Positions 1 through 64,000 of a stretch of 64,000 bases of DNA are shown piece after piece. A model generated the notes under the pieces. The model was not told where the DNA came from, did no database searches, and was given only the letters and a program-made list of their open reading frames with translations. The stretch is from Candidatus Falkowbacteria bacterium (GTDB taxonomy: Bacteria > Patescibacteriota > Patescibacteriia > Patescibacteriales > WJLG01), in assembly GCA_963747695.1 (NCBI GenBank), contig CAVVFV010000001.1, positions 36,466-100,465 on the forward strand, given 5' to 3'. Position 1 is the first letter of the stretch; each line of letters opens with the position of its first letter. A program made the translations under genes and the position numbers.

Positions 1-981
1 GCGGACGAATATCTGGAAATCCTTTCCGCGCCGGTTAAATATTCTTTTTTTCAGGAAGAGGAATTGGCGCTGCTGCATTTGGCCAAGATAAAAAATAAGC
101 ATGAATTTGCTGAAGCGCTGGAACAGCACTCAAAAGATTGGCACTGGATCTTGAATAGCTATGGCGGCAATCGCGTTTTGAGTCCGAAATATTTTAGCGA
201 TAAGCTTGAAGATTTATTGACGGGGAAGAAAGCAGAAAATGTTATTGCTACAATAAAAAATAAGATAGCGGCTAATAAGAAACGCAAGACTGATTTGATT
301 AAGAAGTTGAAATTGGATAAAAAGATAATTTTTATCGCCGATCAGTTGAGCCTGTCGATTTGGTGGCAGGATTTTCGCAAGGGCTATATCTGGCGGATGA
401 ATCATCTTTGGGATCTGGCTTTGCGGGCGGTAGAACGGCAAACCCCTTGGAAATTCAAAGAAATGCAATATTGTTTTTTTGACGAGCTGTCCGGCGTCCT
501 GAACGGCCGGGTCAAAAAGGAGAAGGTTCTGGCCAGACAGCGGCATTATGGTTTCTACTTTGACGAGGGCCGGATGTACGAATTCAGTGATAAGAAAAAT
601 TTTGATAAATTTTGGCAGCTTTACGGCGAAGAAAAAATTTTCGGAACAAAAGAGATAAAGGGCCTCTTGGTAAGCCGTGGCAAGGGCGGAATCGTCCGTG
701 GTCGTGCAAGAATTATTACTAACCCCTTCAAGGAACAAAATAAATTCAAACCAGGCGAAATTCTGGTTGTCGGAATGACTTCGCCGGAATATATCATCGT
801 GATGAAGAAAGCCTCGGCGATTATCACTGATTACGGCGGTATGACCTGCCATGCGGCGATTGTTTCCCGCGAACTCGGCGTGCCGTGCCTGGTTAACACT
901 CGCAATGCCACGAAAATTATTAGGACCGGGGATATCGTTGAAGTTGATGCGGACAAGGGGATTGCAAGAATCATTAAATAA
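1..981 (+). CDS. PEP-utilizing-enzyme mobile (phosphohistidine swivel) domain protein, paralog 1; 5' end runs off the window
   Basis: Frame 1 is open from nt 1, with no stop before the TTG at 64. The C-terminus GEILVVGMTSPEYIIVMKKASAIITDYGGMTCHAAIVSRELGVPCLV fits the PEP-utilizer phosphohistidine signature. No ATP-grasp or TIM-barrel part is visible. Confidence 0.75.
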   Translation, partial: ADEYLEILSAPVKYSFFQEEELALLHLAKIKNKHEFAEALEQHSKDWHWILNSYGGNRVLSPKYFSDKLEDLLTGKKAENVIATIKNKIAANKKRKTDLIKKLKLDKKIIFIADQLSLSIWWQDFRKGYIWRMNHLWDLALRAVERQTPWKFKEMQYCFFDELSGVLNGRVKKEKVLARQRHYGFYFDEGRMYEFSDKKNFDKFWQLYGEEKIFGTKEIKGLLVSRGKGGIVRGRARIITNPFKEQNKFKPGEILVVGMTSPEYIIVMKKASAIITDYGGMTCHAAIVSRELGVPCLVNTRNATKIIRTGDIVEVDADKGIARIIK

Positions 982-985
982 TTTT

Positions 986-2461
986 ATGACCCAAGAGCAA
1001 ATATTTAAAGTATTACGAGAAAAGGAATGGAATGTTCAGCGCGCCAGGGCCGGATTGTTTATTATCAGTTATTTATATCAGTCATATGCCCAAGCAGGAT
1101 ACGACCCGATGTTCTGCAGTTTTAACTTTGAGCACGGTGATCATGATTTTTGCCAAATTATCCAAAACGGCCAAATTGCTGTTAAAAACATCTCAATTTA
1201 TAATAATTATTTAAAAGGAGGAGGTACACTAGATAAATTAATGGCTGAACACGAGGCGCTTACGACCAAGCTGGAAAATATCTGGAAAAAATATCAACCG
1301 GAAAAAAATAAGGACAAAGAATATTTTTTTACTTTTTTTAAAGATTTTATGGAAGTGGCTCGCGAGTGGTGGAAATACGGCGCAATTGGAGAAGATAAGG
1401 GAGATATAGTTAACATTAAGGTTGTTCCGTATTTTCAGGAGAGATTGAAAACCGATCAAGCCAAGGCCAGGGAAGCGGTTTTTGCCTTGGCGTTGCCTGA
1501 AGAAAAATCGGCTTTTACCGTCGAGCATACGCAATTTTTAGAGATTTGTCTTAGTGTAATCGATAAAATAGGAAAGAAAAAAATAGACCAAAAAATCGAA
1601 GCTTACCTTAAGGATAATTTTTGGTTCAAGTCGGATTTTTATCGCTCAAAAGTCGTCACTAAAAAATCGCTTTTGATCGATGTGGCCAAGAAAATAAAAA
1701 AAGACGGCAAAGGGCGCATTAAAGACGAATTGAAAAAAATACGGAACAATTATCGAATAACAGAGATTGAGAAGAAAAAGATATTAAAAAAAATAAGTTT
1801 CAATAAGCGAGACAAAATTAACATTGAATTTGCTAAAAGGATCATCACTTGGTTCGATCGCCGGAAAACAGGGATGAGCAAACAGTTTTACTATTTAATG
1901 ACCATGTTAGAAGATATCTGCAAGTTGCGGAAGATCGATTATGATAAGCTGGCCAATTATTTTGATTTTGAAATGTGGGATTTTCTTGAAAACGGGAAGC
2001 GCGTTGGCAAGAAAAACTTTAAGCGCCGCGAAGAGGGTATATTATTGATGTTTAAAAAAAATCAGCGCGTTCAGGTGTTTTACGGAAAGATTGCCCAAAA
2101 GATGTTTGAATTAGGGGCAAGATCGGACAGTGAAGAGATCAGCGGAGTAGTCGCGAGTCTTGGCCAAGGGGAAAAGAAGCTTGTCGGCACAGTTAAGATC
2201 GCGTTGAATCCCGATAAAACTGATTTTAAGAAAGGAGAGATTTTGGTTACCAGTATGACTAGAGTGGAGTTTGTTCCCCTAATGCGTAAGGCCAAAGCGA
2301 TCATCACCGACGAAGGCGGCATGGCTTGCCACGCGGCGATCGTTTCCCGCGAGCTCGGCCTGCCCGCGATTATCGGCACCAAAAATGCCACACGGAAATT
2401 AAAAAATGGCGATAAAGTGGAGATGGATTTGAAAAGCGGAATAATTAAAATTGCGGGGTAA
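986..2461 (+). CDS. PEP-utilizing-enzyme swivel domain protein, paralog 2
   Basis: ATG at 986 (MTQEQIF) lies 5 nt after the upstream stop; the track's 851 start overlaps the upstream gene. C-terminus GEILVTSMTRVEFVPLMRKAKAIITDEGGMACHAAIVSRELGLPAIIGT. Confidence 0.75.
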   Translation: MTQEQIFKVLREKEWNVQRARAGLFIISYLYQSYAQAGYDPMFCSFNFEHGDHDFCQIIQNGQIAVKNISIYNNYLKGGGTLDKLMAEHEALTTKLENIWKKYQPEKNKDKEYFFTFFKDFMEVAREWWKYGAIGEDKGDIVNIKVVPYFQERLKTDQAKAREAVFALALPEEKSAFTVEHTQFLEICLSVIDKIGKKKIDQKIEAYLKDNFWFKSDFYRSKVVTKKSLLIDVAKKIKKDGKGRIKDELKKIRNNYRITEIEKKKILKKISFNKRDKINIEFAKRIITWFDRRKTGMSKQFYYLMTMLEDICKLRKIDYDKLANYFDFEMWDFLENGKRVGKKNFKRREEGILLMFKKNQRVQVFYGKIAQKMFELGARSDSEEISGVVASLGQGEKKLVGTVKIALNPDKTDFKKGEILVTSMTRVEFVPLMRKAKAIITDEGGMACHAAIVSRELGLPAIIGTKNATRKLKNGDKVEMDLKSGIIKIAG

Positions 2462-2509
2462 TTTCGCAAAATTAAATGCGGGTTACCATTATTAATATAT
2501 ATTCAAATT

Positions 2510-2680
2510 ATGAAGAAAAATCTTAAAAAAATATTAGAATCGACGAAAATTCTGCCTCAGTATATGAAAGATATTTATTTGAATAAAATTTCAGAAAAAA
2601 AATTTTCTAAATCTTGGGAAAAAAGACTCATCCGGATTATTGAAGATTTTAACGTAAAATTGAAACAAAATCACAATTAA
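2510..2680 (+). CDS. small Lys-rich ORF, 56 aa (MKKNLKKILESTKILPQYMKDIYLNKISEKKFSKSWEKRLIRIIEDFNVKLKQNHN), below the ORF-track cutoff
   Basis: ATG at 2510 and TAA at 2678-2680, read by hand. It fills the gap between paralog 2 and the GCS2-like gene on the same strand. No homology recognised. Confidence 0.3.
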   Translation: MKKNLKKILESTKILPQYMKDIYLNKISEKKFSKSWEKRLIRIIEDFNVKLKQNHN

Positions 2681-2692
2681 TTTTATAACCTT

Positions 2693-4120
2693 ATGAAAAA
2701 TTTAAATATTTCAGACCTTAAAAGATTTAAGAGAAGAACGGTTGGTTTAGAGTTGGAAAATCCGCTGTTACGATCCAACGGCGAACCAATTGATTTTAAA
2801 ACAATCCAGAAAGTTTGGAAATCTTTTGTTAAAGAGGGGTGGTTACCTCGCATTGACCCGGCGATAAACAATGTTATTGATGGTTTAACCAAAAATTTTA
2901 ATGGGGTAGGCGCCAGTATAATATCAGACGGCGGGGCGGGAAATTTTGAATTGGCGATTACGCCTCAAGATAATCTTAATGTAACGAAGAGAATATATAA
3001 AAAAATACGCGCAGAAATAATTTCCATTATCAAAAAGCATGATTTGATTCTCGCCGGATTTGCAATTCAGCCTGGGCACATTAAAAATATGGATAATTTT
3101 CGTCGCAGAAATGCAATGTATTTGGCTTGGAACGAGCTCGGTTCTTCCGATATTTATGCTGGTGAAACGTCCGCAGCTATCAGTGCCGAGCAGGTGGGAA
3201 TAGGCATAAAACTGAAAGAATTCGTGGAAACTACCAATGAAGTGATGAAAATTACCGGATTGATTGTCGCCTTGACGGGAAATTCGCCAATTCATAACTG
3301 GAAGATATTGCCATACAAGGAATGGAGAATAATTTGTATGGGCCAGTTGAGGTTCGTTGGAAATGATGAGGGTTTTGAAAAATTAATCGGATTTCCCGAC
3401 CGGCCATTTTCTTCTGTCGCTGATTTTTTTGGTTACTACTGGGATTCTCCGTATATGGCATTGCCCTTATTGAGGAATGAAGAATGGATTATTCCCGATA
3501 AGAAAGTGAATTTTCTCCGGTTTTTTAGGGCAAAATATATCCCGGGGCATAACTTAAAGGGCGAAAAAATCAAGATAGTCCCGGATAAAAGCGATATTGA
3601 ATGGGCCTTTATACAAATGTGGCCCCATGCGAAACCGCATTTAGGATTGAATTTGAAAAAAATCAAACTCAGCGATTTTGTAAAAAATTTTGATAATGAT
3701 ACATTGGAGGATTATTTAGATGGGAAATTATCAAATTGCTACATTGAATGCCGGGCTGCGGGGGCGGCTCCGGTTGGAGAAGAATTGGCATTGCCGGCAT
3801 TAATGATGGGGGTCATTAACAACATTAAAGAACTTAAAAAAATTACGAAGAAATATGGTTGGAATGAATGGAAGAATCTTGTTTTTTCAGCGGCAGTTGC
3901 GGGCTTGGACGCCAAGATTAAAGGAAAGAGCATAAAGCCACTACTCAATGATTTATATAGCTGCGCCATGGCCGGATTAAAAAAGAGAAATCTCGGAGAA
4001 GAAAAATATCTGAAAGATATTTTAAAAAGGATTAAATCCGGGGAAAATCCCGCCGATACAGCTTTGGGTAAGTTTAAAGCCGGCAAGAGTAACTTTTTAA
4101 AATATATAGCCTATAAATAA
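2693..4120 (+). CDS. glutamate-cysteine ligase family 2 (GCS2)-like ATP-dependent carboxylate-amine ligase
   Basis: N-terminal GLELENPLL and SIISDGGAGNFELAITPQ resemble the GxExE and LEPGGQxELSxxP motifs of GCS2/plant-type GshA enzymes. Confidence 0.6.
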   Translation: MKNLNISDLKRFKRRTVGLELENPLLRSNGEPIDFKTIQKVWKSFVKEGWLPRIDPAINNVIDGLTKNFNGVGASIISDGGAGNFELAITPQDNLNVTKRIYKKIRAEIISIIKKHDLILAGFAIQPGHIKNMDNFRRRNAMYLAWNELGSSDIYAGETSAAISAEQVGIGIKLKEFVETTNEVMKITGLIVALTGNSPIHNWKILPYKEWRIICMGQLRFVGNDEGFEKLIGFPDRPFSSVADFFGYYWDSPYMALPLLRNEEWIIPDKKVNFLRFFRAKYIPGHNLKGEKIKIVPDKSDIEWAFIQMWPHAKPHLGLNLKKIKLSDFVKNFDNDTLEDYLDGKLSNCYIECRAAGAAPVGEELALPALMMGVINNIKELKKITKKYGWNEWKNLVFSAAVAGLDAKIKGKSIKPLLNDLYSCAMAGLKKRNLGEEKYLKDILKRIKSGENPADTALGKFKAGKSNFLKYIAYK

Positions 4121-4184
4121 TTTATTTGTTGAAAAATATCAAAAGTAAATAAAAAAGTATTCTAAATATTAAAAAAATAAATCT

Positions 4185-5237
4185 ATGGCCAGGATAGAAA
4201 ACATCGATATTGCTCAAAATGAGGCAAATATTGTCAGAAAAAGAGCTGAGACGAAAAAAGAGGGCGAGCCGGACAGGGAAGATTATGAAAATGCTGAAAA
4301 ATCTCTAACTCAAGAGATCGCCGATTTTATAAAAGACGGTTCCCGGGAATTTGACGAAATCAGCCAGGACATCGACAAAAAATATGAAAAGAGAATGGAA
4401 AAAAATGCCAGCCGGGAAAGATTGCCTAAGCGCCTTCTGATTTTGGAATGCTCAGGACTTAATTATCTATTAGGCAAACTCGTTGTTTTGTCGGATGAGA
4501 AATTAGATTCAACGAATACCGATATGCTCGATGTTACCTCAAAAACGGAGGAGTTGCCGATTGACTTCAGCGAAATATCGGGTGTCATCATAACCGGATC
4601 ACCGGCTGATATTGTCGAAAAAGAAGCTAAGCCGTGGATTGAAAAAATGGAAAAATTTGTCGGGGAGGCGCTTGATAAAGATATTCCCGTACTGGGAATC
4701 TGTTTTGGAATTCAGGCATACGCCGATCTTAAAGGGCGAGAAGTGCCTAAAAATGAAGGCGGACGGGAGATGGGCGTTTGGGAAACAGATATGTTTTTAA
4801 CCGAGGAAGAGGCGGAAAATCCGATCTTTAAAGGAATGAATTTTAAGGAAGAAAAAAATGGCGACAAGATTTTAAAAAGAGTTTCGCTACAGACTTTGGG
4901 ATCGCACGCTTATCATGCCGAATTCGATCCAAAAGCCCAAGCGGAAAGCATGCACGGATTTCGTTCTACTGAAGAAGGCTATTATTATCCGATGGTGGAA
5001 ATCGACGGCCGATTTACCGGGCTTCAATTCCATCCCGAATTCAGTTCCCCGGAAGGAATAGCTATTCTTGAAACATTGGTAAAAAAACGCGCGGATAAAT
5101 TAGTTATCGACGGCAAAGACCCAAGTGAAATATTAGAGGGATTGGAAAAATATAAAGCATCGTTGAGTGATGATAAAAATCCTGATAACGTTAAATTTTT
5201 AAAAAATTTCATCGACATTGCGATTGGTGAGCAATAA
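4185..5237 (+). CDS. class-I glutamine amidotransferase-like protein with acidic N-terminal extension of about 100 aa
   Basis: GVIITGSPADI...IPVLGICFGIQ (nucleophile Cys elbow) ...LQFHPEF (His-Glu) are typical GATase1 / peptidase C26 motifs. Confidence 0.7.
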   Translation: MARIENIDIAQNEANIVRKRAETKKEGEPDREDYENAEKSLTQEIADFIKDGSREFDEISQDIDKKYEKRMEKNASRERLPKRLLILECSGLNYLLGKLVVLSDEKLDSTNTDMLDVTSKTEELPIDFSEISGVIITGSPADIVEKEAKPWIEKMEKFVGEALDKDIPVLGICFGIQAYADLKGREVPKNEGGREMGVWETDMFLTEEEAENPIFKGMNFKEEKNGDKILKRVSLQTLGSHAYHAEFDPKAQAESMHGFRSTEEGYYYPMVEIDGRFTGLQFHPEFSSPEGIAILETLVKKRADKLVIDGKDPSEILEGLEKYKASLSDDKNPDNVKFLKNFIDIAIGEQ

Positions 5238-5290
5238 TCAGTGAAGAAATTAAAAAAGTTACATAATAATATTTTATTTGCTAAATAAGT

Positions 5291-6628
5291 ATGACAAATG
5301 AAAATTGGCCAAAATTTCCAGAAAAGCAAAAGCAACAAATATTCCCTAACGTGGCAGAAAAATTTACCAATGGTTATCCTACGGGATACCGTCCTTGGTT
5401 GTCGGGCTGGTCATTTCAACCCGATGAATTAAAAGAGAAGCTCCCGGACGGGACATACAAGCTGCTAACCTTGGATGTTTCCATCTCCAATGAAAAATGG
5501 GCTGAATCAATGAATGCGATAGAAGATACGGGGGAGCGGTCAAAAGAGATTAAACAATCATATCCTTGCCCGAATGGGTGCGCGCATTGTTATGAGCGCG
5601 GCGCGGATACGGACAACCATATATTAAGCTGGGAAGAAAATAAAAAAATAGTCGATCAGGCCTGTGAGTTAGGGCTAAAAACCGTTAAATTCCTCGGCCC
5701 CGGAGAAATAATAAACAATCCAGATTTATTCAAATATTTGGATTATTTTGAAGAAAAAGGATTAGCTTTTGGCATTTTCACTAAGCCAGCGATTTTGCTT
5801 GACGAGAATGAATCGCAAAAAGTTTTTGGGATTTCCTCGGAAGAATTATGCAAAAAAATCGCCAGCTACAAGTGCGTACGCTTGCTGATGAATTTCACCT
5901 CCGCGGATCCGGAAACTGAGGTAAAAATGGTTGCCCCGAAAAATCCGGATTTTGCTAAGACGTTCGCTGAGAATAGGAATAGGGCGATTGAACTTTTCAG
6001 CAAATTAGGTATGAACGATGATCCTGATAATCAAAGGCTAGCCTTGGTATGCGCCCCGGTTTTGAAAAGTAATATCGATGAAGTGCTTGAAATCTTCAAA
6101 TGGGGAACAAAACGGAATATCCCGGTCGTCGTGGCGCCGACGATGGTCAGCGGCGGATGCTCTGAAAGCCAAGAAGAAGTCAAAGATGCTAAATTCAAAG
6201 ATGAACATTTAGTCGATCTTTGGGCGGATATTTATTCCTGGCTGATCAAGGAAGGATTGATGACTTCGGAGCAATTGAAAAAAGAAGGAGTGGCTCCTTA
6301 CGCCGGGTTTGCTTGTGATCAATTCATCAGCGGAATGTTTATCCGTAAAGACGGACGCGTCCAGGCTTGCCCGGGCAACGAAACAAAAGGTTTTCGGTAT
6401 TCAAAAAATATCATCGGCGATAATCTTGAAGAAATTTGGAAAAACAGTATGGGCTATAAAATGAGAAAAGCAATGGTTGAGACTGGGGAAATCAAACAGC
6501 TTGGCTGTCCCGCCAAACAGCCCGGTCTGGCGATTAAAGACGGCGAGCCATTGATAAAGGAAGGATGCGGCTCTTTCCCTGAAGATTTTGGCAATAAAGT
6601 TTTGGCAAAAGTGCAAGAAAAATTATAA
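5291..6628 (+). CDS. radical SAM enzyme with Cys-rich C-terminal (SPASM/twitch-like) region
   Basis: CPNGCAHCY is the CxxxCxxC radical-SAM cluster motif. The C-terminus carries extra cysteines (FACDQF, ACPGN, LGCPAK, EGCGSF). Confidence 0.75.
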   Translation: MTNENWPKFPEKQKQQIFPNVAEKFTNGYPTGYRPWLSGWSFQPDELKEKLPDGTYKLLTLDVSISNEKWAESMNAIEDTGERSKEIKQSYPCPNGCAHCYERGADTDNHILSWEENKKIVDQACELGLKTVKFLGPGEIINNPDLFKYLDYFEEKGLAFGIFTKPAILLDENESQKVFGISSEELCKKIASYKCVRLLMNFTSADPETEVKMVAPKNPDFAKTFAENRNRAIELFSKLGMNDDPDNQRLALVCAPVLKSNIDEVLEIFKWGTKRNIPVVVAPTMVSGGCSESQEEVKDAKFKDEHLVDLWADIYSWLIKEGLMTSEQLKKEGVAPYAGFACDQFISGMFIRKDGRVQACPGNETKGFRYSKNIIGDNLEEIWKNSMGYKMRKAMVETGEIKQLGCPAKQPGLAIKDGEPLIKEGCGSFPEDFGNKVLAKVQEKL

Positions 6629-6645
6629 AATAAATTTTTCGGAAA

Positions 6646-8103
6646 ATGAAAAAACCGGGCGTGAAAGATTTGGCCAAAATTGAATGGCATTATGTCCATC
6701 GGCGCATCCGCAGCCCGTTTTTTGTTTATTTACTTTTTGTCGGGGCGGCTTATCATTTTTTTAAAAAGATAAAAATAGCTTATGAGATGTGGAATTTTTT
6801 GTATCTTGACCGCGAAATATTTCTTTCGGAAAAGAATTGGGGAAGGTTGGAACTTGAAGCGATCAGAGAAACTAAGCGATCCGCATCTTTTTTTATTAAA
6901 TTTGCTAATACCTTCTACCGGCTTGACGAGCAGATATCCAAATTATCTAAAAAGATTAATTTTGCCGTCGGGAAATTAAGCGATCAGCAGCTAAGCGGGA
7001 AATTAAAACAATATTCAGACTTATCTTTAATGGCTTCGGCCTCGATGATTGTACCGATGGTGCTGGAAAAATATTTGGAAGAAATTGTTGTCGCCGCAAT
7101 CAAGCGGAAATTTCCTGCCGAAAACGGCGACTTGATTCAAGCGGTTTCTTTGCCCGTTAAACCGACTTCGGCGCAGCAAGCCGAATTAAGTTTATTAGAA
7201 ATAGCTTTGAGAAAAAAGAAAGGCTCGAATGTTGAAAAGCAGATTGCCGAGCACATTAAAAAGCACGGCTGGCTGAAGAATGTTGATTTTACCGGAAATT
7301 TTTATACGGTAGCGGAAATTGAAAAAGAAATTTCTAAGTTGATGAAAAATAATCCCGTGCAAAAGGTGAAGAAGTATTTTGTCGCGCAGCAAGCCCATCT
7401 TAGAAATATCAAAAAAGTCAGATCGGTATTTAAAAACGATCGTAAAATTTTAAAGTTAATCGACAGTTTGCGGGAAGCAATATTTTTTCGCAGCTGGCGG
7501 ACAGAAAGATTTTATCGCAACGCCCAATATTTAGAAGAATTTTTCGCCGAATTGGCCAAACGGGTTGGTTGCAAAAAGCAGGATATTTTTTTCTTAACTT
7601 CGCCGGAGATAATCGATCTTTTGCGTCGGCATAAAACTGCCGATAAAAAATTATTAGTGGAAAGAAAAAAAGGATATCTTCTGTTTACGAATGGCAACGA
7701 TTGTTTTCTCTATTCTGGAAAGTTTTTGTCTCAAGCCAAGAGAGGAATAAAATTAATTAAACATAAAAATGAAGAAGAAGGCATAATTAAAGGCCAGGCG
7801 GCTTATCCCGGAATAATTTTGGGCAAAGCACGCGTTATTAAAGATAAAAAAGATTTTCATTTGGTTAAGCAGGGTGAAATATTGGTCACGCCATCGACTA
7901 CGCCGGATTATGTGCCAATTTTAAAAAAAGTTAAAGCGATCGTGACTGATGAAGGCGGTGTGTTGTCGCATGCTTCGGTTATTTCACGCGAGCTTAAGAT
8001 CCCATGCGTGATCGGAACGAAAAATGCGACCAAGATAATCAAGACCGGAGATCTTGTAGAAGTAAATGCTAGTTTAGGAATTATTAAAATTTTAAAAAAA
8101 TAA
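6646..8103 (+). CDS. PEP-utilizing-enzyme swivel domain protein, paralog 3 (N-terminal hydrophobic segment)
   Basis: C-terminus GEILVTPSTTPDYVPILKKVKAIVTDEGGVLSHASVISRELKIPCVIGT. The central region is alignable by eye with paralogs 1, 2 and 4. Confidence 0.75.
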   Translation: MKKPGVKDLAKIEWHYVHRRIRSPFFVYLLFVGAAYHFFKKIKIAYEMWNFLYLDREIFLSEKNWGRLELEAIRETKRSASFFIKFANTFYRLDEQISKLSKKINFAVGKLSDQQLSGKLKQYSDLSLMASASMIVPMVLEKYLEEIVVAAIKRKFPAENGDLIQAVSLPVKPTSAQQAELSLLEIALRKKKGSNVEKQIAEHIKKHGWLKNVDFTGNFYTVAEIEKEISKLMKNNPVQKVKKYFVAQQAHLRNIKKVRSVFKNDRKILKLIDSLREAIFFRSWRTERFYRNAQYLEEFFAELAKRVGCKKQDIFFLTSPEIIDLLRRHKTADKKLLVERKKGYLLFTNGNDCFLYSGKFLSQAKRGIKLIKHKNEEEGIIKGQAAYPGIILGKARVIKDKKDFHLVKQGEILVTPSTTPDYVPILKKVKAIVTDEGGVLSHASVISRELKIPCVIGTKNATKIIKTGDLVEVNASLGIIKILKK

Positions 8104-8106
8104 AAT

Positions 8107-9057
8107 ATGGCCAAATCAAAATTCGCCAAGAATTTCAAGGAACTTAATAAAAAGAATGTCGATATCGCCGGAGGCAAAGGGGCGTCTTTGGGCGAAATGA
8201 CGGGCGCGAAAATTCCCGTGCCGCCGGGTTTTGTCGTTTTGGCGCCGGCCTTTGATTGTTTTCTCGAGGAAACCGATTTATTCCAGGATATTACTGCCAA
8301 GCTTAAGAAAGTAAAATATAATGATGTGAATTCAGTTTCTAAAACTTCGGCGGAAATTCACGATTTGATTATGGACGCGACGATGCCCGCCGACATTGAG
8401 AAGGAAATTGAAGCTGATTTTAAAAAGTTGAATGCTAAATTCGTGGCTGTGCGGTCTTCGGCTACGGCCGAGGATTCTTCGGTCGCATCTTGGGCCGGGG
8501 AATTGGAATCATATTTGAATACGACCGAAAAGACATTACTCGAGAATGTGAAAAGATGCTGGGCATCGCTCTTTACGCCGCGGGCGATTTTCTATCGCCA
8601 GGAAAAAGGCATGGTTGATTCTCGTGTTTCCGTCGCTGTGGTTATCCAGAAAATGGTCGATTCGGAAATTTCCGGCATCGCCTTTACTGTTCATCCGGTG
8701 ACGCAAGACCGGAATCAAATGATCATCGAGGCCGGCTTCGGCCTGGGCGAAGCGATCGTCTCCGGTTCGATCACGCCGGATAGTTATGTCTTAAGCAAGA
8801 AAGATTTATCCTTGATGGACGTAAATATCGCCCAGCAGGAAAGAAAATTAGTCAAAGATTTAAAGAAACGCATTAAATGGGTAAAAGTTTTAAAAACGGC
8901 TCAGGAAAAACAAAAATTATCTAACAAAGAAATTATTGAGCTGGCCAAAATCTGTCTGGGCATCGAGAAGCATTATAAATTTCCTTGCGATATAGAATGG
9001 GCCTTTGAGAAAAATAAATTCTATATCGTCCAGTCAAGACCGATAACAACTTTGTAA
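8107..9057 (+). CDS. stand-alone PpsA/PPDK N-terminal ATP-grasp (nucleotide-binding) domain protein
   Basis: GGKGASLGEM...PVPPGFVV...VAVRSSATAEDSSVASWAGELESYLN...CWASLFTPRAIFYR...IAFTVHPVT...CDIEWAFEKNKFYIVQSRPIT matches the PPDK_N domain throughout. The ORF ends before any swivel domain. Confidence 0.85.
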   Translation: MAKSKFAKNFKELNKKNVDIAGGKGASLGEMTGAKIPVPPGFVVLAPAFDCFLEETDLFQDITAKLKKVKYNDVNSVSKTSAEIHDLIMDATMPADIEKEIEADFKKLNAKFVAVRSSATAEDSSVASWAGELESYLNTTEKTLLENVKRCWASLFTPRAIFYRQEKGMVDSRVSVAVVIQKMVDSEISGIAFTVHPVTQDRNQMIIEAGFGLGEAIVSGSITPDSYVLSKKDLSLMDVNIAQQERKLVKDLKKRIKWVKVLKTAQEKQKLSNKEIIELAKICLGIEKHYKFPCDIEWAFEKNKFYIVQSRPITTL

Positions 9058-9060
9058 TAT

Positions 9061-10350
9061 ATGGTGATTAAAAAAAATAAATGGTATCTATTTGGCAAGT
9101 GGCTGGAACCGGTTTTATCCAGCACCTTTTGGTTGGAATTTAAAATAAAAAAACTTGGTTTTGATTTTTTTGGTGATATACGCGTTTTACACGGAAATTA
9201 TTTCATTTTGCAAGACGACATGAACAAGGTAACGGATTTCGTCGAAGAGAAAATAAAAAAGGATAAGAATTGGTTTAAAGAATATTTTAAGCTTTTCGAG
9301 GTAAAAATAGAAAAAGCTCGGTATTACGCCAAACACCGTGATCTCAGTGGTTTTTTAAAAACATTGACCAAACTTTTGAATATGTCGATGAGCGTGCAAT
9401 TATTGGATTATGGCTTAACAAGATACATTGAGAAAATTTCCGCTAGTAAGCATATTCCCGTCAGTGAAGTTCTCGCCCAAATAAAGCCATACAAAGCGAC
9501 CTTGTTGGTTCAATATCAGGAAGAGTTGAAAAAGTTAAGTCCGAAAGATGACAATGTGACGATCGATGAATTTCTGAAGAAATGGGCCTGGGTCGGCACT
9601 CATATTTTCATGGGCACTCCGCTGAACAGACAAAAATTATTCGCAGAATTAAAGAATCTTTCTGGGCCGGTTAAAAATAAAACTAAGAAGAAATTACCCC
9701 GGGAATATCAAACCGCGATCGATATCGGTTCCAAGCTGGCTTTTTTCCGTTCTTTCGCCGTCGAGACCGCCGATAGTTTGATTTATACCTATCTGAAAGA
9801 AATACGAGACTTAGCAAAAAAATTCAGTTTGAGTTTAAAACAAATTCTTTTACTGGAGTCGAGAGAAATAATCAGATTGAATGATGAAGGAATCATGCCT
9901 TCTGGCTACGAGAAAAGGAAGAAGGGGTTTGGCGTGGTGGTGGAGAATGACAAAATGAGGGTCATAACCGGGAAAGAATTGAAAAAGAAGTTTGAAGAGT
10001 GCCGGGAAAAAATTGATAGGAATATCTTCGAATTAAAGGGGATGACAGCTCATAGCAACAATAAAATAATCAGAGGTGTTGTAAGGCTTGTTGAGGAATC
10101 GAAAGATTTACCCAAAATGCGAAGAGGCGATATTTTGGTGGCCAATGAAACAACGCCCGATTATATTTTTGGCATGAAAATTGCCGGAGCGATAATTACC
10201 AATCAAGGAGGAATCACTTCTCACGCCGCGATAGTTTCCCGTGAACTGAATAAACCTTGCATTATCGCTACGAAAATCGCTACCAAAGTTTTGCACGACG
10301 GCGACCTGGTGGAAGTCGATGCGGACCGAGGAATAGTGAAAATATTGTGA
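9061..10350 (+). CDS. PEP-utilizing-enzyme swivel domain protein, paralog 4 (3-nt gap after the ATP-grasp gene)
   Basis: C-terminus GDILVANETTPDYIFGMKIAGAIITNQGGITSHAAIVSRELNKPCIIAT. Confidence 0.75.
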   Translation: MVIKKNKWYLFGKWLEPVLSSTFWLEFKIKKLGFDFFGDIRVLHGNYFILQDDMNKVTDFVEEKIKKDKNWFKEYFKLFEVKIEKARYYAKHRDLSGFLKTLTKLLNMSMSVQLLDYGLTRYIEKISASKHIPVSEVLAQIKPYKATLLVQYQEELKKLSPKDDNVTIDEFLKKWAWVGTHIFMGTPLNRQKLFAELKNLSGPVKNKTKKKLPREYQTAIDIGSKLAFFRSFAVETADSLIYTYLKEIRDLAKKFSLSLKQILLLESREIIRLNDEGIMPSGYEKRKKGFGVVVENDKMRVITGKELKKKFEECREKIDRNIFELKGMTAHSNNKIIRGVVRLVEESKDLPKMRRGDILVANETTPDYIFGMKIAGAIITNQGGITSHAAIVSRELNKPCIIATKIATKVLHDGDLVEVDADRGIVKIL

Positions 10351-10372
10351 TTTTTTGGCTAAAGTTAAATAT

Positions 10373-10408
10373 AACCGCTGATATTAATTTAATTAGGCGG
10401 TTTTATTG
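10373..10408 (+). terminator. weak hairpin plus T-tract after paralog 4
   Basis: aaccgc (10373-10378) pairs with gcggtt (10397-10402), followed by ttttatt. Confidence 0.35.
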
Positions 10409-10434
10409 ACTTTGCTTGATTTTCGTGCTATAAT
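10406..10434 (+). promoter_or_regulatory. sigma70-like promoter
   Basis: TTGACT (10406-10411), a 17-nt spacer, then TATAAT (10429-10434), about 70 nt upstream of the PLP-enzyme gene. Confidence 0.5.
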
Positions 10435-10504
10435 AAGTAGATGCTGAATTTTTGTTTGCACATTACATTTTTTGTAAATATAAACCCCAAAAGAGAGGAT
10501 GATT

Positions 10505-11578
10505 ATGGAAACATGGTTTGGGATTGCTCGCGTTTTTTCTTCAGTCAATGATATGGAGAAAACATTGAGTGAAAAAGGAGAGTTCTATTTGACTGGTAGC
10601 CCAGCGGCGAAAAAGTTGGAAAATTATCTGTCCGATTTCTACGGAGCAGACACTCTGATCGTGGACAAAGGAAGAAATGCGATATTAGCGACAGTATTGG
10701 CGTTAACTGTAACTGGCGATACGGTTGCAGTTTCGACCGAAATTTATCCCGGCACCAGGGCAATGTTCAAGGATCTGGAAACTAGAAAGATTTTGAAAGT
10801 CATCTGGTTTGATCCGATTAAGACCGACATTTTCGATATGATGCATCCGTTGACGGGGGAAGTGAAGATGTGTTTCGTCGAATCAATCGGCAATTCCAGG
10901 ACTATGCCGGTTATCCACCCAAACAATTACGTTGCGGATTGCCATAATTATCTGGTTATTGATTCCACCTTCACCCCGCTTTGGGTTCCCGAGGAATACC
11001 AATGGAAGCAGCTCATTCTAGTTGGTTCGATGTCCAAGTACGAACAGCCCGACGGGCAAATGACCGGCGGGCGTATCTCCGCCGACCACGCGACGATCGA
11101 GAAGATCAGAAATTTTTCGCTCATCACGAACTTTGCCATGCTTCCGATAACTGCTGAGTATTATCTTCGGCATGTTACCGAAAGAGGACAACGATACAGA
11201 GAGCACTCCAAACTTGCCGATCAATTAGCCAAAGCCTGCCTGAAGCATCTGGCAATTAAGAATGTTTATTATCCGACTCTAAAGGATGATAAAAATATTC
11301 TTAAGGAATGGTATGGCGGTTTGGCTGGCAGTGTTTTGTTCATCGTCCTCAACGGCGGAGAAACGGCGGCTAAAAAGCTTGCCGATGCAGTGGTTGGCGA
11401 ATGCGATTGGGTGATCGGGGTCGGTTTTGGAACGATGGAATGGCGGATTTGCCCTTACGTCGGGCCATTCGCTGATCCTTCCGAACCGGGACTCGTACGG
11501 ATCGCGGTTGGCAGGTATGGGAATGCGAATAAAAACATTTCTGTCCTGCTCAAAGCACTTGATTCCCTGGGGGAATAA
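10505..11578 (+). CDS. Cys/Met-metabolism PLP-dependent enzyme (cystathionine gamma-synthase / C-S lyase family)
   Basis: DSTFTP and GSMSKY (PLP-lysine context) are family motifs. SD gagagg (10493-10498) favours ATG 10505 over the in-frame 10499. Confidence 0.65.
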   Translation: METWFGIARVFSSVNDMEKTLSEKGEFYLTGSPAAKKLENYLSDFYGADTLIVDKGRNAILATVLALTVTGDTVAVSTEIYPGTRAMFKDLETRKILKVIWFDPIKTDIFDMMHPLTGEVKMCFVESIGNSRTMPVIHPNNYVADCHNYLVIDSTFTPLWVPEEYQWKQLILVGSMSKYEQPDGQMTGGRISADHATIEKIRNFSLITNFAMLPITAEYYLRHVTERGQRYREHSKLADQLAKACLKHLAIKNVYYPTLKDDKNILKEWYGGLAGSVLFIVLNGGETAAKKLADAVVGECDWVIGVGFGTMEWRICPYVGPFADPSEPGLVRIAVGRYGNANKNISVLLKALDSLGE

Positions 11579-11694
11579 TCAGTTACATGTTTTTTTTCGG
11601 GCCGTTGCATGGAGTATGCGACGGCCTTTTATTTTTGACTAAATCGAGTTTTTTTGCTAAAATAACAATGGAAATTATAAATAGATATTTTTTT

Positions 11695-12564
11695 ATGATC
11701 AAACAAAAGTTGATCTATAAAGAACCTTGGCAAGTGATGGCTGAGCGGTGGGAAAAATATTATACCGAGCCGGGTCGGCCGACTAAGGGAGATTTAGCAG
11801 CTTATCGTAAATTCATCAAACAAGCGATCAAGGGGAAAAACCAACCCAGGGTTTTGGTTTTGGGCGCCACTCCGGAATTGCGCGACTTGCTTTACGAATT
11901 GAAATGCGAGGTGACGATTATTGACGCGGCGGCAGCAATGGTTCAAGCGATGACCGGCTTAAAAAAGCACCGGTCTGCCCCGGAAAAGGTTGTGATTAGT
12001 GACTGGATAGACAATCCCCTGAAGGCTGATTATTTTGACGTAATCGTTGGTGATATTATTTTGGCCAATATCCCTCGGCAAAAACAGCCGGAATTTTTGC
12101 GCGGCTTAGCCCGGATGCTGAAACCCGGCGGCTATTTCATCAGTCGTTTTTTCGTTGCTCCGGATAAATTTGAACCGCTTCCGCTTGATAAATTTTTGGC
12201 CGAATGCAAAAAGTTTTTACCAAAACATCGCAATTCGGCCATGGAAATGATTTTTGCCGCCTACAAGACAATCTTTGACACCAAAAAAAGATTGTTCGAT
12301 TTGGCTGCCTTTAAAAATGGCTTAAAGAAATATTGGCGTTGCGATAAATTTGTTTATCCTGACCAAAAGATCAATTATTTCATAAATTTCGCTTGGGAAA
12401 CTTGGCAGCCGATGGAAAAAGCTTGGGCGATCGATTTTGAAAAAGATGTGGCTAAACTGGTTTCCCGCTATTTCGTGATCAAAGCCAAAGGATATTTTTC
12501 CGATGTCTTCTGGAAGGAGGCGGGAAAGGCAATGCCGCTCTGGTTTTGCCGCGTAAAGAAATAG
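11695..12564 (+). CDS. class-I SAM-dependent methyltransferase, paralog a
   Basis: VLVLGATPELRDLL (motif I-like), DVIVGDIILANI, LKPGGYFISR. The start at 11695 aligns residue-for-residue with the N-terminus of the downstream paralog; the track's 11587 start is probably too early. Confidence 0.65.
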   Translation: MIKQKLIYKEPWQVMAERWEKYYTEPGRPTKGDLAAYRKFIKQAIKGKNQPRVLVLGATPELRDLLYELKCEVTIIDAAAAMVQAMTGLKKHRSAPEKVVISDWIDNPLKADYFDVIVGDIILANIPRQKQPEFLRGLARMLKPGGYFISRFFVAPDKFEPLPLDKFLAECKKFLPKHRNSAMEMIFAAYKTIFDTKKRLFDLAAFKNGLKKYWRCDKFVYPDQKINYFINFAWETWQPMEKAWAIDFEKDVAKLVSRYFVIKAKGYFSDVFWKEAGKAMPLWFCRVKK

Positions 12565-12603
12565 GATGTCCGAAGTGCGAAAATAATCAAAGCATAATTA
12601 AAT

Positions 12604-13503
12604 ATGAGAAAAATAATTTTTAAGAATCATCGTAAAAAGTGGGCGGTAATTTCTAATCATTGGGGGCATTTTGGCGAACCAAGCCGGCCGAGCCGGGGAG
12701 ATGTTTATAATTATAATAAATTACTGCTCCAGGCTTTAAGGGGCAAAAGAAATGCCGAAATTTTAGTATTGGGTTCAACGCCCGAGATCAGAGAATTACT
12801 TTTTAAATTTTGGCTGACAAAAAAAATAAGAGTGACCTGTGTTGATATGACCAGAGAAATGTACGAAGCAATGACTGTTTTTGTGGATAATCGGATCAAG
12901 GATGAAAAGTTGGTGATCGCCAATTGGGTAAATATGAAATTCAGCCATAAGTTTGATGTAGTTGTTGGTGATTATGTCGATGGCAATCTTGGCGTGGAAT
13001 ATAAGGATGCTTTTTTAACTAACATTAAATTTTTGTTAAAAAAAGGCGGTTATTTTATTCAGCGGGATACGACTATCAGTCCCGATTTTAAGATACCCAA
13101 TGTTGAATATGTTTTTAGAAAATTTATCCCGGAAGTAAAATCGGAAGAGTATTCGATTAAGAAAGCCGCCAATATGTGTGCAAATTATCTTATCTGGGCC
13201 AGCTGGTTTATCACCAAGGATAATAAGACTTCCTTGCTCTATTATTGGCCGGAAATTGAAAAATTCGGCAAAAAAATTGCCAAAGACAAGAGCGAAGACG
13301 GCTTGTTGGCTAAAGCCATTTATGATCGGTTTCTCTTGGCGTGGATTCCTTATAAAGAAAAATACTGGACATATTATCCGACCAAAAAAAATAATGATTT
13401 GATAAGGAAATATTTCGCTATTGAAAAAGTTGTTTTTGCCAAAGATTATTATTCGATTTTGGCGAAAAATTCCCCGATGTATCTCTTAAAAAAATATGCT
13501 TAA
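12604..13503 (+). CDS. class-I SAM-dependent methyltransferase, paralog b
   Basis: ILVLGSTPEIRELL, DVVVGDYVDGNL, LKKGGYFIQR. The N-terminal W..G.P.RP..GD motif is shared with paralog a. Confidence 0.65.
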   Translation: MRKIIFKNHRKKWAVISNHWGHFGEPSRPSRGDVYNYNKLLLQALRGKRNAEILVLGSTPEIRELLFKFWLTKKIRVTCVDMTREMYEAMTVFVDNRIKDEKLVIANWVNMKFSHKFDVVVGDYVDGNLGVEYKDAFLTNIKFLLKKGGYFIQRDTTISPDFKIPNVEYVFRKFIPEVKSEEYSIKKAANMCANYLIWASWFITKDNKTSLLYYWPEIEKFGKKIAKDKSEDGLLAKAIYDRFLLAWIPYKEKYWTYYPTKKNNDLIRKYFAIEKVVFAKDYYSILAKNSPMYLLKKYA

Positions 13504-13581
13504 TTCCTAAATGCGGATAGGAGGTCGTAAGATTAATTTAATAAGTTCTATTTTTTGAAGGTATATTTTGGTATAAAAAAT

Positions 13582-13607
13582 GCTCGGCCCACTGGTATGT
13601 GCCGAGC
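13582..13607. terminator. bidirectional hairpin between convergent genes
   Basis: gctcggc (13582-13588) pairs with gccgagc (13601-13607). An A-run lies upstream (a T-run on the minus strand) and ttt lies downstream. Confidence 0.5.
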
Positions 13608-13629
13608 TTTGCTTATAAAACATTCAAAA

Positions 13630-13971
13630 CTATTCGATGATCGTGCCTTCGCGAAGAAGCGTGATTTCTCTGCCGCTGATTTGGTAGAGACATCCTTTTT
13701 TATTTATTCCTTTCGCGCCCAGGGCGATCATTAATTCGCCGCCGGAACAGAAGAGAGTGTTTTCCGGGAATGATTCGACGAATTTCCAGGCGTCGAAGGC
13801 GGGGCTTTTGATCATTCCTTCGTATTCTTCTTCCGGGATCTTAATTTCGCGGTAAGTAATGATTTTTCCATCTGCCTCAATACCATCAGGGCTGCCGCAG
13901 AACGGAGAAAAAATTCTTCGGGTATTTTCGGGAATCCCTCCGAATTTCGTGAGCCAATCGAAGATTTCCAT
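13630..13971 (-). CDS. hypothetical protein, possibly the 3' part of a frameshifted gene reaching 14116
   Basis: ORF of 113 aa. The same frame stays open upstream to about 14090, and a second ORF (14116 down to 13886) overlaps it in another frame across a G5/C5 run at 14057-14061. Confidence 0.4.
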   Translation of the reverse strand: MEIFDWLTKFGGIPENTRRIFSPFCGSPDGIEADGKIITYREIKIPEEEYEGMIKSPAFDAWKFVESFPENTLFCSGGELMIALGAKGINKKGCLYQISGREITLLREGTIIE

Positions 13972-14230
13972 AAATCTTCTTCCGGTGCCGACTACCGCCA
14001 GGGGGATGCTTTCCGGAAGAGAATGGGCGAGAGACGCCCACTTGATAAAGACCTTTGGGGGTGTGACCGGGGTTATAGCCGAAATTCCTCAGACCGTGCG
14101 TAATCAGGTACTTCATAATTCCTCCTTGGCTTATGGTAAAATATACTTGAAATATCTATATTAAATTCAAAATGAGCAGTCTGCTAATAATAGCATAAAG
14201 ATGCTTGGAAGTCAATAGCACAAGGTAATG

Positions 14231-15210
14231 TGCACACACATATTGCACTTTCTGCTAATCTGGGGGCATATGTCAAAAACTATGCCCAAATCAACCAAAG
14301 AAGAGAAATATCGCTGGATCAAGCCAATCCTGAACGGTGAAATGACAATTAAGCTGATGGCGGCGGTCTGTCCGTTCAGCGAGAGGGCGCTGAAGTACTG
14401 GCTGGCCGATTTTCGGGAGCATGGGATAGCAGGGCTGGAGAATAGATCAACGCGCCCCAAATCGCAGCCGAACGAAACGCCGATCAGGATCAAAGAACGG
14501 ATAATCGAGCTGCGGAAGGAAACAAAACTCTGCGCCAAGAAGCTGAACTACAAATTGAAAAAAGAGAATATAATAATCGATGACCGGACGATCGGCAAGA
14601 TCATCAAGACGGAAGGATTGGTGAGAAAATACCGGATCAGGAAAATTAAATATAAATATTTAAAAATTCCCCTGGCCAAAGGCGATCTGGTGGAGATTGA
14701 TATTAAATTCGTGCCTGATTTGATTGAGCAGAAACGCTATTTCCAATTTACCGCCATTGATTGCGCGACGAGGTGGCGATACCTGAAAATTTACGATGAC
14801 GCGGGCAGCGCCGAAGCGATCGATTTTTTGAATGAATTGCTAAATATCACGGAGTTCCGAATTAGAGCGATCAAAACCGACAATGGCAGCTGTTTCACCA
14901 ACCGCTACACCGGCTACCAGAAATCAGTCAATCCGTTCAACCCGCGATTGCATCCGCTCGATCTGTTCTGCCAGAGAAACAACATTCTGCATTACCTCAT
15001 TGATCCGGGCAAACCGGCCCAGAACGGACGGGTGGAACGCAGCCACCGGACCGACCAGGAGATGTTTTACGATAGACGGAAATTTAAAACTGTCTTAGGA
15101 TTGAAGCGGGCGATCAGGAAATGGAATATTAATTACAATAATTTAGAACATTGCGCCCTGGATGGATTAACGCCGAACGAGGCGTTGGCTGGAGTGCAAA
15201 ATGTCTGTGC
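14231..15210 (+). mobile_element. IS481-family-like insertion sequence with imperfect terminal inverted repeats
   Basis: Left end gcacacacatattgcact (14232-14249) matches the reverse complement of the right end agtgcaaaatgtctgtgc (15193-15210) at 16 of 18 positions. A single transposase ORF fills the element. Confidence 0.7.
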
Positions 15211-15214
15211 CTAA
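14270..15214 (+). CDS. DDE transposase (N-terminal HTH plus rve integrase core), IS481-like
   Basis: VEIDIKFVP...QFTAIDCATRW...IKTDNGSCFTN...NGRVERSHRTDQE give the D, D, E spacing of the rve core. The likely start is MSKTMPKST at 14270. Confidence 0.8.
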   Translation: MSKTMPKSTKEEKYRWIKPILNGEMTIKLMAAVCPFSERALKYWLADFREHGIAGLENRSTRPKSQPNETPIRIKERIIELRKETKLCAKKLNYKLKKENIIIDDRTIGKIIKTEGLVRKYRIRKIKYKYLKIPLAKGDLVEIDIKFVPDLIEQKRYFQFTAIDCATRWRYLKIYDDAGSAEAIDFLNELLNITEFRIRAIKTDNGSCFTNRYTGYQKSVNPFNPRLHPLDLFCQRNNILHYLIDPGKPAQNGRVERSHRTDQEMFYDRRKFKTVLGLKRAIRKWNINYNNLEHCALDGLTPNEALAGVQNVCA

Positions 15215-15224
15215 AACAACAAGG

Positions 15225-15253
15225 TTGACAAATACGCGATTGGGTGATATATT
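15225..15253 (+). promoter_or_regulatory. sigma70-like promoter
   Basis: TTGACA (15225-15230), a 17-nt spacer, then TATATT (15248-15253). Confidence 0.45.
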
Positions 15254-15300
15254 GCGTAATAATATAACCGGTAATTTTTTATTTAACCAGAGGAGGGATT

Positions 15301-15573
15301 ATGTCGAAAACTTCGGTGAAAGTCGCGGAGCTAACCCTGTTCTTGATCGGCCTTTCGAGGATTAAGGAAGAAAGCTTGCGCTCCACCGCGGCGGCTGAAG
15401 CCGGTAAGTGCGTGCTAACGATCCGAAGTGATCATTTGAAGGGATTGGCCGCCAAGGTCGAAGTCAGAAAAATGGCGATAAATATCGCCAAATGCCCGTT
15501 CTGCGAGGTGACGAAAGATGATCTGGAAATCATCAAGATGATGGAAAGATTCATCGAACGCAATTTTTCTTAA
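15301..15573 (+). CDS. hypothetical protein (90 aa)
   Basis: Strong SD (agaggaggg) 4 nt upstream. A promoter lies before it and a terminator after it. No homology recognised. Confidence 0.45.
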   Translation: MSKTSVKVAELTLFLIGLSRIKEESLRSTAAAEAGKCVLTIRSDHLKGLAAKVEVRKMAINIAKCPFCEVTKDDLEIIKMMERFIERNFS

Positions 15574-15582
15574 ACAGGATGT

Positions 15583-15618
15583 AATTCCTCCGCGATAAGC
15601 AGCGGAGGAATTTTTTTG
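15583..15618 (+). terminator. rho-independent terminator
   Basis: aattcctccgc (15583-15593) pairs with gcggaggaatt (15602-15612), followed by a T-run. Confidence 0.65.
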
Positions 15619-15650
15619 CCTTAGCGCATTTTTTTTGTTATCCTATTAAT

Positions 15651-17069
15651 ATGGATAAAATATTCTCATTCATTAAGAAACTAATCCCGAAAAAAATCTT
15701 TAATGCGCTTCAGTCGCCTTATCATTATCTTTTAAGCTGGACATCGGCTTTATTCAATGGCTTTCCGACGGAAAAGATGATCGTGATTGGCATTACGGGG
15801 ACGATCGGCAAGACGACCACCGCTTATTTATTATTGCGCACTTTGAAAGAGTGCGGGTTTAAGGTTGGGCTATCTTCGACGGCTGTTTTTGATGATGGCA
15901 ACAAAGAATGGTTGAACGATAAACGGATGACGATGGTCGGGAGATTTTTTCTCCAAGGATTGTTGGCGAAGATGGTGAAGAACGGCTGCCAGTTCGCGAT
16001 CGTCGAAACTACTTCCGAAGGGATCCGCCAGTACCGGCATAAATTCATCAATTATGATTGGCTGATCTTTACCGGCTTATATCCCGAACACGTGGAATCA
16101 CACGGCGGTTTTGAAAATTATAAAAAAGCCAAGGGAAAATTATTCGAACATTTGAAGGATTGTAAGATTAAATATGTCGATGATATATTCAAAGTCTGCG
16201 ATCAGGCCAGCTGTCTGCAAAAAACCGATTTGAAGCGGATCAAGAAAACCGTGGTCGGCAATCTTGACGATGAGAATGCCAATTACTTCTTGTCTTTTTG
16301 GGCGGAAGAAAAAATCGGTTTTACGACGCGAGAAAAAGTTGATATCTTGGGTGAGAATCTGCCGGAAAATCTGCAAGTGGAAAAATACGGCGAGATCGAA
16401 ACCGAGCCCGATGGCGTTTCTTTCCAGGCTTTTGGCGAAAAAATCCAATTATCTTTGCTGGGTGAATTCAATGCCGCCAATGCCATGGCCGCCGCTTGCG
16501 CGGCCAGATTGGCAGTAAAAAATATCGAAGGAATTAAGGCTGGTTTAAAAAGCGTCAAGGGCGTGGCCGGCCGGATGGAAAAGATCGATGAAGGCCAGCC
16601 GTTCACGGTAATCGTCGATTATGCTTTTGAACCTAATTCTCTGGCTAAGATTTACGATGTGATTGAAAAATTTCCGCATAACCGGATTATCAACGTTTTC
16701 GGCGCGGCCGGCGGCGGGCGCGATGCCTCACGGCGGCCGAAAATGGGATTGCTTACTGGCAAGCGGGCCGATTACGTAATTGTCACTAATGAAGATCCAT
16801 ATGACGATGATCCGTTATTGATTATCGAACAGATCGCGGTCGGTGCGGAAAAAGAAGGCAAGAAAGTGAATTTAGACCTATTTAAAATACCTGACCGCCG
16901 CGAAGCGATCCGCCAAGCGATTAGCATCGCCGAAGAAGGGGATTTGGTTTTGATCTCCGGGAAGGGGAGCGAGCAATTGATGATGATGGCCAATGGCGAA
17001 AAAATCCCCTGGGACGACCGCGCGGTGGCGAGAGAAGAAATAAAAAAACTCATAACGCGTAACTCATAA
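15651..17069 (+). CDS. murE: Mur ligase family protein, MurE-like
   Basis: GITGTIGKTTT P-loop, YPEHVESHGGFENYKKAKGKLF, VTNEDPYDDDP (compare the DNPR motif region). The assignment to MurE rather than another Mur ligase is tentative. Confidence 0.7.
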   Translation: MDKIFSFIKKLIPKKIFNALQSPYHYLLSWTSALFNGFPTEKMIVIGITGTIGKTTTAYLLLRTLKECGFKVGLSSTAVFDDGNKEWLNDKRMTMVGRFFLQGLLAKMVKNGCQFAIVETTSEGIRQYRHKFINYDWLIFTGLYPEHVESHGGFENYKKAKGKLFEHLKDCKIKYVDDIFKVCDQASCLQKTDLKRIKKTVVGNLDDENANYFLSFWAEEKIGFTTREKVDILGENLPENLQVEKYGEIETEPDGVSFQAFGEKIQLSLLGEFNAANAMAAACAARLAVKNIEGIKAGLKSVKGVAGRMEKIDEGQPFTVIVDYAFEPNSLAKIYDVIEKFPHNRIINVFGAAGGGRDASRRPKMGLLTGKRADYVIVTNEDPYDDDPLLIIEQIAVGAEKEGKKVNLDLFKIPDRREAIRQAISIAEEGDLVLISGKGSEQLMMMANGEKIPWDDRAVAREEIKKLITRNS

Positions 17070-17102
17070 CGCGTAACGGGGTGCAGTCGGGGAGCTTATT
17101 TT

Positions 17103-17204
17103 AAAAAGTCCCCTCCTCGGGAGGGGTGGCTCGCGCCGCGCGAGACGGGGAGGGTCTATGCCTGACATTATTTTTTTGTCATCCCGAGTCCCTGACGAGG
17201 GATC
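17103..17204 (+). repeat. GC-rich modular hairpin element, copy A
   Basis: aaaaagtcccctcctcgggagg...gggtctatgcctgacattatttttttgtcatcccgag..gggatc. It shares modules with copies at 17891-18022 (inverted) and 22262-22402. Confidence 0.7.
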
Positions 17205-17317
17205 TATTTTTCGATAGATAGAATTTTATATATAGCCGAATTTTTTTTCTAACCTTGACTTTTTACGGGGGAGGTGGTAAAATTAAAACAGTAAAATTAA
17301 CTATTAATTGAAAATTT

Positions 17318-17605
17318 ATGAATTTTGAAGCAATGCCAAATCAAACAGATGATAACTCCAATAAAATTAACGAACTTGCGGCAAATAAGTTGGCGGATAA
17401 TTCCGCTGAAAAATTTTTGGAATTGAAACAAGAGTCAGCAAAGATTGATGAACGAATGAAATTGTTAGAAAAAGAACGCGCTATGATTGATGAACAAATG
17501 GAATTGTTAGAAAAAGAACGCGCAGAGTTAAAAGAGAAAGCGGTTGAAGCAAAAAAAGATTACGAAGAAAAATATGATAAATCTAGGCACGCTAATTTTT
17601 TGTAA
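17318..17605 (+). CDS. hypothetical coiled-coil protein (95 aa) with internal 42-nt duplication
   Basis: IDERMKLLEKERAM / IDEQMELLEKERAE are encoded by two 42-nt units at 17444-17527. Confidence 0.4.
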   Translation: MNFEAMPNQTDDNSNKINELAANKLADNSAEKFLELKQESAKIDERMKLLEKERAMIDEQMELLEKERAELKEKAVEAKKDYEEKYDKSRHANFL

Positions 17606-17890
17606 ATTTTTTAAGTTACCAATAAAAAAATCACCGGTAAATAAGCTAGTGATTTATTTATATTTTAATAAATAAATTTTCCTTGTAGCGCGCATTGGAA
17701 AATTTCCGTTAAATCACGCAGCGTTGAAACCGTGCAAAATTTCAGTGTTTGAGCTTGCGCCGCGCAAGCGAGTTTGAAATTTTGCTAGGTTTCCTAGCGG
17801 AGTGATAGGAAATTTCCACCTGCGAGCAGTTTTTTGCGCCACTTTTTTTAAAAAAAGTGGCAAAGATGTTTGATAATCTTGGAAGTACCA

Positions 17891-18022
17891 GATCCTTCGC
17901 GCGGCGCTCAGGATGACAAAAAATAATGTCGGAAATAGACCCACCCAGATTCCGCGGCGGAATCACCCCTCCTCCCGCACGCTATCGCTTTGCGGTACAA
18001 GCGAGGAGGAACATAATTTTTT
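17891..18022 (-). repeat. GC-rich modular hairpin element, copy B (inverted relative to copy A)
   Basis: The reverse complement reads aaaaaattatgttcctcctcgc...gggaggagg...gggtctatttccgacattattttttgtcatcctgag..aggatc. Confidence 0.7.
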
Positions 18023-18190
18023 CGACCTTATCAGTTTTTCGACTAAGTACCTAATCAACTAATTAACTAATCTGTGGATAACCTGTTGTCAAGTGATAAT
18101 AAATTTACTTTTTGTCAATCAAAAAAGCCATTTTTTATTCTAAGATTAGGTAAATTTGACAGATATCCTCAAATGGCCATTGCGAAACGC

Positions 18191-18219
18191 TTGACAGGGT
18201 GATATTTAGTTGCTAACAT
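18191..18219 (+). promoter_or_regulatory. sigma70-like promoter in the rpoB upstream region
   Basis: TTGACA (18191-18196), a 17-nt spacer, then TAACAT (18214-18219). Confidence 0.4.
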
Positions 18220-18543
18220 TGAGGCACATAAGTTCAGATTCTTCTCATGAGCTTCGAGCTCATTTTTATTCACTTTAAAAGCACTTCCACCGTTTTTTTC
18301 CGACGTTGGAACGTCTTCAAAGGTGATCTATTTAACCAAAATAATTTAACGTCGTTCTAAAACTCAAACCTACATAAAAGGCTTTGAGGTTTTTTTGTCG
18401 TTTAGCGGGTATTTTTTTGCGCCCAGTGTTTTAGTGCCAGGATTTTCAAGGGTTTTTGTCGGAGGATTTTTCTGAAAGATTCAATCGGTCAAGCCATTAA
18501 TTTTGAATATAATTTTTTTAATTAAAAATATTTATTTATATTT

Positions 18544-21500
18544 ATGTCTACCAAAAACGTTCCTAAGGAATTTATCGTCACTGGTACCGGGCGCCGTCTC
18601 TTCACTCACGGCAAGGATATTCTGGAGATGCCGGATCTGATCGAGATGCAGAAGGATTCTTATAAATGGTTCGCCAAAGAAGGTTTGGCTGAACTGTTCG
18701 ACGAGATTTCGCCGATCACCGATTTTATCGGTAGGGATTTGGAACTTTATTTTGAGGAGTTTTATTTGGACGAGCCCAAGTTCGACGAAAAACAATCCCG
18801 CTCCAAGAATATCACTTACGAAGCTCCGTTGCGCGTCAAAACCCGCTTGCTCAACAAGCGCACCAAAGAAGAGACTTCGCAGGAAGTTTTCTTGGGCGAT
18901 TTTCCCTTGATGACCCAGAACGGGACGTTTATCGTCAACGGCATCGAAAGAGTCGTCGTTTCACAATTGATCCGTTCCGCCGGCGTTATTTTCTCGGCCG
19001 AATTCATCAAGGGCAAGAAATATTACGGCGCCAAGATCATTCCGAACCGCGGCGCTTGGTTGGAAATTGAAACTGACGTGAATAAAGTCATCTGGGTGCG
19101 TATCGATCGCAAAAGAAAAGTCGCCGTCACTTCTCTGTTGAGAGCTTTCGGGTATGAGACTGACGAATCGTTGATCAATTTATTCAAAGATATCGACATT
19201 GTCCGCCGCGGCGAAGAGGAACAGACGCACATCGAAGCGACGATCGGCAAGGATGCTGCTCATAATGAAGAAGAAGGTCTTGAAGAAGTTTACAAAAAAA
19301 TCCGCCCGGGCGATCTGGCCAACCCGGAAAACGCCAAGTCTTTGATCTATTCGATGTTCTTCCGCTTCGATCGCTATGATTTCGGCCGCGTTGGTCGTTA
19401 TAAATTAAATCGCCGTTTTGGCGAAGGCTTGCCGGTTAATAAGGAAACCCGCGTTTTGCGCAAGGAAGATCTGGTGAATATCGTCCGCGAAGTCATCCGC
19501 TTGAATATCACCCAAGAGCCGGAAGATGATATCGATCACTTGTCCAACCGCCGCGTCCGCGCCATCGGCGAACTGATCCAGAACCGTTTCCGCGTCGGTC
19601 TGGCGAGAATGGAACGCATCGTCAAAGACCGGATGTCCACCGCCGATATCCATACTTTAACGCCGAACAAGCTGATCAATGCCCGTCCGGTTATTTCGGT
19701 TGTCAAAGAATTTTTTATGTCTTCACAGTTGTCGCAATTTATGGATCAGACCAATCCGCTGGCTGAACTTGAACATAAAAGAAGATTGTCGGCGATGGGC
19801 CCGGGCGGTTTGACCCGCGAGCGCGCCGGCTTCGATGTCCGCGATGTGCACACCACGCACTACGGCCGCATCTGTCCGATCGCCACTCCGGAAGGTCCGA
19901 ACATCGGTTTGGTCGGCCACTTGGCCAGTTTCTCCCGCTTGAATTCTTACGGATTTTTGGAAGCGCCGTATCGGAAAGTGATGCATGATTTGGAAACCAA
20001 CGATAAAGAACTTCCCGGTAATATCACCCGCGAGGACGTTTATGAAATAAAAGACGCGGAATTGCCGCTCGGCAAAAAGCATATTTTAATGGCGGATGTG
20101 CCGGCCAACAAGAAAGGCAAAGTGCTCGTCAAAGCGGGAGAAAAAATCACTCATGAAGACGCGAAGACCATCAAAGATAAAGTGAACGCGAAAGTTTTGA
20201 TCCCGGTCGTACCGAAAGTCACCGACGAGATCGTCTATCTGGACGCTTTTGAAGAAGAAAAATTCATTTCCACTGCCGCCACCACGCCGATCGACGAGAA
20301 CGGCCATTTTATGGTGGCCACTTGCGAAGTGAGAAAATTCAACGAGCCGACCACGGCCGGCGTCGAGCAAGTCGATTTGTTCGGAGTCGCCGCCAATCAG
20401 ATCATTTCCATCGCCACTTCTTTGATTCCGTTTATGGAACATAACGACGGCCAGCGCGCCCTGATGGGTACGAACATGCAGCGCCAAGCCGTACCGTTGA
20501 TGGTGGCCGAATCGCCGATCGTCGGCACCGGCGCGGAAGAACGCGCCGCCCGCGATTCCGGCCATGAGATCATTTCTTTGGAAGAAGGCGAAGTCACTTT
20601 TGTCGACGCCGCTAAGATAATCGTTCGCAATAAGAAAGGTGAAGATAAGATTTATGAATTGACCAAATTTTTGCGCTCGAACGCTTCGACCTGTATCAAC
20701 CAGCGTCCGATCGTTTCACTCGGCGACCATGTCAAAAAGCACCAGGTGCTTTCCGACGGTCCGGTGATCGACAAAGGCGAATTAGCTTTGGGCAAGAACG
20801 TCCTGATCGCTTTCATGGTTTGGGAAGGTTTCAACTACGAAGATGCGGTGATCGTTTCCGAACGGATGGTCCGCGATGACATCTTCACTTCCATATATAT
20901 TGAGAACTACACTGTTGATGTCCGCGACACCAAGCTTGGTCCGGAATTGATCACCAATGATATTCCGAATATCTCCGAAGAAAAATTGAAGAACTTGGAC
21001 GAGAACGGTGTGATCCGCATCGGCGCCGAAGTTTCCTCCGGCGATATCTTGGTCGGTAAAATCACCCCGAAGGGCGAAACCGAATTATCGGCGGAAGAAA
21101 AATTACTGCGCGTCATCTTCGGCGAAAAAGCCAAAGACGTCCGCGACTCTTCTTTGTATCTCGAACACGGCGAACACGGCAAAGTGGTTGATATCAAATA
21201 TTTTTCCCGCGAAGCTGGCGATAAATTAGCTGCCGGCGTCATCCAATCGATCCAGGTTTCCGTCGCCAATCTGCGCAAGATCCAGGTCGGCGATAAAGTT
21301 GCCGGTCGCTACGGCAATAAGGGTGTTATTTCCCGCGTGGTCGCTGCCGAAGATATGCCATATATGGAAGACGGCACGCCGATCGACGTCATTTTATCTC
21401 CTTTGGGTATTATTTCTCGTATGAATTTGGGCCAGACTTTGGAAGTCCATTTGGGTTTTGCCGCCAAGAAATTGGGCTATAAAGTCGCGACTCCGGCCTT

Positions 21501-22107
21501 GAACGGCATTGGCGAGGAAAAGATCAAAGAAGAATTGCTCCGCGCCGGTTTGCCGATTGACGGCAAGATCGCTCTCTTCGATGGAAAAACCGGCCTGCCT
21601 TATGAAAATAAAGTTGTCGTCGGAATGAAGTATTTGCTGAAATTAAATCATATGGTCGAAGATAAGATGCACCAGCGCTCCATTGGTCCTTATTCTTTGA
21701 TCACCCAGCAGCCGTTGGGCGGCAAGGCGCAATTCGGCGGCCAGCGCTTCGGAGAAATGGAAGTCTGGGCTTTGGAAGGCTATGGCGCCGCGCATACTTT
21801 GCAGGAAATTTTGACGATCAAATCCGATGATGTCCCGGGACGTTCCGCCGCTTACGAATCGATCATCAAGGGCGAGAAGATCAATAAGGTCAACGTGCCG
21901 GAATCGTTTAATGTCTTAGTGCGCGAATTGAAAGGTTTATGCCTGGACGTCCAGCTCTTGGGCGAAAAGCGTTCCGAAGGCGAGGAAGGACCTCGGGACC
22001 GCGACGATGTCCGCCGCTCCAATCAGGACCGCCGGATCGAAGCCACTGATAAGCCGGGATGGGGGAAAGAAACTGGTGAAGAAAAGTCTGAAAAGAAGGA
22101 AGAATAA
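18544..22107 (+). CDS. rpoB: DNA-directed RNA polymerase subunit beta
   Basis: Full-length match to RpoB hallmarks (FMDQTNPLAELEHKRRLSAMGPGGL, NMQRQAVP, GDKVAGRYGNKGV, GGQRFGEMEVWALE). Confidence 0.98.
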   Translation: MSTKNVPKEFIVTGTGRRLFTHGKDILEMPDLIEMQKDSYKWFAKEGLAELFDEISPITDFIGRDLELYFEEFYLDEPKFDEKQSRSKNITYEAPLRVKTRLLNKRTKEETSQEVFLGDFPLMTQNGTFIVNGIERVVVSQLIRSAGVIFSAEFIKGKKYYGAKIIPNRGAWLEIETDVNKVIWVRIDRKRKVAVTSLLRAFGYETDESLINLFKDIDIVRRGEEEQTHIEATIGKDAAHNEEEGLEEVYKKIRPGDLANPENAKSLIYSMFFRFDRYDFGRVGRYKLNRRFGEGLPVNKETRVLRKEDLVNIVREVIRLNITQEPEDDIDHLSNRRVRAIGELIQNRFRVGLARMERIVKDRMSTADIHTLTPNKLINARPVISVVKEFFMSSQLSQFMDQTNPLAELEHKRRLSAMGPGGLTRERAGFDVRDVHTTHYGRICPIATPEGPNIGLVGHLASFSRLNSYGFLEAPYRKVMHDLETNDKELPGNITREDVYEIKDAELPLGKKHILMADVPANKKGKVLVKAGEKITHEDAKTIKDKVNAKVLIPVVPKVTDEIVYLDAFEEEKFISTAATTPIDENGHFMVATCEVRKFNEPTTAGVEQVDLFGVAANQIISIATSLIPFMEHNDGQRALMGTNMQRQAVPLMVAESPIVGTGAEERAARDSGHEIISLEEGEVTFVDAAKIIVRNKKGEDKIYELTKFLRSNASTCINQRPIVSLGDHVKKHQVLSDGPVIDKGELALGKNVLIAFMVWEGFNYEDAVIVSERMVRDDIFTSIYIENYTVDVRDTKLGPELITNDIPNISEEKLKNLDENGVIRIGAEVSSGDILVGKITPKGETELSAEEKLLRVIFGEKAKDVRDSSLYLEHGEHGKVVDIKYFSREAGDKLAAGVIQSIQVSVANLRKIQVGDKVAGRYGNKGVISRVVAAEDMPYMEDGTPIDVILSPLGIISRMNLGQTLEVHLGFAAKKLGYKVATPALNGIGEEKIKEELLRAGLPIDGKIALFDGKTGLPYENKVVVGMKYLLKLNHMVEDKMHQRSIGPYSLITQQPLGGKAQFGGQRFGEMEVWALEGYGAAHTLQEILTIKSDDVPGRSAAYESIIKGEKINKVNVPESFNVLVRELKGLCLDVQLLGEKRSEGEEGPRDRDDVRRSNQDRRIEATDKPGWGKETGEEKSEKKEE

Positions 22108-22261
22108 AATGCTAAATGCTAAATGATGAATGCTAAATTGTTCATCGAATAGTATTCTCAAATACTCCGCCTCAAAAATTATAAATTATAGATTATAAAT
22201 TATAAATTTGGGGCGGGGGATTGAGGATGATATAGGAAGTAAGAAGTAAAAAGTAATAAGT

Positions 22262-22402
22262 AAAAAAGTCCCCTCCTCGGGAGGCCCGCCTACGCTAAAA
22301 CTACGGCAGGGCAAGGGTGGCCCATCTTAAAAAAGACAGCTTGCCCAACGAAGCTCCGCCACGGAGCGAAGTTGGGGGGTGGGTCTATTCCCGACAATAT
22401 TA
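22262..22402 (+). repeat. GC-rich modular hairpin element, copy C
   Basis: aaaaagtcccctcctcgggagg...(expanded middle)...gggtctattcccgacaatatt. Confidence 0.65.
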
Positions 22403-22476
22403 ATTTCAAATTTTCAATTTTCAAATAATTTTTCAATTTGTAAATTTTAATTTTTTTGCGCTACGGGCAATAATTG

Positions 22477-22506
22477 CGTCGCAGTCCCGAGGCGGAGACT
22501 GCGACG
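22477..22506. repeat. 'gcagtc' GC hairpin, copy 1
   Basis: cgtcgcagtc-ccgaggcgga-gactgcgacg is a perfect 10-bp stem. The same loop with a compensated stem occurs at 54754-54783. Confidence 0.7.
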
Positions 22507-22642
22507 GAACCAAATTATTAATTTTGTAATTTTTAAAGAAATCATAATTTTTAATTTTTAGATTATTTTTCGACTCTTTTAAAAATTGAGCCTTAAAAAT
22601 TGTTTAAAAATTAAAAATTATAAAATTAAAAATTTTATATCT

Positions 22643-25600
22643 ATGTTAAACCCCATTAAAACATCTGATTTCGATGCCATCAAGCTTAAGCTGGCGTCGC
22701 CCGCGGAAATGCTGGCCTGGTCGCATGGCGAGGTGACTCGTCCGGAGACGATCAACTATCGCACGCAAAAAGCCGAAAAAGACGGCTTGTTTTGCGAGCG
22801 CATTTTCGGACCTTCCCGCGATTGGGAATGTTATTGCGGCAAATACAAGAAGATCCGCTATAAAGGCATCGTCTGCGACAAGTGCGGCGTCGAAGTGACG
22901 CGCTCTATCGTCCGCCGCGAACGCTTCGGCCACATCAAGCTGGAAACTCCTTGCACGCATATCTGGTTCTTGCGCGGCATCGCTTCCAAGATCGGTTTGT
23001 TATTGAATCTGTCGATGCAGTCTCTGGAAAAGGTGGTTTATTTCGCGAGCTTCATCATCACTGACGTGAATATGGATTTGAAGAACGCCACGCTGGAACA
23101 GATCAAGGGCGAATTCAAGGAAAAGAAAAAATCTATCGCCGATGAATTCAATCACCAGGTGAAAGAGATCCGCAATAAGAAAGGCAAGATGATGAATGAA
23201 GGCGAATCCGCCGCTGCGGCCGAGTTGGCTTTAGGCAAAGAGACCGATGCGCTGGCCAAGGTCCGTGATGAGAAACTGGCGAATTTGAATACTTATTTTT
23301 CCGAATCGCAGCGCGAATTGAAAGATTTGAAACCGATGTTGGTCGTTTCCGAAGATATTTATCAGCGCTTGTCGTTGAAGTACGGCCATATCTTCGAAGC
23401 CGGTATCGGCGCCGAAGCGATCGTGAAGATTTTGGAAAAGATCGATCTCGCTAAGACGATCGACAAATTGGAAAAAGAATTGGGCGACGCGGTTGAATCC
23501 AAACAGGAAAAGATCGTTAAACGCTTGAAACTTTTAAAGAGCTTGCGAGCCAACGATATCCGTCCGGAATGGATGGTGCTTTCCATCATTCCGGTCATCC
23601 CGCCTGATCTCCGTCCGATGGTTTCCCTGGAAGGCGGACGTTTCGCCACTTCCGATCTGAATGATCTGTATCGCCGCGTCATCAATCGCAATAACCGTTT
23701 GAAGCAATTGATCGAATTGGCCGCGCCGGAAGTCATCTGCCGCAACGAAAAGAGAATGCTGCAGGAAGCCGTCGATGCTTTGATCGATAACTCGGCTCGC
23801 GCTTCCAAGACCACCATCGCTTCCACCGGTCAGAAAAGACAATTGAAATCCTTGGCCGATTCGCTCAAGGGCAAGCAAGGAAGATTCCGCCAGAACTTGC
23901 TTGGTAAGCGTACCGATTATTCCGGCCGCTCGGTCATCGTCGTCAATCCGAAATTGAATCTCGACCAGTGCGGTTTGCCCAAGCGCATGGCTTTGGAATT
24001 GTTCAAGCCGTTCATCATCAGCAAACTTATTGAGCGCGAAATAGTTCATAATGTTCGTTCGGCTTCAAGACATATTGACGCCGGTCCGGACGAGGTTTGG
24101 GATATTTTGGAAGACATCGTCAATAAATCTTACGTGCTCTTGAACCGCGCTCCGACTTTGCACCGCCTCGGTATCCAAGCTTTCAAACCGATCTTGATCG
24201 AAGGCAAGGCCATCCAGATCCATCCTTTGGTTTGTACCGCTTTCAATGCCGACTTCGATGGCGACCAGATGGCCGTCCACGTGCCGTTGACCGAAGAAGC
24301 TAAGGCCGAAGCCCGCGACTTGATGCTCGCTTCCCACAATTTATTGAAACCGGCCACCGGCGATCCAATCGTCACGCCGAACCAGGATATCGTCTGGGGC
24401 GCTTACTATATCACTTACTCGGATGAAAAGCCGGAACTGAAAGCTGAAAAAGATTTCCGCTATTTCTATAACGAGACTGACGCCAAGAACGCTTACGAAT
24501 ACGGCCAGATCAAATTGCAGAATTTCATCAAGGTTAAAATCAACGGCGAGATGGTCAAGACGACTGTCGGCCGCATCCTCTTCAATGAAGTTTTGCCGGA
24601 AAAATTACGCTTTATGAACAAGGTCGTCAAAAAAGGCGATCTGAAACAAGTCGTGAAAGATTGCTTGCGCCATTACGGCGAAGAAGAAACCGTGAAGTTC
24701 GTCGACAGCTTGAAGAACCGCGCTTTCGAACTGATCACCAAGAGCGGTTTGTCTTTCGGGATGTCCGACTTGCCGTCTTTTCCCGATGTGGACACGGCCA
24801 TCGCCGCCGCTGATATCAAAGTCGATGAGATCAAATCTCAATTCGAAGAAGGTTTGCTCACCGATTCGGAACGTTCGAGCAAGACCATCGAGCTTTGGAG
24901 CGACGTGAAAGAAGATATTATGGATATCTGTAAGAAACAGTTGCCGCCTTCCAGCTCGGTTTACTCGATGATCGATTCCGGCGCTCGCGGATCCTGGGCG
25001 CAGCTGACGCAGATCCTCGGTATGAAAGGTTTGGTGACTTCGCCGTCCGGCGGCATCATCGAATTGCCGGTCAAAGGAAATTTCAAAAAAGGTTTTGATG
25101 TTTTGGAATATTTCATCTCTACTCACGGCGTCCGTAAAGGTTTGTCCGATACGGCTTTGCGTACCGCCAACGCCGGTTATCTGACCCGCCGTTTGGTCGA
25201 TGTGGCGCAAGACGTGATCGTCTCCGAAGATGATTGCGGCGACGAAGAAGGAATCGTCATCACTAAAAAGGAGAGCGAGGAGATGGGCGAATCGCTGATG
25301 AAACGGATTAGCGGCCGCTATCTTGCTAAAGACTTGAAGGATGTTAACGGCAAAGTGGTGATGAAGAAAGGCGAACTGCTGACGGAAGATGCCATCGAAG
25401 ATATTTCCAAAAAAGAAATCGATGAGGCTTGCATCCGTTCCGTCTTATCTTGTCATCTGCCCCGCGGCATCTGCGCTCATTGCTATGGCTATGATCTGGC
25501 GAGAAATAAAACGGTCGCGGTCGGCGTTCCGGTCGGCATCATTGCCGCGCAAAGCATCGGCGAACCGGGCACTCAGCTGACGATGAGAACCTTCCATACC

Positions 25601-26575
25601 GGCGGCGTGGCCGGCGGCTCTGACATCACCCAAGGTTTACCGAGAGTGGAAGAAATTTTTGAAAATCGCACGCCGAAGAAAAAGGCGATCATTTCCGATG
25701 TTGATGGCAAAGTGAAGATCGAATCGGAACAGAAAACCATCAAGGACGAGAACGGCGCCGAAGTTTTAGTGACCAATGCCCGCGTTAAGATCTTGAAAAT
25801 ATATTTTAAAGGCGAGACGACCGAAAAATATCGCTTGAGTCCGGTGGCCGAAGAGGGCGATGTGAAAAAAGATGCGATGAAGATCCTGGTCAAGGAAGGC
25901 GACGAAGTGAAAGCCGGCGAGGCGCTTTATACTTTGGGCAAAAAGACTGTCACGTCCCGCGAATCGGGCCGGGTGGTGATTACTGCCAAGCACATCAAAG
26001 TGATCAGGGAAACCGAAAAAGTTGAAGAGATGATTATCCCGAAAGGAACGACTTTGTTGGTGAAGGACGGCGACGAAGTCAAACGCGGTCAGCAATTGAC
26101 CGACGGTAGTTTGGACTTGGATCAATTGTTCCGTCTGCAGGGCCGAGCCGCGGTGCAGAAATACATCATCAAGGAAATTCAGTACGTTTATTCTTCGCAA
26201 GGCCAGCCGTTGAATGACAAGCACGTCGAGATCATCGCTCATCAGATGTTCTCCCGCTTTTTGATTACCGAGGCCGGTAAATCCGATCTGTTGCCCGGCG
26301 AAGTTGTCGAGGAAAGCATCATCGCCCGCTTGGATGAAGACGTGCGCAAGACGGTCAAAGCGGAAAGATTGCTTTCCGGAATCACCAAAGCTTCTTTGAC
26401 CACGGAAAGCTTCCTCTCGGCCGCTTCCTTCCAGGAAACCGCCCGAGTCTTGATCGATGCCGCTTTATCCGGTAAGATCGATTATCTCGAAGGCTTGAAA
26501 GAAAACGTCATCATCGGCTGCCTGATTCCCGCCGGCACCGGCTATAAGGGACGGAAGAAAAGAGCGAAGTACTAA
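22643..26575 (+). CDS. rpoC: DNA-directed RNA polymerase subunit beta'
   Basis: MLNPIKTSDFDAIKLKLASPAEMLAWSHGEV, NADFDGDQMAVH and zinc-finger cysteines. The true start is ATG 22643; the track's 22586 start reads through AT-rich repeat DNA. Confidence 0.98.
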   Translation: MLNPIKTSDFDAIKLKLASPAEMLAWSHGEVTRPETINYRTQKAEKDGLFCERIFGPSRDWECYCGKYKKIRYKGIVCDKCGVEVTRSIVRRERFGHIKLETPCTHIWFLRGIASKIGLLLNLSMQSLEKVVYFASFIITDVNMDLKNATLEQIKGEFKEKKKSIADEFNHQVKEIRNKKGKMMNEGESAAAAELALGKETDALAKVRDEKLANLNTYFSESQRELKDLKPMLVVSEDIYQRLSLKYGHIFEAGIGAEAIVKILEKIDLAKTIDKLEKELGDAVESKQEKIVKRLKLLKSLRANDIRPEWMVLSIIPVIPPDLRPMVSLEGGRFATSDLNDLYRRVINRNNRLKQLIELAAPEVICRNEKRMLQEAVDALIDNSARASKTTIASTGQKRQLKSLADSLKGKQGRFRQNLLGKRTDYSGRSVIVVNPKLNLDQCGLPKRMALELFKPFIISKLIEREIVHNVRSASRHIDAGPDEVWDILEDIVNKSYVLLNRAPTLHRLGIQAFKPILIEGKAIQIHPLVCTAFNADFDGDQMAVHVPLTEEAKAEARDLMLASHNLLKPATGDPIVTPNQDIVWGAYYITYSDEKPELKAEKDFRYFYNETDAKNAYEYGQIKLQNFIKVKINGEMVKTTVGRILFNEVLPEKLRFMNKVVKKGDLKQVVKDCLRHYGEEETVKFVDSLKNRAFELITKSGLSFGMSDLPSFPDVDTAIAAADIKVDEIKSQFEEGLLTDSERSSKTIELWSDVKEDIMDICKKQLPPSSSVYSMIDSGARGSWAQLTQILGMKGLVTSPSGGIIELPVKGNFKKGFDVLEYFISTHGVRKGLSDTALRTANAGYLTRRLVDVAQDVIVSEDDCGDEEGIVITKKESEEMGESLMKRISGRYLAKDLKDVNGKVVMKKGELLTEDAIEDISKKEIDEACIRSVLSCHLPRGICAHCYGYDLARNKTVAVGVPVGIIAAQSIGEPGTQLTMRTFHTGGVAGGSDITQGLPRVEEIFENRTPKKKAIISDVDGKVKIESEQKTIKDENGAEVLVTNARVKILKIYFKGETTEKYRLSPVAEEGDVKKDAMKILVKEGDEVKAGEALYTLGKKTVTSRESGRVVITAKHIKVIRETEKVEEMIIPKGTTLLVKDGDEVKRGQQLTDGSLDLDQLFRLQGRAAVQKYIIKEIQYVYSSQGQPLNDKHVEIIAHQMFSRFLITEAGKSDLLPGEVVEESIIARLDEDVRKTVKAERLLSGITKASLTTESFLSAASFQETARVLIDAALSGKIDYLEGLKENVIIGCLIPAGTGYKGRKKRAKY

Positions 26576-26625
26576 TTTATAGATTTTTATTAAAAGCAAC
26601 CTTAACCATTGGTTTGAATTCTGAA

Positions 26626-26709
26626 ATTGTTATATTGTTATATTGCTATATTGTTAATGATTTTTAAAATCATTGCACAACAATATGACAATATAACAAT
26701 ATGGCAATG
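26626..26709. repeat. family A ('caatat') long hairpin
   Basis: The left arm has TTGNTATA 8-mers (ttgttatattgttatattgctatattgtt). The right arm has TATANCAA 8-mers (aacaatatgacaatataacaatatggcaa). Confidence 0.8.
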
Positions 26710-26754
26710 CCTTTCATGGAACAGAATTTTTAATTAAGCAATAGTTGGGGTTAT

Positions 26755-26958
26755 ATGAAAAATATGTCTAAAAGATGTGATATTTGCGGGCAAGGCCCGA
26801 CTCGGGGAGCGAAACGTTCCCATTCCAACCGCCAAACTCTCAAGCGGCAATATTTGAACTTGCAAACCGCCACGATCGGCGGCAAGAAAGTCAAACTTTG
26901 CGCCCGCTGTCTGAAAACTTCCAAAAAATCGGCGAAAGCCGCCGCCAAGAAAAAATAA
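26755..26958 (+). CDS. rpmB: 50S ribosomal protein L28
   Basis: MSKRCDICGQGPTRGAKRSHSNRQTLKRQYLNLQ is L28-like. The start may be 26764. Confidence 0.85.
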   Translation: MKNMSKRCDICGQGPTRGAKRSHSNRQTLKRQYLNLQTATIGGKKVKLCARCLKTSKKSAKAAAKKK

Positions 26959-26960
26959 CC

Positions 26961-27050
26961 AATAAAAAATACCAGATATTTAAAAAAATATTAAAATATT
27001 TAAATATTGAATTATTTTTTAAAATATTGGTTATTTGATATTGGATATTT
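26961..27050. repeat. family G ('ccaatatcaaataacc') hairpin-like repeat
   Basis: aatattggttatttgatattgg is shared with 51541-51566 (tttgatattggttatttgatatt). Confidence 0.55.
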
Positions 27051-27069
27051 TAGAAATATTCCAATTTTT

Positions 27070-27663
27070 ATGCTTATCGGAATTTTCATTATCGTTGTCC
27101 TAATCTTTTCGGCTATTGTCCATGAGTATATGCATGGCTGGATGGCCAACGAGCTCGGCGATCCGACGGCCAAGAATGCCGGACGTTTGACGTTAAATCC
27201 GTTAGCGCACCTTGATCTTTTCGGTTCGGTGCTGCTGCCGATTTTTTTGTATTTTACCACCGGATTCATTTTCGGCTATGCCAAACCGGTGCCCTACAAT
27301 CCCTTCAATCTTCGCGATCCGAAATACGATCCGGTCAAAGTGGCGCTAGCCGGCCCGCTCTCCAATCTGGTTTTGGCGATTTTTTTCGGCTTGTTCATCC
27401 GCTTTGTTCCGCTTTCCAATCAGTTGTTGGTGCAATTGCTCGACGTGATCGTGGAAATAAATCTGATTTTATTTATTTTCAACATCCTGCCGATTCCGCA
27501 ATTGGACGGCTCGCGGGTTATTTTTCCTTTTTTACCCAGACCGATCCAGGAATTCTATCTGCGCACCGAGCGCTACGGCACGATCATCGCCCTGCTTTTC
27601 GTCCTGCTCGCCTTTCCCTTTATTGCCGTTATCGTTGATTTTCTTTTTAAATTGATTGTCTGA
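27070..27663 (+). CDS. site-2 protease family (M50) membrane metalloprotease
   Basis: HEYMHGW (HExxH), LNPLAHLDLFGS, and several hydrophobic segments. ATG 27070 is preferred to the TTG at 27007, which lies inside repeat DNA. Confidence 0.7.
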   Translation: MLIGIFIIVVLIFSAIVHEYMHGWMANELGDPTAKNAGRLTLNPLAHLDLFGSVLLPIFLYFTTGFIFGYAKPVPYNPFNLRDPKYDPVKVALAGPLSNLVLAIFFGLFIRFVPLSNQLLVQLLDVIVEINLILFIFNILPIPQLDGSRVIFPFLPRPIQEFYLRTERYGTIIALLFVLLAFPFIAVIVDFLFKLIV

Positions 27664-27788
27664 CGCAGGTCTGGCTTTAAATTGAATTTTATAAATACCG
27701 AGAATGACTCGGTATTTTTGATATTCTGAAGGCTCTTGACAGCAGAATTTCACTGTGCTACTATGGTAATACAGTAAAACATATCCTT

Positions 27789-28103
27789 ATGAATAGCTAT
27801 AATTTCGACAAAACCAGCACCGATCTCTTCCGGGCGATCTTGAACCTGAAGACGGTCGGAGAAGCGGAGAAATTTTTTCGCGACCTCTGCACGGCAGAGG
27901 AACTTGATGAGCTGGGAGAAAGATGGCAGATCGCCAAGCTTTTATCCGGCGGAGTTTCTTATCGTGACATCGCTCAAAAATTGAAAGTAAGCACGACTAC
28001 GGTGAGCCGGGTCGCCGCCTGGCTTAATAATGGCGCCGGCGGATATAACTTGATCTTGAAACGCTTAAATGGCCATCATCGCAATTCAGTCTCAACCGGG
28101 TAA
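27789..28103 (+). CDS. TrpR-like YerC/YecD family protein
   Basis: LFRAILNLKTVGEAEKFFRDLCTAEELDELGERWQIAKLL..GVSYRDIAQKLKVSTTTVSRV. Confidence 0.75.
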   Translation: MNSYNFDKTSTDLFRAILNLKTVGEAEKFFRDLCTAEELDELGERWQIAKLLSGGVSYRDIAQKLKVSTTTVSRVAAWLNNGAGGYNLILKRLNGHHRNSVSTG

Positions 28104-28198
28104 GAATTGCTTTGATTTGTCATAAATGAACTCAATTCTCTCCCGGGTGGGAGAGTTTTTTGTTCTTTAATCTCAATCCTTTAGAAAAGGGGTGGCCT

Positions 28199-29122
28199 AT
28201 GCAGCGGTTGATCGATTATTTTCAAAACGGCAGGTTGGCGGATGATCAAAACCGGTCATTCGGCGTGGAAGTTGAAACGCTTTTTGTCGATGCCGGCAAC
28301 CGGCCGATTTCTTTGGCGACTTCCCAGGCGATTTGGCGGAGTTTGGTGGAAGATTTCGGCTGGGAGGCGACGGAAACCAGGAAGGGAAAGTTGGTGGAGC
28401 TGGTAAAGAATGATTTTCATTTAATTTACGAATTGGGACGGCACAATTTTGAGATCACTACTCCCGCCGAACTGGTTAGCGATTGTGGGCAGCTTTTTCG
28501 GGCTTATCGGATGATCGAAACGGAAATTTTTTTGGCAGCGTCATCTTGTGGCGCTCGCCCTTTGCTCAAGGGCTGGGACGGATTCAGGAATAACACTTTG
28601 ATTTTACCTGACCGGCGCGATGAGATTTGGGTCGAATTAGACGGTTTAAAGCCGCTCAGTTTGCTGAGTCATACGGCCTGCATCCATTTTAATCTCGATT
28701 TGTGTTCGGTCGAGGAAGGTTGGGAATTTATGGCGAAGCTGAAGGAAAAATATCAGCAGCTCGGTTGGCCGAAACGCAGCAATGGCTGGGCCTGGCGGGA
28801 ATATCTCAAGACTTCCCGGGCCAATTATGAATCGGGCCGATATGGCTGGCCGCCCGCTAAATCCTTGGGCGGCTATTGTCGAAAGCTCTCGACCTTCAGG
28901 TTGGTCATGAATAAAAGGGCGGGAAGACTGTCCGTCGCCAATCCGGCAATGCCATTTACCCAAACTTTGGATCCGGACATCAATCTTTTTCTGCGTTCGG
29001 TCTGGTGGATATTCCGTCTTCGGGTAAGAGGAGGAAGATTAGTCCTGGAAATTCGGGACGTGCCCAGAGGGATTCCTTTGGAAGAGGCTTGGGGGATCAT
29101 TAAAAATACCATCGGTATTTGA
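28199..29122 (+). CDS. short GCS2-like carboxylate-amine ligase (second copy in window)
   Basis: SFGVEVETLFVD and IYELGRHNFEITTPA parallel the motifs of the 2693 gene. ATG 28199 follows aaaagggg. Confidence 0.5.
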   Translation: MQRLIDYFQNGRLADDQNRSFGVEVETLFVDAGNRPISLATSQAIWRSLVEDFGWEATETRKGKLVELVKNDFHLIYELGRHNFEITTPAELVSDCGQLFRAYRMIETEIFLAASSCGARPLLKGWDGFRNNTLILPDRRDEIWVELDGLKPLSLLSHTACIHFNLDLCSVEEGWEFMAKLKEKYQQLGWPKRSNGWAWREYLKTSRANYESGRYGWPPAKSLGGYCRKLSTFRLVMNKRAGRLSVANPAMPFTQTLDPDINLFLRSVWWIFRLRVRGGRLVLEIRDVPRGIPLEEAWGIIKNTIGI

Positions 29123-29138
29123 TCAATCCTTCATCCTG

Positions 29139-29171
29139 CCGGTCGGTTAGCAAAAAAAGCTAGCCGACTGG
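29139..29171 (+). other. 13-bp RNA hairpin between the GCS2-like and AstE/AspA-like genes
   Basis: ccggtcggttagc-aaaaaaa-gctagccgactgg. All 13 positions pair on the + strand if two G-U wobbles are allowed; they would be A-C mismatches on the minus strand. Confidence 0.5.
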
Positions 29172-29196
29172 ATTTAATCAACTAATTATTTAAGAT

Positions 29197-29904
29197 ATGA
29201 GAAAAAAGATCTTAATCATTGCGGCAACGCACGGTAATGAGCCGCTCGGCGTCGAAGTGATTGAAAAATTGAAAGGAAGAAAGTTGGAAAAATATTTCGA
29301 TTACCTGATCGCCAATCCCCGGGCTTTGGCAACTCGGCAGGAATTTATCGATGCCAATTTGAATCGCGTTTATCCGGGCAGGAAGAATTCACGCCTTTAC
29401 GAGGAGAGGCTTGCCCGCAATAACTTACGCTTGGCAAAAAAATATCGCTATATCATCGATATCCATGAGGCAAGCCAGGGTAAAGATGATTTTATAATCG
29501 TGCCGCGCGAAAATATTTCCCCAAAATTTCCTTTGCAATTTATCGATTTGCCCCGAGTTTTATTATGGCCCAACCCGAAAGGTTCTCTCAGTCAGGTTCT
29601 GGAAAATGCGATTGAGCTGGAATTCGGTTCGTTTAATCGCGATCGCGGCAGCCTCGTCGCCAAAGCAGAAAAAATAGTCGCGGATTTTATCGAAATCATT
29701 GCGGCGAATAAATGCCGGGAATTTTCCGCCAAGGAAAAATATTATGTTTACGGAAAGCTGATGGAAGGGGACTTTAGGGGCAGGATCGACGACTTAGTTG
29801 ATTTTGAAATTTATCAAAATGAAGGAGAATCCTTTTTGCCCCTATTAAGCCGGCAATATCTAAAATCCGGTATTATTTGCTACAAAGCGAGGCGGTGTGA
29901 TTAA
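29197..29904 (+). CDS. succinylglutamate desuccinylase/aspartoacylase (AstE/AspA) family zinc hydrolase
   Basis: IIAATHGNEPLG (HxxE zinc site), NPRALATRQEFIDANLNRVYPG, IIDIHE. Confidence 0.65.
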   Translation: MRKKILIIAATHGNEPLGVEVIEKLKGRKLEKYFDYLIANPRALATRQEFIDANLNRVYPGRKNSRLYEERLARNNLRLAKKYRYIIDIHEASQGKDDFIIVPRENISPKFPLQFIDLPRVLLWPNPKGSLSQVLENAIELEFGSFNRDRGSLVAKAEKIVADFIEIIAANKCREFSAKEKYYVYGKLMEGDFRGRIDDLVDFEIYQNEGESFLPLLSRQYLKSGIICYKARRCD

Positions 29905-29999
29905 TCGAATTACAATTGGCTGATATTAAAGTAAATTAAGACGAGTGAAGAAAATAATATCGGCACGCTAGATTATGCAAAGGTTAATTTTTAAAATCC

Positions 30000-30028
30000 T
30001 TGACTTATTTACAAGTATTTGATAAATT
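30000..30028 (+). promoter_or_regulatory. sigma70-like promoter upstream of rpsL
   Basis: TTGACT (30000-30005), a 17-nt spacer, then TAAATT (30023-30028). Confidence 0.45.
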
Positions 30029-30078
30029 ATAGGTAATCAATATCCCGATTAGTCGGGATTGTTTTAATAACACAAAAA

Positions 30079-30162
30079 ATTGTTATATTGTTATATTGCT
30101 ATATTGTTAGGAGCTCATAAATCCAACAATATGACAATATAACAATATGGCAATATAGCAAT
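30079..30162. repeat. family A ('caatat') long hairpin
   Basis: attgttatattgttatattgctatattgtt...aacaatatgacaatataacaatatggcaatatagcaat. The arms are nearly identical to the 26626 copy. Confidence 0.8.
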
Positions 30163-30171
30163 TTTTACGAT

Positions 30172-30591
30172 ATGCCAACTATCAATCAATTAGTCCGCAA
30201 GGGAAGACATAGCAAAAGAAAGAAGATGAAGTCGATCGCTTTGCATTTATCCAACGATACTTTGCATCGTAAGAAGACGGTTTCCGCCCATGGCGCGCCT
30301 TTTAAACAAGGTGTGTGTGTTAAGGTTACTACCACGACTCCGAAGAAACCGAACTCCGCGTTGCGCAAGATCGCCCGCGTCCGTTTGTCCAATGGCATGG
30401 AAGTTACCGCTTACATTCCGGGAATCGGCCACAATCTTCAGGAACACTCGATCGTCTTGATCAAAGGCGGCCGTACCAAAGATTTGCCGGGGTTGCGCTA
30501 CAAGATCATCCGCGGGATGTACGACGCGCAAGGTGTCGAAAATCGCCGCCAATCCCGTTCTCGCTATGGCGCGAAACGGCCCAAGGCATAA
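30172..30591 (+). CDS. rpsL: 30S ribosomal protein S12
   Basis: [12 protein letters not shown]...[10 protein letters not shown]... Confidence 0.97.
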
Positions 30592-30781
30592 TAAATTTTT
30601 ATTTTTTAAATTTTTAAAGAATTTTTAAGCCTTAATTTCTAAATATCAGCTGGAATTTTAGATTTAAAAATTAAAAATTCCGATTTCTTTAAAAATTACA
30701 AAATTTAAAAATTAAATTGAACCATTACTTATTTCAAAATTTAAAATTCAAGTATAATAATAACAAATTCTATATAATACT

Positions 30782-31249
30782 ATGCGAGGAAAACAAGCTC
30801 CCAAAAGAAAAAAGGACGGTGACACAAAATACAACGATCCGAATATCGCCAAGTTTATTTGCTATATCATGAAAGATGGCAAGAAATCCATTGCGCAGAA
30901 TATAGTTTATGGCGCTTTTGAAATCATCAAGCGAGAAACCAAGCAGGATCCGCGCCATGTTTTCAACAAGGCGATGAAGAAGGTCGCTCCGCTTTTGGAA
31001 ACTCGTTCGAAGCGAGTCGGCGGCGCCAACTTCCAGGTTCCGGCCCAGGTTCGCGGTAATCGCCGCTTTATCTTAGGCTGCCGCTGGATTATCGCCGCGG
31101 CTGATGCCCGGAAAGCGCACGGCATGGGCGAGAAATTAGCTGCCGAAATTTTGGACGCGGCCCAGGGTTTGGGCGCAGCCGTTAAAAAGAGAGAAGACGT
31201 CCATCGCATGGCCGAAGCCAACAAGGCTTTCGCGCACTTCGCGCGATAA
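30782..31249 (+). CDS. rpsG: 30S ribosomal protein S7
   Basis: DGKKSIAQNIVYGAFEII...VGGANFQVP...REDVHRMAEANKAFAHF. Confidence 0.95.
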   Translation: MRGKQAPKRKKDGDTKYNDPNIAKFICYIMKDGKKSIAQNIVYGAFEIIKRETKQDPRHVFNKAMKKVAPLLETRSKRVGGANFQVPAQVRGNRRFILGCRWIIAAADARKAHGMGEKLAAEILDAAQGLGAAVKKREDVHRMAEANKAFAHFAR

Positions 31250-31258
31250 TTTATATAA

Positions 31259-31289
31259 AATGCCTTTTTGAAAGGGGCATTTTATTTTA
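31259..31289 (+). terminator. rho-independent terminator after rpsG
   Basis: aatgccttt pairs with aaaggggcatt (two G-U pairs), followed by ttttatttt. Confidence 0.55.
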
Positions 31290-31300
31290 AGAAAAAGAGA

Positions 31301-31383
31301 TTGCTATATTGTCATATTGTTATATTGTTGCGCAACGATAGTAACAATTTCGGCAATATAACAATATAGCAATATAACAATAT
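31301..31383. repeat. family A ('caatat') long hairpin
   Basis: ttgctatattgtcatattgttatattgttgcgcaac...cggcaatataacaatatagcaatataacaatat. It ends 6 nt before the fusA ATG. Confidence 0.8.
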
Positions 31384-31389
31384 TTTTTT

Positions 31390-33477
31390 ATGCCTCGAGA
31401 CTACGCCTTAGACAAAGTAAGAAATATCGGTATCATGGCTCACATCGACGCCGGAAAAACAACCTTTTCCGAGCGTGTGCTTTTTTATACCGGCAAGAAA
31501 CATAAGATCGGCGAAGTGCACGAGGGCGCGGCGGAAATGGACTGGATGGAACAGGAAAAAGAGCGCGGCATCACCATCACTTCCGCGGCCACGACTTGTT
31601 TTTGGAAAGACCATAAGATCAACTTGATCGATACTCCCGGCCACGTGGATTTTACCGTTGAAGTGGAGCGCTCGCTCCGCGTTTTGGACGGCGCCATCGC
31701 TGTCTTTGACGGCTCGCAGGGCGTGGAACCGCAATCGGAAACTGTCTGGCGTCAGGCTGATAAATACGGCGTGCCTCGTTTGTGTTTCATCAACAAGATG
31801 GATAAGATGGGTGCGGATTTTTATATGAGCTTGGAATCGATCCAGAAACGTCTTAATGATAAAGCAGTCGCAATCCAATTGGCGATCGGCGCCGAAGGAA
31901 CTTTTACCGGCGTGATCGATTTGATTGTGATGAAGGCTTTTAAATTTGAAGGAAACTTCGGTGAGAAAATAGTGGAAATGGAAATTCCGGCTGACTTGAA
32001 AGAGAAAGCGGAAAAATATCGCGTTGAATTAGTGGAAAAGGCCGCGGAGTGCGACGAAAAAACTACTGAAAAATATTTGGGCGGCGAAGAGATTACCGTT
32101 GAAGAATTAAAAGCCGCGATCAGAAAAGGCGTGATCGCCAATCAGCTTTATCCGGTTTTGTGCGGTACGGCTTTGCAGAATATCGGCGTGCAGCTGGCTT
32201 TGGATGCGGTGGTTGCTTATTTGCCTTCTCCGTTGGATGTGAAAGCTATCGTGGCTACCGATGTTGATGATTTGGAAAAGAAGATCGAAGTAAAAGTCGC
32301 TGATAATGAACCGTTCGTCGGTCTGGCGTTTAAGATCGCCACCGATCCTTTTGTCGGCAAGCTTTGTTTTGTCCGCGTTTATTCGGGAATTCTCGAAGCC
32401 GGCACTTATGTTTTGAATGCTAACACTGGAAATAAAGAACGCATCGGCCGCATCGTCCGGATGCACGCCAATCACCGCGAAGAAGCCGCGGATGTCTGTG
32501 CTGGAGATATCGCCGCCGTGGTCGGTTTGAAAGCCACGACCACCGGCAATACTTTGTGCGACGAACGCCGTCCGGTCCTTTTGGAAAGCATCGTCTTCCC
32601 GGAACCGGTCATTAAGATCGCGGTCGAACCGAAAACCAAAGTCGATCAGGAAAAGATGGGTGTTGCCTTGCAGAAATTGGCTGAAGAAGATCCGACTTTC
32701 CGAGTCGAGACTGATGAAGAAACCAACCAGACTTTGATCTCCGGGATGGGCGAATTGCATTTGGATATCATCGTTGACCGGATGCGCCGTGAATTCGGCG
32801 TCGAAGCTAACGTCGGCAAGCCGCAAGTATCTTATCGTGAAACGATCCGCAAAGAAGCGGAGGCGGAAGGAAAATATATCAAACAGTCGGGCGGACGCGG
32901 CCAATACGGCCATTGCGTGCTGCGCATGGAACCGAATGAAACCGGCAAGGGTTTTGAATTCTTGAATGAAACCAAGGGCGGCTCGATTCCTAGAGAATTT
33001 ATTCCGGCGATTGAAAAGGGCGTTAAGGAAGCTTTGAATCAGGGCGTGGTCGCGGGTTATCCGATGGTCGATTTCAAAGTCGCCGTCACCGATGGCAGCT
33101 ACCACGAAGTCGACTCTTCCGAAATCGCCTTTAAGATGGCGGCCATCATGGGTTTCCGCGAGGCTTCCCGCAAAGCCGATCCGATTTTGCTTGAACCGAT
33201 AATGAAAGTTGAAGTCGTTACGCCGGAAGAATATATGGGCAATGTGGTGGGCGATTTGAATTCCCGCCGCGGCCAGATCGATGAAATGTCCCAACGCGGC
33301 AATGCCAAGGTTATCGACGCCAAGGTGCCGTTAGCCGAAATGTTCGGCTACGTCACTGAATTACGTTCGATGTCCCAGGGCCGCGCCACTTCGACGATGG
33401 AATTTTTCGAATATAAAGAAGTGCCAAGGAATGTGCTGGAAAAGATCAAAGAAGGGAAGAGCGGGACGAGTAAATAA
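31390..33477 (+). CDS. fusA: elongation factor G
   Basis: [22 protein letters not shown], and full-length EF-G architecture. Confidence 0.98.
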
Positions 33478-33483
33478 TTTTAA

Positions 33484-33566
33484 ATTGTTATATTGCTATA
33501 TTGTCATATTGTTAAAAGTTTTTTTTCGTTGCGCAACAATATAACAGTATAACAATATAGCAATTG
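33484..33566. repeat. family A ('caatat') long hairpin
   Basis: attgttatattgctatattgtcatattgtt...gcgcaacaatataacagtataacaatatagcaat. Confidence 0.8.
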
Positions 33567-33612
33567 CAAATATGTTGACGCAAAACACTTTTCAGTTTAA
33601 AATAATATCATT

Positions 33613-34242
33613 ATGAAAAGTCAATTAGAAAGAGCCATAAATTTAGCTGCCCATACCGGCGATAAGATCATCGTTGTTGATGAAATGAACGACCGGAGTT
33701 CGGTGGTGATGAATCTTGACGACTACGAAAAGCTGTTAAACGGCCAAAGTAAGGGCAGAAATAGCGTGAAAAACTTGACAGAAGAGGAGTTGCTTGATAA
33801 GATAAATCACGACATTGTTTCCTGGAAAGACGCCAATTCCGACCGGAATTTTTCTTCAGAAATTCCCGGATTAAATGACGACTGGGAGGACGCTGAACCT
33901 GAAAATTTTGCCGAAGAAGAAAACGATTTATCCGATGAAGACGATGAAATAATGCCTGATTTTGTTCCGCCCGATTTCGGCGCCGAAGATGATCTGATTC
34001 CGGAAGAAAAAGAAACAGAGCCGATTAAAATCGAAGAGCCGGTATCCGATCAAGCCAAGGCAGACGAGGACGAGAATGTCTATTACTATCATGAACCCTC
34101 CTCCGCTGAAGCTACGGAGGGCAAGCCGGAAAATGAGAAAGAGGAAAGCGGTTTCACGAGCATCAAAGATGAATTGAAAAACCGCAAGCACTGGGAAATC
34201 CCCGAAGAAGTAAAGAAATCCGCGGAAGATGTCAGAATTTAG
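33613..34242 (+). CDS. hypothetical acidic protein (209 aa) inserted between fusA and tuf
   Basis: The N-terminus KIIVVDEMNDRSSVVMNLDDYEKLL is faintly Phd/YefM-like. The rest is D/E-rich low complexity. Confidence 0.45.
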   Translation: MKSQLERAINLAAHTGDKIIVVDEMNDRSSVVMNLDDYEKLLNGQSKGRNSVKNLTEEELLDKINHDIVSWKDANSDRNFSSEIPGLNDDWEDAEPENFAEEENDLSDEDDEIMPDFVPPDFGAEDDLIPEEKETEPIKIEEPVSDQAKADEDENVYYYHEPSSAEATEGKPENEKEESGFTSIKDELKNRKHWEIPEEVKKSAEDVRI

Positions 34243-34290
34243 TCGATTAGTTAATTAGTCGCTTAGCTGTAAAGTAAAAGGATTAAAATA

Positions 34291-34650
34291 ATGCTATCGT
34301 TTATGGAACGGGAAAGAATGACAAGTTTTTCTGAGGACGTCCAGAGAGAGCATAATAAATTGGATAATTTGAAAAAAAGAATCGGCGATTGTGATAATAT
34401 CGATGATTTCCATGATGTTCTGTTGGAATGTGGAGATGAATTGTTGAAGAGTAATATAGAGTCGGTGCAGACATTTTTACGAGGTTTGTATGATTCTGAC
34501 AATCGGAAAAGATTAAGAGAGTCCTTGAAAGCAGGAGACGAAAGCATTTTTGAATATTTTCCGGTACATTTGGGAGTCCGCGATAAGGTTAAGGAATTAA
34601 CATCGAAAATGATTAAAAAGTTTGAAAGTTTAGATAATAAGAATATTTAA
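34291..34650 (+). CDS. hypothetical protein (119 aa)
   Basis: ORF only; no homology recognised. Confidence 0.4.
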   Translation: MLSFMERERMTSFSEDVQREHNKLDNLKKRIGDCDNIDDFHDVLLECGDELLKSNIESVQTFLRGLYDSDNRKRLRESLKAGDESIFEYFPVHLGVRDKVKELTSKMIKKFESLDNKNI

Positions 34651-34785
34651 TAATTTATAACCACAACGGCTGGTCCCTCTGGGGAAAACTCGGATTCAAA
34701 AATTAAGAAGAGAATCGAATAATTTTTATTCTTCTCTCTTATCTCTTAATTCTTAATTGAATTCCGGGGTCGTGTAATCAAAAAA

Positions 34786-35973
34786 ATGGCGGAAAAATTT
34801 GAACGCAAAAAGCCGCACGTCAACGTCGGCACTATCGGCCACGTCGACCACGGCAAGACAACTTTAACTGCGGCGATCCTCGCGGTTTTGACTGCGAAAG
34901 GCTTTGTTGCCTCGCACAAATCCGTTGATCAGATCGATTCGGCTCCGGAAGAAAAAGCCCGCGGTATCACCATTAACACGGCTCACGTTGAGTACGAATC
35001 AGAAAACCGGCACTATGCTCACGTCGATTGTCCGGGTCACGCCGATTATGTGAAGAACATGATCACCGGCGCCGCCCAGATGGATGGCGCGATCTTGGTG
35101 GTGGCGGCGACCGATGGTCCGATGCCGCAAACCAGAGAACACATCTTGTTGGCCCGCCAAGTCGGCGTTCCCTACATTGTCGTTTTCTTGAACAAGTGCG
35201 ACATGGTGGAAGACAAAGAATTGATCGATTTGGTCGAGGAAGAAATCCGCGATCTCTTGAAACAATATGAATTCCCCGGCGACACCACTCCGATCATCCG
35301 CGGTTCGGCTTTGAAAGCTTTGGAAAATCCGACCGGCGAATGGGGAGAGAAAGTTTATGAACTTGTGAAGACTTTGGATACCTATATTCCGGAACCGAAG
35401 AGAGACGTGGATAAACCGTTCTTGATGCCGATCGAAGACATCTTCTCGATCGAAGGTCGCGGCACCGTCGTGACCGGCAGAATCGAGCGCGGCACTGTCC
35501 ATATCAATGAGGATATCGAGATCGTCGGTTTGGGCGAAACCCAGAAGACCGTGGTCACTGGCATTGAAATGTTCAACAAGTCGTTGGACGAAGGCCGGGC
35601 GGGCGATAACGCCGGTATTCTCTTGCGCGGCACCAAGAAGGAAGAAGTCGAGCGCGGCATGGTTTTGGCCAAGCCGGGTTCGATCACTCCTCACACTGAA
35701 TTTGAAGCCGAAGTTTACGTGCTGACCAAGGAAGAAGGCGGACGCCATAAACCGTTCTTCAAAGGCTATAAACCGCAATTTTACATCAGAACCACGGACG
35801 TGACCGGCGAAGTCGAATTGAATGCCGGAACTGAAATGGTTATGCCTGGCGATACTGCCACCCTGAAGGTCAAATTGATCGCTCCGGTCGCCTTGGAAGA
35901 AAAAATGAAATTTGCTATTCGCGAAGGCGGCAAGACCGTCGGCGCGGGCAACGTTTCCAAGATCATCAAATAA
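34786..35973 (+). CDS. tuf: elongation factor Tu
   Basis: [31 protein letters not shown]. Confidence 0.98.
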
Positions 35974-36037
35974 ATCTAAGTGATTATTTTTTCTCCCTCG
36001 CAATTAGCGGGGGAGAAGGTAATGACCATTTAAAACA

Positions 36038-36150
36038 TGATGCGAACCTACGAATTGTTCGCGAATACTACGAATAGATTTAACGAATTACAATAAAACA
36101 ATTCGATAAATAGTTCGCGGTATTCGCGTATAATTTGTAGTATTCGCATT
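36038..36150. repeat. family B ('gcgaat/attcgc') long hairpin, subfamily B2
   Basis: ctacgaattgttcgcgaatactacgaatagatttaacgaatt...aaatagttcgcggtattcgcgtataatttgtagtattcgcat. The arms recur at 57331-57563 and 61548-61652. Confidence 0.8.
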
Positions 36151-36170
36151 ATATTATAAAATCAATTAAC

Positions 36171-36533
36171 ATGCCTGAACCAAAAGAAAAAAAAGCGAAG
36201 AAAGCGGTTGAAGCTGAACAAGAAGTGAAGCAGAAGATCCGCATCAAGATCAAGGCTTTTGATCATAAGATAATCGATAAATCGACCAAGACGATCATCG
36301 ATACCGTGGAAAAAAGCAACGCCAAGATTTTTGGTCCGATCCCTTTGCCGACCGAAAAAATCAAATATACCGTTAACCGTTCGACCTTCGTCAATAAGGA
36401 CGCCAGAGATCAATATGAAATGCGCGTCCACAAGAGATTGATCGATATCGTTGAACCGACCGCCAAAACTGTTGAAGATCTGACCAACTTGAATCTGCCG
36501 GCCGGCGTTGATGTGGAAATTAAAATGGTCTAG
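36171..36533 (+). CDS. rpsJ: 30S ribosomal protein S10 (Lys/Glu-rich N-terminal extension)
   Basis: [25 protein letters not shown]...GPIPLPTEK...HKRLIDI. Confidence 0.93.
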
Positions 36534-36602
36534 TATTTAGTTTTAAGTTCATTTTTATAGATAAAGCCCGACTATTGTTTTTTTAACTCCCTTATTCAAG
36601 AA

Positions 36603-36690
36603 GTTAATTAGTCGATTAGTCACTTAGTTGAATAACTGATAATGTTTTTCAAATTGTAGACTAAGTACCTAATCAACTAATTAACTAATT
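36603..36690. repeat. family F ('cgattagttaattag') hairpin
   Basis: gttaattagtcgattagtcacttagt...actaagtacctaatcaactaattaac. The right arm is identical to 18040-18070. Confidence 0.7.
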
Positions 36691-36767
36691 TTAGGGAAAG
36701 TGTTTAAATGATAGTATTTGGCTGATTGAGGAGAAAAAATCAACAAACATTAGCACAAAATTGAATA

Positions 36768-36796
36768 TTGACTATTTTTTGATAATAAGTTATCAT
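36768..36796 (+). promoter_or_regulatory. sigma70-like promoter inside the rpsJ-rplC spacer
   Basis: TTGACT (36768-36773), a 17-nt spacer, then TATCAT (36791-36796). Confidence 0.4.
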
Positions 36797-36855
36797 TATC
36801 TTAGTCATTTTTTGTGAAATTGACCATTTGTTGAAAGGTCAGTTTTTTATTTTAG

Positions 36856-36968
36856 ATTGATGCTAATCCGCGAATGAACACGAATGCCGCGAAAACCGCG
36901 AATCGTTTCATTGAAAAGATATTCGCATTTTTCGCGGCATTCGCATCAATTCGTAGATTCGCATCATA
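36856..36968. repeat. family B long hairpin, subfamily B1
   Basis: ...cgaatgccgcgaaaaccgcgaat...attcgcatttttcgcggcattcgcatcaattcgtagattcgcatcat. It ends 4 nt before the rplC ATG. Confidence 0.8.
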
Positions 36969-36972
36969 TTTT

Positions 36973-37701
36973 ATGAAATTTATCGTCGGTAAGAAAATTG
37001 AGATGACCCAGATCTGGCAAGGAGAAAATGTCATGCCCGTTACCAAAGTTCAGGCCGGACCGTGTTTTGTTACTCAAATTAAAACTAAAGAAAATGACGG
37101 CTATGAAGCGGTGCAGATCGGTTTTGGCAATAAAAAAGAAAAGAACAGCAAAAAACCGCAACTCGGCCATTTGAAACAAGTTAAGGCCAAGGGAATTACC
37201 GAAAATTTTCAGTTTTTACGTGAATTTATTCCGGGAAAGGATAATAAGAATGCTTTTGAGATCGGCGATAAGATCGATGTCAGCGCTTTCGCTGCCGGCG
37301 ATATTGTCGCTGCGACCGGAGTTTCCAAAGGCCGCGGTTTTCAAGGCGTGGTAAAACGGCACGGCTTCCAGGGCGGCCGGAAATCTCATGGCAATAAAGA
37401 CCAATTAAGAATGCCGGGTTCCACCGGCGCGACCGGCGCGGGCCACGTTTTCAAAGGCACGAAAAAACCGGGACGGATGGGCACGGAAACGACTACCACC
37501 AAGAATCTGGAAATCATCGAAATCGATCAAGCCAACAATTTTTTATATGTTAAAGGCGGAATTGCCGGGGCGAGAAACAGCTTGGTGTTGATCCAGGGAG
37601 CCGGCGATATGATTCTCCTGAAACCGGCCGTTGAAAAAAAGGAAGAAATCAAGCCGGTGGAAGCAGCGGCTGAAAAGGAAGAAGTAAAAAGTAATAAGTA
37701 A
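36973..37701 (+). CDS. rplC: 50S ribosomal protein L3
   Basis: MKFIVGKKIEMTQIWQGENVMPVTKVQAGPC...GFQGVVKRHGF. The track's start at 36874 translates the hairpin repeat. Confidence 0.94.
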   Translation: MKFIVGKKIEMTQIWQGENVMPVTKVQAGPCFVTQIKTKENDGYEAVQIGFGNKKEKNSKKPQLGHLKQVKAKGITENFQFLREFIPGKDNKNAFEIGDKIDVSAFAAGDIVAATGVSKGRGFQGVVKRHGFQGGRKSHGNKDQLRMPGSTGATGAGHVFKGTKKPGRMGTETTTTKNLEIIEIDQANNFLYVKGGIAGARNSLVLIQGAGDMILLKPAVEKKEEIKPVEAAAEKEEVKSNK

Positions 37702-37712
37702 AAAGTAAAAAA

Positions 37713-38411
37713 ATGGCGATAAAGTTAAACGTCTACAATCAAAACGGCGAAGTGAAAGGCCAGAAAGAATTATCTGAGAAGATTTTCGGCGTGAAGGCGA
37801 GCACCGCCCTGATTAATGAAGCGGTCACCGCGCAATTGGCCAACGAACGCCAGGTTTTGGCGCATACCAAGACCCGCAGCGAAGTCAGAGGCGGCGGCAA
37901 GAAACCGTGGCGCCAAAAGGGTACGGGCAGAGCCAGAGCCGGTTCGTCCCGCTCTCCGCTTTGGATCGGCGGCGGTATAATTTTTGGTCCGAATTCCGAT
38001 CGTAATTTTTCCAAGAAGATCAATAAGAAAGCCAAACGCAAGGCGATGTTTATGGTCTTGTCGGATCGCGCCGCCCAGAACGGTTTGGCCATCATGGAAA
38101 ATCTGACCCTGGAAAATTATCAGACTAAAGTGATGGATGGAATTTTGAATAATTTGGAAGAAAAAGTTTTTAAAAATTTTAAGATTGAAGAAAAGAAAAA
38201 ATCCAAGGACAAGAAAGTCAGATCGACCGGCCGCAGCATTCTGTTGATCAACGATGCCAATGATCAAAAAGTGATCAATTCGGTAAGAAATCTGACCGGC
38301 GCGAAGATCATCAACTTGGAAAATATCAATGTCGTCGACCTGCTGCATCATAAGAATCTGATTATCTCGGCGAAGGCGATCGATAAACTCGAAGCTATTT
38401 ACAAAGAATAG
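37713..38411 (+). CDS. rplD: 50S ribosomal protein L4
   Basis: HTKTRSEVRGGGKKPWRQKGTGRARAGSSRSPLWIGGG. Confidence 0.92.
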   Translation: MAIKLNVYNQNGEVKGQKELSEKIFGVKASTALINEAVTAQLANERQVLAHTKTRSEVRGGGKKPWRQKGTGRARAGSSRSPLWIGGGIIFGPNSDRNFSKKINKKAKRKAMFMVLSDRAAQNGLAIMENLTLENYQTKVMDGILNNLEEKVFKNFKIEEKKKSKDKKVRSTGRSILLINDANDQKVINSVRNLTGAKIINLENINVVDLLHHKNLIISAKAIDKLEAIYKE

Positions 38412-38437
38412 AACTGGACAATATAAAAAAAGAAATT

Positions 38438-38923
38438 ATGCCAATATTTGGAAAGAATAAAGCTGAAGAAAAGAAGCAGGACGAAAAAAAATCGCCCTCC
38501 GTTAGCGGCGCCAAGAAAGTGAAGCCAGCGGCGAAAAAATCCATGAAGGATCTTTACGGCGCAGGCAAGGAAACGGCGGCGGTTTCGACGGTCAAAGAGG
38601 AAGGAAAGCCCGAGATCAAGAAGGATTCCGCGGTTGTCTCCAGCGCTTTTCGCGTCTTGCTCCGTCCGTTAGTCACTGAGAAAGGCAGCCATCTGGGAGT
38701 TCTCAATAAGTATTTGTTTGAAGTCGATTATAATACCAACAAGATCGAAGTGGCCAAGGCGATCGAGGCTGCTTACGGCGTCAAACCGACCAAAGTGAAT
38801 ATCATCAAACTGGCCGGCAAGGTCATGCGCCGGGGCAGAACCGTCGGCCGCCGGAAGAATTGGAAAAAGGCGATTGTCACCTTACCGGAAGGAAAAACAA
38901 TCCAGATCTACGAAGGAATCTAA
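38438..38923 (+). CDS. rplW: 50S ribosomal protein L23 (N-terminal extension of about 70 aa)
   Basis: LLRPLVTEKGSHL...YLFEVDYNTNKIEVAKAIEAAYGVKPTKVNI. Confidence 0.88.
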   Translation: MPIFGKNKAEEKKQDEKKSPSVSGAKKVKPAAKKSMKDLYGAGKETAAVSTVKEEGKPEIKKDSAVVSSAFRVLLRPLVTEKGSHLGVLNKYLFEVDYNTNKIEVAKAIEAAYGVKPTKVNIIKLAGKVMRRGRTVGRRKNWKKAIVTLPEGKTIQIYEGI

Positions 38924-39034
38924 GGCAAGATAAGAAATAAAAAGATAAGAGAGAAGACATTTGAGGTAAGGAAACAAGATTTTTATAAATATTCATTCTT
39001 AAATCTCTTATCGCTTATCTGAAATCTGATTAAT

Positions 39035-39877
39035 ATGGGTATCATAAAAGTAAAACCGAATACGGCGGCGAGAAGAGAATTCGTTTTTGACGATTTTGCC
39101 GATATCACTTCCACTCATCCGGAGAAAAGTTTGTTATTGCCGAAAAAGTCCACCGGCGGCCGGAATTTCCAGGGAAAAATAACCACCCGGCATAAGGGCG
39201 GCGGCGTCAAGCGCGCCATCAGAATCGTCGATTTCAAACGCGAAAAATATGACATTCCTGCCACGGTCAAGACGATCGAATACGATCCGGGCCGCGGCGC
39301 GAGAATCGCTTTGCTTTTCTATGCCGATGGCGAAAAGAGATATATCGTTGCTCCAGTCGGTCTGAAGGTTGAAGATAAAATCTTAAGTTCCCAGAAAAAT
39401 ATTGAGATAAAAACCGGTAACGCGATGCCGATCAAGTTCATTCCCGCCGGCGTTTCCGTTTCCAACGTTGAACTTTTCCCCGGCCAGGGCGGCAAGATCG
39501 CCCGCAGCGCCGGCAATGCCGTTACGGTGATGGGTGTCGAAGGTGATTTTGCCCAGTTAAGGATGCCGTCCAGCGAAATCCGCTTGGTCAACAAAGAATG
39601 TCTTTGCACGATCGGTCAGGCCAGCAATCCTGATCATATGAATATCATCATCGGTGCGGCCGGCCGCCAGAGAAGATTGGGCATCCGCCCGACGGTCCGC
39701 GGTACCGCGATGAATCCTAATGACCACCCGCATGGTGGTGGCGAAGGTAAGCAGCCGATCGGTTTGAAGCATCCGAAGACTCCTTGGGGCAAACCGGCTC
39801 TCGGAGTGCCGACCAGGAAGCATCAGTATTCGGATAATCTGATCGTTCATAGAAGAAAAAAGAGAATTGAAAAATAA
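39035..39877 (+). CDS. rplB: 50S ribosomal protein L2
   Basis: GRNFQGKITTRHKGGGVKR...MNPNDHPHGGGEGK. Confidence 0.97.
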   Translation: MGIIKVKPNTAARREFVFDDFADITSTHPEKSLLLPKKSTGGRNFQGKITTRHKGGGVKRAIRIVDFKREKYDIPATVKTIEYDPGRGARIALLFYADGEKRYIVAPVGLKVEDKILSSQKNIEIKTGNAMPIKFIPAGVSVSNVELFPGQGGKIARSAGNAVTVMGVEGDFAQLRMPSSEIRLVNKECLCTIGQASNPDHMNIIIGAAGRQRRLGIRPTVRGTAMNPNDHPHGGGEGKQPIGLKHPKTPWGKPALGVPTRKHQYSDNLIVHRRKKRIEK

Positions 39878-39880
39878 ATT

Positions 39881-39989
39881 ATGATGCGAATGCCGCGAAT
39901 TGTATACGAATGCCGCGAAAACCGCGAATAATAAATTATCTGATTCGCATTTTTCGCAGCATTCGCGTTAATTCGCGGATTAGCATCAG
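39881..39989. repeat. family B long hairpin, subfamily B1
   Basis: atgatgcgaatgccgcgaattgtatacgaatgccgcgaaaaccgcgaata...attcgcatttttcgcagcattcgcgttaattcgcggattagcatcag. The reverse complement of the left arm matches the right arm at about 80% by eye. Confidence 0.85.
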
Positions 39990-39995
39990 CTATAT

Positions 39996-40352
39996 ATGTC
40001 CAGAAGTTTAAAAAAGGGTCCATACGTAAACCCCAGAATAATCAAAAAGATCAAGAATCTTAAGCCCGGCGATAAAACCGTGATTAAGGTTTGGGATCGA
40101 GCCTGCAGCATCACTCCGGAAATGGTGGGATTTACGATTGGCGTGCATAACGGCCGACAGCACATTCCGGTTTATGTCGTGGAAAATATGGTCGGTCATC
40201 GGTTGGGTGAATTTTCTTTAACCAGAAAGTTCGTCGCTCACGGCGGCAAGATCGCTAAGGCCGAAGCGGCCGAAGAAGCGGAAGCGGGAAAACGGACGGC
40301 AGAAGCTCCGGCCAATGGCGCAGCTAAGGCGCCAGTAGAAAAGAAAAAATAA
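39996..40352 (+). CDS. rpsS: 30S ribosomal protein S19 (Ala/Glu-rich C-terminal extension)
   Basis: [11 protein letters not shown]...[29 protein letters not shown]. Confidence 0.94.
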
Positions 40353-40389
40353 AAGACACAATCCAAATTTTTCGAAATATTTGAACATT

Positions 40390-40518
40390 AAATCCGAAGC
40401 ACGAAATCCGAAATCCTAAACAAATTCAAAGCATTAAATCCGAAATTCAAAACGTTTTGAATTTTGAACATTTGGATTTTGAATTTGTTTAGGATTTGGT
40501 GCTTAGAATTTCGGATTT
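40390..40518. repeat. family C ('aaatccgaaat') long hairpin
   Basis: aaatccgaagcacgaaatccgaaatcctaaacaaattcaaa...aaaacgtttt...tttgaatttgtttaggatttggtgcttagaatttcggattt. A second copy lies at 46976-47105. Confidence 0.8.
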
Positions 40519-40561
40519 TAAAGTTTTTTAAAGAATCATAGTATTAAAATAAGTTATAAAC

Positions 40562-41101
40562 ATGGAGATTAAAGTCAAACTAAAATTTATCCGGATGTCT
40601 TCGAAAAAGCTGCGCTTGGTGGCCAATCTTATTCGCGGCTCCCAAGTTGACTTGGCTTTGAATCAGTTGCGCTTTGCCAATAAAAAAGCGGCCGAACCGA
40701 TCGCCAAGCTGCTTAAGTCAGCCATCGCCTCGGCGGCCAATGATTTCGAATTGGATAAGAATAATCTGTTCGTTAAGGAAATAAGAATCGATGAAGGCGG
40801 AATGCTGAAACGCTGGACCCCCAAGGCCCACGGCAGCGCCACGCCGATCCGCAGACGGTTAAGCCATATCAATATCGTTTTGGGCGAACTGAAAGCTTCC
40901 GGAGTGACGGCGGCGAAAAAGAAAGAAGTGGAAGCGCCGATTTCTTTGGAAGAAATGGTCAAGGAAGGGGAAAAGACCGCTAAGAAAGAACCGAGCAAAG
41001 ATATTAAGAAAGAAACGCCCGGCAAGGATTTTAAGAATGAAGGCGCTTCGAAGAAAGGTTTCGTCAATAAAATGTTCCAGAGAAAAAGCGGCAACGGCTA
41101 A
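40562..41101 (+). CDS. rplV: 50S ribosomal protein L22 (Lys-rich C-terminal extension)
   Basis: IRMSSKKLRLVANLIRG...AAEPIAKLLKSAIASAAN...KRWTPKAHGSATPIRRRLSHI. Confidence 0.9.
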   Translation: MEIKVKLKFIRMSSKKLRLVANLIRGSQVDLALNQLRFANKKAAEPIAKLLKSAIASAANDFELDKNNLFVKEIRIDEGGMLKRWTPKAHGSATPIRRRLSHINIVLGELKASGVTAAKKKEVEAPISLEEMVKEGEKTAKKEPSKDIKKETPGKDFKNEGASKKGFVNKMFQRKSGNG

Positions 41102-41105
41102 AAAA

Positions 41106-41206
41106 TTAGTATTTAGTATAAAGTATCTGGTATTTAGTATATTATTTTCGAAGAGAAAATTTTTAACTAGACACCAAATACTTTATACCAAATACTTTAT
41201 ACTAAT
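41106..41206. repeat. family E ('tatttagtat / ataccaaatac') hairpin
   Basis: ttagtatttagtataaagtatctggtatttagtat...acaccaaatactttataccaaatactttatactaa. Confidence 0.75.
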
Positions 41207-41211
41207 ATCGT

Positions 41212-41907
41212 ATGGGAAAAAAAGTAAATCCAAAAATTTTCAGAATCGGCATTAATCGGACTTGGCCGTCCGTCTGGTTTGCTACTGGCCAGGATTATAT
41301 CAAGAATACCAGGCAAGACGTGCAAGCGCGGAGATTTTTGATGAATGAACTGAAAGAAGCCGGCATTGATAATGTCCGGATTGAAAGAGGAGTGAAGAAG
41401 ATTTCTTTTGACATCACCGCTTCCAAGCCGGGTGTGATCATCGGCCGCGGTGGCAACGGTATCGAAGATTTGAAGAAAAAAGTCCATGATAAGTTTTTGA
41501 AGAATTTCCGTTTGAAGGAGATCAATCTCAATATCAAGGAGTGCGATCGCCCGAATCTGAGCTCGCAGATCGTTATGCAGTCGATCATCGCCGATATTGA
41601 AAAGCGTATGCCTTTCAAGCGCACGATGAAGCAGGCTGTTTCCCGCGTGGAAAAAGCCGGCGGCCTGGGAGTCAAAGTCGTGGTGGCCGGACGGTTGAAT
41701 GGCGCGGAAATCGCCCGCGAGGAGAAATTAGTTTCCGGAAAGATCCCTTTGCAGACTTTGAGAGCTGATATTGATTATTCCCGCGGCGTGGCCAAGACCA
41801 CTTACGGCACGATCGGCGTCAAAGTCTGGATCTATAAAGGCGAAGTTTTTGAAAAAGATTTGAAGAATAAAGACGGCAAAGGAGAAATATTAGGCCGGAG
41901 AAAGTAA
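41212..41907 (+). CDS. rpsC: 30S ribosomal protein S3
   Basis: MGKKVNPKIFRIGINRTWPSVWFA...GRLNGAEIAREE. Confidence 0.96.
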   Translation: MGKKVNPKIFRIGINRTWPSVWFATGQDYIKNTRQDVQARRFLMNELKEAGIDNVRIERGVKKISFDITASKPGVIIGRGGNGIEDLKKKVHDKFLKNFRLKEINLNIKECDRPNLSSQIVMQSIIADIEKRMPFKRTMKQAVSRVEKAGGLGVKVVVAGRLNGAEIAREEKLVSGKIPLQTLRADIDYSRGVAKTTYGTIGVKVWIYKGEVFEKDLKNKDGKGEILGRRK

Positions 41908-41938
41908 ATCATAAAATAATACCAAATACGATACAAAT

Positions 41939-42349
41939 ATGTTGATGCCCAGAAAAACTAAATATCGCAAGTCCCATAAAGGCAAAAGAGGCGGCAAAGC
42001 CACTAGCGGCCTGTCGGTTAGTTTTGGCAGTTATGGCCTTAAGTCTTTGGAAAATTGCTGGGTGACAGCGAGACAGATCGAAGCGGCCCGCCGCGTTTTG
42101 ACCAGATATATCAAGAAGGGCGGCAGAATTTTCTGCCGGATCTTCCCGGCCAAGCCGGTTACCGCCAAGGGCGGCGAACTGCCGATGGGTAAGGGCAAAG
42201 GTTCGGTCGATCATTATGTTTGTAATGTAAAGCCGGGGATGGTGATGTTTGAGATCGAAGGCGTTACCGAAGCGGAAGCCAAAGAAGGAATGAAATTCGC
42301 CGGAGATAAGTTGCCGGTCAAATCGCGGTTTGTTAAAGCCAACGAGTAA
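41939..42349 (+). CDS. rplP: 50S ribosomal protein L16
   Basis: MLMPRKTKYRKSHKGKRGG...ARQIEAARRV. Confidence 0.95.
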   Translation: MLMPRKTKYRKSHKGKRGGKATSGLSVSFGSYGLKSLENCWVTARQIEAARRVLTRYIKKGGRIFCRIFPAKPVTAKGGELPMGKGKGSVDHYVCNVKPGMVMFEIEGVTEAEAKEGMKFAGDKLPVKSRFVKANE

Positions 42350-42354
42350 TAAAT

Positions 42355-42465
42355 ATGATGCGAATGCCGCGAATTGTATGCGAATGCCGCGAAAACCGCG
42401 AATAGGTTTAGAAAATATATTCGCATTTTTCGCGGAATTCGCGATAATTCGTAGATTTGCATCAG
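42355..42465. repeat. family B long hairpin, subfamily B1
   Basis: atgatgcgaatgccgcgaattgtatgcgaatgccgcgaaaaccgcgaata...attcgcatttttcgcggaattcgcgataattcgtagatttgcatcag. It is near-identical to the 39881 copy. Confidence 0.85.
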
Positions 42466-42471
42466 CTATAT

Positions 42472-42660
42472 ATGGAATTCAAAGAATTATCCAAGAAAAC
42501 TGAAAAAGAATTGCAAGCGATCTTATCCGAATATCGGGAGAAATTAAGATTGGCCCGTTTTAAGGATGCCAATAAGCAGTTGAAAAATGTCCGGGAGATC
42601 AGAGTAACCAGAAATGTCATCGCCAACGTGTTGACCTTGCTTAATTTGAACAAGAAATAA
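42472..42660 (+). CDS. rpmC: 50S ribosomal protein L29
   Basis: MEFKELSKKTEKELQAILSEYREKLRLARFK. ATG 42472 is preferred; the track's 42457 start lies in the repeat. Confidence 0.85.
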   Translation: MEFKELSKKTEKELQAILSEYREKLRLARFKDANKQLKNVREIRVTRNVIANVLTLLNLNKK

Positions 42661-42671
42661 TTTAAATTTAT

Positions 42672-42923
42672 ATGGATCAGGATAAAAAAGTCAGCAAAAG
42701 AAAGTTTGTCGGAATAGTTACCAGCGACAAGATGGACAAGACCATCTCGGTCCAGGTGATCACTGTTAAGCGCAACCAAAAATATAAAAAGACTTATTTC
42801 ATTTCCAAGAAATATAAGGTTCATGATGAAAAAAATCAGTTCAAGGAAGGGGATAAGGTGGAATTCATCGAATGCCGCCCGTTAAGCAAAGATAAGAAAT
42901 GGAGAGCGATCGGCAAAAAGTAA
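42672..42923 (+). CDS. rpsQ: 30S ribosomal protein S17
   Basis: KRKFVGIVTSDKMDKTISVQV...KYKVHDEKNQFKEGDKVEFIECRPLSKDK. Confidence 0.9.
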   Translation: MDQDKKVSKRKFVGIVTSDKMDKTISVQVITVKRNQKYKKTYFISKKYKVHDEKNQFKEGDKVEFIECRPLSKDKKWRAIGKK

Positions 42924-42978
42924 AAAGTTAAAAGTAAAAAGTTAAAAGTAAAAAGTTAAAAGTAAGAAGTAGAAAGTT
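42917..42978. repeat. heptamer tandem repeat GTWAAAA (family J)
   Basis: gtaaaaa gttaaaa gtaaaaa gttaaaa gtaaaaa gttaaaa gtaagaa gtagaaa starts at the rpsQ stop. Related runs lie at 22226-22268, 37684-37711 and 45853-45890. Confidence 0.75.
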
Positions 42979-43041
42979 TACCAGTAATTGCCGGTAAATA
43001 ATAATATACTTAATACTTTATACCAAATACTAAATACTAAT

Positions 43042-43413
43042 ATGATCCAGGTCGGAACAAGATTAAGAGTAGCTGACAATACCGGCGCCAAAGAGGCGGA
43101 GTGCATCAGAGTTAACGGTACTTACGGCAAAAGATACGCTACCATCGGCGATATCATTACTTGCGCGGTTAAGCAGGCGATTCCGCATGCTCCGGTCAAG
43201 AAAAGCGATGTCGTCAAGGCGGTCGTGGTCAGAACTAAGAAAGAGATCAAAAGAAAAGACGGCACTTGTCTGCGCTTTGACGAGAATGCCTGCGTTATTG
43301 TCGATGCCGATAAAGGCGAACCCAAAGGAACGAGAATTTTCGGTCCGATCGCCCGCGAGGTGAGAAGAAAGGGATTCGTAAAAATAGCTTCGTTAGCTCC
43401 GGAAGTACTATAA
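43042..43413 (+). CDS. rplN: 50S ribosomal protein L14
   Basis: [18 protein letters not shown]...; ATG 43042. Confidence 0.96.
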
Positions 43414-43420
43414 AGATAAT

Positions 43421-43453
43421 GCTAATTTCGCGAATGATGCGAATCTACGAATA
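43421..43453. repeat. family B half-element (left arm only), subfamily B3
   Basis: gctaatttcgcgaatgatgcgaatctacgaata is the exact reverse complement of 45268-45300 (checked base by base). Confidence 0.85.
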
Positions 43454-43465
43454 ATAATAAAGAAT

Positions 43466-43801
43466 ATGAAGATAAAAAAGAACGACAACGTCAGAATATT
43501 GGCTGGTAAAGATAAAGGCAAGGAAGGAAAAGTCCTGCAGATTTTTGTCGACACTAATAAAGCCAGCATTGAAGGGTTAAATCTTTTGATTAAGCATTTG
43601 CGCCCGAGAAAACAAGGCGAGAAGGGCCAGAGAATCGAATTTCCCGCTCCGCTCTCGATCACGAATTTGGCTTTGCTTTGTCCGAATTGCGGCAAAACCA
43701 CCAGGGTCGGGTATCAGTATACCGAGGAAACGGTCGGCGAGGGAAAGAAGATCAGCAAGAAAGTAAGAATTTGCAAAAAGTGTAAGAAAGCTATCGAATA
43801 G
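43466..43801 (+). CDS. rplX: 50S ribosomal protein L24 (C-terminal zinc-ribbon-like CxxC...CxxC)
   Basis: MKIKKNDNVRILAGKDKGKEGKVLQI...CPNCGK...CKKCKK. Confidence 0.88.
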   Translation: MKIKKNDNVRILAGKDKGKEGKVLQIFVDTNKASIEGLNLLIKHLRPRKQGEKGQRIEFPAPLSITNLALLCPNCGKTTRVGYQYTEETVGEGKKISKKVRICKKCKKAIE

Positions 43802-43825
43802 AAGCTAAATCGCATTTAAATTTAT

Positions 43826-44365
43826 ATGAGATTAAAAGAATATTACAAGAAAGAGATTCTGCCGGAATTGAAAAAACGGTTGAATATCCAGAATGATCTG
43901 GCCGCGCCCCGCCTGGTGAAGGTAGTGCTTAACGTTGGTTTTGGCCGGAACACCAAAGACAAGGAATTGATTAAAATCATCGAAGAAAATTTGACGATCA
44001 TCGCCGGACAGAAACCGATGTTGAATAAGGCCAAAAAAGCCGTTTCCGCTTTCAAGATCAAGGAAGGAATGATCATCGGCGCTTCAGTCACTTTGCGCGG
44101 TCAGCGGATGTGGGATTTTATGGAAAGATTAGTGAATGTCTATCTGCCTCGCGTCCGGGATTTCCGGGGAGTCGATCCCAAGTCGATCGACCGCACCGGT
44201 TGTCTGACCATCGGCTTCAAGGACATCATGCCTTTTGCCGAGATCGAAGTCAGAGATCTGGAAAAATTGCACGGTTTGGAAATTTGTATTGCCACCACCG
44301 CCAAAAGCGCGGCGGCGGGATTGGAACTTTTCCGCTTAATGAAATTCCCGTTGAGAAAAGAATAA
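43826..44365 (+). CDS. rplE: 50S ribosomal protein L5
   Basis: MRLKEYYKKEILPELKKRLNIQNDLAAPRLVKVVLNVGFG. Confidence 0.95.
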   Translation: MRLKEYYKKEILPELKKRLNIQNDLAAPRLVKVVLNVGFGRNTKDKELIKIIEENLTIIAGQKPMLNKAKKAVSAFKIKEGMIIGASVTLRGQRMWDFMERLVNVYLPRVRDFRGVDPKSIDRTGCLTIGFKDIMPFAEIEVRDLEKLHGLEICIATTAKSAAAGLELFRLMKFPLRKE

Positions 44366-44370
44366 TTATT

Positions 44371-44468
44371 AGTATCTCGTATCTCGTATTTCGTATCTCG
44401 GATATTTTTTAATAAAAATGTCGGGGATCCAAAATACGAAATACGAAATACCAAATACGAAATACGAA
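44371..44468. repeat. family D ('tcgtatt / aaatacgaaat') hairpin
   Basis: agtatctcgtatctcgtatttcgtatctcg...aaaatacgaaatacgaaataccaaatacgaaatacgaaa. Related words recur at 47575-47605. Confidence 0.75.
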
Positions 44469-44473
44469 AAAAT

Positions 44474-44659
44474 ATGGCTCGAACAGCGTTAATAGTCAAA
44501 GCGAAAAGAAAACCGAAATTTTCCACCCGGAAGATCAGACGTTGCTGGCGCTGCGGCCGTAATCACGGCTATATGCGTGATTTCGAATTGTGCCGCATTT
44601 GTTTTCGCGAGTTGGCCGAAAAAGGCGAGCTGCCCGGAATCAAAAGAGCATCCTGGTAA
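44474..44659 (+). CDS. rpsN: 30S ribosomal protein S14, type Z (61 aa, zinc form)
   Basis: [48 protein letters not shown]. Confidence 0.92.
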
Positions 44660-44786
44660 ATTAAATTCATAATTTCCGTTATTAATAACTTGTTCTTTGT
44701 TCCTTGATCTGTGATTTTTATTGATAAGAGCATAGAGCATGGAACAAAGAGCAAGACAAAAAAGTATCACTAATATTTAGAAAAAT

Positions 44787-45203
44787 ATGACCGATCCAAT
44801 AGCCGACATGTTAACCAGAATCAGGAACGCCGCCGCTTCCGGAAAGAGCGACCTGATTTTGCCTGCCAGCAAAATTAAAATTGCCATCGCCAAGATTCTT
44901 GAAAAGGAGAATTGGATTCAGAAATTCGAGATCTTAGGCGGAGACAATGCCAAGGCTCAGGCTGACGGCGCTTTCCAGGAATTGAAGATTGTTTTGAAAT
45001 ACAAGAAAAGCGGCCGACCGGCGATCATTGCGATCAAACGTGTCAGCAAACCGGGCTTGCGGGTGTATTTCGGCAAGGATAAGATGCCGCAAGTATTGAA
45101 CGGTTTGGGAACGGCGATCGTTTCGACTTCCAAAGGCTTGATGACCGCCAAAGAGGCGAAAAAAGCCAAGATCGGCGGCGAGATCCTTTGCGAAATTTAT
45201 TAA
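44787..45203 (+). CDS. rpsH: 30S ribosomal protein S8
   Basis: MTDPIADMLTRIRNA... Confidence 0.94.
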   Translation: MTDPIADMLTRIRNAAASGKSDLILPASKIKIAIAKILEKENWIQKFEILGGDNAKAQADGAFQELKIVLKYKKSGRPAIIAIKRVSKPGLRVYFGKDKMPQVLNGLGTAIVSTSKGLMTAKEAKKAKIGGEILCEIY

Positions 45204-45227
45204 AATGAAAAGTGGTACGAATTAGTT

Positions 45228-45300
45228 CTAATGCTAATTTTCGAATGATGCGAATTTTGCGAATAAATATTCGTAGATTCGCATCATTCGCGAAATTAGC
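45228..45300. repeat. family B long hairpin, subfamily B3
   Basis: ctaatgctaattttcgaatgatgcgaattttgcgaata aa tattcgtagattcgcatcattcgcgaaattagc. Confidence 0.8.
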
Positions 45301-45308
45301 CTTATGTT

Positions 45309-45854
45309 ATGTCCCGTTTAGGAAAATTATCAATCAAGATACCGTCTGACGTTCAAGTTAAAGTTGAGGGCGATTTGGTGACCGTCAAAGGTCCGAAAGG
45401 AGAATTGCAGAGAAAATTGATCCCGCAGATCGCCGTAAAATTGGGCGAAGGGGAACTTAACGTCAATATCGTCAATCCCAAGAATAAGAGAGAAAATGCT
45501 CTCTGGGGCTTATATTGGAATCTGATCAGGAATATGGTGATCGGCGTCAAAGATGGTTTTCAGAAAAAATTGGAGATCAACGGCGTCGGTTTCAAAGTCC
45601 AGGGTTCGGGCAAGAAATTAACTTTCAATGTCGGCTATTCCCATCCGGTCGAATTCATCTTGCCGCCCACGCTCGACGCCAAGGTGGAAGAAAACGTGAT
45701 TACGGTCAGCGGCGCGGACAAGGAATTACTGGGCCAGGTTGCTAATCAGATCAGAAATATCAAAAAACCCGAACCTTATAAGGGCAAGGGTATCAAATAT
45801 GTCGATGAAGTTCTGAGAAGAAAGGAAGGTAAGGCGGCCGTAAAGAGTGAATAA
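45309..45854 (+). CDS. rplF: 50S ribosomal protein L6
   Basis: MSRLGKLSIKIPSDVQVKVEGDLVTVKGPKGEL. Confidence 0.94.
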   Translation: MSRLGKLSIKIPSDVQVKVEGDLVTVKGPKGELQRKLIPQIAVKLGEGELNVNIVNPKNKRENALWGLYWNLIRNMVIGVKDGFQKKLEINGVGFKVQGSGKKLTFNVGYSHPVEFILPPTLDAKVEENVITVSGADKELLGQVANQIRNIKKPEPYKGKGIKYVDEVLRRKEGKAAVKSE

Positions 45855-45897
45855 GTAAGTAAAAAGTAAAAAGTTAAAAGTAAAAAGTAGGAATTAT

Positions 45898-46254
45898 ATG
45901 GACAAACAAATAGTACGACAAGTAAAAAGAATCAGACGTCACGCGAGAATCCGCGCCAAGATCAAGGGCACGGCAGTTTGCCCGCGTCTTTCGATTTTTC
46001 GCTCCAATCGCGGCATGGCTTTGCAGTTGATCGATGATGAAGCCGGCAAGACATTGGTTAGCGCGGTGGCCAAGGAGATCAAAGCCAAGAAATTGAATAA
46101 GACCGAGCTGAGCGCCGCCTTGGGTAAATTATTGGCCGAAAAAGCAATGGTGAAAAAGATCAGCCAGGCTGTGTTTGATAAGAGTTTTTATAAGTTTCAC
46201 GGCCGGATCAAGGCGGCGGCCGAAGCGGCAAGAGCCGGAGGATTAAAATTTTAA
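45898..46254 (+). CDS. rplR: 50S ribosomal protein L18
   Basis: RRHARIRAKIKGTAVCPRLSIFRSNRGMALQLIDD. Confidence 0.9.
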   Translation: MDKQIVRQVKRIRRHARIRAKIKGTAVCPRLSIFRSNRGMALQLIDDEAGKTLVSAVAKEIKAKKLNKTELSAALGKLLAEKAMVKKISQAVFDKSFYKFHGRIKAAAEAARAGGLKF

Positions 46255-46275
46255 AGAACAAATTTATTTAAATAT

Positions 46276-46968
46276 ATGAACGAAGCTGAAGACAAAAAAA
46301 TAGAAAATGCTCCTGAAGCGGTCGCCGTCGAACCGGAAGTGGTCGTCCCCGAGGAAGTCGAAGAAATTGTCGGGCCAGCCGCGCCGCTGGAAGTAAAAGG
46401 ACCTGCCGGCAAGGGAGTGGCGGTTGAAAAGGGCAAGGGTTCGCGCAAATCTTTCGGATTCAAGAAAGGCGGTTTAAAGTTGGAAAAAAGAGACGAATTC
46501 GATGAGAGAATTTTGGATATCGCCCGGGTTACCCGCGTTATGGCCGGCGGCAAAAGAATGCGTTTCCGCGTTTGCGTGGCGATTGGCGATCATAAAGGCA
46601 AGATCGGCGTGGGCACCGGCAAAGGCGCTGATGTTACCGCCGCCGTGAAGAAAGCCGTCAATCAGGCCCGCAAAGGAATCATCGATGTGCCTCTGGTAAA
46701 TGATACTATCCCGCACCAGGTGTATAATAAATATTGCGCCGCCAAGATTTTGTTTAAGCCGGCCGCCAAAGGCAAGGGCGTCATCGCCGGCGGCGTGGTC
46801 AGAGTCATCTTGGAATTGGCCGGAGTCAAAAATATCACTTCCAAGATTCTTGGTTCAAAGAGTAAATTGAGCAATGCGGAATGCACGATCGAAGCATTGA
46901 AGAGCCTGAAACGGGTGGAAAATAATAATAAAATTGAGAATAAGAAAGAAGCGGTTAAAAATAAATAA
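46276..46968 (+). CDS. rpsE: 30S ribosomal protein S5 (N-terminal extension of about 75 aa)
   Basis: ERILDIARVTRVMAGGKRMRFRVCVAIGDHKGKIGVGTGKGADV. Confidence 0.9.
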   Translation: MNEAEDKKIENAPEAVAVEPEVVVPEEVEEIVGPAAPLEVKGPAGKGVAVEKGKGSRKSFGFKKGGLKLEKRDEFDERILDIARVTRVMAGGKRMRFRVCVAIGDHKGKIGVGTGKGADVTAAVKKAVNQARKGIIDVPLVNDTIPHQVYNKYCAAKILFKPAAKGKGVIAGGVVRVILELAGVKNITSKILGSKSKLSNAECTIEALKSLKRVENNNKIENKKEAVKNK

Positions 46969-46975
46969 GATTTGA

Positions 46976-47105
46976 AAATCCGAAGCACGAAATCCGAAAT
47001 CCGAAACAAATTCAAAATTCAAATGACAAAAATTAGAAACGTTTTGAATTTTGGATTTTAATCTTTTAAATTTGTTTAGGATTTAGAGCTTAGGATTTCG
47101 GATTT
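46976..47105. repeat. family C ('aaatccgaaat') long hairpin
   Basis: aaatccgaagcacgaaatccgaaatccgaaacaaattcaaa...aacgttttgaatttt...aaatttgtttaggatttagagcttaggatttcggattt. Confidence 0.8.
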
Positions 47106-47111
47106 AAGAAT

Positions 47112-47534
47112 ATGATTATGCTGTCATTAAATAATATTAAAGCAAAAAGGGGGCAGAAAAAGATCAAACGCGTGGGCAGGGGCAATGGTTCCGGCCATGG
47201 TACTTATAGTTGCAAGGGTCAGAAAGGCCAAAACGCCCGTTCCGGCGTCACCGGCTTGAAGCGTTTGGGAATGCGCCCGCATATCCTGCAAACACCGAAG
47301 ATCGGCGGTTTCCGTTCTTTGGCTCCGAAAAACCAGGTGGTCAAAGTAGCCGATCTTAATAAGAATTTTAAGGACGGCGAAATCGTCTCGGCCAAAACTT
47401 TATTTGCCAAGGGCCTGATCGCCAATGCGCAAAAACCGGTGAAAGTTTTAGGCAAGGAAAAATTAGAGGTTAAGATTGAATTTGATAAAGGTATAAAATT
47501 TAATCAAACGGTTGCCGGTCAAGTAAAGAAATAA
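47112..47534 (+). CDS. rplO: 50S ribosomal protein L15
   Basis: LNNIKAKRGQKKIKRVGRGNGSGHGTYSCKGQKGQNARSG. The start is 47112 or 47118. Confidence 0.9.
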   Translation: MIMLSLNNIKAKRGQKKIKRVGRGNGSGHGTYSCKGQKGQNARSGVTGLKRLGMRPHILQTPKIGGFRSLAPKNQVVKVADLNKNFKDGEIVSAKTLFAKGLIANAQKPVKVLGKEKLEVKIEFDKGIKFNQTVAGQVKK

Positions 47535-47608
47535 GTCCAGATACTGGAAGACTGCTCGTATTTAGCATTTTGGAAATATACGAAATACGATATACCAAAT
47601 ACGAATTT

Positions 47609-48868
47609 ATGTGGGAGAAAATTGAAAAAATTTGGAAAGCCAGAGACCTGAGGAATAATATCCTTTTCGTTTTGTTGATGCTTTTATTTTACCGTTTTGC
47701 CGCCCACATCCCCGTGCCGGGCGTGAATGTCGCGGCTTTGGAAAATCTTTTTGCTTCCAACCAGGCTTTGGGAATGTTGAACCTTTTTTCCGGCGGCGGG
47801 ATGCGCAATTTTTCTTTGGTGCTGATGGGCGTCGGTCCTTATATCACTTCTTCGATCATTTTCCAGCTCTTGGCGATGATCGTTCCGTCTTTGGAAGAAA
47901 TGCAGAAGGACGAGATCGGCCGGCAGAAAATCAATATGTGGACCAGATGGCTGACCGTGCCGCTGGCGATGCTGCAGTCTTATGGTATGATCGCTCTGCT
48001 ACGCTCCTATTTAAGCGATATTACGCCTTTTGATGTTGTTTCGATTATGATCACCACTTCGGCCGGAACGGTCTTCTTGATGTGGCTGGGCGAGCTGATC
48101 AGCGAAAAGAAGATCGGCAATGGCGTCTCGATGATCATCTTCGCCGGCATTGTGGCCAGATTGCCTCAGGATGTTTTGCAGACTTTCAGCGTTTATGATC
48201 CTTCCAAACTTTTCACGATCATGGCTTTTGTCATTGTGGCCATCGTTACCGTTGTCGGCATCGTTATCATTAACGAAGGCCAGCGGAATATCCCGGTGCA
48301 GCATGCCCGGCAGATCCGCGGCAACCGCACTTTCGGCGGCAACACCACTCATTTGCCGCTGCGGGTCAATATGGGCGGCGTCATCCCGATTATCTTCGCC
48401 ATCTCAGTCATTCTTTTCCCGGAAATGATCGCTCAATTTTTCCAGCATGCGCAGACCGCCTGGATCGCCAATGCGGCAACTTGGGTGATGCAAGCCTGGA
48501 ACAATCAATTGATCTATGGCATTATGTATTTTGTTTTGGTTTTTGCTTTCACCTATTTTTATACCGAAGTTATTTTTCATCCCGATCAGATCGCCGAGAA
48601 TTTGCAGAAGCAGGGCGCTTTCATCCCCGGTATCCGCCCGGGACTGCACACGCAGGAATATCTGGCTAACACGACCTACAAGATTATTTTGCTCGGCGCT
48701 TTGTTCTTGGGTTTGATCGCCGTCTTGCCGCTGATCGTCAAATCTTTCACGCAGATCAGCTCGTTGGCCATCGGCGGCACCAGTATTTTGATCGTCGTCG
48801 CCGTAGTTATCGATATGGTCAAGCAGATCGAAGCCCAGCTGACAATGAGAGAGTACGAAGGAATGTAA
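47609..48868 (+). CDS. secY: preprotein translocase subunit SecY
   Basis: MWEKIEKIWKARDLRNNILF...GVGPYITSSIIFQLL...GELISEKKIGNG. ATG 47609 is preferred; the track's 47570 start translates repeat DNA. Confidence 0.95.
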   Translation: MWEKIEKIWKARDLRNNILFVLLMLLFYRFAAHIPVPGVNVAALENLFASNQALGMLNLFSGGGMRNFSLVLMGVGPYITSSIIFQLLAMIVPSLEEMQKDEIGRQKINMWTRWLTVPLAMLQSYGMIALLRSYLSDITPFDVVSIMITTSAGTVFLMWLGELISEKKIGNGVSMIIFAGIVARLPQDVLQTFSVYDPSKLFTIMAFVIVAIVTVVGIVIINEGQRNIPVQHARQIRGNRTFGGNTTHLPLRVNMGGVIPIIFAISVILFPEMIAQFFQHAQTAWIANAATWVMQAWNNQLIYGIMYFVLVFAFTYFYTEVIFHPDQIAENLQKQGAFIPGIRPGLHTQEYLANTTYKIILLGALFLGLIAVLPLIVKSFTQISSLAIGGTSILIVVAVVIDMVKQIEAQLTMREYEGM

Positions 48869-49031
48869 AATCAATTATAAATTAAAAATTATAAATTATA
48901 AATAAAGCCCTTTCGGGGGCTTTTATTATTGGTTAATTTGTAGTATAATTCATATGTAAAATGAATAAAAAATATCTAATGATTGTTGTCGGTATTACTG
49001 ATAATTTTTAATTTTTAATTTATAATTGATT
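48869..49031. repeat. perfect 22-nt inverted repeat pair (family I, 'aattataaatt') bracketing a terminator and a TATAAT box
   Basis: aatcaattataaattaaaaatt (48869-48890) is the exact reverse complement of aatttttaatttataattgatt (49010-49031). Confidence 0.85.
48904..48927 (+). terminator. rho-independent terminator after secY
   Basis: aaagccc-tttc-gggggcttt followed by tattatt. Confidence 0.6.
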
Positions 49032-49032
49032 T

Positions 49033-49326
49033 ATGGACACTTCTCAATTGCCCGGTCCGGGTCCGGATTTCCGGCTCGATGATTCCTTGGGCGGATTTAA
49101 GCGAAAATTAAGCGATATCACCTTGACTGATCAATATAAGAACATCCGGAATGATATTGATTTGATCGTCGACTCTCTCCACCCTTATGAAGAAATTATT
49201 CGCCGGGGCGGATTAGATCGGGCGGGCAGACTGCATATTTGGGAGAAGATCAGGGAGGCGGACAAAAGCCTTTCTCTTTGGGATATGAAACTAGTAACGC
49301 AAATTTTAGAGCGTTTAAGCCGATAA
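49033..49326 (+). CDS. hypothetical protein (97 aa) inserted between secY and adk
   Basis: ORF only. Confidence 0.35.
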   Translation: MDTSQLPGPGPDFRLDDSLGGFKRKLSDITLTDQYKNIRNDIDLIVDSLHPYEEIIRRGGLDRAGRLHIWEKIREADKSLSLWDMKLVTQILERLSR

Positions 49327-49329
49327 TTT

Positions 49330-49722
49330 ATGTTTGGTCCGGTTAAGAAAAATGAAAAAGAAGAAAAACCGCTGACATATCGCGAGAAAGTCGAGGCGGA
49401 AAAAATGGCGGAGCAGAAAAAAAGAGTTAATATTTATTTAACCCGCCACGGCGGAGAAGAAGCGACTACGGGTTATCAAACTTCTCGATCGGCTTTTGCC
49501 GGTGGCGAAGTGGAAAGCCGGTCGAGAGTTTCCCTGGTGGGCGGCATCACGGAGGGCGAAGTCGGACGAGCGGCGGTCGGTAAGGTGCGCAACCAACTGG
49601 GTTTCGCGAAAGGGAAATACGGCTCGACCAAAACCGGTTTTGCCCAAAAAAGCGATTATGCTTCAGCCAGCGGTAATGCGGCAAGCAAACCACCATCAAA
49701 ACCTCTAGGTTTTGGCAGATAG
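49330..49722 (+). CDS. hypothetical protein (130 aa), 3-nt gap to the upstream ORF
   Basis: ORF only; Gly/Ser/Ala-rich C-terminal half. Confidence 0.35.
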   Translation: MFGPVKKNEKEEKPLTYREKVEAEKMAEQKKRVNIYLTRHGGEEATTGYQTSRSAFAGGEVESRSRVSLVGGITEGEVGRAAVGKVRNQLGFAKGKYGSTKTGFAQKSDYASASGNAASKPPSKPLGFGR

Positions 49723-49798
49723 CATTCTTAATTCATAATTCTTAAATCTTAATTCGATAATTTTTTAAATATCAGTTAATGATTTCTTAGCAACAATC

Positions 49799-50476
49799 AT
49801 GAAGAAAAGGAAAAAGACGATCTTGATTTTTATGGGTCCGCCGGGATCGGGCAAGGGAACGCAGACTGATATTTTAGCCAAGCATTTAAAAATTCCGGCG
49901 ATATCGGTCGGCGAGCTGTTGCGGTTGGAAGTCAAGCGCCGGACGAAAGTCGGTCGAGAGGTTAAGACCAAGATGGAATCCGGATTAATGCTGCCCGATA
50001 AGCTGATCAGAAAACTTATGGAAAAACGTCTTTTGCTGCCGGATACTAAAAAAGGTTTTATTCTCGATGGCTACCCGCGGCGTTATCGGCAGATCCGCGA
50101 TCTGGAAGGGCTGATTAAGGAATTTCCCGGGGCGGAAAAGAATCTGCTGGTTTTTTATATTTATATCAGCGATGCCGAACTGAAAAAAAGGTTGAGCCGG
50201 CGCCGGGTTTGTTATTTTTGCGGCCGAACTTATCATCTCGACATCAATCCGCCGGCCAAACCGGGTATTTGCGACAATTGCGGCCATAAGATCGAGCGTC
50301 GCCGTGATGACGATCCGGCGGCGATCACCCGCCGCTTGCGCATTTTTCATCGTGATTCTGATCCGATGATCGATTATTTTTCCGCCCGCAACAATTTATT
50401 CCGCATCAATGGCCTTCAAAAAATCAGCCAAGTGCAGAAAGACATACTTAATGATTTGAAAAAAGCGTCACGCTAA
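49799..50476 (+). CDS. adk: adenylate kinase (zinc-lid type)
   Basis: ILIFMGPPGSGKGTQ, GFILDGYPR, CYFCGRTYH...CDNCGHK. Confidence 0.94.
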   Translation: MKKRKKTILIFMGPPGSGKGTQTDILAKHLKIPAISVGELLRLEVKRRTKVGREVKTKMESGLMLPDKLIRKLMEKRLLLPDTKKGFILDGYPRRYRQIRDLEGLIKEFPGAEKNLLVFYIYISDAELKKRLSRRRVCYFCGRTYHLDINPPAKPGICDNCGHKIERRRDDDPAAITRRLRIFHRDSDPMIDYFSARNNLFRINGLQKISQVQKDILNDLKKASR

Positions 50477-50498
50477 ATTTGAGGAGCTTATATTATGG

Positions 50499-50612
50499 CA
50501 TTAGTTATTAGTCGATTAGTTAATTAGGGCTTAGTTGGATTACCACGAAGTTTGTTAATAATAATGGAGCTAATCTTTTACTCAACTAATTACCTAATTA
50601 ACTAAGTGCCTA
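50499..50612. repeat. family F ('cgattagttaattag') hairpin
   Basis: cattagttattagtcgattagttaattagggcttagttgg...ctcaactaattacctaattaactaagtgcctaa. Confidence 0.7.
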
Positions 50613-50652
50613 AATAAGCGTCTTTAAAAGAAGAAGGTAAATTATAATATAA

Positions 50653-51480
50653 ATGGTAACTGTAAAAACTAAAGATGAAATTGAAGTACTGCGGGCCGGC
50701 GGTAAAATACTGTCGCGGATTTTGCATCGGATCGCTGCGGAAGTAAAACCCGGCGTCAGCACCGAAAGACTGGAAAATATGGCTTGCCAAATGATTGAGG
50801 CGGCCGGCGGCCGGCCGTCTTTTAAAAATTATGAATTGGGCAACGGCCGCTACTTTCCGACCGCGCTTTGCGCTTCAGTGAACAATGAAATAGTCCACGG
50901 TTTGCCGATCCCAGCCCGTATTCTTAAGGAGGGCGATATCATCGGCTTGGACTTGGGGATGGAATATCCGGTGACGCCGCGGGAAGCGGAAAAATTCAAA
51001 GTTAAAAATCGCTATTCGACTTTGGGCGGATTTTATACGGATATGACGCTGACGGTTCCAGTCGGCAAGATCAGTCCTAAAGTCAAAAAATTGGTCCAGA
51101 TAACCCGTTTAGCGCTGGAGGTCGGCATTAAATTGGCCAAGCCGGGAAATACGCTAAATCAGCTCGGCACGGCCATTCAAAATTTCGTCGAAAAAGAAGG
51201 GTATTCCGTAGTCCGTGATCTGGTCGGTCACGGAGTCGGCCACCAAGTCCATGAAGATCCGGAAGTCTTCAATTACGAGTTTGTCTCATACGGTATCCGT
51301 GATACGGTGCTGAAGCCGGGCATGGTAATCGCCATCGAGCCGATGGTCAATCTTGGCCGCGCGGAAACCAGAAGCGGTCCGGATGGATTTTCGATTGTTA
51401 CCGCCGATGGCTCGCTCTCGGCTCACTTCGAGCATACCGTGGCGATCACGGAGAAGGGGAATATAGTTATCACGGAGTAA
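50653..51480 (+). CDS. map: type I methionine aminopeptidase
   Basis: KTKDEIEVLRAGGKIL...VHGLP...DLGMEY...GHGVGHQVHEDP...IEPM...HFEHTVAIT. Confidence 0.95.
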   Translation: MVTVKTKDEIEVLRAGGKILSRILHRIAAEVKPGVSTERLENMACQMIEAAGGRPSFKNYELGNGRYFPTALCASVNNEIVHGLPIPARILKEGDIIGLDLGMEYPVTPREAEKFKVKNRYSTLGGFYTDMTLTVPVGKISPKVKKLVQITRLALEVGIKLAKPGNTLNQLGTAIQNFVEKEGYSVVRDLVGHGVGHQVHEDPEVFNYEFVSYGIRDTVLKPGMVIAIEPMVNLGRAETRSGPDGFSIVTADGSLSAHFEHTVAITEKGNIVITE

Positions 51481-51570
51481 ATATCCAATATAAAATAACC
51501 AATATCAAAAAAATAATTAAATATTATAATATTAAAATATTTTTTTGATATTGGTTATTTGATATTTGCC
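51481..51570. repeat. family G ('ccaatatcaaataacc') hairpin
   Basis: atatccaatataaaataaccaatatcaaaaaa...ttttttgatattggttatttgatatttgcc. Confidence 0.75.
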
Positions 51571-51573
51571 ATT

Positions 51574-51966
51574 ATGAATGAAGAAATTAAAATTTATTTG
51601 GGTGTCGACTGGGGCGCCAAGCGCATCGGTTTGAGCTTGGGCGATAGCGAAACAAAAATGGCCACGCCGTTTAAGACTGTTTCCGGCCTGCACGATCTGG
51701 TGGAAACGGTAAACGAAGAGAATGCCGATGTTTTGGTGATCGGCCAGCCGATCAAGATGCGCGGCATTAAGGAAGGTCTGGCTCCTGAATATTTAGAATT
51801 CATCGATGAGCTTAAGGATAAATTACCGGGTAAAGAGATAGTTTTAGTTGATGAGCGCTTATCGAGCAAGGCGGCGGACGCGCTGCCGGGAGGAGCGCTG
51901 AAAGCGAGCAGAGATGAAGTTGCGGCAATGATCATTCTTCAGAGTTACCTGGATGCTCTTAAATAG
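51574..51966 (+). CDS. ruvX: Holliday junction resolvase-like RuvX/YqgF
   Basis: IYLGVDWGAKRIGLSLGD...ATPF...VIGQPIKMRG...VDERLSS. Confidence 0.85.
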   Translation: MNEEIKIYLGVDWGAKRIGLSLGDSETKMATPFKTVSGLHDLVETVNEENADVLVIGQPIKMRGIKEGLAPEYLEFIDELKDKLPGKEIVLVDERLSSKAADALPGGALKASRDEVAAMIILQSYLDALK

Positions 51967-52034
51967 TAAAATGTAAAATGAAAATCTCAAAGTGAAAAAT
52001 TATTTTACATTTTGAGATTTAACTTTTTCATTTG
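51966..52034. repeat. family H ('aaatgtaaaat / attttgagattt') hairpin
   Basis: gtaaaatgtaaaatgaaaatctcaaagtgaaaaat tattttacattttgagatttaactttttcatttgg. A related copy lies at 58294-58389. Confidence 0.7.
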
Positions 52035-52058
52035 GTAATTTATCGATTTCAATATTCT

Positions 52059-52538
52059 ATGGAGGCGACATATAATACCCAAGTACTGATCTTGAATCGA
52101 TATGATTTCCGGGAGGCTGATTCCCGGATTGTTTGTTATAGCGAAGATCAGGGCAAGCTGGAATTGATCGCCCGCGGCGCCAAGAAATTAAAATCAAAAT
52201 TGTCCGGCCATATCGAACCGCTGACCTTGTCGCGCTTGATGGTCGTCTCGGGCAGAGATTTGAATTACGTCGGCACGGCAACCGGAGAAAATTTTTATTC
52301 TAGTATCAAAGACGATTTTACTAAGGTTTCCATCGCCGGTCAGGCTTTGGCCTTGGTAGAAAAAATGACCCGCGAGGGCGAAGTGGACGGCCATGCGGAA
52401 ATTTTCAAGCTGCTCAAAAATCTTCTCGACGAATTGGAAAACAGTAAAAATAATATCACCCTGAAGGAATTTGCCGATAAACTCACCTTGATCTTGGGCT
52501 TTTCCGCGGAAGATTTTGAAGAATTAAGGCAAAAGTGA
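52059..52538 (+). CDS. recO: short RecO-like DNA repair protein (OB-fold N-domain)
   Basis: TQVLILNRYDFREADSRIVCYSEDQGKLELIARGAKKLKSKLSGHIEPLTLSRLMVV resembles the RecO N-terminal domain. Confidence 0.6.
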   Translation: MEATYNTQVLILNRYDFREADSRIVCYSEDQGKLELIARGAKKLKSKLSGHIEPLTLSRLMVVSGRDLNYVGTATGENFYSSIKDDFTKVSIAGQALALVEKMTREGEVDGHAEIFKLLKNLLDELENSKNNITLKEFADKLTLILGFSAEDFEELRQK

Positions 52539-52554
52539 GGAAAATTTGTGTTTA

Positions 52555-52584
52555 TTGACAAGGCCCGTATTTATTTGTTATTAT
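52555..52584 (+). promoter_or_regulatory. sigma70-like promoter for the aspS leader
   Basis: TTGACA (52555-52560), an 18-nt spacer, then TATTAT (52579-52584). Confidence 0.5.
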
Positions 52585-52589
52585 GTTAA

Positions 52590-52795
52590 ATAACAACGCA
52601 ATGAAGCCGCTAACACGGCTGAGCAGAAGGAAGAAAGGCTTTTAACAGCCCAGTAGAACCTTCCGGGAGTTCCCGTAATCGAACCAATGGCGCGTTTAAG
52701 CGCCATGAGAACAAAAGCGAGGTGGCACCGCGTCATAGAACGCCCTTGCAAGACAGACATAATTTTTTATGTTAGTTTTGCAAGGGCTTTTTATT
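52590..52795 (+). promoter_or_regulatory. T-box leader (tRNA-sensing riboswitch) with terminator
   Basis: The T-box core GGTGGCACCGCG lies at 52721-52732. It is followed by terminator gcccttgcaa (52742-52751) / ttgcaagggc (52778-52787) plus a T-run. It sits upstream of an aminoacyl-tRNA synthetase gene. Stem I and the specifier were not confidently parsed. Confidence 0.6.
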
Positions 52796-52911
52796 TGTTT
52801 GTAAATTTTTAATTTTGTAATTTTTGAATTTTTAAATAATTTTTAAAGTTTAATTTTTAAAAATTAAGATTTAGGATTTATTTAAAAATTTAAAAATTAA
52901 AAATTCTACTT

Positions 52912-54696
52912 ATGTTAAGAACTCACACTTGTGGTGAAATAAGAAAAGAACAAATTGGCCAGACCGTCGAACTGTCAGGCTGGGTTTATCGGCGCCGCGA
53001 CCACGGCGGAGTCATCTTTATCGATCTGAGAGACCGCTATGGCGTGACGCAGATCAAATTCGACGTCAATCACGGCTCCAGCACGGAATTGATGCAGGAT
53101 GCCGATCAGTTGCGCAGCGAATGGGTAATCAACGTCAAGGGGAAGGTGGCGGCCCGTCCGGCTGATATGCTCAATCCGAAATTGGCGACCGGCGAAATTG
53201 AAGTCGAAGTCGTTGAAATGAATATCCTGAATAAGTGCAAAGCTTTGCCGTTCGAGCTGGAGGAAGAAAAAGAAAGCCAGGCTAATGAGCAGCTGCGTTT
53301 GAAATACCGTTATCTTGATTTGCGCCGGGAAAAATTGCAGCTAATTATGAAGAAACGTGATGAAGTCGTCACAGCCATCCGCGAATATTTTCATAAAAAT
53401 GATTTTATCGAAGTGCCCACGCCGATTCTGGCCAACTCTTCGCCGGAGGGCGCCCGCGATTATCTGGTACCGAGCCGCATTTATCCTGGTAAATTCTTCG
53501 CTCTGCCGCAGGCGCCGCAGCAATTCAAGCAATTGTTGATGATCGCCGGTGTGGATAAATATTTTCAGATCGCTCCGTGTTTCCGTGATGAAGATCCTCG
53601 CGCCGCCCGCCACCCCGGAGATTTTTACCAGATTGATTTCGAAATGAGTTTCGTCAATCAGGAAGATGTTTGGGCAATAACTGAGCCCTTAATGATCCAG
53701 CTGGTGGAAAAATTCACTGACAAGAAAGTTAAATGGAATAAATTTCCCTTAATTCCGCATCAGGAAGCTTTGACGAAATATGGTTCGGATAAACCGGATT
53801 TGCGTTTTGAAATGCCAATTAAACCGATCACGGAAATGATTGCGCCTGAATGCGGCTTTACAGTCTTTGCTAAGGCGGTCAAAGACGGCGGCGTCGTCCA
53901 TGCCTTGAAAGTCGAGGGCGGCAATGTCTTTACTCGCAGCATCATTGATGATTTGACCGAGCTAGCCAAAACCAAAGAAGCTAAAGGCTTGGCTTACATC
54001 CAGATGCGTCCGGAAGGTCCGGCCTCGCCGATCAACAAATTTTTGGGTGATGAATTAATGAATAAGATTATCGAAGCGGTCGGCGCCAAAACGGGCGATA
54101 TTATCTTTTTCGGCGCGGATAAATTCTCCACGGTGTGCGCGGCATTGGGTGCGGTCCGTGACAAATGCGGCGCTTTGCTAAATTTAAAAAACTCCAAAGA
54201 GGTTGCTTTCGCCTGGATCATCGACTTCCCCATGTATTCTTATTCGGAAATCGAGCACGGCAAGATCGATTTCGAACATAATCCTTTTTCCATGCCTCAA
54301 GGCGGCCTGGAAGCTTTGAATACCAAACAACCTTTGGAAATTCTCGCCTATCAGTATGATCTGGTCGCCAATGGCTACGAAATCACTTCCGGCGCTGTAC
54401 GCAACCATGATCCGGAAATTATGTATCGCGCCTTTGAGATTGCCGGCTATACCAAAGAGCAGGTGGAGGCCAAATTTGGCGCCCTGGTGCACGCCTTTGA
54501 ATACGGCGCGCCGCCGCATGCCGGGGCCGCTCCGGGATTGGACCGCCTGCTGATGCTGATGTTCGATTTGGATTCGATTCGCGATGTCTACGCCTTCCCC
54601 AAAGACGGCGCCGGCCGCGACGTGATGATGGACTCGCCCGCGGAAGTAACTCCCAAACAGCTCAAAGAACTTCATATAAAAATAGAAGAGAAATGA
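52912..54696 (+). CDS. aspS: aspartate--tRNA ligase
   Basis: MLRTHTCGEIR...GWVYRRRDHGGVIFIDLRDRYG, FRDEDPRAARHPGDFYQIDFEMSF, GAPPHAGAAPGLDRL. Confidence 0.97.
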   Translation: MLRTHTCGEIRKEQIGQTVELSGWVYRRRDHGGVIFIDLRDRYGVTQIKFDVNHGSSTELMQDADQLRSEWVINVKGKVAARPADMLNPKLATGEIEVEVVEMNILNKCKALPFELEEEKESQANEQLRLKYRYLDLRREKLQLIMKKRDEVVTAIREYFHKNDFIEVPTPILANSSPEGARDYLVPSRIYPGKFFALPQAPQQFKQLLMIAGVDKYFQIAPCFRDEDPRAARHPGDFYQIDFEMSFVNQEDVWAITEPLMIQLVEKFTDKKVKWNKFPLIPHQEALTKYGSDKPDLRFEMPIKPITEMIAPECGFTVFAKAVKDGGVVHALKVEGGNVFTRSIIDDLTELAKTKEAKGLAYIQMRPEGPASPINKFLGDELMNKIIEAVGAKTGDIIFFGADKFSTVCAALGAVRDKCGALLNLKNSKEVAFAWIIDFPMYSYSEIEHGKIDFEHNPFSMPQGGLEALNTKQPLEILAYQYDLVANGYEITSGAVRNHDPEIMYRAFEIAGYTKEQVEAKFGALVHAFEYGAPPHAGAAPGLDRLLMLMFDLDSIRDVYAFPKDGAGRDVMMDSPAEVTPKQLKELHIKIEEK

Positions 54697-54716
54697 TTAT
54701 TGGCAGGTGCCGTGCG

Positions 54717-54783
54717 GCAGTCTCCTGCAAGGGACTGCTGCTGTCGGCAATCGCGCCGCAGTCCCGAGGCGGAGACTGCGGCG
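54717..54783. repeat. two 'gcagtc...gactgc' GC hairpins (copies 2a and 2b)
   Basis: gcagtctcc-tgcaa-gggactgc (54717-54738) and cgccgcagtc-ccgaggcgga-gactgcggcg (54754-54783). Confidence 0.7.
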
Positions 54784-54795
54784 AGGCAAAAAAAT

Positions 54796-55329
54796 ATGGA
54801 TACTTCACGACTGGAAATCGAGAGCGAAAGACTCCGACTGAAAGCGGTATCATTAGATTATCAGGAAGAAATATTCCGGGAATTCACTGCTGAAATTACC
54901 GTTTTTATGGTTCCCGAGCCGCCGAGAAAGAATGCCGATACCATCGAATATATTCAAGGCGCTATGCGCAAGAATAAAGCGGGCGAAGATTTTTCCGCGT
55001 CAATTTTTGATAAAAAAAACGGGGAATTTTTGGGTGGAGGCGGATTGACTCATATCAAAAGCCGGGAACCGCACCTCGGCATCTGGATAAAAAAATTAGC
55101 CCACGGTCATGGATATGGCAAGGAAGCCGTCAATGCCCTGAAAGAATGGGCCGAGGAAAATCTTGATTATGACTATTTGGTTTATCCGGTGGATCGGGCT
55201 AATTATTCCAGTCGCCGGATCCCGGAATCCTTGGGTGGAAAAATTTCTGCCGAATATGAAAAAATCTGTCCGAGCGGAAAAAAGCTGAATACAGTTGAGT
55301 ATCGGATTTATAAAAGTACGCGAACATAA
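54796..55329 (+). CDS. GNAT family N-acetyltransferase (RimJ/RimL-like)
   Basis: ESERLRLKAVSLDYQEEIF...GIWIKKLAHGHGYGKEAVNALKEWA...ANYSSRRIPESLGG. ATG 54796 is preferred; the track's 54700 start translates GC-rich repeat DNA. Confidence 0.7.
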   Translation: MDTSRLEIESERLRLKAVSLDYQEEIFREFTAEITVFMVPEPPRKNADTIEYIQGAMRKNKAGEDFSASIFDKKNGEFLGGGGLTHIKSREPHLGIWIKKLAHGHGYGKEAVNALKEWAEENLDYDYLVYPVDRANYSSRRIPESLGGKISAEYEKICPSGKKLNTVEYRIYKSTRT

Positions 55330-55336
55330 AACGCGG

Positions 55337-55366
55337 AGAGAGGCTATCAAGCCTCTTTTTGCTTTT
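55337..55366 (+). terminator. rho-independent terminator
   Basis: agaggc-tatcaa-gcctct followed by ttttgctttt. Confidence 0.6.
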
Positions 55367-55430
55367 ATTGTTAAAAAATACTATAATTTAAGCAATATAA
55401 TTTTTAATTTTAACTTTTAATTGAATATCT

Positions 55431-56366
55431 ATGGATCAAACAACCGCGGCTGCCGCGCCGGTCAAAAGCAATGCGGCCAAATTCGTTTTTCTGTATCTTT
55501 TGCACCTGGTAGCGCTCGGTTTTATGACCGTTTCTTTCGGCAATGTCATTTTTCAGATAATTAACAAGTATATTCCCGATGTCACCGCGCCATACATTGA
55601 AAATAAATTCGCCATTTCCGCTCTATTGGTTTCAATCCCGATTTTTTACGTGGTGAGTTTCCTGATTCAGAAAAGCTTATTTTCGGGAGAACTTAAAAAA
55701 GATTCCGCGATCCGCCGCTGGCTGACTTATCTTATCTTGTTCGTTTCCTTCCTGATATTTTTCGGCTGGCTGATCTATTTTGTGAATAGCTATTTGAACG
55801 GCGAAGTGACCACCAGATTTATTTTGAAGACGATCGCCGTTTTAGCGATCGCCGGCGCCGTTTTCGGATTTTATTTTTACGACATCCGGCGATCGGTTGT
55901 GGAAAACGTCAAAGATAAACTCTTGAAAATATTTTTCATCACCTCGCTCGTCCTCGTCGTCGCCGTTTTTGTCGCTTCGTTTTTTACGGTTGAATCGCCG
56001 ACTTTGGCGCGCGACCGGAAGTTGGATGATCAGATAACCAATGTTTTTAACGACATCTACCAGTGCGCTGACTCCTATTATAATCAAACGCAGAAATTGC
56101 CCGACGGTTTCGCGACGATGATTTCCCAATGCCCTTATTTGACCTCGGATAATCTCAATGATTTTCAAACGGGTCAGCCGTACGCCTATCAAATCACCGG
56201 CACAACGACCTATCAGATTTGCGCTAATTTTAGGACTTCTAACATTGGCACGGCCAATAATCCGCAAGGCATCTATCCGGCAGCTCCCAGCTATAATGGT
56301 TCGGCGCACGATTCCGGTTATCAATGCCTTAAGGGGCAGGTCTTCCCGGCGGTAAAAGTAAATTAG
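55431..56366 (+). CDS. multi-pass membrane protein of unknown function
   Basis: Five or six hydrophobic segments in the N-terminal 200 aa, then a soluble Cys-containing C-terminal domain. Confidence 0.5.
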   Translation: MDQTTAAAAPVKSNAAKFVFLYLLHLVALGFMTVSFGNVIFQIINKYIPDVTAPYIENKFAISALLVSIPIFYVVSFLIQKSLFSGELKKDSAIRRWLTYLILFVSFLIFFGWLIYFVNSYLNGEVTTRFILKTIAVLAIAGAVFGFYFYDIRRSVVENVKDKLLKIFFITSLVLVVAVFVASFFTVESPTLARDRKLDDQITNVFNDIYQCADSYYNQTQKLPDGFATMISQCPYLTSDNLNDFQTGQPYAYQITGTTTYQICANFRTSNIGTANNPQGIYPAAPSYNGSAHDSGYQCLKGQVFPAVKVN

Positions 56367-56395
56367 AAAATTATAAATTTGAATTGTAAATATTT

Positions 56396-56428
56396 AAAGA
56401 TCTCCCTGCCTGGGGAGATCTTTAAAAT
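56396..56428 (+). terminator. hairpin terminator
   Basis: aaagatctccc-tgcct-ggggagatcttt. Confidence 0.5.
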
Positions 56429-56575
56429 TATCTAAGGTTGTCGGTCGACAAAGTATTTAATAAAAAGTGCTTGGATAAAATTTTTTTTAGTGGTATAATC
56501 TAAAAAAGGGATTGTCTTGCCTAGTTTTGCGCAAAATCTCTTCCCATAAAAAATTAAACATGCTATAATATCATT

Positions 56576-57238
56576 ATGAGTAAGAAAGCATCCTCCGCAG
56601 CCAAAGTTCCGGGGGATAAGAAAAATAAATCTTCCGCCCCGCTGATGAAATATTTATCAGGGAAGGGGATTGTTCCGAAAGTTTTGGATCACAAAACCGT
56701 TTATACCGCGATTGATGCCGCCAATACTTTGAAAAGAAGAATGGATGAGATTGTTAAATCACTTTTAGTAAAGGCGGATAATTATTATTACATCGTTTGT
56801 CTGCCGGCTAACCAAAATTTGGATTTTGCCAAGATCAAGCAGGCGATCGAAAAACAAGTCGGAGTCAAAGTGAAAACCGTTCAGATCCCTTCGGAAAAAG
56901 TGATGCGGGAGATTTTAAAACTAAAAGATGAAGGGGTGACCGCTTTCGGCGGCTACCATAATTTGCCTATCTTAGCAGAAAAAAAGCTTGCCGGGCTGAG
57001 TAGGGCAGTATTCTCTTCAGGAAGTTTTGATCGTTCGCTGGAATTGAAGGTTAAGGATTTTCTCCGTCTGGAAAATGCGGTTTTAGCCAATTTTGGCATA
57101 AACAAGAAAGTTAAATTAACTAAATCGCGCCGACCTTCACCGCTTAAGATGAAGCCCAACGCGAATAAAACAATGGCTAAGAAAAAAAAGGCTGCCAAGA
57201 AGTCTAAGAAAAAGACTTCGAAGAAGAAGAAGAAATAA
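56576..57238 (+). CDS. YbaK/aminoacyl-tRNA-editing-domain-like protein with Lys-rich tail
   Basis: The weak pattern match IVKSLLVKADNYYYIVCLPANQNLDFAKIK...GVTAFGG resembles YbaK/EbsC deacylases. The C-terminus is KKKKAAKKSKKKTSKKKKK. Confidence 0.5.
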   Translation: MSKKASSAAKVPGDKKNKSSAPLMKYLSGKGIVPKVLDHKTVYTAIDAANTLKRRMDEIVKSLLVKADNYYYIVCLPANQNLDFAKIKQAIEKQVGVKVKTVQIPSEKVMREILKLKDEGVTAFGGYHNLPILAEKKLAGLSRAVFSSGSFDRSLELKVKDFLRLENAVLANFGINKKVKLTKSRRPSPLKMKPNANKTMAKKKKAAKKSKKKTSKKKKK

Positions 57239-57257
57239 ATCGGCAGTTTCGAGGAGG

Positions 57258-57296
57258 ATCCGCTTCGGCTCGTATGGGCTGAAGCGGATTTTCGTT
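57258..57296 (+). terminator. rho-independent terminator
   Basis: gatccgcttc...gaagcggat followed by tttcgtt. Confidence 0.55.
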
Positions 57297-57330
57297 ATTG
57301 GGCGTTATTCTTTTGCCAAATTCGGTTACA

Positions 57331-57563
57331 TAATGCGAATACTGCGAATTATAATCAAATACTACGAACAAAATTCGACGTGAAGGCGTTGTTTTAGTTT
57401 TAAAAAGTAAGACAAATCGGTGGATAAATGGCCTTCCGAAGACCGGTAATTTCTGATAAAATATGAACATATGCGAAGACTGTAAATGATCTGACGAATC
57501 GTGAGGATAATTTTGTTAAATAGTTCGTAGTATTCGCGTATAATTTGTAGTATTCGCATCATA
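57331..57563. repeat. family B hairpin, subfamily B2, with about 135 nt inserted between the arms
   Basis: Left-arm words are atgcgaatactgcgaattataatcaaatactacgaac. The right arm aaatagttcgtagtattcgcgtataatttgtagtattcgcatcat is near-identical to 36108-36150. Confidence 0.7.
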
Positions 57564-57580
57564 TAATCAAGCTTTTCGAA

Positions 57581-58294
57581 ATGATAAACGTTAAACTGGA
57601 AAAATTTGAGGGTCCGCTATCTTTATTGCTGAAGATCATTGAGACGGAAAAGATGGATATCGCTGAGATTTCGTTGGCGAAAATCGCCGATCAATACGTG
57701 GAATTCATCCGCACGACCGCCGATATCGATCCTGACGCGATGGCGGATTTTTTAGTGGTGGCGGCCAAGCTGCTTTATCTGAAATCGCGGGCGCTTTTAC
57801 CTTATCTTTTCCCGGCCGAAGCGGAGGATGCTGATGATCTGGAACGGCAATTGAAAATGTACCGGGAATTTCTGGAGGCGATGAAAAAGTTGGAACAGCG
57901 GTTGAAGGAAAAAAAGTTTATGTTTGCGCCGAGCGAGCGGAAACTCTGGAAAATGATCGGCACGGAAGAAAAATTTTTCGCCCCGCCGAAAAAATTGGTC
58001 AAAGAAGATCTGGCGGCGGTTTTCCGGGAATTTTTGGTAAACAAGAAAATCATCTGTCTGGAAGAAGAAACGATCCAATGCAAGGTGAATATCGAGGAAA
58101 AGATCCGGGGCATCCGCGATGCGCTCTTAGCCAAGATCAATTTAAGTTTCCGGGAATTTTTGGCCAAGGCCGAATCTAAAACCGAGATCATCGTCAGTTT
58201 TTTGGCGGTGCTGGAATTAATGAAGCAGAAAACAATCTCGGTGGAGCAAAGCGAATTGTTTGCCGAAATATTTATTAGCAGCAAAAATGAATAA
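57581..58294 (+). CDS. scpA: segregation and condensation protein A
   Basis: FEGPLSLLLKIIETEKMDIAEISLAKIADQY. Confidence 0.88.
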   Translation: MINVKLEKFEGPLSLLLKIIETEKMDIAEISLAKIADQYVEFIRTTADIDPDAMADFLVVAAKLLYLKSRALLPYLFPAEAEDADDLERQLKMYREFLEAMKKLEQRLKEKKFMFAPSERKLWKMIGTEEKFFAPPKKLVKEDLAAVFREFLVNKKIICLEEETIQCKVNIEEKIRGIRDALLAKINLSFREFLAKAESKTEIIVSFLAVLELMKQKTISVEQSELFAEIFISSKNE

Positions 58295-58389
58295 TGAAAA
58301 TTGTAAAAGTCAAAATGTAAAATTATGGAGTCCGCGGCGGACGAAATTAATTAATTTTCCATTTTGAGATTTACATTTTAAAATTACAA
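58294..58389. repeat. family H hairpin
   Basis: atgaaaattgtaaaagtcaaaatgtaaaatt...tccgcggcgga...aattttccattttgagatttacattttaaaattacaat. Confidence 0.65.
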
Positions 58390-58390
58390 T

Positions 58391-59038
58391 ATGTTTTTAT
58401 CATCACAAATAGAGTCATTGTTATTCATTTCCGGCCGGCCGATGTCGGCCAAGGAATTATCGGATTTGACCGAAAGTTCAGTTAAGGATATCGAGCAAGC
58501 CGGAGAAAAATTGGCGGCCGATTACAAGGAAAAAAATGCCGGAACCCAGATCATCAAAAACGGATCAAGCTGGCAGATGGTGACCTCGTCGGATAACGCC
58601 GCCCTGATCCAAAAATTCGTTACCGATGAAACAACCGGGGAGTTAACCAGGCCCAGCTTAGAGACCTTGACAATCATCGCTTACCGCGGACCAGTTTCGA
58701 AAACCGATTTGGATCGCATCCGTGGTATAAATTGTTCGCTAATATTACGTAATTTATTAATAAGGGGCTTAGTCGATGTCCGGGAAGACCGAAAAAAAGA
58801 CGAAAGTTATTATACGGTAACGTTTGATTTTTTACGCTTCTTAGGCTTAAATGAGGTTAAGGAATTGCCCGACTATGATAAATTGAGCAAAGATGATACG
58901 ATTGATCGAATCCTCGAGGACAATCCGCTCTCAGAAAAGCTCGGCGTCAATCAGCCGGCATTGGATCTGGCAGGCGGCGAAGATCAGGCGTCGGCAGATG
59001 ACGACGATGAAGATGAACTTGACGAAGAAACTGAATAA
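58391..59038 (+). CDS. scpB: segregation and condensation protein B
   Basis: IESLLFISGRPMSAKELS...TLTIIAYRGPVSKTDLDRIRG. Confidence 0.88.
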   Translation: MFLSSQIESLLFISGRPMSAKELSDLTESSVKDIEQAGEKLAADYKEKNAGTQIIKNGSSWQMVTSSDNAALIQKFVTDETTGELTRPSLETLTIIAYRGPVSKTDLDRIRGINCSLILRNLLIRGLVDVREDRKKDESYYTVTFDFLRFLGLNEVKELPDYDKLSKDDTIDRILEDNPLSEKLGVNQPALDLAGGEDQASADDDDEDELDEETE

Positions 59039-59076
59039 TTAAATCTTTTTATCAGTTGGTGAGGTAATTTGAGATT

Positions 59077-59532
59077 ATGAAAGATGTTTTGGAAAACGAA
59101 TCAATTATCAATCATGAAGTTCATGCTGAAGAATTAGAAAATGACGGCTGGCAGACTTTGAATTGGCACGATTGGAAATATGCGACGCGGGATAAAACCA
59201 TCAAACAGTACCAGACTAAACAGATTGATGAGGCCGTTAAATGGTATTGCCAAACTCATCAGACCACGATTCCCGAGTACGTCAAGAATAAACCGACCGA
59301 AGAATATGACCTGGCGGCGCAATTGAAGATTGGCCAAGCGATCAAAGAATATCTGATGCGGATCGACCCGAATACCGGTCTGAAGGGCAGTGAGATATTT
59401 TCCCGGGAACATTTGATGTATCGCGATTTGCCGGAAGAGACGATCAAAACGGAATATAAGAAATACGAGGAACAGGAAAAAGCCTGGCAAGCAGAGCTGC
59501 TTAAGCGAAGCAAAAGCGAGCCACGGTTCTGA
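59077..59532 (+). CDS. hypothetical protein (151 aa)
   Basis: ORF only. Confidence 0.4.
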   Translation: MKDVLENESIINHEVHAEELENDGWQTLNWHDWKYATRDKTIKQYQTKQIDEAVKWYCQTHQTTIPEYVKNKPTEEYDLAAQLKIGQAIKEYLMRIDPNTGLKGSEIFSREHLMYRDLPEETIKTEYKKYEEQEKAWQAELLKRSKSEPRF

Positions 59533-59574
59533 GGAGGAAATTTTCAGCAGTTATCAATTATTTCTAATAATATT

Positions 59575-60615
59575 TTGCGCAAAAATAAGTTATCTATCAT
59601 ATTTCTCCTGGTTACTGCGGTCGTGGCCGCTTGTTTTTTGTTTTTTAATATTGATTATTCTCTGTTTGGCGCTTATGCCGGTGAAAATCTGGCTAAACCG
59701 CTTTCCGATAGCCCGGGCAAGGTACTGGCGGCCGTGGAAGGCCTGCAGGTGGCGCCGCAGCAGACTTACGCGGCTTTTTATCCCGAATACAATCTGCCCC
59801 AGAATGCCAATAAAATAGGCACGCCCAGCCAGATCAGCGGCGGTTACAATCTGGCGATTGAGGCTTCTTCCAGCATCGCGATTGATTGCCACAGCGGCGA
59901 AATCCTGTGGGACAATGAATCCGACACGGTCCGGCCGATCGCCAGTATTACCAAACTGATGACGGCGTTGGTTTTTCTGAGTTCCAATCCTGACTGGAAT
60001 AAAATTTATGAATTGCAGAAAGAAGACGTGCGCGTCGGCGGTAAAAGTTATATTTATCCCGGCGATCAGGTCAAGGTCAAAGATCTTTTTTATTTGACCC
60101 TGGTCGGTTCGGATAATACGGCGGCGGTCGCCTTGGCCAGATCAATGGGGTTGACTGAGGCCGAGTTCGTCGCCAAAATGAACCAACAGGCCAAGGATTT
60201 CGGCTTGACCAAGACCAAATTCGAGGATATTTCCGGTTTAAGCGACGGCAACGTTTCCACGGCCCGCGAGATTTTGGCCTTGGCGAAAAGGTGTCTCGCT
60301 AATGAAAAAATCCGCGACACGACGATTGAAGAAAATTACGAATTTTCTACCGTGGGCGGACGCGATGTCCAAGTCCAATCGACCGACGCGCTCCTTTCAG
60401 TTTTTCCGGTTGACGGCATAAATATCATCGGCGGCAAAACCGGCCATACTGATGAGGCCGGCTATTGTTTCGTCGGCGAATTCATCAATCAAGCCGGCCA
60501 TAAAATAATGTCAGTCGTGATGGGCACCAACTCCGACGAAGATCGTTTCGCCCAAACCAAGAAACTGGTGAAATGGGCATATGATAATTATAGTTGGACT
60601 GAAAGTAATAAATAG
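59575..60615 (+). CDS. D-alanyl-D-alanine carboxypeptidase (S11 / PBP5-like)
   Basis: SITK (SxxK), SDN, KTG (GGKTGHT), an N-terminal membrane anchor, and a TTG start. Confidence 0.8.
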   Translation: MRKNKLSIIFLLVTAVVAACFLFFNIDYSLFGAYAGENLAKPLSDSPGKVLAAVEGLQVAPQQTYAAFYPEYNLPQNANKIGTPSQISGGYNLAIEASSSIAIDCHSGEILWDNESDTVRPIASITKLMTALVFLSSNPDWNKIYELQKEDVRVGGKSYIYPGDQVKVKDLFYLTLVGSDNTAAVALARSMGLTEAEFVAKMNQQAKDFGLTKTKFEDISGLSDGNVSTAREILALAKRCLANEKIRDTTIEENYEFSTVGGRDVQVQSTDALLSVFPVDGINIIGGKTGHTDEAGYCFVGEFINQAGHKIMSVVMGTNSDEDRFAQTKKLVKWAYDNYSWTESNK

Positions 60616-60654
60616 ACTTATTGCGATAAATATAATATAATTTAAACAAACTAA

Positions 60655-60728
60655 TGTTATATTGTCATATTGTTATATTGTTACGCAACGATTTAAAAAT
60701 GTTTAACAATATAGCAATATAACAATAT
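60655..60728. repeat. family A ('caatat') long hairpin
   Basis: tgttatattgtcatattgttatattgttacgcaacg...aacaatatagcaatataacaatat. Confidence 0.8.
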
Positions 60729-60740
60729 AAATAAATATTT

Positions 60741-61532
60741 ATGTCTAAACAAGAAAAAATGGCGGGCAAAGCCGGTAAATTAATCATTGGCAACTGGAAA
60801 ATGAAAAAGGGCCTCATGGAAAGCGTTGCTTTGGCCAAGGAAATGGTGGAAAAATTTAAGGATTTCAAAGAGGATGGCAAAGAAGTGGTGCTTTGTCCGA
60901 CTCTGGTGGCTTTAACCGAAGTCGACAAGGTAGTAAAGAAAAGCAATCTGAAATTGGGCGCGCAAAACGTCTTTTGGGAAGATCGCGGCGCTTATACCGG
61001 CGAGGTTTCGCCGCAAATGCTGATCGAGGCGGGCTGTCAATATGTGATCATCGGCCACTCGGAGAGAAGAAAATACCTGTTGGAAAATTACGCGATGATC
61101 CACCAGAAGATCCGCGAGGTATTGAATACTGAAAAATTGATTCCGGTAGTTTGCATCGGCGAAGAAAATGAAGACCGCAAGACCGACCGGCGGGATTTTG
61201 TATTATTGAATCAGCTGCAGCAAGCTTTGGGCGGGATCGATATTTCCGAAAACCAGCGGATCGTCGTTGCTTATGAACCGGTCTGGGCGATTGGTTCAGG
61301 AACCGCTATCGAGCCTTCCGAGGCGATGTATGCCCATAAAATCATCCGCTTGGCGTTAGATGATATGTTCGGCATGCAGGCGGTGGAAAAAAGCTTCCAG
61401 ATCGTTTACGGCGGCAGCGTCACCGGCAAGAACGTCAAATCGTTCAGCAATTTGGAAAATATGGATGGCTTATTGGTCGGCGGCGCCAGCCTGGACGCGG
61501 AAGAATTTTATAAGATTTGTCGAGGAATATAA
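60741..61532 (+). CDS. tpiA: triosephosphate isomerase
   Basis: GNWKMK, IIGHSERR, YEPVWAIGSG, GGASL. Confidence 0.96.
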   Translation: MSKQEKMAGKAGKLIIGNWKMKKGLMESVALAKEMVEKFKDFKEDGKEVVLCPTLVALTEVDKVVKKSNLKLGAQNVFWEDRGAYTGEVSPQMLIEAGCQYVIIGHSERRKYLLENYAMIHQKIREVLNTEKLIPVVCIGEENEDRKTDRRDFVLLNQLQQALGGIDISENQRIVVAYEPVWAIGSGTAIEPSEAMYAHKIIRLALDDMFGMQAVEKSFQIVYGGSVTGKNVKSFSNLENMDGLLVGGASLDAEEFYKICRGI

Positions 61533-61547
61533 TTTTTGGAAATATAT

Positions 61548-61652
61548 AATACGAATACTACGAATTGTTCGCGAATACTACGAATAGATTTAACGAATTT
61601 AATTCGGTAAATAGTTTGCGGTATTCGCGTATGATTTGTAGTATTCGCATCA
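61548..61652. repeat. family B long hairpin, subfamily B2
   Basis: aatacgaatactacgaattgttcgcgaatactacgaatagatttaacgaattt...aaatagtttgcggtattcgcgtatgatttgtagtattcgcatcat. Confidence 0.8.
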
Positions 61653-62446
61653 TGCCGATGTATAACATAATCCCGCTAATTTTGATTTGTATCAGCCTAT
61701 TCATTATTATTGTCATTGTCGTGCGGAAATTTCCCGCGCTGGCTAATATTGATGTGGAAAATATGCCGGCGGAAAAGGAAGCCCGCTTCAAAGAACAGAT
61801 TATTACCGGCCGGATGCAAAAGAGCATGGCCAAGGGGAAGGCCCGGCTGACCAAGTTCTTTGGTTTTATCGGCGGTTGGATCGGCACGCTGTTCAAGTTC
61901 ACCCAGAATAAATTGCAGGAGGCCAAAAAGAATTACAGCCAGCCGGCCGCGCTGCCGGTCGAGGATAAGAAAACGATGATCGAAGGGCTGCTGGCCAAGA
62001 ATTCCGTCTTGGATGACCGGGAAAATTTTGAGGAAAAAGAAACCAACCTGATCAAGATAATCGAGTTGGATCCGCGCCATGCGGAAGCTTTCATCGCTTT
62101 GGGGAGCTTGTATGCGGCAAATAAAAAATATGAAGAAGGGAAGCAAGCTTTTGCCCACGTCTTGAAACTCTTGGGCAATGAAGAATCCGACCAGCAATCC
62201 GAGGTTTATTACGATCTGGCAGCGATCTATCGGGATACGGGCGAAGCCGCGAGTTCTCTCGAGACCATCAAGATGGCGGCCAAACTGGCGCCGAACAATC
62301 CGCGCTATCTTGACTCTCTCTTGGAAATAAGTATAATTAATAAAGATAAAATTACCGCCCAAGATGCCCTTGATAAGCTATCTTCGGTTAATCCGGAAAA
62401 TGGCAAATTGGCCGAATTCAAAGATCAAATCGAATCTTTGGCATAG
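61652..62446 (+). CDS. membrane-anchored TPR-repeat protein
   Basis: The N-terminal hydrophobic segment is IIPLILICISLFIIIVIVV. TPR-like repeats include AEAFIALGSLYAANKKYEEGKQAF and YYDLAAIYRDTGE. ATG 61652 is preferred; the track's start reads through the repeat. Confidence 0.6.
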   Translation: MPMYNIIPLILICISLFIIIVIVVRKFPALANIDVENMPAEKEARFKEQIITGRMQKSMAKGKARLTKFFGFIGGWIGTLFKFTQNKLQEAKKNYSQPAALPVEDKKTMIEGLLAKNSVLDDRENFEEKETNLIKIIELDPRHAEAFIALGSLYAANKKYEEGKQAFAHVLKLLGNEESDQQSEVYYDLAAIYRDTGEAASSLETIKMAAKLAPNNPRYLDSLLEISIINKDKITAQDALDKLSSVNPENGKLAEFKDQIESLA

Positions 62447-62535
62447 AATATTATGTCGCGGTTAGCCGCCTGGAGGCGGCATTTTTAGTAAAAAGCTCGC
62501 TAACGAATCGAAAATATAACTTCGAAAATTGAAAT

Positions 62536-62735
62536 GCCGTTGTAGCTCAGCTGCCCCGCCCACTGATGGGGCGGGGTAAAGTTGAGCATCTCGGGTTCAT
62601 GCAATTTTAGAGTTATTCAGGAAAAAATATAGTTTGCCGTTGTAGCTCAGCTGCCCCGCCCACTGATGGGGCGGGGTAAAGTTGAGCATCTCGGGTTCAT
62701 GCAATTTTAGAGTTATTCAGGAAAAAATATAGTTT
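62536..62735 (+). repeat. two perfect 100-bp tandem repeats, each a truncated tRNA-Thr copy with a GC hairpin inserted in the D-loop
   Basis: Units 62536-62635 and 62636-62735 are identical. Each begins gccgttgtagctcagctg (the first 18 nt of the tRNA), followed by ccccgcccactgatggggcgggg. Confidence 0.9.
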
Positions 62736-62808
62736 GCCGTTGTAGCTCAGCTGGTAGAGCACCTCCATGGTAAGGAGGGGGTCTCGGGTCCGATTCCCGA
62801 CAACGGCT
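62736..62808 (+). tRNA. tRNA-Thr (anticodon GGT)
   Basis: Hand-folded cloverleaf of 73 nt. The acceptor stem is gccgttg/caacggc, the D stem gctc/gagc, the anticodon stem cctcc/ggagg with loop atGGTaa, and the T stem tcggg/cccga. CCA is not encoded. Confidence 0.85.
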
Positions 62809-62809
62809 C

Positions 62810-63097
62810 ATGGTTTACACCTATCTTATAAAAAGTTTGCCAAGCGGTAATTTTTATGTAGGTATAACAGATAATCCGCAAAGGAGATTGAAAGAACATA
62901 ATTCTGGAAAAGTTGACGCCACAAGAAGTAATCGGCCTTATGAACTTAAATATTTGAAGAAGCATCTAGATTACACTGAGGCAAGAAAGCATGAAAAGTG
63001 GTTAAAAAAGAAAAACCGTGAATATAAAGAAAAATTGTTTTTAGCTGCCCCGCCCACTGACAGGGCGGGTTTACCGCGCCCGTTCGGGACGGGGTAA
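62810..63097 (+). CDS. small stand-alone GIY-YIG nuclease family protein (YhbQ/UPF0213-like)
   Basis: VYTYLIKSLPSGNFYVGITDNPQRRLKEHNSGK...RPYELKY...EARKHEKWLKK carries the GIY, YVG, R and E motifs. The ATG starts 2 nt after the tRNA. The last ~19 codons read into tRNA-like DNA. Confidence 0.8.
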   Translation: MVYTYLIKSLPSGNFYVGITDNPQRRLKEHNSGKVDATRSNRPYELKYLKKHLDYTEARKHEKWLKKKNREYKEKLFLAAPPTDRAGLPRPFGTG

Positions 63098-63187
63098 AGT
63101 AGAGCACCTCCATAAATTTAAGAAATTTTGCGGTTTCGGGTCCGACTTGTCCCGCCCTTTATGGGCGGGATTCCCGACAACGGCTCA
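63042..63187 (+). pseudogene. decayed tRNA-Thr copy with GC hairpin insertions in the D-loop and T-loop and a replaced anticodon arm
   Basis: tagctg[ccccgcccactgacagggcggg...acgggg]taaagtagagcacctccat...ttcgggtccga[cttgtcccgccctttatgggcggg]attcccgacaacggctca. The unbracketed parts match the intact tRNA. Confidence 0.7.
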
Positions 63188-63382
63188 GATTCAAATAAAA
63201 AGTTAAAAATAAAAAAGAAAAAATAGCCTGACTTGATATTAATAGCGGGTTAAACACGGTGAAAATCGCCAATTTTGAGGGCGGTTTTTTTATTGACAAT
63301 TTTGCGATTATTTTGTTAAGATAAAAAACCGTCAAGAGCACGCACATTCACACATTTACCATATAAAAAGGAAGGGGTTACT

Positions 63383-64000
63383 ATGTCGTGGTCCGCTAAA
63401 GAGCTGGTTATCGGTGTTGATGTTGGCGCCGGAACCATCAAAGGAGCTTTGTTCAATCCGGATAACTGGGAAATGATTCCGGAATCTTTAATCAAAGTTG
63501 CCACGGAACCGAAAAATGGCGTCGAATCGGTTACCAGGAAAATTTTATCAATAATGAACGGATTAGTGAAAAAAGCGGCCGGAACCAAGATCAAATGCGC
63601 TGGTTTATGCATGCCTGGTTCACCCGATCCGATCAGTGGCAAGATCAATGGCAATTGCGCCAATATCCCCGGCGCGGACGATTACAGTTTTCTGGATCCG
63701 CTGGCGAAATTTTTTCCCTTTTTGATTTTCGCCTTCAATGATTCGGGCTCACATCTCTACGGTGAATATAAACTGGGCGCCGGCGTCGGCTTCACTTATC
63801 TGGTCGGGCTCGCCCTGGGCACGGGAATCGGAGGAGGAACTATTATCAAAGGTGAATTGATCAGCGGCAACAAACAAGCGGCCAGCGAATTCGGCCATCT
63901 CAAGGTTGATTATTCAGCCGATGCCCCGATATGTTCGCGCGGAGACCAGGGTTGTCTTGAATCATTTGCCGGAACGGCGGAGATAAAAAAACGCTGGGCT
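63383..64000 (+). CDS. ROK family sugar kinase (glucokinase-like), 3' end runs off the window; absent from the ORF track
   Basis: Hand translation gives MSWSAKELVIGVDVGAGTIKGALF...GLALGTGIGGGTII...EFGHLKV...CSRGDQGCLESFAG (ROK zinc motif). SD aaaggaagggg lies upstream. Confidence 0.8.
   Translation, partial: MSWSAKELVIGVDVGAGTIKGALFNPDNWEMIPESLIKVATEPKNGVESVTRKILSIMNGLVKKAAGTKIKCAGLCMPGSPDPISGKINGNCANIPGADDYSFLDPLAKFFPFLIFAFNDSGSHLYGEYKLGAGVGFTYLVGLALGTGIGGGTIIKGELISGNKQAASEFGHLKVDYSADAPICSRGDQGCLESFAGTAEIKKRWA

Follow-up and report, generated by a model that had tools for sequence, protein, structure and literature searches.

Positions 62536-63187 of the 64-kb window (the whole stretch of DNA analysed) are, on balance, best read as one ancestral tRNA-Thr(GGT) gene that holds a small selfish cassette. 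Comparison with syntenic relatives shows that a single 74-nt tRNA gene formerly stood at the site, and its remodelling amounts to a nine-fold increase in size, through a nuclease gene, GC mini-hairpins and spare tRNA pieces. The architecture is common to the loci recovered elsewhere: a GC palindrome splits the D-loop of a resident tRNA gene, beside which stand an intact replacement tRNA and, in some loci, the nuclease.

All elements of the remodelled locus lie on the forward strand. It begins with two perfect tandem units of 100 bp, the first of which (62536-62635) is identified from repeat finding and from relatives as the displaced 5' head of the resident tRNA-Thr. This unit comprises tRNA nucleotides 1-18 (62536-62553); a 27-nt GC palindrome, CCCCGCCC-ACTGAT-GGGGCGGGG-TAAA, inserted between G18 and G19 (62554-62580); remnants of the 3' strand of the D-stem (GTTGAGCA, 62581-62588) and of the T-arm (TCTCGGGT, 62589-62596); and a spacer that contains the promoter-like site TTTAGA-16-TATAGT (62606-62633). 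The second unit (62636-62735) has the same sequence, with tRNA nucleotides 1-18 at 62636-62653 and a promoter-like site at 62706-62733 that ends 2 nt 5' of the first base of the intact tRNA; TRF and a repeat search gave 2.2 copies of the unit at 62535-62753, at 100% identity. The intact tRNA-Thr(GGT) occupies 62736-62809 and is abutted by an ORF of 95 codons for a GIY-YIG nuclease (62810-63097), whose ATG overlaps the last base of the tRNA call and whose TAA stop (63095-63097) lies in the flank of a palindrome. The 3' end of the ORF lies within a third tRNA copy (63042-63187), the displaced 3' body of the resident gene, which lacks the 5' acceptor strand. In order, this copy consists of a D-arm 5' remnant, TAGCTG (63042-63047); two D-loop palindromes (63048-63069 and 63070-63098); the D-arm 3' and anticodon-stem 5' strands (GTAGAGCACCTCCAT, 63099-63113); 18 nt of filler in place of the anticodon loop and 3' stem (63114-63131); the T-stem 5' strand (GGTTTCGGGTCCGA, 63132-63145); a T-loop palindrome (63146-63169); and the T-stem 3' strand, acceptor 3' strand and tail (63170-63187; the retained ATTCCCGACAACGGCTCA ends at 63187). 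The ORF is bracketed by a perfect 19-nt direct repeat, GATTCCCGACAACGGCTCA, which represents the T-loop/T-stem 3' part and the acceptor 3' end of the tRNA, with its left copy at 62792-62810 and its right copy at 63169-63187. The right boundary of the remodelling is marked by the native downstream flank, with the terminator-like hairpin cgccaattttgagggcggttttttt of the original tRNA gene at 63267-63292.

This layout agrees with an initial annotation, made from the sequence alone, that had described the two perfect repeats starting from the first 18 nt of the tRNA and carrying a D-loop hairpin, the intact tRNA-Thr at 62736, the GIY-YIG ORF from 62810, and a third tRNA-like copy retaining D, anticodon-stem 5', T-arm and acceptor 3' parts. 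Its T-loop hairpin in the third copy stands too, but what it had taken for a longer D-loop insertion there proved to be two tandem palindromes, where the related locus L148 has one.

The history of the site can be followed among relatives that share the gene order ScpB-S11 peptidase-TIM-TPR-[X]-ROK, in which X takes five forms. In L141, X is a lone intact tRNA-Thr, that is, an empty site; in L139, L145, L146 and L147 it is an intermediate form consisting of 5' head, palindrome, spacer and tRNA; in L148 it is tRNA, nuclease and 3' copy; in the window, 5' heads, tRNA, nuclease and 3' copy occur together; and in L143 there is nothing. A lone intact tRNA-Thr without cassette is found also in L137, where the neighbours differ (a 179-aa ORF lies upstream, and ROK is replaced downstream by a 23S_rRNA_IVP gene), and its sequence is identical to that of the intact tRNA in the window. 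The alleles of this one site are therefore unoccupied in L141 and L137 and occupied in L148 and the window. The boundaries agree: the flank 5' of 62536 (cttcgaaaattgaaat) matches that directly 5' of the intact tRNA in L137, the spacer of the 100-bp unit is homologous to the spacer in L139, L146 and L147, and in these same three loci the cgccaattttgagggcggttttttt flank sequence lies directly 3' of the tRNA. The 3' copies of L148 and the window are homologous, sharing a 5-nt deletion in the D-arm and the point of insertion in the T-loop.

These comparisons bear on the most mundane account of the locus, namely an ordinary tRNA array with decayed duplicates beside a small nuclease gene that has nothing to do with it, or an artefact of assembly, or both. 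Assembly can create perfect 100-bp repeats, and tRNA genes do form arrays; the number of 100-bp units given here, two, is that of the assembly and might prove to be 1 or more than 2. But the tRNA-like flanks occur in independent assemblies and in graded states at the same site, so they are not a one-off assembly duplication, and relatives have one unit of the 100-bp type against two in the window. More than 40 independent assemblies, from different projects, show this composite architecture, the junction of ORF, D-arm and palindrome is conserved at the nucleotide level, and the palindromes occur nowhere else in the 64 kb. For the locus as a whole this account is scarcely credible, and on such sequence comparisons may be regarded as effectively refuted.

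The tRNA-Thr(GGT) is the sole tRNA called by ARAGORN in the whole 64-kb window. It folds as a clean cloverleaf and scores 63.7 bits against the Rfam tRNA model at 62736-62808, with nothing else above noise in 62300-63400; the flanking copies, including the downstream one, are rejected as tRNAs by both programs. One might nevertheless suppose that hairpin-bearing copies are functional RNAs, either split or expanded tRNAs joined by a GC helix, whose pieces would stay joined once the inner tRNA or mRNA had been removed, by analogy with the split tRNAs of Nanoarchaeum and with intervening sequences excised by RNase III, or else tRNA-like 3' elements that process or stabilise the nuclease mRNA. The outer copies of L119 and L004 do keep all stems apart from the D-loop insertion; palindromes prefer loops; the D-arm and palindrome fold together into one long hairpin; in nested loci the palindrome stem is coaxial with the acceptor stem of the inner tRNA, giving a 17-bp helix in L095 and L006; and GIY-YIG ORFs are found in non-intron insertions at the stem-loop tips of CPR rRNA genes (PMC11270868). 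Against this, most copies lack a contiguous 5' acceptor strand, in many the anticodon is gone or its loop holds a palindrome (the window, L001, L007, L010, L016), the stems of L095, L080 and L001 contain mismatches, there is always an intact isoacceptor next to them, and no bulge-helix-bulge motif is evident by inspection. ARAGORN does call the equivalent copies in L066 and L130, but with mismatched acceptor stems. A functional RNA is accordingly a very unlikely explanation of these copies.

The ORF product matches the Pfam GIY-YIG family (PF01541) over residues 2-71, with 53.9 bits against a cutoff of 22.6 (E=2.2e-14), and an alignment of 26 sequences shows G18, R26, H30, N31, R59 and E62 to be invariant and Y5 and Y16 nearly so. 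An AF2 model (pLDDT about 90 in the core, below 50 in the tail) predicts the GIY-YIG fold, a three-stranded sheet with helices (E2-9, E15-20, H23-32, E44-52, H55-67). The top Foldseek matches are UPF0213 BH0048 and Slx1, each with probability 1.00, and a profile search of the PDB gave 1YWL (1.9e-11), 1ZG2 (4.1e-11) and SLX1 (about 1e-5), while by fold the catalytic domain of I-TevI was matched with E of about 0.7 only. Sequence and model thus place the protein as a predicted single-domain nuclease of UPF0213/Slx1 type, nearer to 1YWL, 1ZG2 and Slx1 than to I-TevI or UvrC, and a minimal enzyme rather than a classical two-domain homing endonuclease. It resembles the UPF0213/YhbQ-like proteins and Slx1 in size, single domain and catalytic residues, and these are its best matches in sequence and fold; but no link to tRNA genes or palindromes is known for either group. 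Slx1 acts with Slx4 on branched DNA in eukaryotes. To our knowledge UPF0213 proteins have no assigned function and no known genomic association, and a search of the literature on UPF0213/YhbQ found nothing relevant.

Only residues 1-76 form the catalytic core; residues 77-95 are translated from the tRNA D-arm remnant and GC palindromes, a C-terminal DNA-binding domain is absent from the 95-aa ORF, and from residue 79 to residue 95 the chain is disordered, being read through from tRNA and palindrome sequence. At least 13 of 49 database homologues, and the protein in the window, end in '..(Q)LAPP..', most with '..GGVK', and this C-terminus is the translation of TAGCTCAGCTT-GCCCCGCC..GGCGGGG-TGAAG-TAG. 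The 20-mer TTAGCTCAGCTTGCCCCGCC is found unchanged next to ORF DNA that varies on its 5' side, and in Phe loci it differs from the host's own D-loop, so that it travels with the cassette; where the ORF 3' end meets the D-arm and its hairpin, the sequence is conserved and not the result of random decay. The GIY-YIG gene is the only domain-bearing ORF between the direct repeats, where no gene for a tyrosine or serine recombinase is present, and PADLOC found no match to a defence system. The match to the group I intron endonuclease family TIGR01453 (NCBIfam) was below threshold (15.9 bits against a cutoff of 56.05). Rfam detected no intron family at E<=10 over 62300-63400, so that the gene has no surrounding ribozyme, and no RNA family other than tRNA.

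Adjacency of nuclease and tRNA is recurrent, as the initial annotation had supposed. Sixteen loci were picked by nuclease protein homology alone, and in 13 an intact tRNA lies within about 150 nt of the ORF (P about 1e-12 by simple arithmetic, assuming about 8% per locus from the density of tRNAs in the flanks). Seven anticodons are represented (Thr-CGT, Thr-GGT, Thr-TGT, Val-GAC, Lys-TTT, Phe and Ile-TAT), and all 16 loci have the palindrome. The remaining three (L008, L012 and L013) are away from tRNAs and, by Rfam, not within rRNA genes; in these the ORF lies between inverted arms, TTCACCCCGCC..GGCGGGGCAAG. A degenerate pattern, AGCTCAGCTKSCCCSSCC, used on metagenomes returned mostly irrelevant GC-rich DNA, from which about 30 hits with tAGCTCAGCTTGCCCCGCC or close variants were kept; these further loci bring the total to about a dozen tRNA species. 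Of the loci with D-arm and palindrome that the DNA pattern recovered, about 60% lack a nuclease within 700 nt. Every locus recovered comes from CPR/Patescibacteria-like assemblies, and a scan of viral contigs with a D-arm plus palindrome 19-mer gave no match. Literature searches on GIY-YIG with tRNA, Patescibacteria/CPR, UPF0213/YhbQ and hairpins found no description of the arrangement; a paper on tRNA introns in Patescibacteria deals with group I and II introns only and mentions neither GIY-YIG nor hairpins (PMC13011429).

Compensatory stem changes separate the inner and outer tRNA copies of L003, L004, L066, L080, L095 and L119, which argues that the replacement tRNA was imported; the intact tRNA is thus often a functional allele other than the disrupted one. 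In L080, a tRNA-Phe acceptor heptamer is present at a Thr locus. The nucleases of L011 (Thr-TGT) and L005 (Lys-TTT) are 82% identical in amino acid sequence and share an identical left junction, and those of L004 (Val) and L066 (Phe) are 74% identical, so that closely related nucleases occupy different tRNA genes, a pattern indicative of target switching.

The palindromes form a family of 20-27 nt with the consensus (C/T)TT(G/A)-CCCCGCC-loop-GGCGGGG-T(G/A)AA. A search of the 64-kb window for CCCGCCC-N(3-14)-GGGCGGG, a check that the initial annotation had proposed for its hairpin, found four occurrences, all at the tRNA-Thr locus, where shuffled sequence leads one to expect none. Counted between 7-nt arms, the loop of the window palindrome is 7 nt. 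In the fetched loci, too, hardly any such palindrome lies away from the tRNA/nuclease site; position 1863 of L008 is one of the isolated exceptions. Insertion points were located by excising the palindromes and aligning the remainder normally: the same D-loop position, about G18/G19, is used in about 35 displaced tRNA copies, and alignment and inspection show the palindromes to be flanked by uninterrupted tRNA sequence without target-site duplication. Manual curation placed about 9-11 of 14 secondary palindromes in anticodon or T loops, against about 37% expected, with some in stems. The innermost arm pair covaries (C:G or T:A), and CCCCACC/GGTGGGG is also seen. A bulge-helix-bulge intron was considered, and was rejected on inspection of the palindrome flanks (3-bp CTT/AAG, G/TG bulges, 7-bp stem).

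It is possible to see in the palindromes themselves the moving part. The GC arms would then serve a transposon as terminal inverted repeats or as recognition hairpins, with a GIY-YIG gene, a tRNA gene or nothing as its cargo (the last a miniature, non-autonomous copy). The nuclease would be a structure-specific, transposase-like enzyme that cuts the tips of hairpins or cruciforms and the single-stranded loops in cloverleaves formed by tRNA genes, the analogy being with REP/RAYT systems and with IS elements in palindromic-unit loops. IS1397 is one such element. An intact tRNA does lie within a palindrome loop in L006, L086, L090, L095, L116 and L119, and in L126 within an anticodon-loop palindrome; the nuclease ORF lies between inverted arms in L008, L012 and L013, and seven database homologues have 'KLAG(Q)' C-termini. 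All nuclease loci have palindromes, yet only about 40% of palindrome loci have the nuclease, which matches an autonomous/non-autonomous pattern. The absence of target-site duplications, the preference of secondary palindromes for anticodon and T loops, the covariation of the arms, and the cleavage of branched DNA by Slx1-type relatives all point the same way. In most tRNA loci, though, the nuclease gene stands between tRNA copies and not within the palindrome; the arms measure just 7-9 bp; the palindromes are almost confined to tRNA/nuclease sites in the window and fetched loci, unlike the dispersed REP and MITE families; and palindrome loops differ among copies within one locus, so these are not simple copies of one master. 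We know of no GIY-YIG transposase in bacteria, and the transposon is on this evidence an unlikely explanation.

The likeness to REPtrons (PMC2817692) lies in short GC-rich palindromes near or flanking a small nuclease gene and, as with palindromic-unit IS elements, in cargo carried in hairpin loops and the absence of target-site duplications. The present loci differ in having a GIY-YIG nuclease and not an HUH/Y1 transposase, in an apparently low copy number per genome, and in palindromes that, in the window and fetched loci, are confined to tRNA-derived sequence instead of being dispersed intergenically; DDE-type MITEs and IS elements, for their part, are distinguished by terminal inverted repeats with target-site duplication, a combination not found here. 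A broader proposal, about which we are doubtful without thinking it far-fetched, is that palindromes and a minimal structure-specific GIY-YIG mobilising enzyme together make up a new class of prokaryotic mobile element, with hairpin arms as its ends, which would insert into genes for structured RNAs at their single-stranded loops (the D, anticodon and T loops of tRNAs, and perhaps the tips of rRNA stem-loops) and whose cargo may include a whole replacement tRNA. If true, such cargo would make the host dependent on the element, and the large orphan UPF0213 family would have its first biological role.

The perfect direct repeats around the ORF suggest a further possibility, in which a segment of tRNA, or part of one, with the nuclease integrates and excises in Campbell fashion, solely through the host's homologous recombination at tRNA repeats. 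The nuclease would be a passenger or addiction factor and the palindromes secondary invaders of the redundant copy. A crossover between the 19-nt repeats of the window would precisely remove the nuclease gene and leave one intact tRNA, restoring a clean gene as in L141 and L137. The topology tRNA-ORF-tRNA-like is that of a single-crossover product with a tRNA-bearing circle, ORFs end inside the intact tRNA in L135, L037 and P0020, and L010 has tandem multimers (period 390). Left unexplained are the constant cargo of a conserved and catalytically intact nuclease, the same D-loop palindrome position in about 35 copies, and the persistence and transfer of a circle of 0.3-0.4 kb, and the viral contigs scanned had no such elements; we consider this distinctly improbable. 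The loci do resemble tRNA-integrated islands and prophages in having tRNA 3' direct repeats on both sides (19 nt, perfect, in the window) and in that function is kept by a supplied copy while a displaced fragment remains. They differ in that the cassette has no integrase and is only 0.3-0.6 kb, its break point is the D-loop or a whole-gene duplication and not an att core at the 3' end, and it often supplies a whole replacement tRNA.

A homing-like selfish cassette, with conserved tRNA segments as homology arms and a rescue tRNA supplied, remains our preference, if by no wide measure of confidence. Its parts would be the minimal GIY-YIG gene, the 20-27-nt D-loop palindrome in the displaced copy, and the intact same-anticodon tRNA that keeps the cell supplied. 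From the architecture of the loci we infer a role for the nuclease in the spread of the cassette, and likewise a putative cleavage site and role for the hairpins: the nuclease would break or nick an unoccupied tRNA gene, or the palindrome or a cruciform, and repair would copy the cassette from the occupied allele. The duplicated tRNA segments on both sides of the nuclease (D-arm, T-arm and acceptor end) would serve as portable homology arms, permitting also occasional jumps between tRNA species. The palindrome would inactivate the displaced copy as a tRNA, and probably also as a target or recombination partner, thereby stabilising the insertion. Expression of the nuclease probably comes from transcription that starts at the tRNA promoter and reads through; as the ATG lies 0-15 nt past the tRNA 3' end in type A loci, tRNA 3' processing would free a near-leaderless mRNA.

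The initial annotation had likewise proposed an element of homing or integrating kind, by which a tRNA gene would be targeted, duplicated or repaired. Recurrence and the relatives uphold targeting and duplication or replacement, whereas repair finds no support; the reading is supported but incomplete, in that the conserved junction, the imported tRNA, the hairpins as part of the system and the minimal nuclease have to be added. The nearest precedent is SegB of phage T4, a GIY-YIG homing endonuclease encoded in a tRNA cluster, whose site includes the conserved T-psi-C motif and whose gene spreads with flanking tRNA genes into genomes without SegB (PMC2330249). Common to both are a GIY-YIG gene among tRNA genes and presence/absence polymorphism in relatives. 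But SegB is a two-domain, sequence-specific phage enzyme, while the present protein is a predicted nuclease core of about 76 aa in cellular CPR chromosomes, and here the resident tRNA gene is split and replaced and GC palindromes are integral.

Several observations tell against homing. With a catalytic core of only about 76 aa and no DNA-binding domain, sequence-specific homing of the I-TevI/Seg type is not expected; Slx1, the closest characterised relative, is structure-specific. The intact tRNA keeps an unbroken D-arm, so that an occupied locus would not be immune were the D-arm the target, and homology arms of 10-20 nt are very short for jumps between tRNA species. Simple homing leaves unexplained the nuclease-free palindrome loci (about 60%) and the three nuclease loci away from tRNAs, and the tRNAs nested in palindrome loops (L006, L095, L119) fit hairpin-targeted insertion better.

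The genomes of CPR/Patescibacteria are tiny, so that an element breaking a tRNA gene must solve a lethality problem, and the cassette appears to do so by bringing or duplicating a working tRNA copy. If so, it would follow a compact strategy of 'disrupt and rescue', which has hitherto been met only piecemeal, in integrative islands and phage Seg loci. The cassette offers a testable function for the widespread, uncharacterised small GIY-YIG proteins of UPF0213; since inner and outer alleles differ, it possibly drives horizontal replacement of tRNA genes; and it accounts for tRNA pseudogene fragments, and contig breaks near tRNAs, in CPR assemblies. A nuclease of 76 aa with a defined DNA structure or sequence as target would be of practical interest. 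There may be a connection to the unexplained GIY-YIG insertions in CPR rRNA genes, where non-intron insertions at stem-loops contain small GIY-YIG ORFs (PMC11270868). The phylum is the same, and in both cases small GIY-YIG ORFs lie in structured-RNA genes outside group I/II introns; the difference is that those are rRNA genes, for which an association with hairpins or tRNA is unreported.

Several loci bear signs of instability. The two perfect 100-bp units of the window would be the product of recent slippage or unequal recombination between repeated tRNA heads, each unit bringing a promoter-like site for the copy downstream. L010 contains a 390-bp tandem array and L014 repeated 3' fragments, and palindrome counts vary, with one D-loop palindrome in L148 against two in the window, and one extra palindrome copy in L095 against two in L116. 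Together, these features fit repeated breakage and repair.

The arrangement of positions 62536-63187 in the initial annotation, with tandem repeats leading to a tRNA-Thr(GGT), an abutting GIY-YIG gene and a decayed tRNA copy, matches the sequence exactly. Tandem Repeats Finder and a repeat search give a 100-bp unit in 2.2 copies (as assembled) at 62535-62753 with 100% identity; both units open with nucleotides 1-18 of the tRNA, followed by a 27-nt GC-rich palindrome, CCCCGCCC-ACTGAT-GGGGCGGGG-TAAA (62554-62580 and 62654-62680). The intact tRNA-Thr(GGT) is called by ARAGORN at 62736-62809 as the only tRNA in the 64-kb window, in agreement with its Rfam tRNA score of 63.7 bits, and within 62300-63400 Rfam gave no other credible match at E<=10. 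The 95-aa ORF that abuts it (62810-63097; Pfam GIY-YIG, E=2e-14) is the sole GIY-YIG ORF in the window. The downstream tRNA-like copy at 63042-63187 retains GTAGAGCACCTCCAT, GGTTTCGGGTCCGA and ATTCCCGACAACGGCTCA in the correct order, but its 5' acceptor strand is missing, as is the 3' half of its anticodon arm; two tandem palindromes occupy its D-loop and one its T-loop. The ORF lies between the two copies of a perfect 19-nt direct repeat, at 62792-62810 and 63169-63187. All four CCCGCCC-N-GGGCGGG palindromes in the window lie at this locus, against none in shuffled sequence. Over positions 1-64000, 31 of 32 2-kb windows show positive GC skew, and cumulative skew climbs almost monotonically; the entire window appears to sit on one replichore, with the plus strand holding most of the genes.

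Within each 100-bp unit a promoter-like TTTAGA-16-TATAGT stops 2 nt short of the next tRNA head; the nuclease ORF has insufficient space upstream for a promoter of its own. The simplest reading is that the ORF would be co-transcribed with the tRNA and freed by tRNA 3' processing. As RNA, the D-arm and its palindrome are predicted to fold into one long hairpin (z ~ -3.5). A functional split or processed RNA is a very improbable explanation of the locus as a whole.

In an alignment of 26 nucleases G18, R26, H30, N31, R59 and E62 are invariant and Y5 and Y16 nearly so, a pattern consistent with an active GIY-YIG centre. Against PDB sequences, a profile search returned the UPF0213 proteins 1YWL and 1ZG2 at E ~1e-11, with Slx1 next (1e-5 to 1e-4); Foldseek likewise ranked UPF0213 and Slx1 first and the I-TevI catalytic domain far lower. 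The window protein falls far under the cutoff of the NCBIfam intron-endonuclease model, has no match in PADLOC, and gives weak homing-endonuclease matches in PHROGs. In the AF2 model residues 1-76 are confident, and the tail, which is read from tRNA and palindrome DNA, is disordered. Protein search yielded 49 homologues, 40-82% identical and in most cases 72-116 aa long; those whose source is named come from Parcubacteria/Patescibacteria MAGs. Many of the 26 aligned proteins end in ...KL-AQLAPP-x-GGVK, the translation of TAGCTCAGCTT-GCCCCGCC...GGCGGGG-TGAAG-TAG, which is a tRNA D-arm with a palindrome in its loop; the stop codon is the TAG within the D-stem GTAGAGC. The '(Q)LAPP' ending is found in at least 13 of the 49 homologues as well as in the window protein, and seven of the 49 end in KLAG(Q), from the other palindrome arm.

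The adjacency of nuclease and tRNA proved to be recurrent. Sixteen nuclease loci were picked from species-representative genomes on protein similarity alone; an intact same-strand tRNA lies within ~150 nt of the nuclease in 13 (Thr-CGT three times, Thr-GGT, Thr-TGT, Val-GAC and Lys-TTT twice each, Phe and Ile-TAT once each), for which we calculate P ~1e-12 on the assumption of a ~8% chance per locus from flank tRNA density, and the palindrome is present in all 16. A metagenome scan for the D-arm and palindrome signature added ~30 further true loci, including Asn, Met, Ile-GAT, Lys-CTT and Val-CAC, with a nuclease no more than 700 nt away in ~40%.

Homologues of the TPR protein upstream in the window gave access to the same site in related Patescibacteria, where the order ScpB - hypothetical - S11 peptidase - TIM - TPR - X - ROK kinase is conserved and X varies. 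At locus L141 (TPR identity 82%) X is a lone intact tRNA-Thr(GGT) with its terminator, and at L137 (85%) an intact tRNA identical in sequence to that of the window, preceded by the flank ..cttcgaaaattgagaag that also precedes unit 1. Four loci (L139, L145, L146 and L147; 82-86%) are intermediate and have no nuclease: head nucleotides 1-18 are followed by a longer GC palindrome, TAGAGCACTTCC, a ~42-nt spacer homologous to that of the 100-bp unit, the intact tRNA, and a native terminator that is the same as window 63267-63292. L148, a 619-bp contig from a different sample to which TPR identity is not applicable, has tRNA, nuclease (82% identical to that of the window) and 3' copy. Its junction GGCTC-ATGGTTTACACC and the position of its T-loop palindrome are those of the window, and its D-arm remnant (TTTTTAGCTG) lacks the same 5 nt; it has a single D-loop palindrome and ends 30 nt upstream of the tRNA. 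That the locus is an artefact or a plain tRNA array is hardly credible. The tRNA-Thr site is thus, on these comparisons, polymorphic among relatives, and the graded states of X imply that 62536-63187 is a 74-nt gene grown about nine-fold. In L143 (TPR identity 80%) the 95-nt TPR-ROK spacer (4078-4171) lacks tRNA-Thr and any other tRNA, so one lineage has lost or relocated the tRNA itself. The unoccupied tRNA-Thr(GGT) of L137 (4540-5017; GCA_028707065.1, JAQTUZ010000009.1) is followed ~50 nt later by a gene for a 116-aa 23S rRNA intervening sequence protein (PF05635) in place of ROK, and a 179-aa ORF of unknown function lies between TPR and tRNA; this site gives the impression of a general hot spot for insertions.

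Cassettes recur in three forms. Type A (L001, L003, L007, L009, L027, L130, L148) consists of an intact tRNA, the nuclease ORF, with its ATG 0-15 nt past the tRNA 3' end, and then D-arm, palindrome and remainder of the same tRNA. Type B (L002, L005, L011, L037) runs from host 5' acceptor, D-arm and palindrome through the ORF to an intact tRNA, and in some cases (L135, L037, the homologue P0020) the ORF terminates within the intact tRNA. In full or nested forms an outer resident tRNA is broken at the D-loop and both pieces are kept: either a duplicated D-arm and palindrome surround spacer, inner tRNA and ORF (window, L004, L066, L080), or the inner tRNA lies within the palindrome loop (L095, L116, L119, L090, L086). 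The upstream parts of L120 and L134 show 5' head, inner tRNA and ORF. In the related L006 the inner tRNA is in a palindrome loop downstream of the ORF and the outer 5' acceptor strand was not found; in L126 an anticodon-loop palindrome encloses the inner tRNA. Alignment of each copy, freed of its palindromes, with the intact tRNA beside it placed the primary palindrome within D-loop nucleotides 15-20 in all of ~35 copies; no target-site duplication was seen. Secondary palindromes, curated manually, are in loops in ~9-11 of 14 cases against ~37% expected: the anticodon loop in L001, L007, L010 and L016, the T-loop in window/L148, L005 and L010 (here at the loop boundary), with a few in stems (L059, L014, L003).

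Several observations bear on movement. The D 5' half with the left arm (TTAGCTCAGCTTGCCCCGCC) is identical between loci with differing ORF DNA and unlike the host D-loop of Phe loci (TAGCTCAGTGG), and is therefore carried along by the cassette. Six loci have a disrupted and an intact copy that represent distinct functional alleles, their stems differing by compensatory changes: L119 (outer GCCTGGG/CCCAGGC, inner GCTGGAG/CTCCAGC), L095 (GCCGTTG/CAACGGC, GCCGATG/CATCGGC), L004 (GCGCGAT/ATCGCGC, GGGCGGT/ACCGCCC), L080 (GCCGATG/CATCGGC, GCCAGTG/CACTGGC), L066 (GCTGGGA/TCCCAGC, GTCGAGA/TCTCGAC) and, in the T-stem, L003 (GCCAG/CTGGC, GCGGG/CCCGC). Because the outer copy runs on into chromosomal flanks, the inner one is the newcomer. 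The most similar nuclease pairs occupy different tRNA genes: L011 (Thr-TGT) shares with L005 (Lys-TTT) the left junction GTAGAGCAGATACTTATGGAGGGA and a nuclease identity of 82%, and the nucleases of L004 (Val) and L066 (Phe) are 74% identical. The tRNA-Phe acceptor heptamer GCCGAGG stands at the ORF end both in the Thr locus L080 and in the Phe locus L010. Signs of instability are the two perfect 100-bp units of the window, which has two D-loop palindromes to the one of L148; repeated 3' fragments in L014; an extra 26-nt palindrome unit in L116, otherwise laid out as L095; and, in L010 (860-1800), an intact tRNA-Phe followed by a 390-bp-period tandem array, each unit made up of the nuclease ORF and a tRNA-Phe-like copy that has three palindromes, in D-loop, anticodon loop and T-loop edge. 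A purely host-recombination element is a rather improbable explanation of the locus; this reading, like the functional-RNA and artefact or array readings, is less likely than the transposon-like one considered below.

The proposal of a homing or integrating element at the tRNA gene is supported and considerably extended, and we lean towards a homing-like cassette. The nuclease would break an unoccupied tRNA gene, or the palindrome, and the cassette would be copied in by repair from an occupied allele, with the conserved tRNA segments that flank it as homology arms; the intact tRNA copy would rescue the host, and the palindrome would disable the displaced one. T4 SegB offers a precedent, being a GIY-YIG homing enzyme encoded within a tRNA cluster, whose site contains the conserved T-psi-C motif (PMC2330249). 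The main rival, a hairpin-ended, structure-targeted element resembling a transposon, seems unlikely but gains from three weak points of homing, namely that the nuclease has no DNA-binding domain, that the D-arm of the intact copy is still cleavable and that the homology arms are short. It is favoured also by entire tRNAs within palindrome loops, and by three nuclease loci away from tRNAs (L008 2980-3240, L012 2980-3273, L013 2950-3520), where the ORF lies between palindrome arms in opposite orientation (TTCACCCCGCC ... ORF ... GGCGGGGCAAG). The ORF of L013, which is not in rRNA, interrupts a small membrane/wHTH gene (TM helix and winged-helix C-terminus), with further palindromes downstream; in the homologues P0013 and P0024 the nuclease seems to be fused in frame to the C-terminus of that gene.

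Searches of the accessible literature found no description of a GIY-YIG gene combined with tRNA pieces and palindromes. Stem-loops of CPR rRNA genes are reported to have non-intron insertions with GIY-YIG ORFs (PMC11270868), and a survey of Patescibacteria tRNA genes for group I/II introns mentions neither GIY-YIG nor hairpins (PMC13011429). The homing-like cassette is classed here as a free-standing homing-endonuclease-like selfish element; that it is a new class of mobile element is doubtful.

Genome records of four loci (L005, L007, L011, L014) with the CPR-type nuclease/tRNA cassette are labelled 'uncultured Gammaproteobacteria bacterium', and local low GC and CPR-like genes suggest mislabelled or contaminated bins. 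The metagenome contigs L126 and L127 carry a second, longer type of D-loop palindrome, GGCCCGCCCGC ... GCGGGCGGG, with a loop of ~30 nt, accompanied in L127 by a far more divergent GIY-YIG (~40% identity); a further long variant occurs in L139, L145 and L146, and several lineages of palindrome and nuclease may exist. In L054, 700 nt upstream of the signature match, a tRNA-Tyr flanked by two differing small GIY-YIG ORFs precedes a split tRNA-Thr(TGT); the locus has four tRNAs in 1.7 kb.
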